Positions 1 to 12,120 of a DNA stretch of 12,120 nucleotides are shown piece by piece. A program made the translations under genes and the position numbers. The notes beneath the pieces were generated by a model. The model was not told the origin of the DNA. It made no database searches and saw only the letters and a list, made by a program, of their open reading frames with translations. How positions within the stretch are numbered: the stretch's first letter is position 1; each line of letters opens with the position of its first letter. Origin of the DNA: Promethearchaeota archaeon (GTDB lineage: Archaea; Asgardarchaeota; Thorarchaeia; Thorarchaeales; Thorarchaeaceae); contig JBHLPF010000066.1 of NCBI GenBank assembly GCA_048939765.1, forward strand, positions 1 to 12,120, in the 5' to 3' direction.

Positions 1-23
1 TTCAAGTCCCGGCGGGGGCGCCA
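1..23 (+). tRNA. 3' end of a tRNA gene, truncated by the window edge; isotype not visible (G73 discriminator, Asn/Asp-like)
   Basis: TTCAAGT T-loop, CCCGG T-stem 3' strand, 7-nt acceptor strand CGGGGGC, discriminator G and encoded CCA, all at canonical spacing; followed by a pyrimidine tract. Confidence 0.9.
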
Positions 24-32
24 CTTCTTTTC
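24..32 (+). terminator. Oligo-pyrimidine archaeal terminator after the tRNA
   Basis: CTTCTTTTT immediately after CCA. Confidence 0.5.
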
Positions 33-129
33 AACTCTCAAACTCCACTTCACTCTAACTGTGAGTCAGAAAAGAAAGACAGATAGGACAGGGAGTAACA
101 AGAATTTTAGTACTATTTGGAGGCGATGA

Positions 130-1023
130 TTGTTGAAAGAAATTGCACATAGTGAAGAAAAAAAAGTCAAGGTGGGCGATGTTGAAATTGTCTATGACAC
201 CTTTGGGGATCCCTCTGATCCACCTATGCTGCTTGTAATGGGACTGGGCGCACAGATGATTCGATGGGATGAGGTCTTCTGTAAGGCACTTGCGTCCCAA
301 GGACACTGGGTGATTCGATTTGATAATCGTGATGTGGGATTGTCGTCGAAGTTTGATGATGCTGGCGTTCCCAATGTTATGGCCCTTATTGGAGGACAGA
401 CAGTCGATGTTCCCTACAAACTGACAGATATGGCAAGTGATGCAATAGGCTTGCTTGACGCACTGGGAATTGAGGAGGCTGATGTTGTAGGCGTTTCAAT
501 GGGAGGTATGATTGTCCAGACAATGGCTATTCATTATCCCGACAGAGTACGAACTCTGACGTCAATCATGTCTTCAACGGGCAATCCAGATCTCCCGCAG
601 CCAACAGAAGATGCGATGGCAGCCTTACTTGCTCCCCCTGTATCCAGTCGAGATGAATACATCAAGAACTCTCTGATGGGTGCGAAGGTACTGCACGGAC
701 CTCATTATCCATTGGATGAGGACTATGTCCGCAACTACTCGGAGATCTCCTATGATAGGTGCTATAATCCTTCAGGAGTTACTAGGCAGTTGGCTGCTGT
801 TCTCGCATCAGGAAGTCGAAATGAGGAATTAGGGAAAGTGAAGATACCAACCCTAGTCATTCATGGAAATGCTGATCCGTTGGTTCCAGTTGAAGGCGGG
901 AAAGACACAGCGAAGAGTATACCAGATGCGGATTTGCTTATTATCGAAGGGATGGGGCATAGTTTTCCAACTGAAGTGGCTCCACGGATAATTCAAGCAA
1001 TTCTCAAGCATACAGCACCCTAG
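130..1023 (+). CDS. Alpha/beta fold hydrolase
   Basis: MGLG oxyanion loop, RFDNRDVG, GVSMG nucleophile elbow, HGNADP acid, GMGH catalytic His; GGAGG RBS at 119-123; TTG start at 130 or 133. Confidence 0.92.
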   Translation: MLKEIAHSEEKKVKVGDVEIVYDTFGDPSDPPMLLVMGLGAQMIRWDEVFCKALASQGHWVIRFDNRDVGLSSKFDDAGVPNVMALIGGQTVDVPYKLTDMASDAIGLLDALGIEEADVVGVSMGGMIVQTMAIHYPDRVRTLTSIMSSTGNPDLPQPTEDAMAALLAPPVSSRDEYIKNSLMGAKVLHGPHYPLDEDYVRNYSEISYDRCYNPSGVTRQLAAVLASGSRNEELGKVKIPTLVIHGNADPLVPVEGGKDTAKSIPDADLLIIEGMGHSFPTEVAPRIIQAILKHTAP

Positions 1024-1090
1024 ATGGCCAAACCATTAAGTCCAGTTACATATCGTGATTGAGATAAGGGAGTCCAATCGATAAAAGATC

Positions 1091-1555
1091 ATGATGTCCT
1101 GCATCGAGATGCTCTTCGAACACAACTTTGCTGTCAGAGAACCTATTCTTGACTCAGTCAACCAACTCTCCAGTGAGGACTTCACGAAAAACCATGGAGT
1201 GGGTTGGGGTTCAATTAAAGAAATCCTAATCCATTTGGTCAATACCGAGAAGTATTGGATGTCAGTGCTCAAGGATGAAGAGATGAATTGGCTGGATCCG
1301 AATGACTTCCCGGATTCACAAAGCATAGCTAGAGCTTGGACGGATACTGAAAAAGAAACCAGAGAGTATCTGATGGCACTCGATAACGACCAGTTACATC
1401 ATGTGAAACGGATCAGATGGCCTGATGCAACCGTGAGTTTCACAATCAAGAAGGCACTTGTCCATCTGGCGACCCATGAGATACATCATCGGGGTCTCAT
1501 TGTTGGATTGATTAGAAAGATGGGTCATACACCGCCAGTTGTTGATATGCTGTGA
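1091..1555 (+). CDS. DinB family protein
   Basis: SIKEILIHLVNTE...W and HLATHEIHHRG His-triad pattern typical of DinB/YfiT four-helix bundles. Confidence 0.88.
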   Translation: MMSCIEMLFEHNFAVREPILDSVNQLSSEDFTKNHGVGWGSIKEILIHLVNTEKYWMSVLKDEEMNWLDPNDFPDSQSIARAWTDTEKETREYLMALDNDQLHHVKRIRWPDATVSFTIKKALVHLATHEIHHRGLIVGLIRKMGHTPPVVDML

Positions 1556-1571
1556 GAGGGGCTGAACAAGA

Positions 1572-2576
1572 ATGACAGAGTTCCTAGATGCATGTTATGA
1601 TGCCATCAAGAAGCAAGAAACCTCGATACCTGAAACGATTGCTTCAGTAGATGAAAAAGGGGCAGATATTCTCAAGAACAGACGATTGATCGTTCTAACT
1701 GGGTGTGGCGACTCCTATGCCGTAGCGGAGTATGGAAAATGGGCCTTCCTAGGAGTCGGGCTCAATGCAATATCACTTTCACCAACTGAGATGTCCAGGA
1801 TTCAATTGAACAAAGACGACGTTGTCATCGGAGTGACAGCATCAGGAAGAAGTCTTGCCACAATAGAGGCCTTGGAAACAGCCAAGTCTGCAAATGCAGC
1901 CATTGTCGTGCTTACTGACAATGAGAGTGGGAATGCATCGGCTCTTGCAGACTATGTCTGGGTGACTCAATCTGGTATGAGAACTCATAACATCAGTCCT
2001 TCATCCGTCACAACGACTGCAATGACATATCTCTTGAAGCTAGCAGTAGAGCACCAGGCGGCAGCTAAAAGTCCAATGCATAATGACTTACAGAGGTTGA
2101 AGGGTAACGGAAGGCAGCTACTGGAATGGGCAGAAACTGTCGGGAAGGAGAGTTCGAAGGTCGGAGTCCCGGGCAAACCGCTGTATATGATATCGCATGG
2201 ACCTAATTATGCGGCTGCACTGATAGGGATGATGAAGTTCAACGAGTACGGCGTCATCCAGAGCAATGCTGCTCTGTGGGAAGACTTCCGACACCACTAT
2301 GTCTTGACTATCAATCCTGGTGACACTGCTTTCTTGGTGACTGATAGTCCAATTGACAAGAGGGATGAAAGGTATCTTCAATCTCTTACTGGCACCCTAA
2401 AGATGACAGCAGTCCATCTCCATACACCGGAAAGTCTTGGACTTGCCAGTCCACTAGGGCAAGTCATAGCAAACTCGATTGCACTGCAGATGGCCGCATA
2501 CTACAATGTCATGGAGTACGACCCAGGCAAAGAGTTCTGGAGAAAGCCCAATGTGGATGCCTTCAGAATCTACTGA
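1572..2576 (+). CDS. Double SIS-domain sugar-phosphate isomerase/deaminase-like protein (GlmS C-terminal/FrlB/AgaS-like)
   Basis: LTGCGDSY, VTASGRS, LTDN motifs; 334 aa two-SIS architecture with no glutaminase domain. Confidence 0.85.
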   Translation: MTEFLDACYDAIKKQETSIPETIASVDEKGADILKNRRLIVLTGCGDSYAVAEYGKWAFLGVGLNAISLSPTEMSRIQLNKDDVVIGVTASGRSLATIEALETAKSANAAIVVLTDNESGNASALADYVWVTQSGMRTHNISPSSVTTTAMTYLLKLAVEHQAAAKSPMHNDLQRLKGNGRQLLEWAETVGKESSKVGVPGKPLYMISHGPNYAAALIGMMKFNEYGVIQSNAALWEDFRHHYVLTINPGDTAFLVTDSPIDKRDERYLQSLTGTLKMTAVHLHTPESLGLASPLGQVIANSIALQMAAYYNVMEYDPGKEFWRKPNVDAFRIY

Positions 2577-2672
2577 AGTGCGTCATGCGAAAACGTAACA
2601 AGCAGAACTGGTGGAACAGCTCTGATTCGTCTGGACGAGATAGACCCATCAGATCTCAGGCTATGAATTGTA

Positions 2673-3428
2673 TCACATTGTCCCTTGATAGAGGCCACCA
2701 TCCACTAGAAGAAGAGCTCCATGAACATAGCTTGCAAGAGGGCTGAGAAGAAATGCGCACACTGCACCAAACTCGGTAGGAGTGCCCATTCTTCCAAGTG
2801 GAATTCTTGCTTCTATACTACTCATCGCTTCCTTGTTACTGGCCATAAGCTGCTCGACTCTGTCAGTGTAGATGTATCCAGGAAGGATTGCATTGACCCG
2901 AACTCCTTCTGAACCAATCTCGCCTGCGAGGGTACGCATCATTCCAATCACTGCGGGACGAATCGCATTTGAAAGCAACAGATTGTCGATGGGTTGCTTT
3001 ACAGATACTGATGTACTGTAGAGTATGGCAGGTGATTCAGTCTGCTTCAGGAGCGGCAGCGACTCTCTTGTGAGCCATATTGCACTCATCAGAGTCAGAT
3101 CAAACCCTCTTTTCCAGTCCTCGTCAGACATTTTTGAGAAAGTCCCAGGTGGTGGGCCGCCTGCATTGACAAACAATCCATCAAGCGTGGAGCTGCGTTC
3201 CTTCACATATTCAAGAAGTGACTTCACGTCTTCCTTCTTTGATACATCTGCAACGACATACTGAGCTCTGTCGCCCAGCTTTGAAACAGCCTCATTCAGA
3301 GATGCCTCGTTTCGACCACAGATGATTACATTGGCTTCCTCCTGTGCCAATGCATATGCGGCACCAAAGCCGAGACCACGAGAAGCAGCCGTGACTAAGA
3401 TTGTCTTGTCTTTCAGTTGAAGATCCAT
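2673..3428 (-). CDS. SDR family oxidoreductase (FabG-like subfamily)
   Basis: TAASRGLG Rossmann motif, NAGGPP, SNAIR in place of YxxxK, VNAILPG, VDGG C-terminus. Confidence 0.92.
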   Translation of the reverse strand: MDLQLKDKTILVTAASRGLGFGAAYALAQEEANVIICGRNEASLNEAVSKLGDRAQYVVADVSKKEDVKSLLEYVKERSSTLDGLFVNAGGPPPGTFSKMSDEDWKRGFDLTLMSAIWLTRESLPLLKQTESPAILYSTSVSVKQPIDNLLLSNAIRPAVIGMMRTLAGEIGSEGVRVNAILPGYIYTDRVEQLMASNKEAMSSIEARIPLGRMGTPTEFGAVCAFLLSPLASYVHGALLLVDGGLYQGTM

Positions 3429-3470
3429 GTTTCTGAGTAAGCTATATCCCCAAATAAGAAACGCGGCGTA

Positions 3471-3758
3471 TCACATTGCACGAACGGCAGCAGGTTTCTC
3501 AGTCCTTGAGCCCATAGCAACCTCTAGGTGTAGGAATGCGGCACTGAGCCGCTGAAAGTCTTTAGGAACTTGAAACTCGCCAACTCCCAGCGAGTTCAGG
3601 ACCCGTTCTATCTTCATTGGGGTCAGCTTGTGATTCCCATTTGAACTGAATGCTATAAGGACTCTAGGATCATCCGGATCTGGAATCCTGTAAACCGACT
3701 GGCAAGGAATCCCTTTATCTTCTAGACCGTGTTTTATCTTGGCCTCTAACTTGTCCAT
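3471..3758 (-). CDS. Hypothetical protein (95 aa)
   Basis: Uncontested ORF in tandem with the SDR gene; protein-like composition; no recognised motif. Confidence 0.7.
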   Translation of the reverse strand: MDKLEAKIKHGLEDKGIPCQSVYRIPDPDDPRVLIAFSSNGNHKLTPMKIERVLNSLGVGEFQVPKDFQRLSAAFLHLEVAMGSRTEKPAAVRAM

Positions 3759-3936
3759 CTTGACAATACACCAGTATTTCGTTCCGGATTAGGGTACAAA
3801 AGCACCTGTATTAACTTCGTAATACTCACAAACAGCGCCAAAATAACATAGAATTCGATTCTGGATGGCTTGCGCTGGTCATCTTCTTGATAAAGAGCCG
3901 GATGATGAAAGGTTTCGACAGTGGAGGTTGAATCAG

Positions 3937-4938
3937 TTGGATAGAGAAGGCTATCGCAATTATCTCATTGATCGAGAGCAGCCAATCCCAGAGGAGAAGA
4001 TTGGACCGGCAATTGAGATGGTCGAGAGGTTTGAGAAGTTTATCAAGAAATCAGAGAAGACTCTGGAGACCGCTGCCTCCTCTGAAGTCAACGAATTCTC
4101 CAGAATACTGATTGATGAGAAACTGAACAGCTACGATAGCTATCTTGCATTGTCCAGATATGGTCACTTTGTGAAGAACCTGGACCTCTACTTGGCAGTC
4201 CTTGAACTACTCGATGGGGCCGAGGTCATGGATGTACTCCGTGAGCGATTGGGAGAAGCAGTGGGCGAAGACAAGAGGGATGAGGTCTTTGAGGGGATAG
4301 AAGCACCACTCGGTATGCCATCTACTGAGAAGCCAAAGGTCACCAAGGCTGTCTTGGATCGAATGAAGGAATTAGTCGACCCTGAAGACTGTAAGAAAGC
4401 ACTCGTCGGCACAGCACATGGAATCCCAAAAGAGTGGTACAAGCAGGAACGGGAGAAGTTTTTGGCAGCCAAGGACATTGACGAGTATATTGCCAAGAAG
4501 AGGGAAAACGCTATCGCAGAATTGGAGAAACACAGGGACGAGTGTACACTGTTCTATAATCAAGAGATTACTGATGAGGTGGTTGAATTCGTCAAGAGTC
4601 GGCTGGATATGTTGAGTGGTATGCGTGATGGTGATAAGATTGTTCACACTAAGATTCCGTACCTCGCCAAGGAGTATCTTGCTGAAACCGATGAGAGAAA
4701 GAAGAGATACTATGCATGTCACTGTGCCTGGGCCAGGGAAACAATCATGGACGATGAGATAGATGTCCCTGCTTCCTTCTGTTATTGCAGTGGTGGGTTT
4801 ACTAAACAGCCATGGGAGGTTGCACTCGATCAGCAACTAGAAGTGAAGATGGTCAAGTCAGTTCTGAAAGGAGATATGGAGTGCACATTTGCTATTCCTT
4901 TACCGAAAGAAGTCATGGACAAAGTCGAACATTCTTGA
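3937..4938 (+). CDS. Cys-rich DUF6144/V4R-like protein with helical N-terminal domain
   Basis: YYACHC...FCYCSGGF...KSVLKGDMECTF C-terminal motif; GGAGGT at 3923-3928 points to an in-frame TTG at 3937 rather than ATG 3865. Confidence 0.75.
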   Translation: MDREGYRNYLIDREQPIPEEKIGPAIEMVERFEKFIKKSEKTLETAASSEVNEFSRILIDEKLNSYDSYLALSRYGHFVKNLDLYLAVLELLDGAEVMDVLRERLGEAVGEDKRDEVFEGIEAPLGMPSTEKPKVTKAVLDRMKELVDPEDCKKALVGTAHGIPKEWYKQEREKFLAAKDIDEYIAKKRENAIAELEKHRDECTLFYNQEITDEVVEFVKSRLDMLSGMRDGDKIVHTKIPYLAKEYLAETDERKKRYYACHCAWARETIMDDEIDVPASFCYCSGGFTKQPWEVALDQQLEVKMVKSVLKGDMECTFAIPLPKEVMDKVEHS

Positions 4939-5023
4939 GGTGTAGACCCAGGAATTTGCGGCTAGTTTCTCGTGCATTCCGAGTCTAAGTTAGATAAGAT
5001 AATCTCTCAATGGATGACATATC

Positions 5024-5563
5024 ATGACAATGAGTATTGATGGTGCCATAAAGGGTCGGAGAAGCATCAGGGACTACAAGGAGGATGAAGTTCCAGAATA
5101 CTTGATCAGGCAGATTATCGAAGCTGCAACATTTGCACCCAGCGCAAAGAATGGGCAACAGTGGAGATTCACTGTGCTGACTGGTGATTCTAAGGACAAG
5201 CTCACGAACCTGTACAGAGATAGACTGGGAAAGTTAGATTTTGATGTAGGCTCCTCCTTTGGGTCCTGCGAGATGATGGAAGAGGCTCCTGTGGTAATTA
5301 TGGTCTGGAACACAAACCAGTTTGGATGGGAAACTGAGATCCATAGCGTAGCTGCTGCCATCCAGAACCTGCTTCTCAAGGCGCATTCATTAGGACTTGG
5401 AACATGCTGGATTGGTGATATCTTCTATGCGTATAATGCAGTTATGAAGCACTTCAAGAAACCTTGGAAACTATTGGCTGCAATAACAGTGGGTTGGCCA
5501 GCAATCACCCCAGGTCCCAGATCCAGATTGACAGTTGACGAAGTGACCGAGTTCTTGGATTGA
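5024..5563 (+). CDS. Nitroreductase family protein
   Basis: RRSIRDY, APSAKNGQQWRF, AAAIQNLLLKAHSLGLGTCWIG FMN-binding motifs. Confidence 0.93.
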   Translation: MTMSIDGAIKGRRSIRDYKEDEVPEYLIRQIIEAATFAPSAKNGQQWRFTVLTGDSKDKLTNLYRDRLGKLDFDVGSSFGSCEMMEEAPVVIMVWNTNQFGWETEIHSVAAAIQNLLLKAHSLGLGTCWIGDIFYAYNAVMKHFKKPWKLLAAITVGWPAITPGPRSRLTVDEVTEFLD

Positions 5564-5579
5564 TAGTAGCGGAAATAGC

Positions 5580-5608
5580 TGGTCAAAACGGCAGGATTTG
5601 AACCGGCA
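5580..5608 (-). pseudogene. Degenerate tRNA 3' fragment (possible att-site remnant)
   Basis: Reverse complement reads GCCGG-TTCAAAT-CCTGC-CGTTTTG-A-CCA, i.e. T-arm, 7-nt acceptor strand, discriminator and CCA; no 5' half upstream. Confidence 0.55.
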
Positions 5609-5666
5609 ATTGCCCAGAAACTCAGAGAAGGTGACTTATGAAATAATCCTAATATGCCTTACAGGC

Positions 5667-5697
5667 AGAAAAATGACAATATTATGGGCATTTTTCT
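5667..5697. promoter_or_regulatory. 31-bp imperfect palindrome (candidate operator)
   Basis: AGAAAAATGACAATA-T-TATGGGCATTTTTCT; 13 of 15 arm positions complementary, outer 9 bp perfect. Confidence 0.6.
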
Positions 5698-5699
5698 CG

Positions 5700-5750
5700 T
5701 TATAGGGCAAAAGAGGGCACTTTTATAAGCACGACTTGATAGCTAGTAAT
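5700..5750 (+). promoter_or_regulatory. Archaeal promoter (purine-rich BRE region + TATA) for the sORF-A/hypothetical/tfb unit
   Basis: TTATAGGGCAAAAGAG followed by TTTTATAA at 5721-5728; GTAAT 25 nt downstream of the TATA start. Confidence 0.65.
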
Positions 5751-5882
5751 GATTGAGAGAGTAAGTAGAGAATAAGTTCGGTTGTATTCTTGTATTGACC
5801 GATTGTGCGGTTATATTGCATTCATTGTGCGAATCCCGAAATGTCCTACTTTGGCTCTGAGCCGTATCTGAAGTGAATAGGA

Positions 5883-6044
5883 ATGACAGAAGAAGGACTA
5901 AACGCTAGATTGCCAATTACAGAATGGTTTGATATTGAGAGAAGAATGGCCATAGTGGCACGAATGACTGCAGACAGGCCCTACTTCGAAATCACAAAAC
6001 CCACAGGCTCTCCTCGAAACGATGATGACGAGGAGAAGTCGTAG
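5883..6044 (+). CDS. Unannotated small protein A (53 aa): MTEEGLNARLPITEWFDIERRMAIVARMTADRPYFEITKPTGSPRNDDDEEKS
   Basis: Hand-translated; stop abuts next start (TAG-ATG, 6042-6047); 17/23 identity to sORF-B core with synonymous codon changes. Confidence 0.85.
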   Translation: MTEEGLNARLPITEWFDIERRMAIVARMTADRPYFEITKPTGSPRNDDDEEKS

Positions 6045-6557
6045 ATGAACATCAACATTGTTCATTCAACACCATCAGAGGCTTGGAATCAGAAGCTGCC
6101 GCCAATTGGTTTCTCGCTGGATTACTCAGGAACTGCTATGACAGTTACGAAGTTTCCTGGAACCGACTGCTATCTCAGATTGTTGAGGCCACCACAAGGC
6201 TCCTTGGAGTTTGTTGTTAAGTCATACAGAAGTGAAACCCACAATCATAATACACTGAGAAATCTTATTCATGAGTTTGGCCTTGAGATTGGGTCTTCGG
6301 CGATGATGGGAAAGACCACTACAATCAGAATTGGAGAGATAGATCGCAGAGCGCGGGAGTTTGTGTCCGGAAATGGGTTATCACGTAAGAAATGGCTAGC
6401 CATGATAATCCCATCTCCTGATGGTGGCCCCTATGGGTTGCTTGTGATATTCGGTTTGTACATAGGATCCAACGGAAGTGGGAAACGCATTAGGATTTCA
6501 GAAAATCCTGTATTCAGGAAGCTAATGGACAGCTTTCAATTAACAGGTGGGCGTTAG
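6045..6557 (+). CDS. Hypothetical protein (170 aa), possibly PsbP/Mog1-like fold
   Basis: Coupled to sORF-A and 12 nt upstream of tfb; N-terminal GFSLDY strand and C-terminal FRKLMDSFQL resemble PsbP/DcrB/Mog1-type proteins (fold call is inference). Confidence 0.75.
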   Translation: MNINIVHSTPSEAWNQKLPPIGFSLDYSGTAMTVTKFPGTDCYLRLLRPPQGSLEFVVKSYRSETHNHNTLRNLIHEFGLEIGSSAMMGKTTTIRIGEIDRRAREFVSGNGLSRKKWLAMIIPSPDGGPYGLLVIFGLYIGSNGSGKRIRISENPVFRKLMDSFQLTGGR

Positions 6558-6569
6558 GAGTAGATAGAG

Positions 6570-7520
6570 ATGGCAAATTCAGTTGGACGGAAGAAGGCTC
6601 ATTTGAATAAGCCAGAAATGTGTTTGGGCTGCGGAGGGACTTCATTCACCAAGGACTATGCTCGTGCAGAACGTATCTGTACGTCGTGTGGGCTGGTTGT
6701 ATCGGAGCGTTCCGCTGACAGAGGGCCTGAATGGAGAGCCTTCACAGCAGAGGAGAGAGATGCAAGAGCGAGAACAGGGGCTCCAATGAGGCTAAGTATA
6801 GCCGATAAGGGTCTCTCGACTACAATTGACTGGCGAAACAAAGATGCGAGTGGTAGGGCATTGAAGAGCAATACGCGTGCTGCAATCTATCGATTGAGAA
6901 AATGGCATATCAGAACGAGGGTGCATAGTTCTCAACATAGGAATCTAGGTATTGCAATGAGTGAGATGGAGAGGCTCTCCTCGCAGCTCGGAATTCCGCG
7001 CGAGGCCAGAGAAACTGCAGCTCTCATATACAGGAAAGCTCTGGCAAAGAAACTGGTCAGAGGAAGAAGTATCGAGGCCGTCGTTGCAGCATCAATCTAT
7101 CTTGCTTGTAGGATTCATCGGATTCCCAGGCGGCTGGATGAAGTAGTAGCTGAGTCAAAGACTAATAGGAAGCAGGTTGGTCAAGCTGTTCGACTGGTTA
7201 TCTCTCGCGTAAATATCAACGTGCCACTTGCCTCTGCAAAAGACCTCATACCAAGACTCTCCTCTGATCTTGGTCTTGAAGGAAGAACCATGAGGAAAGC
7301 TACCGAGATAGTTAGGAGAGCCAAAGAGGGCCGAATAACCATAGGAAAGGATCCTGGTGGTATCGCGGGGGCTGCGTTGTATATAGCTGGAATACTTGAA
7401 GAAGATAAGCGGACGCAAAGGCAAATAGCGAGAGTTTCGCGAGTTACAGAAGTCACAATTCGCAACAGATACAAGGAGCTTGTCCGTTCTCTTGGAATTT
7501 CATTTGATACTGATTTGTAG
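6570..7520 (+). CDS. tfb: Transcription initiation factor IIB (TFB)
   Basis: Zn ribbon CLGC...CTSC, B-reader DRGPEWRAF, RTGAP, GLSTTI, two cyclin repeats (LVRGRSIE, GKDP), C-terminal VTEVTIRNRYKEL HTH; AGGAG RBS. Confidence 0.97.
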   Translation: MANSVGRKKAHLNKPEMCLGCGGTSFTKDYARAERICTSCGLVVSERSADRGPEWRAFTAEERDARARTGAPMRLSIADKGLSTTIDWRNKDASGRALKSNTRAAIYRLRKWHIRTRVHSSQHRNLGIAMSEMERLSSQLGIPREARETAALIYRKALAKKLVRGRSIEAVVAASIYLACRIHRIPRRLDEVVAESKTNRKQVGQAVRLVISRVNINVPLASAKDLIPRLSSDLGLEGRTMRKATEIVRRAKEGRITIGKDPGGIAGAALYIAGILEEDKRTQRQIARVSRVTEVTIRNRYKELVRSLGISFDTDL

Positions 7521-7608
7521 CCAAAGAAGACAGAAAAGACGCCCAATGAAAATGGATAGAAAAGGATTGCATTCAATGAACACCTCCATATCTGAACAGA
7601 TTCGAATC

Positions 7609-8103
7609 CTAGAGTCCCGTATATGAACCGATCAGATAAGAAAGGAAATTTACAAGCCTTGTGCGATTCTCGGAGTCTATTGCGGAAATCTCTAGAGTGG
7701 GCAGATTTGTCATTTTTTCTATGTGAGATTTGCTTAGAGACTCATCCAAGTCTTGCTTATTTGCAACAACAGCGAATCGAGTTTCAGGAAATGACTCTCT
7801 AAGAAACCTCAGAGAGTATTTGATGTGACTTACATCCTCTCTTGTGCTGTCAGTGACAATTAGCAGGTAACGATGAAATGGTCTGCTATTCCTAAGGAAG
7901 GACCTGGAGAATATTTCCAGCTTTTCAGGTGCGGAACTTGATGTCTGAAGCTCCCAAATTGCAAAGTCAAAGTTCTTGGATTTCAGCCTGGTCGCTATGC
8001 CACTACTCTCAGCTTTATCATTTAATAGGTGAATAAGTTCAGTCTTGCCTACCTGCGGCTCACCTATGATTGCTATTGCTATCTCTCTGATCGGTTCTGT
8101 CAA
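7609..8103 (-). CDS. Small Ras/Arf-like P-loop GTPase with degenerate G3 (164 aa)
   Basis: G1 GEPQVGKT, G4 NKQD, G5 SAI; G3 position reads WELQ instead of WDxxG; probable TTG start at 8103 since the ORF upstream of that overlaps ssb. Confidence 0.8.
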   Translation of the reverse strand: MTEPIREIAIAIIGEPQVGKTELIHLLNDKAESSGIATRLKSKNFDFAIWELQTSSSAPEKLEIFSRSFLRNSRPFHRYLLIVTDSTREDVSHIKYSLRFLRESFPETRFAVVANKQDLDESLSKSHIEKMTNLPTLEISAIDSENRTRLVNFLSYLIGSYTGL

Positions 8104-8158
8104 TTGTAAATTAACCCAGATTGTATTGTGTTCTATTGCTATTGACTCTAACGAACCA

Positions 8159-8193
8159 CTCCTACAACCAAATTGGTTGGATTCCTCTAGGAG
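8159..8193. repeat. Nested inverted repeat between ssb and GTPase gene
   Basis: CAACCAA-A-TTGGTTG (8165-8179) enclosed by CTCCTA (8159-8164) / TAGGAG (8188-8193). Confidence 0.55.
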
Positions 8194-8197
8194 ACTG

Positions 8198-8743
8198 CTA
8201 ATATCTCTGTCTCCTTCGACGACGATAGTCCCTTCTGTTTCTGGACGAATAGCCTCTATAGCCTCCACCACCATATCTACCACGGTCGGACCCATAAGAC
8301 CGACCGGAGTATCCTTGATAGTAGTGACGTCGTGGTCTACCATGATCAGCTTCGGACAGGTCATTGTCCATTTTGACGTCAGTGATCTCTTCCTCTCTCT
8401 CACTGATTTCACTATCTCGACTAATTTTCAGTCTGAGATTTCCTCGAAAGAGACCAGTATGTGCATTCTTCAGGACGTAGGTCTTGCCAGCCTCGAGTGC
8501 TTCTATCATGTCATTCCATAACGGAAGTGTCACAATTCCAGTTTCGTCCCCCACAATTGCGCTGGATACTCTGTTAATGCTCCCATCACGTCTGGATGTT
8601 ACTTCACGAACGTCGCCCTTTTCCAATACTTTAAAGCTGATGTCAATATTGCTCATTCTAGTTTCCAGGTTGGCGACTTTCACTTCATTACTTGCTTCGG
8701 GTTTCTCTTCAGAAGATTCAATTTCAGAATTCATTAGCATCAC
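8198..8743 (-). CDS. ssb: Single-OB-fold single-stranded nucleic-acid-binding protein (crenarchaeal SSB/RPA-like) with R/G/Y-rich tail
   Basis: KVANL, VGDETG...LPLW, LKNAHTGLFRG OB-fold pattern as in Sulfolobus SSB; start may be 8743, 8740 or 8734. Confidence 0.9.
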   Translation of the reverse strand: MMLMNSEIESSEEKPEASNEVKVANLETRMSNIDISFKVLEKGDVREVTSRRDGSINRVSSAIVGDETGIVTLPLWNDMIEALEAGKTYVLKNAHTGLFRGNLRLKISRDSEISEREEEITDVKMDNDLSEADHGRPRRHYYQGYSGRSYGSDRGRYGGGGYRGYSSRNRRDYRRRRRQRY

Positions 8744-8861
8744 AATGGTTGAACAAAGTGGCTTTTGTAGGAATTATCAACTTGGTGTGTTCTCCACTAC
8801 TAATTCGCATAGAAAATACCATTCTTTGATTCAACACTTAATGGAACAGTATAGTGGAGGA

Positions 8862-8869
8862 TATATAAA
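8862..8869 (-). promoter_or_regulatory. TATA box for the ssb/GTPase unit
   Basis: TTTATATA on the minus strand about 120 nt upstream of ssb. Confidence 0.5.
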
Positions 8870-8933
8870 TCTCAGGATAGTCCTTTAAAAGGGGAAAAGG
8901 GTCATATAAAATTCTATTTTCCCTCTTCAGGCC

Positions 8934-8981
8934 TTATAAAGGGCAAAGAGTTTTAAGCAGTCGCGGGACTCTTCGTGTAAT
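8934..8981 (+). promoter_or_regulatory. Promoter for the sORF-B/KamA unit
   Basis: TTATAAAGGGCAAAGAG followed by TTTTAAGC at 8951-8958 and GTAAT 26 nt downstream; resembles the 5700-5750 promoter. Confidence 0.6.
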
Positions 8982-9144
8982 AGCTGAAGAAAAGTAGGAA
9001 TAACCTTTGGCAGGTTAGGCAAAACCGCCTAGTGTGAATTTCCTATAATATGGAAACGCATGGAACTTGCAGAATCGATAGAACGAACCGGTCCTGATTG
9101 ATTAAGTGATGTCGATTATTCCTGCAGAAGAGATGAAAAGATAA

Positions 9145-9315
9145 ATGAGAGTAAATAAACAAGAGGAAGAGGACACTCCAATCGTAGATGATAGGAAGAG
9201 GTTAGCAGCCAGGATCCCAATCAGTGAATGGGATGATATCGAACGGAGAATGGCAATTATCTCAAGAATGTCCACAGAGCCTGCCAGAGAGAGTAGTCAG
9301 GGCGTGGGTTCTTGA
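9145..9315 (+). CDS. Unannotated small protein B (56 aa): MRVNKQEEEDTPIVDDRKRLAARIPISEWDDIERRMAIISRMSTEPARESSQGVGS
   Basis: Hand-translated; TGA overlaps the TTG start of the KamA-family gene (TTGA, 9312-9315); paralog of sORF-A. Confidence 0.85.
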   Translation: MRVNKQEEEDTPIVDDRKRLAARIPISEWDDIERRMAIISRMSTEPARESSQGVGS

Positions 9316-10415
9316 GCCACGCTCTAGACGGGGATGAATTAATCACCTCCGTCGATGAGATTGGAGAGATTCTGGATCTTACTGAGCCCGAAGAAAGAAT
9401 TCTCGATCGTTTGATTGAGATGCATCCAATTCGTGTTCCTGAGTATTATTTCTCCTTAATAGATGAACAAGACCCAGAGGATCCAATAAGGAAAATGGCA
9501 CTTCCTAGTAGTACCGAATCAATTGCAGAGGGTTCATACGACACTAGCGGAGAACTTTCCAACACGATTCTACCTGGCTTGCAGCATAAATACAAACAGA
9601 CTGCTTTGATTCTTGCCACCGCCGAGTGTGCAATGTACTGCCGACATTGTTTCAGAAAGAGACTTGTCGGACTGCCAAGTCAAGAGATTCTAAGAGATGT
9701 GGATGCAGCTGTGGAGTACATCAGGAACCATAAAGAGATCAATAATGTACTCATCACTGGCGGGGATCCTTTCACTCTAAGCACTTCCCGGATAGGCAAT
9801 CTACTTGACGTGCTTTCAACAGTCGCTCATTTAGACTTCATTAGGTTTGGTTCGCGCATCCCTGTAACGTATCCTATGCGTATTCTGCATGATAATGAAC
9901 TATTAGAAGTCTTGAGAAACTACTCGAAGGCGTTTAGAAGATTATTTCTAGTGACACAATTCAATCATCCAAGGGAAATAACTGAAGAATCTATGGCTGC
10001 AGTTGATCGGTTGATGTCAGCTGGTGTGATTGTAAATAACCAGACAGTCCTCCTGAAGGGAGTGAACGACGACCCAGATGTATTGGCTGCTCTTCAGAAC
10101 AGACTTGTTGGTATTGGGGTGAACCCATACTACATGTTTCAGTGCCGCCCTGTTGCTAGAGTGAAGAAGACCTTTCAAGTTTCCCTCTTCGATGGATATC
10201 AGATTGTTGAGGGAGCAAAGAAACTCCTCAATGGTCACAGTAAACGATTCAGATATATAATGTCCCACCACACTGGCAAAATCGAGATTCTTGGGATACT
10301 TGACGGAAAATTCCTCTTCAAGTATCATCAGGCAAAGAATTCCAGTGATCAGGGTAGAATCTTCACAAGAAAACTGGATAGAACTGCTACATGGCTGGAC
10401 GACTTGAAAGCGTAG
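9312..10415 (+). CDS. KamA family radical SAM aminomutase-like protein
   Basis: GLQHKY, CAMYCRHCFRKR (CxxxCxxC), ITGGDP, FNHPRE, NQTVLLKGVND, PYY, TGK (PLP lysine position). Confidence 0.92.
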   Translation: MSHALDGDELITSVDEIGEILDLTEPEERILDRLIEMHPIRVPEYYFSLIDEQDPEDPIRKMALPSSTESIAEGSYDTSGELSNTILPGLQHKYKQTALILATAECAMYCRHCFRKRLVGLPSQEILRDVDAAVEYIRNHKEINNVLITGGDPFTLSTSRIGNLLDVLSTVAHLDFIRFGSRIPVTYPMRILHDNELLEVLRNYSKAFRRLFLVTQFNHPREITEESMAAVDRLMSAGVIVNNQTVLLKGVNDDPDVLAALQNRLVGIGVNPYYMFQCRPVARVKKTFQVSLFDGYQIVEGAKKLLNGHSKRFRYIMSHHTGKIEILGILDGKFLFKYHQAKNSSDQGRIFTRKLDRTATWLDDLKA

Positions 10416-10449
10416 TCTAATCCCCCCTAGATTCTAATCTCCATGATAT

Positions 10450-11385
10450 TCATGACCAGTATGGTTTTCGGATATACTTGTAGGCATTATGAGCGGCTAG
10501 CGCTCCTTGTGCTGCAGCGACAGAGGCTAACTGGTATACTGATATGATATCTCCGGCAGCAAAAATGCCTTCTACACTTGTTCTCATTTCATGATCAACG
10601 ATAACATAGCGGCCATTCATTTTCAGACCTAAGTGTTCAAACACTTCTGTGTTCGGGACTAGACCAACAGCGATTATTACGCGATCTATGGCCATATCAA
10701 ACTTCTTTCCAGTTTGATTATTGAGAAGAGTGACTTCTTCAACTTCCGAGTCACCTCTAATCTCCTGAAGTTCAGTGTTATAGAGAACCTCAGCCATCTT
10801 TTCAGTCAGAATTTTATCAACTGTTGTTTCCGCCGCTCTAAACTCATCTTTTCTGTGTGCAATCCAAATCTCATCAGTCACTTTGTGCGCATCTACAACA
10901 GCATCTAGTGCTGTATCACCACCACCTATGATTAACACCCTCTTATCACGGAAGAGCTCAGGATTGGACAAATATGGAAACACGCCGCGACCTTTCCTAG
11001 AGAATTCAATCTCGCCAGGGATTCCCAATATATTTGGACGCATACCTGTTGCGATAATCACGACTTTCGATTTGTATTCATGGTCCGTAGTGGCGATATT
11101 TCGATTCGTGGAGATTCTGGTAACGCGTTCTTTGACAAGATGGACCCCTAAGTCTGCAGCTTGACGAACCCATTCGGCAACCAGATGCGTGGCTAGTACA
11201 CTTGGAGCGCCGGGGTAGTTAAACACATGCTTGTATGGGTAGATTGTGGACATAAGACCGCCCCAAGTGCCACCTTCGAAAACAATTGTCTTGAGACCCT
11301 TGTATGCAGCTATGATTCCTGCAGACAGTCCTGCGGGACCTCCTCCAACAATAGAAACATCATATTCTACTTTTGAATCTGCCAG
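10450..11385 (-). CDS. TrxR-type FAD/NADPH oxidoreductase lacking CxxC (YumC-like ferredoxin/flavodoxin-NADP+ reductase), 311 aa
   Basis: The frame extends upstream of ATG 11253 through YDVSIVGGGPAG; IATG, GGGDTA, HRK, FAAGD; GVFPYL replaces CxxC; probable CTG start at 11385 with GGTGA 8 nt upstream. Confidence 0.88.
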   Translation of the reverse strand: MADSKVEYDVSIVGGGPAGLSAGIIAAYKGLKTIVFEGGTWGGLMSTIYPYKHVFNYPGAPSVLATHLVAEWVRQAADLGVHLVKERVTRISTNRNIATTDHEYKSKVVIIATGMRPNILGIPGEIEFSRKGRGVFPYLSNPELFRDKRVLIIGGGDTALDAVVDAHKVTDEIWIAHRKDEFRAAETTVDKILTEKMAEVLYNTELQEIRGDSEVEEVTLLNNQTGKKFDMAIDRVIIAVGLVPNTEVFEHLGLKMNGRYVIVDHEMRTSVEGIFAAGDIISVYQLASVAAAQGALAAHNAYKYIRKPYWS

Positions 11386-11388
11386 GTT

Positions 11389-12120
11389 TCATTTCACCTT
11401 CTCTGCAAATTCCACTCCGAATTGATAGGCTTGGTTGAGTTCTTCTTCTGTGGGCACCCATTTCACAGTGAACGGTTCCATCACAATATCCATCTTCCCT
11501 TTTTCCATTGACTCTTGGATTCTCTTCACAGCACCTCCACCCCATCCAAAGGAACCAAATGCCGCTGCTTTCTTCCCTCTGGGTTTCAGAACCTCAAAAT
11601 CTGAGAGTATTGGTGCCACAGTGGGCAGAATATCATTGTGAAGGGTAGGGCTTCCTACGATTATTCCTCTTGCCTCTAGAAGCTCTGCCATTATATCGCT
11701 TCGATCGCTATGCGGTATGAGTTTCAGCAGGGGGGTTAGTCCCTGACTACTAATTCCTTCTGCAATTGCACGTGCTAGTTTTGTTGTGCTTTGCCACATT
11801 GTGTCCCAAGCAATTACTACTTTGTCTTGTAATCGCTCTCCTTTGGCCCACTCCAAGTATCTTGTGGCAATCTGCAATGGATCCTTTCGCCAGATTAGTC
11901 CATGGGAAGGAGCGATGATTTTGATTGGCAGACCTAGCTCAATCACTTCTTCGATCTTCCGTTGTACCATTCGACTCAGTGGCCATAGGATGTTTGCATA
12001 GTATTTCTCAGCCTCTTTCCAAAGAGTATACTGGTCGACCTCATCAGCAAATCGCCTGTCAGTGGCATAGTGCTGCCCGAAGGCATCGTTCGGCAGGAGC
12101 ACTTCCTCTTCTACATAGTA
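11389..12120 (-). CDS. fprA: Flavodiiron protein (FprA/A-type flavoprotein), 5'-truncated by the window edge
   Basis: NDAFGQH, YYANIL, IAPSHG metallo-beta-lactamase diiron motifs, then flavodoxin domain (DTMWQST, GSPT, FGSFGWGGG); frame open to 12120. Confidence 0.93.
   Translation of the reverse strand, partial: YYVEEEVLLPNDAFGQHYATDRRFADEVDQYTLWKEAEKYYANILWPLSRMVQRKIEEVIELGLPIKIIAPSHGLIWRKDPLQIATRYLEWAKGERLQDKVVIAWDTMWQSTTKLARAIAEGISSQGLTPLLKLIPHSDRSDIMAELLEARGIIVGSPTLHNDILPTVAPILSDFEVLKPRGKKAAAFGSFGWGGGAVKRIQESMEKGKMDIVMEPFTVKWVPTEEELNQAYQFGVEFAEKVK

Follow-up and report, generated by a model that had tools for sequence, protein, structure and literature searches.

An additional TFB gene and its neighbours as probable cargo of a tRNA-Tyr-linked island in Thorarchaeota

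Among known organisms, Asgard archaea are the most closely related to eukaryotes, and we know of no experimental work on the roles of their many TFB paralogs. Multiple TFB paralogs are found in Haloarchaea (TfbA to TfbG), and Sulfolobales have TFB3, which is truncated. The thorarchaeal genome examined here likewise encodes several TFBs, namely six full ones, including TFB-X on a contig of 12,120 nt that was analysed at its full length and is referred to as the window. Unlike TFB3 of Sulfolobales, TFB-X has kept its Zn ribbon and its two cyclin repeats in full. Moreover, unlike both TFB3 and the haloarchaeal TFBs, it is placed in a tRNA-linked island, behind genes for a micro-protein and a PsbP-like protein (Table 1). 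On balance, we consider it probable that an island cassette at tRNA-Tyr carries the stretch around TFB-X as cargo, the units of which are possibly co-regulated.

Table 1. Features of the TFB-X locus, with positions counted from the first nucleotide of the window.
Feature	Positions	Strand	Description
Decayed tRNA-Tyr 3' half	5588-5609	-	T-arm and acceptor; left border of the island cassette
Predicted promoter, unit A	5700-5729	+	TTATAGGG box, GCAAAAGAG purine block, TTTTATAAG box; putative TATA function
Predicted leader of ~132 nt, unit A	5751-5882	+	AAGTAGAGAATAA (5763-5775), GTCCTACTT (5843-5851); blocks conserved across 9 genomes
sORF-A	5883-6044	+	53-aa micro-protein; paralog of sORF-B
hyp170	6045-6557	+	PsbP/Mog1/DcrB-like fold protein (structural model)
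TFB-X	6570-7520	+	Full-length lineage-specific TFB paralog; NF001658
Arf-like small GTPase	7609-8103	-	164 aa; PF00025; non-canonical G3
SSB paralog	8198-8743	-	Single-OB, RG-rich basic tail; PF21473
Candidate TATA box, ssb-GTPase unit	8861-8870	-	ATTTATATAT on the minus strand; putative function
Predicted promoter, unit B	8933-8958	+	CTTATAAAGGG box, GCAAAGAG, TTTTAAGC box
Predicted leader of ~165 nt, unit B	8980-9144	+	AAGTAGGAATAA (8992-9003); hairpin 9073-9117
sORF-B	9145-9315	+	56-aa micro-protein
KamA-like gene	9312-10415	+	KamA-family radical SAM aminomutase-like enzyme; TIGR00238; single copy in the genome
Thioredoxin-reductase-like gene	10450-11253	-	Pfam; rest of the same cassette in relatives
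Flavodiiron-type protein gene	11389-12120	-	Pfam; truncated where the contig ends; belongs to the same cassette in relatives

TFB-X has the properties that define an archaeal TFB: a Zn ribbon (PF08271, 57.8 bits), two cyclin-like TFIIB repeats (PF00382, 132.4 bits in two stretches) and a score of 410.7 bits against NF001658, which exceeds the curated cut-off of 384. In the tree, the TFB-X subclade received 100% support and was nested within one of four old Thorarchaeal TFB clades, where it stands on a long stem beside very short-branched orthologs that occur in each of the six family members included in the tree. TFB-X itself was detected in the genera g1 (12 of 16 genomes) and g5 (19 of 28), whereas a search of 15 further genera yielded none. 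Judged by its clustering with cellular Thorarchaeal TFBs, it is a fast-evolving duplicate of chromosomal descent. It shares its genome with further TFBs and is distributed more narrowly than the core copy, as would be expected of an accessory TFB. As one of six TFBs, and as a fast-evolving duplicate limited to two genera, TFB-X is not the sole housekeeping factor, a possibility that the first-pass annotation had listed among the findings that together would refute its proposal. We infer that it is an accessory rather than a general initiation factor; by analogy with the haloarchaeal and Sulfolobales paralogs, this lineage-restricted and faster-evolving duplicate could direct transcription from a subset of promoters. 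TFB homologs are also carried by viruses and mobile elements of Asgard archaea (bioRxiv 10.1101/2021.07.29.453957), and the likeness to these would lie in TFB genes travelling on Asgard mobile DNA. However, TFB-X differs from the viral TFBs in grouping with the cellular ones, and viral hallmark genes are absent.

The evidence for an island comes from remnants of tRNA-Tyr. The 22 nt at the left border match positions 48-69 of an intact tRNA-Tyr, that of the relative G005, with 95% identity, and neither ARAGORN nor Rfam recognised a tRNA there. Longer half-copies of 27-49 nt are located at the same place in G005, G001, G004, G012 and G013. Altogether, half-copies were found in the window and in these five relatives as well as in G015 and G086; in G001, G004 and G012 one precedes sORF-A, and five g5 genomes have an intact tRNA-Tyr at or near TFB-X. 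In G005, half-copies in direct repeat flank the block FDP, TrxR, KamA-sORF-B, SSB-GTPase and TFB-X-hyp170-sORF-A, the next half-copy being located just past the flavodiiron gene. Half-copies also separate some of the gene blocks that differ between the relatives, and several genes of the relatives were not found in this genome, namely those for TFB', TFB-Y, a BON-domain protein, a 93-aa protein and a 313-aa membrane protein. The locus thus combines direct repeats of the 3' part of a tRNA at its borders with variable content, as is characteristic of tRNA-linked islands. The right-hand repeat is not visible in the window because the contig ends at 12120, inside the cassette; the full-length ortholog of the truncated flavodiiron gene in G005 encodes 396 aa with an ODP beta-lactamase and a flavodoxin domain.

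Integrative elements that accrete in tandem at tRNA genes likewise have direct repeats of tRNA 3' halves between variable blocks. In contrast to such elements, no integrase or recombinase was found among the ORFs that were Pfam-scanned in the fetched DNA, which covered part of each island. The cargo also differs, as it includes a TFB of chromosomal descent, and as IMG/VR contains no relatives of the micro-protein or of hyp170. Because TFB-X is nested among chromosomal TFBs, the cargo need not be element-derived. A plainer explanation would be that g1 and g5, being close relatives, have simply kept an inherited gene order, with the micro-ORFs as ordinary small genes and no functional or mobile unit at all. 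This would fit the finding that DinB, SIS, SDR, hyp95 and hyp357 occur in the same order beside TFB-X and KamA in G020, G054 and G079. Nevertheless, we regard it as unlikely, since order and orientation within the block have been altered repeatedly while its members stayed together, and since differences in content coincide with tRNA-Tyr half-copies. In addition, each of the 24 KamA-like orthologs or fragments that the class yielded, from three genera, has a micro-ORF directly upstream.

All genes named in the first-pass annotation, including the two sORFs, are real, and profile searches upheld the identities of the TFB, SSB, GTPase and radical SAM genes. The start codon of hyp170 abuts the stop codon of sORF-A (TAGATG), and TFB-X starts 12 nt after hyp170. 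With gaps of only 0 and 12 nt, these three genes almost certainly form one operon (unit A). In unit B, the stop codon of sORF-B overlaps the start of the KamA-like gene by 4 nt. The two long intergenic regions are real: 319 nt precede sORF-A and 401 nt separate ssb from sORF-B, as compared to at most 135 nt for all other gaps in the window.

The SSB-like OB protein, with 50.5 bits for PF21473 (cut-off 24), conforms to a single-OB archaeal SSB, but it stays below the NCBIfam equivalogs (88.7 versus 188 bits). This genome has five Ssb-like OB genes that exceed the cut-off, of which ssb is one. The adjacent GTPase (PF00025, 26.1 bits; cut-off 22.3) has Arl1/Arf1 as its closest solved relatives. 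Its G1 (GEPQVGKT), G4 (NKQD) and G5 (SAI) motifs are present, but WELQTSS takes the place of DxxG at G3, and the canonical Arf-like motif set is thus incomplete. WELQTSS is invariant in 7 orthologs from three genera that share 54-96% identity. An ORF of 267 aa was rejected for this gene, as it over-extends into the 3' end of ssb. In G005 and G015 the frame of this N-terminal extension is broken, and the ortholog in G012 has an ATG at the position of TTG 8103, which is therefore taken as the start codon.

The KamA-like enzyme shares with the KamA family (lysine, glutamate and arginine 2,3-aminomutases and EpmB) the CxxxCxxC motif, which reads CAMYCRHC in the translation, and the family-level model TIGR00238 (243.3 bits; cut-off 199.2). 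It falls short of every equivalog cut-off for the lysine, Glu and Arg aminomutases and EpmB (248.7 versus 650, 233.9 versus 525.4, 232.1 versus 600 and 194.3 versus 369.3 bits). The only solved relative found was the lysine 2,3-aminomutase 2A5H (E 7.6e-61), compared to which the first ~17 residues are absent and an Arg is aligned at Asp293. Identity as a lysine 2,3-aminomutase was rejected, because the cut-off was missed and the lysine-binding Asp293 is replaced by Arg. These comparisons identify a KamA-family aminomutase that, to judge from its sequence, is not lysine-specific. Unlike the known enzymes of this family, it is always preceded by a micro-ORF.

The lengths of the leaders are predictions from conserved TATA-like boxes and the usual archaeal TATA-to-start spacing. 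In unit A the box lies at 5721-5729; a CAC(T/C)(T/C)TTATAAG core is near-invariant in 9 loci orthologous to this unit, and the 13-mer AAGTAGAGAATAA of the leader is unique in the genome. For unit B, a box at 8951-8958 or at 8933-8943 would give a leader of 165-183 nt, while the predicted ssb leader is ~95 nt. The earlier proposal of long leaders of about 100-165 nt agrees with these boxes, which predict ~95-183 nt, except that the left end of the stretch is the tRNA half and not leader. The divergent region of ssb and sORF-B that had also been proposed is kept in 7 genomes of the same genus, and the block ATAAATCTCAGGATA is conserved in loci where ssb opposes sORF-B. The promoter and leader of sORF-B are retained also in G013, G003 and genus g5, in which sORF-B has another neighbour than ssb, and TTTTAAGC is invariant in 8 genomes, two of which have no ssb next door.

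The hairpin in the unit B leader has a 29-nt loop that holds GTCCTGATT. In KamA-type leaders the loop is constant at 25-30 nt, the stems differ between genera, and the hairpin stands 16-33 nt before the micro-ORF, with a loop motif whose complement occurs farther upstream. For genus g5, compensatory changes were seen at 6 of 8 pairs, and none of 500 shuffles reached the observed score. This suggests that the hairpin acts in cis as an RNA control element. A long conserved leader, a covarying hairpin, a short ORF and an enzyme gene are also combined in riboswitch- or attenuator-type leaders and in translated leaders, although the leaders of the present units match no Rfam family.

The first-pass annotation had gone further and proposed a module under shared control, with this TFB and the micro-proteins in a regulatory circuit. 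In such a module, a stress or state signal would induce the three units through a common promoter or leader, TFB-X would redirect RNA polymerase and the micro-proteins would take part in the feedback. This scenario gains from TFB-X being a lineage-specific, fast-evolving extra TFB, from the three separate TFB duplicates (X, X' and Y) that occur in this neighbourhood across relatives, with SSB directly followed by TFB-Y in 6 of 6 g5 loci, and from stress-flavoured neighbours in relatives (BON/OsmY-like, flavodiiron and TrxR-like). The upstream regions of units A and B also have short collinear motifs at the same 41-42-nt spacing, but only these, and the two regions resemble each other no more than modestly, with z values between 0.2 and 5.3 over five pairwise comparisons. 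In cross-searches with nhmmer profiles and covariance models, neither region retrieved the other. A joint promoter/leader profile found only the two known sites in the genome, the hairpin model (R2) had one significant copy there and did not match the unit A leader, and no motif common to the ssb upstream region and unit A was detected. The genome-wide scan for a shared promoter motif thus went against the proposal: no wider regulon was found, as neither upstream element has a further copy in the genome, and a single cis element that precedes every member unit and is detectable as a family, the mark of a regulon, is missing. The linkage itself is real, since in two genera the TFB paralogs, SSB paralog, GTPase and sORF-KamA pair have remained close together although their order and orientation changed. 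Yet the unrelated flank genes hyp357, hyp95, SDR and TrxR-like are equally syntenic and the block lies in a tRNA-Tyr-linked variable island, so that linkage is no proof of shared control. A regulatory module of this kind is therefore rather unlikely, a view to which the properties of the micro-proteins contribute.

sORF-A and sORF-B, which are 55% identical over 38 aa (E 2e-13), are paralogs and the only copies in this genome. Changes in sORF-A are mostly at third codon positions. The family comprises 74 clusters at 90% identity, with source labels that are all Thorarchaeota or related Asgard names, and had no Pfam or NCBIfam match at E up to 10. A low-confidence model (pLDDT 60) consists of one long helix (26-43) and, in comparison with ribbon-helix-helix proteins, shows no second conserved helix. 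Members also occur in genera with neither TFB-X nor the KamA-like gene, which argues against the regulatory module.

About 14 of 26 hyp170 relatives have a micro-ORF directly upstream, and in two sequences, P0114 (hhalign 99.9%) and G048, the micro-protein core is fused in frame to the hyp170 domain. Such fusions were seen in one genus. The AlphaFold2 model of hyp170 (pLDDT 89.2, pTM 0.87) matched PsbP, CyanoP, Mog1, DcrB and Eag/SciW in Foldseek with TM values of 0.5-0.57, and with a probability of 1.00 for PsbP, CyanoP and Mog1. The protein is thus predicted to share the fold of the PsbP/Mog1p/DcrB/Eag (DUF1795) proteins, several of which are scaffolds or chaperones that bind helices or the small GTPase Ran. 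Unlike these, hyp170 belongs to no sequence family in Pfam or NCBIfam. Gene order and fusion suggest that hyp170 may bind the micro-protein helix. Because of the fusion, we read the micro-protein as a protein partner and not as a mere leader peptide: it would be a short amphipathic helix that partners the protein encoded downstream. A structural partner, rather than a DNA-binding regulator, is at odds with the circuit of micro-proteins and TFB that had been envisaged.

Alternatively, the micro-ORFs could be cis-acting conserved-peptide uORFs, whose translation would control the downstream gene together with the hairpin while the peptide itself is idle. That they always precede a larger gene read in the same direction would agree with this, as would the overlapping or abutting stop and start codons in genus g1 and the structured leader with its complementary motifs. 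We consider it very improbable, as a purely cis-acting peptide would not be expected in fusions. Furthermore, 58-228 nt separate the micro-protein and KamA matches in genus g5, and free-standing copies exist, with no co-directional gene behind the one in G019 and a methyltransferase gene only after 116 nt in G021.

According to the island reading that we prefer, the stretch would be the left five kilobases of a tRNA-Tyr-linked cassette in Thorarchaeota of two sister genera. The cassette starts at the decayed 3' half and, in the best-preserved relative, reaches the next half-copy past the flavodiiron gene. Its cargo would comprise micro-protein A, the PsbP/Mog1-like protein and TFB-X as one unit, the SSB paralog and the Arf-like GTPase with its conserved non-canonical G3 as a second, and micro-protein B and the KamA-family aminomutase as a third. 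The genes would be together mainly through inheritance, gain and loss as island modules. Units A and B would derive from one duplicated cassette of promoter, long leader and micro-ORF, and the ssb-GTPase unit would use the divergent intergenic region in common with unit B. Owing to this common descent, units A and B may still answer to one signal and are possibly co-regulated. As a quite speculative extension, to which we give little credence, the micro-protein would be a detachable regulatory helix that gates both the PsbP/Mog1-like adaptor, which would share a transcript with an accessory TFB, and the KamA-type aminomutase, in a leader-RNA-controlled cassette whose integrase-free tRNA-Tyr island spreads a transcription-reprogramming switch among Thorarchaeota.

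The locus would represent a concrete case of a young TFB duplicate that was born and reshuffled in a tRNA-linked island. TFB-X presumably shares its transcript with a PsbP/Mog1-like protein and a micro-protein of an undescribed family, beside an enzyme that is always paired with the same micro-protein. If the micro-protein, the leader and TFB-X indeed act jointly, they would form an archaeal switch of a new kind. Even otherwise, the locus adds a micro-protein family that is new, a leader hairpin with covarying pairs and a conserved GTPase that lacks DxxG.

The window spans all 12,120 bases of contig C34, which belongs to a metagenome-assembled Thorarchaeota genome of 3.37 Mb with a completeness of 88.5%, and the source labels of the homologs were Thorarchaeota or related Asgard taxa. 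The names that the first-pass annotation had given to genes inside the stretch 5580-10415 (TFB, SSB, GTPase and radical SAM) hold, as judged by Pfam and NCBIfam matches (Table). These genes form three units: the micro-protein gene sORF-A with hyp170, encoding a 170-aa protein, and TFB-X, the window's TFB gene (unit A); ssb with the GTPase gene; and the micro-protein gene sORF-B with the KamA-like gene (unit B). The same searches placed an alpha/beta hydrolase, DinB, a SIS protein, an SDR and two unknowns beyond the stretch. The gene cut by the contig end has an ortholog in the relative genome G005 that encodes a 396-aa flavodiiron-type protein (ODP beta-lactamase plus flavodoxin). ARAGORN detected no tRNA in the window, and an Rfam search of the window with E-values up to 1 gave no match.

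Features of the window and of related loci (C, contig of the archaeon's own genome; L, locus in the relative genome given in brackets)
Feature	Sequence	Position	Strand	Remark
Conserved 95-aa protein (hyp95)	window	3471-3758	minus	no Pfam/NCBIfam family; synteny with island flank in three genera
Conserved 357-aa protein (hyp357)	window	3865-4938	plus	as hyp95
Nitroreductase	window	5024-5563		outside stretch; Pfam + NCBIfam
tRNA-Tyr remnant, 22 nt	window	5588-5609	minus	
TFB (TFB-X)	window	6570-7520		Pfam + NCBIfam
Arf-like GTPase	window	7609-8103	minus	start revised
SSB-like OB protein	window	8198-8743	minus	Pfam + NCBIfam
KamA-family radical SAM	window	9312-10415		Pfam + NCBIfam
TrxR-like (thioredoxin-reductase-like)	window	10450-11253	minus	outside stretch; Pfam + NCBIfam
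Flavodoxin-domain gene	window	11389-12120	minus	C-terminal two thirds of flavodiiron-type protein; cut by contig end
Weak Ssb-like OB match and window-GTPase paralog	C87	40193-41960	minus	~1 kb apart; echo of ssb-GTPase pairing
307-313-aa membrane protein	L043	8291-9214	plus	also L045, g5 loci
Three-repeat BON-domain (OsmY-like) protein	L043	9275-9934	minus	also L045, g5 loci
93-aa protein	L043	10075-10356	plus	also L045, g5 loci
Octopine-dehydrogenase-like/B12 module	L044 (G005)	623-3486		
Octopine-dehydrogenase-like/B12 module	L146 (G086)	3419-6282		
52-aa ORF	L146 (G086)	6749-6907	plus	4-nt overlap with hyp170 start; looks like strongly diverged micro-protein (W..EL..LRM); undetected by family profile
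KamA-like short fragment	L047 (G007)	12907-13292		intact diverged micro-ORF still in front
KamA-like short fragment	L048 (G011)	1202-1602		intact diverged micro-ORF still in front
Micro-ORF (35 aa) and M29 peptidase	L054 (G023)	9100-10097	plus	4-nt overlap at peptidase gene start
Micro-protein/hyp170 fusion	L149 (G048)	about 4350-5030	plus	core, ~20-aa linker, hyp170-family domain (226-232 aa including P0114)

The conserved GGATTTGAACCGG upstream of sORF-A corresponds to the T-arm and acceptor of tRNA-Tyr, of which the window keeps a remnant when the intact tRNA-Tyr of G005 is taken as the reference. In G005, half-copies arranged as direct repeats flank on both sides a block consisting of the flavodiiron protein, TrxR, KamA-sORF-B, SSB-GTPase and TFB-X-hyp170-sORF-A genes, and the intact tRNA gene lies one module beyond this block. 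Half-copies also precede sORF-A in G001, G004 and G012, that of G013 is located between the nitroreductase gene and TFB', a further TFB duplicate, and five genomes of the genus g5 carry an intact tRNA-Tyr at or near TFB-X. These positions indicate that the studied stretch belongs to a single cassette of a variable tRNA-Tyr island. No recombinase was found in the fetched island DNA. A mobile-element origin of the cargo was considered and rejected, IMG/VR containing no relatives of the micro-proteins or hyp170. Another module, with octopine-dehydrogenase-like and B12-binding/methylaspartate-mutase-like genes, separates the first half-copy from tRNA-Tyr in G005; in G086 its place is between TFB-X and hyp170.

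The members of the cassette do stay near each other in the genera g1 and g5. The sORF-A/hyp170/TFB-X trio recurs in eight other g1 genomes and ssb(-GTPase) in five, and the sORF-B/KamA pair is found again in about nine genomes, including G020 of g5. The g5 genomes keep the members in differing orders: six of 12 genomes have TFB-X at a distance of 1.7-4.2 kb from sORF-KamA, in a seventh (G020) the two are convergent neighbours, the GTPase gene is close by in several, and SSB is directly followed by the co-directional TFB-Y, another TFB duplicate, at 6/6 loci (L141, L142, L146, L151, L154 and L155). This last pairing resembles an SSB-TFB operon. Recurrent BON-domain, 93-aa and 307-313-aa membrane proteins also belong to the relatives' neighbourhood; the BON-domain, 93-aa and 313-aa proteins were not found in the archaeon's own genome. 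However, unrelated flank genes (hyp357, hyp95, SDR and the TrxR-like gene) show synteny equal to that of the cassette members, and linkage alone can therefore not single out a functional module.

TFB-X is not a single housekeeping TFB, since the archaeon's own genome encodes six full TFBs and TFB-X is confined to g1 and g5 (12/16 and 19/28, respectively, versus 0 of 15 other genera at the matching threshold). A quick IQ-TREE search with 51 TFBs from eleven Asgard genomes revealed four old Thorarchaeal clades; nested inside one of them, TFB-X belongs to a subclade with 100% support, the stem of which measures 0.63 as compared to 0.016-0.28 for the ortholog branches. TFB count, tree and narrow distribution support the accessory nature proposed for this factor. 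In relatives, TFB' (about 82% identical) and TFB-Y (about 50% identical and from another clade) share the neighbourhood; neither was found in the archaeon's own genome. TFB genes are known on Asgard mobile elements; TFB-X itself is of cellular descent.

The sORF-A and sORF-B proteins, of 53 and 56 aa respectively, are paralogous, with 55% identity in an alignment of 38 aa (E 2e-13), and the genome has no further copy. Their family, with the core hPhxxWxxhERxxAhhxRMTxExP, comprises 74 clusters among 5.8 billion proteins, each with a Thorarchaeota or related Asgard source label, and 37 representatives among 1.84 billion proteins. Pfam and NCBIfam gave nothing consistent for 25 micro-proteins at E-values up to 10. 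Differences between micro-ORFs are in excess at third codon positions (5468 versus 3147 and 1677), which identifies them as coding genes under purifying selection. The family is present in 44 of the 87 genomes of the class, mostly as one copy, with two or three in g1. When coordinates were crossed, all 24 KamA-like orthologs or fragments (g1, g5 and g7) had a micro-ORF directly upstream, as did about 14 of 26 hyp170 relatives, these being the closer ones. The micro-ORF has different neighbours in other genera: it follows a Fwd-type operon or overlaps the beginning of an M29 peptidase gene. The M29 peptidase of L054 is without the first 55 Pfam profile positions and in this respect resembles the KamA-like enzyme, which is also without its family's N-terminus.

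A word-index search found no fused forms of the micro-protein; an exhaustive search found one, the protein representative P0114 (226 aa), in which the core is joined in frame to a hyp170 domain (hhalign 99.9%), as it is in the genome G048. This natural fusion argues that the micro-protein would work as a protein together with hyp170, and against a purely cis-acting leader peptide. AlphaFold2 modelled the micro-protein as a single amphipathic helix with low confidence. Compared with 2A5H, the KamA-like enzyme is about 17 residues shorter at its N-terminus, which gave rise to the idea that the micro-protein is a split-off KamA N-terminus. This was rejected as unsupported: no KamA model touches the micro-proteins, and the likeness to the LAM N-terminus, as judged by eye, goes no further than a W-[ND]-D motif. 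A RiPP precursor is likewise unsupported, since the peptide is also paired with a protein that is no enzyme and occurs on its own in genomes lacking the enzyme.

For hyp170 no sequence family was found; its confident structure model (pLDDT 89) matches the PsbP/Mog1/DcrB/Eag fold, a common binding scaffold. The KamA-like enzyme is encoded by a single copy in the genome and matches a family model and no equivalog. Whereas lysine is bound by Asp293 in 2A5H, the KamA-like enzyme has Arg at the aligned position, and its substrate may be other than lysine, perhaps acidic.

A 267-aa GTPase ORF overlapping ssb was discarded as an artefact of the first-start rule. The bounds in the Table rest on two observations: in G005 and G015 its N-terminal part has a broken frame or is separated, and the G012 ortholog has an ATG start where the archaeon's own genome has TTG 8103. 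The G3 motif reads WELQTSS in 7/7 orthologs compared (54-96% identity, three genera), and the protein is a conserved non-canonical GTPase rather than a decaying one.

When the upstream regions of orthologs were aligned, the TATA-like boxes proved to be almost invariant and the leaders long and conserved. A set of short motifs is collinear between regions A and B, namely a TTATA(A)RGG box, RCAAAGAG, a second T/A-rich box, AAGTAG(A)GAATAA (42 nt from the second box in A and 41 nt in B) and, nearer the ATG, UCCUACUU. Pairwise A-B alignments gave z-values of 2.3, 5.3, 0.2, 2.7 and 1.8 against dinucleotide shuffles, which is modest support. In KamA-type leaders a hairpin lies 16-33 nt ahead of the ATG, with a constant loop of 25-30 nt carrying UCCU[AG][AC]UU and stem sequences that differ among lineages. 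In g5, compensatory changes occur at 6 of 8 pairs, 90% of the cells are paired, none of 500 shuffles reached the observed score and sliding the partners collapses the pairing; the alignment behind these values had been fitted to the structure. The loop motif UCCUACUU is a candidate partner for the 5' motif AAGUAGGA; the central position of this pairing shows no covariation in g5. Unit B thus has a real, hitherto undescribed leader RNA element. A model of the g1 hairpin identified one significant copy in the archaeon's own genome and no match on the A leader, and the covariance model R1, built from g5 hairpins, recovered neither g1 hairpins nor anything in this genome. A loose genome scan for hairpin plus motif is too unspecific as a regulon test and serves as background only (stems of at least 8 bp at 4.6%, and of at least 10 bp at 0.7%, of 1331 motif sites). 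Profiles trained on the A or B upstream group did not find the other group, and the joint profile matched only the two known sites in the genome. These results give no sign of a wider regulon, and there is at most a hint that unit A might share control with unit B.

Altogether, the first-pass annotation was largely right in what it observed, and TFB-X is supported as an accessory factor. A regulatory circuit of TFB and micro-proteins is unsupported. The two micro-protein units may possibly be co-regulated. The simplest account of the linkage of these genes is their co-inheritance in a cassette of the tRNA-Tyr island.

Follow-up and report, generated by a model that had tools for sequence, protein, structure and literature searches.

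Arrest peptides have their stall site in a constant position close to the regulated start. The two small ORFs described here, mA and mB, lie in a 12,120-nt stretch of DNA (the window) and resemble the arrest peptides SecM, TnaC, MifM and VemP in that a short upstream ORF carries a conserved, contiguous, Trp-containing motif that is often followed by Pro. They differ from these peptides in their variable distance to the stop codon, in members that have no Pro and in the existence of monocistronic and fused copies; the first two of these features set them apart from a peptide with a fixed stall site.

The units headed by mA and mB are also similar to termination-reinitiation leaders of the structured or riboswitch type, in which a long, conserved and structured 5' leader is followed by a small first ORF that abuts or overlaps the start of the main gene. 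Unlike riboswitch-type translated leaders, however, they encode a strongly conserved peptide that also occurs free-standing and fused, and they correspond to no ligand or known riboswitch class, Rfam giving no match. A further comparison is with single-helix accessory subunits, which the microprotein resembles in its size (~50 aa), its one amphipathic helix, its co-translation beside a candidate partner and one Rosetta-stone fusion. Unlike such subunits, the microprotein has a changing candidate partner (a KamA-like or a PsbP-like protein, or no adjacent one), and its binding is a prediction. We found no homology of the microprotein to any described microprotein.

Results

The original prediction had described two paralogous ORFs with a common 23-residue core, and its ORF coordinates and core translations matched the sequence exactly (Table 1). 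The cores share 17 of 23 residues; 14 of the shared residues have degenerate codons, and the codons differ at 10 of these 14. Both counts agree with the earlier ones. At the nucleotide level, the cores are identical at 46 of 69 positions. BLASTP of the whole proteins gave 21/38 identities (E = 2e-13), a match far beyond chance. Between the paralogues, pS was 0.86 and pN 0.21. Over the core, dN/dS was 0.07 for mA (7 genomes) and 0.10 for mB (10 genomes); in more distant lineages, where synonymous sites are saturated, pN/pS was 0.15–0.33. We conclude that the orthologues of both ORFs are under strong purifying selection, in line with the selection on the peptide that had been proposed from the codons. 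The 3.37-Mb assembly yielded no third copy. The ORFs had been called hidden; they do fall below the size cutoff of the ORF track, but their orthologues are annotated as 'hypothetical protein' in several NCBI Thorarchaeota MAGs.

Table 1. Features of the mA and mB units, with positions in the window
Feature	Position	Strand	Remarks
mA-unit promoter word, TTATAGGGCAAAAGAG then CTTTTATAAGC (TATA-like)	5700–5730	+	Conserved in 7 orthologues
mA-unit conserved 5' leader	5752–5882	+	Start coordinate inferred from the TATA position
mA microprotein, 53 aa	5883–6044	+	Core 5898–5966
h170, 170-aa protein with PsbP/Mog1/DcrB-like predicted fold	6045–6557	+	AF2/Foldseek; ATG abuts the mA stop
TFB/TFIIB paralogue	6570–7520	+	NF001658, Pfam; starts 12 nt after the h170 gene
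mB-unit promoter word, TTATAAAGGGCAAAGAG then TTTTAAGC	8934–8958	+	
mB-unit structured 5' leader	8980–9144	+	Three hairpins, long invariant helix, closing helix
mB microprotein, 56 aa	9145–9315	+	Core 9202–9270
KamA-family radical SAM/PLP aminomutase-like gene	9312–10415	+	TIGR00238; TTG start overlaps the mB stop

As claimed before, each of the two ORFs opens its unit and is translationally coupled to the gene that follows, an arrangement kept in orthologues. The mA stop codon TAG (6042–6044) directly abuts the ATG (6045) of the h170 gene, and the TTG start (9312) of the KamA-like gene overlaps the mB stop codon TGA (9313–9315) in the sequence TTGA. The codons GAGGAG in the acidic tail of mA are at the same time the Shine-Dalgarno (SD) sequence of the next gene, and the tail codons of mB carry the SD-like AGGGCGTGG. 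The C-terminal tails are thus partly explained by dual coding.

Among 1.84 billion representatives, the family fell into 38 clusters at 50% identity, and every one of these consists of small proteins encoded in Asgard MAGs of the Thorarchaeota type. The members have 42–74 aa, the sole exception being one fusion, and share the signature [LIV]PIxEWx[DE][IL]ER[RK]MAI[IV][AS]RM[TS]. In 58 family sequences R20 and M28 were invariant, and W15 and R27 were each kept in 57. A GGTG-type SD sequence lies 5–10 nt upstream of the ATG in nearly all lineages. Stops or frameshifts inside the core, which would have spoken against the original prediction, were absent from the 38 representatives and from the matches in 41 related genomes. 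Searches of Pfam, NCBIfam, PDB sequences and the ESM Atlas gave no match, which bears out the earlier suggestion of an undescribed family. By these sequence criteria, mA and mB are real and strongly selected, and they belong to an undescribed, lineage-specific family of one-helix microproteins that was found in one family-level clade of Thorarchaeia.

The AF2 model of mA contained a single helix at residues 17–29 (mean pLDDT 69). Confidence was low in the flanks, consistent with their presumed disorder. The only folded element is predicted to be one helix of ~17 residues, [ST]EWx[DE][IL]ER[RK]MAI[IV][AS]RM, with almost every position conserved. Since a single helix was predicted between low-confidence flanks, the microprotein presumably cannot fold alone. 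The conservation extends to all faces of the helix, which would also suit a peptide that is read inside the ribosomal tunnel.

Two classes of small regulators were compared with the family. Ribbon-helix-helix proteins (CopG/Arc/MetJ) have an N-terminal beta-strand and two helices in ~45 aa and match a Pfam RHH model; no Pfam family was obtained at E <= 1, and the AF2 model had a single helix and no strand. One member (P0017) bears a TrpR/YerC-like name at JGI. Such proteins are helical bundles of ~100 aa with a helix-turn-helix and match the Trp_repressor model, whereas the family has shorter members with one helix and no Pfam or NCBIfam match. A profile search of the PDB with the microprotein family gave nothing at E <= 10.

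The gene downstream of mB belongs to the KamA family (TIGR00238, 243.3 bits; cut-off 199.2). Its product resembles KamA/AblA, EpmB and glutamate 2,3-aminomutase in the N-terminal 'PxRxxxYYxSLID' region and in the sequence CAMYCRHC, which aligns with the cluster motif CxxxCxxC of lysine 2,3-aminomutase (LAM). It differs from these enzymes in its short N-terminus and in scores far below the cut-offs of all equivalog models, including that for lysine 2,3-aminomutase (TIGR03820, 233.9 bits; cut-off 525.4). In the alignment with LAM (2A5H), Asp293 corresponds to Arg and Asp330 falls outside; these two residues of LAM bind the epsilon-amino group of lysine. The sequence also reads SHHTGK in place of PGGGGK. 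The substrate of the KamA-like enzyme is probably not lysine.

Linkage of the micro-ORF and the KamA-like gene was recurrent. The micro-ORF lies directly upstream of 9/9 KamA-like orthologues in the 41 related genomes and also in three metagenomic lineages with ~60% KamA identity and otherwise different neighbourhoods. The same KamA-like subfamily ('QCRP') also occurs in another Asgard family, there unaccompanied by a micro-ORF, and with the query used here no KamA-like orthologue was detected in six microprotein-bearing genomes that are 92–97% complete (among them G017, G019, G021, G022 and G023). The partnership with KamA is thus not obligatory in either direction.

The gene downstream of mA, h170, yielded an AF2 model with pLDDT 89 and pTM 0.87. 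Foldseek matched it to PsbP, CyanoP, Mog1, DcrB and SciW/Eag (E 9e-6 to 1e-3; PDB TM 0.5–0.6), and matches in the ESM Atlas (TM 0.63–0.78) included PsbP_2 and DcrB clusters. Several members of the PsbP/Mog1/DcrB/DUF1795 fold bind partner helices or a small GTPase. Eag/SciW are chaperones that grasp helices, and Mog1 is a Ran-binding protein. While the model of h170 matches the fold of PsbP, Mog1p, DcrB and DUF1795 (Eag, SciW), the protein differs from them in being cytoplasmic, archaeal and operonic with a TFB gene and in lacking a sequence-level match in Pfam/NCBIfam, including the models PF01789, PF18933 and PF08786.

The third gene of the mA unit encodes a TFB (NF001658, 410.7 bits; cut-off 384) with a Zn-ribbon (Zn_Ribbon_TF, PF08271) and two cyclin-like repeats (TFIIB, PF00382, matched in two stretches). 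It is one of six TFB paralogues in this genome. The order mA-h170-TFB was conserved in 6 related genomes; at a further locus (L038) the micro-ORF precedes h170 on a short contig that ends before any TFB gene could be seen.

The two units share a promoter word, which occurred only at these two places in the 3.37-Mb genome when searched with a pattern derived post hoc from the two sites. The mA leader had a mean column identity of 76% (7 genomes), compared with ~59% identity for the synonymous positions within the ORF core (pS 0.41). Its AAGTAG (5763–5768) can pair with CTACTT (5846–5851) and close a domain of ~80 nt. RNAalifold predicted this closing helix, the pairs of which never vary, and only 3 pairs with a compensatory change. 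In the mB leader (10 orthologues), 96% of cells pair and 7 pairs showed compensatory changes, compared with <=3 in slid controls. The predicted structure of the mB leader is thus supported by covariation. It had no match in Rfam, and nhmmer found no second copy in the genome. The shared promoter word and the conserved leaders fit a common regulation by something, not necessarily by the peptide as the original prediction had it. They also indicate that the two units are probably switched together.

Discussion

The best reading of these results, which we hold tentatively and at slightly less than even probability, is that the microprotein acts in trans as a helix that binds a partner and is produced in concert with the protein encoded downstream. 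Its helix would dock onto a larger protein, and the first candidates are the proteins encoded directly downstream: for mB the KamA-like radical SAM enzyme, and for mA the PsbP/Mog1-fold protein of the TFB operon. Translational coupling, through abutting or overlapping stop and start codons and an SD sequence in the tail of the micro-ORF, could set a fixed ratio to the partner, and the shared promoter word and conserved 5' leader may drive each whole unit. The selection on the core, the recurrent linkage to both neighbours, the one in-frame fusion, the free-standing copies, the helix- or GTPase-binding proteins among the fold matches of h170 and the shared promoter word speak for this reading, and the loose partnership with KamA speaks against it. 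Binding, the identity of the partners and co-regulation are inferred.

The main competitor is a translated leader that acts in cis. The micro-ORF would hand ribosomes on by termination-reinitiation, possibly with pausing, the structured leader would gate their entry, and the peptide would matter mainly while nascent. Wherever a downstream gene exists, the micro-ORF is the first gene, and the junctions (TAG-ATG, TTGA or gaps of 5–18 nt) suit such a transfer, as does the weak TTG start of the KamA-like gene inside the overlap. The conserved leaders, with the structure in that of mB, and the run of ~17 residues conserved on all helix faces, often followed by a Pro-rich DPP, EPP or DRP, point the same way. 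So does an SMTZ1-83-like lineage in which W15, R20 and M28 are gone from the mA core but the ORF and its 4-nt overlap with h170 persist. This lineage suggests that the micro-ORF also has a value in cis, through coupling, that is independent of the peptide.

A cis leader should, however, always lie upstream of the gene it regulates and in the same orientation. Three monocistronic copies (L039, L047 and L033) lie between genes on the opposite strand, with no co-oriented gene downstream, and their core is nevertheless kept under purifying selection. In a fourth case, P0040, the micro domain is fused in frame to a PsbP-like domain, a distant homologue of h170. This fusion is a singleton on one contig and lies one codon (GGA for a TGA stop) from the two-gene state; a recent mutation or an error could thus account for it. 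In addition, the distance from core to stop ranges from 2 to about 40 codons, and in several members the chain ends directly behind RM[TS]xx, with no proline. The free-standing copies under selection argue that a purely cis-acting leader peptide, the other option of the original prediction, is not the general explanation; the in-frame fusion argues against it as well. We therefore consider the cis reading unlikely.

A third explanation, which we regard as decidedly improbable, derives the microprotein from the N-terminal segment of KamA by 5' duplication or fission, as a detachable helix of an N-terminally short KamA-like enzyme that was later duplicated elsewhere. The match to TIGR00238 begins at position 2–6 in canonical Asgard KamA proteins but only at position 15–24 in the Thorarchaeal KamA-like proteins. 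With hmmsearch and hhalign, residues 4–18 of the microprotein (L..[IV]P..[DE]W.D) were placed on residues 7–21 of canonical KamA (hhalign P = 0.008), which is the segment missing from the adjacent KamA-like gene. This similarity was spotted by eye prior to testing and is not significant (hhalign probability 5%, HMM scores about 0 bits), and the micro-ORFs were outside the top matches of the canonical N-terminal profile against 60,333 genome ORFs. Moreover, nothing in KamA corresponds to IERRMAIxxRM, the best conserved half of the micro core, the same short-N-terminus subfamily in another Asgard family does without a micro-ORF, and no unsplit form occurred among the 1.84 billion representatives.

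The trans-acting helix could be extended to an exchangeable subunit of both the aminomutase and the PsbP/Mog1-like partner of an alternative TFB, which would relay a metabolic state sensed by the enzyme to the choice of TFB, with a common promoter word and leaders. We give this extension little credence. If true, an Asgard archaeon would have a type of metabolite-to-TFB switch that was not known before.

It is very improbable that the microprotein serves the radical SAM enzyme as a peptide substrate or carrier, be it a RiPP-like precursor with a conserved leader helix and a variable C-terminal core or a LysW-like acidic-tailed carrier. In favour of such a role, the small ORF immediately precedes a radical SAM gene and encodes a peptide with conserved N-terminal and central parts and a variable, often acidic C-terminal tail. 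A RiPP cluster would have a maturase with a SPASM/twitch or RRE domain as well as a protease or exporter. However, the enzyme is of the KamA-family PLP aminomutase type and has no SPASM or RRE domain; it matches only Radical_SAM core and KamA-family models. The chemistry of KamA-type PLP aminomutases needs a free alpha-amino group. The neighbours are SSB-like, GTPase and TrxR-like genes, and no protease, transporter or ATP-grasp ligase was seen in the window, for ATP-grasp among the ORFs scanned against Pfam, or in the related loci. A RiPP precursor would be found only with its maturase, but the microprotein persists in genomes without a detected KamA-like orthologue and in monocistronic copies. 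LysW/ArgW carriers have Zn-ribbon Cys pairs, conserve an acceptor Glu of the EDWGE type at the C-terminus and are accompanied by the ATP-grasp protein LysX, encoded next to them. By contrast, mA and mB have no Cys, and no ATP-grasp was found among the window ORFs scanned against Pfam. Nor are the tails conserved: several members lack them, and the SD sequence of the downstream gene partly dictates them.

The reading of mA and mB as chance ORFs that lie within conserved non-coding leaders and yield no protein has a negligible probability and is already contradicted: the non-coding flanks are also conserved, but the core is uninterrupted in the 38 representatives and in the matches in 41 related genomes, the SD sequences are conserved and the substitutions are overwhelmingly synonymous, both among orthologues and between the paralogues.

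Two paralogous microprotein genes lead two operons

The original prediction had placed two small ORFs with a shared 23-residue core at the heads of two unrelated operons, and both were recovered with exactly the coordinates and core sequences described (mA and mB in the table). The two cores are identical at 17/23 residues, and 10 of the 14 identical residues that have degenerate codons use different codons, both as claimed; at the nucleotide level, only 46/69 positions agree. BLASTP aligned the two proteins with E=2e-13. The window is a complete 12.1-kb contig of a 3.37-Mb Thorarchaeota MAG, and this assembly contains no family copies other than these. By Nei–Gojobori counts over the 23-codon core, dN/dS was 0.07 across 7 genomes with mA and 0.10 across 10 genomes with mB; comparing the two paralogues gave a pS of 0.86 and a pN of 0.21. 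A Shine–Dalgarno sequence of the GGTG(A) type lies 5–10 nt ahead of the microprotein ATG in nearly all lineages. We conclude that mA and mB are real genes. An antisense ORF runs across each of them, and since the substitutions are mostly synonymous in the sense frame, this indicates that the antisense ORFs are by-products.

Features of the contig and of related loci
Feature	Coordinates	Strand	Remarks
mA leader	5752-5882	+	conserved, AAGTAG/CTACTT closing pairs
mA	5883-6044	+	53 aa, core 5898-5966
ORF antisense to mA	5898-6065	-	55 aa
170-aa protein gene	6045-6557		follows mA, precedes TFB gene
GTPase gene, longest form	7609-8412	-	Arf/Roc-like small GTPase
SSB-like ORF	8198-8743	-	OB-fold
mB leader	8980-9144	+	RNAalifold, 10 orthologues
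ORF antisense to mB	9102-9275	-	57 aa
mB	9145-9315	+	56 aa, core 9202-9270
KamA-like radical SAM gene	9312-10415	+	TIGR00238 family-level match
Extra convergent TFB, relatives	L022 11398-12285; L023 3259-4143		also L027, L028, L031, L044

The predicted gene orders, mA followed by the 170-aa protein and TFB genes and mB followed by the KamA-like gene, are kept within the genus. The couplings were likewise as proposed: the TAG of mA (6042-6044) is followed without a gap by the ATG at 6045, and the TGA of mB (9313-9315) is overlapped by the TTG at 9312. Each tail also encodes the Shine–Dalgarno sequence of the following gene, GAGGAG before the TAG-ATG junction of mA and AGGG(C/T)GTG before the TTGA of mB. 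The flanks of the core had been described as unrelated, charged and likely disordered. Low AlphaFold2 (AF2) confidence agrees with disorder, and much of the charge and unrelatedness of the tails is accounted for by this dual coding.

Distribution and fold of the family

Eukaryotes have their closest known relatives in the Asgard archaea, whose lineage-specific genes are mostly uncharacterised. At 90% identity, mA orthologues formed 17 clusters and mB orthologues nine, all from Thorarchaeota-type MAGs, where several carry the annotation 'hypothetical protein' already. Searching 1.84 billion representatives with a profile yielded 38 family clusters with lengths of 42–74 aa and a single exception of 226 aa. 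Among 58 aligned members, R20 and M28 are invariant, and W15 and R27 (57 members each), I24 (55) and P11 (51) are kept in most; the signature is [LIV]PIxEWx[DE][IL]ER[RK]MAI[IV][AS]RM[TS]x[DE][RP]P. Among 41 related genomes searched, the family occurs in a single family-level clade only, with 18 of 24 genomes carrying it; the 16 genomes from the rest of the phylum gave one weak match (E=4.8e-4).

The microproteins matched nothing in Pfam (E≤1), NCBIfam, the PDB (profile search, E≤10) or the ESM Atlas features, which bears out the claim of an unrecognised family. Literature searches on KamA-type peptide-modifying systems and on Thorarchaeota microproteins returned nothing relevant. AF2 predicted a single helix at residues 17–29. 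The general type is known, that of operon-leading, translationally coupled microproteins behind structured leaders. This particular family is undescribed, and so are its partners and the promoter word private to it.

Association with KamA-like genes and free-standing copies

All nine KamA-like orthologues found in the 41 relatives are directly preceded by a micro-ORF. The same arrangement occurs in three metagenomic lineages with ~60% KamA identity and otherwise unrelated surroundings. This association is the widest link of the family and probably the ancestral one. In five genomes of 92–97% completeness, the microprotein is present and no KamA-like orthologue was detected with the query used.

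TIGR00238 is the only model that the KamA-like enzyme passed. At the position of Asp293 of lysine 2,3-aminomutase, a lysine-binding residue, it carries Arg (QCD to QCR). SHHTGK replaces the usual PGGGGK and the N-terminus is short. The Arg makes lysine an improbable substrate; an acidic amino acid may be used instead. Members of this 'QCRP' subfamily were also found in a second Asgard family (L071, L081), there without a micro-ORF. Downstream of the KamA-like gene or its remnant, two lineages have a PP-loop ATPase or asparagine-synthase-like gene (L045 4590-5399, L028 1761-3116), which may encode a later step of the same pathway.

Other copies stand apart from KamA. At three loci (L039, L047, L033) the gene is monocistronic between genes on the opposite strand, and in two lineages a copy follows a cluster that is fwdDBA-like by its N-terminal sequences only. 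In these copies the core is kept, with pN/pS of 0.24–0.33 and synonymous sites saturated.

Decay was seen in two settings. Locus L028 (G011:C72, 55-1764 and 7880-8227) holds a micro copy with a decayed core (ERR to KWK, RM to RI), next to an IS-type transposase gene, and a truncated N-terminal fragment of KamA. A second micro copy there is intact and is followed by KamA remnants only and then by the gene for ribosomal protein L10e. In the SMTZ1-83-like lineage (L050 2325-2504; L010), W15, R20 and M28 are no longer present in the mA-type ORF. Since these near-invariant residues are gone while its length and the 4-nt overlap with the 170-aa gene are kept, this suggests retention for coupling alone.

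Leaders and promoter word

The 130–165 nt before each micro-ORF have a mean column identity of ~76%, above synonymous-site conservation. For the mB leader, RNAalifold on 10 orthologues predicted three hairpins and two further helices, one long and one closing, in which 96% of cells pair and compensatory changes occur in seven pairs (≤3 in slid controls). The layout of the mA leader is likewise closed. Structural support for it is weak, as its closing-helix pairs do not vary and compensatory changes occur at three pairs only. In whole-genome nhmmer searches each leader alignment recovered its own locus only, so the two are not detectably homologous beyond short common words. The whole window gave no Rfam match at E≤1.

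Both units share a promoter word, TTATA(R)GGCAAA(A)GAG followed by TTTTA(TA)AGC; the pattern, derived post hoc from the sites at 5700-5730 and 8934-8958, matches only these two in the 3.37-Mb genome. Its retention between paralogues with saturated synonymous sites argues for function. In other genera, similar double TATA-like modules (TTATAAGG..CAAAGA..TAATAAGC) lie ahead of family members (L041, L043, L045, L015).

The 170-aa protein

The 170-aa protein matches no Pfam or NCBIfam sequence family. Its AF2 model is confident (pLDDT 89) and matches PsbP, CyanoP, Mog1, DcrB and the Eag/SciW chaperones. In P0040 (L037:8001-8681), a family representative that is a distant homologue of this protein, the microprotein core is joined in frame at the N-terminus. 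This fusion is suggestive only, because it was found once, on a single 65-kb contig, and a GGA codon at its junction takes the place of a TGA stop. A complex prediction for mA and the 170-aa protein, both entered as alignments, scored 0.00 in a run without controls and is no evidence either way.

Possible roles of the microprotein

The best reading, which we hold tentatively, is that the microprotein is a single helix, conserved at nearly all positions and unable to fold alone, that would act in trans at the protein level; free-standing copies under selection and the fusion point this way. Judging from coupling and linkage, its first candidate partners would be the KamA-like enzyme for mB and the PsbP-like protein for mA. 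A cis-acting translated leader or pause peptide is rather unlikely as the general role but may apply to copies that are coupled; a cis-acting leader peptide was one of two options in the original prediction. Such a role fits the structured leaders, the weak TTG with which the KamA-like gene begins and the retention of the ORF despite a decayed core, but it cannot account for monocistronic copies. Descent from the N-terminal segment of KamA is more doubtful. Profile tools place microprotein residues 4–18 on canonical KamA residues 7–21, the very stretch that the adjacent short KamA lacks, but on database scale the statistics are at chance level. A canonical KamA N-terminal profile run against 60,333 genome ORFs had no micro-ORF among the 110 matches listed at E≤100, so this idea stays a weak lead. 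That the microprotein is a RiPP-type or carrier-type substrate of the radical SAM enzyme is very improbable.

A small protein in which some residues are near-invariant is closely coupled to a radical SAM enzyme of aminomutase-like type, and to a Mog1/PsbP-fold protein with one of the six TFB paralogues of this genome. Should the helix be a regulatory subunit, it would offer a handle on the control of alternative TFBs in archaea and on what a new KamA subfamily does, possibly in beta-amino-acid metabolism. Were it a coupling ORF only, it would nevertheless provide a clear case, in an archaeon, of a translated leader that follows an undescribed structured RNA.

Neighbouring TFB and GTPase genes

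Several relatives carry a further TFB paralogue (~50% identical) convergent to the microprotein-KamA unit; it is missing at the matching place in the window, between 10415 and 10450. The Arf/Roc-like GTPase gene lies ~1 kb from the gene of the PsbP/Mog1-fold protein, on the opposite strand. Since Mog1 binds the Ran GTPase, a pairing of this kind may be of interest in an Asgard archaeon. The longest form of the GTPase ORF overlaps the SSB-like ORF by ~215 nt, so its true start is probably further downstream. Two related genomes (G015 and G005) show the GTPase match as two pieces, which may reflect a frameshift or an insertion.
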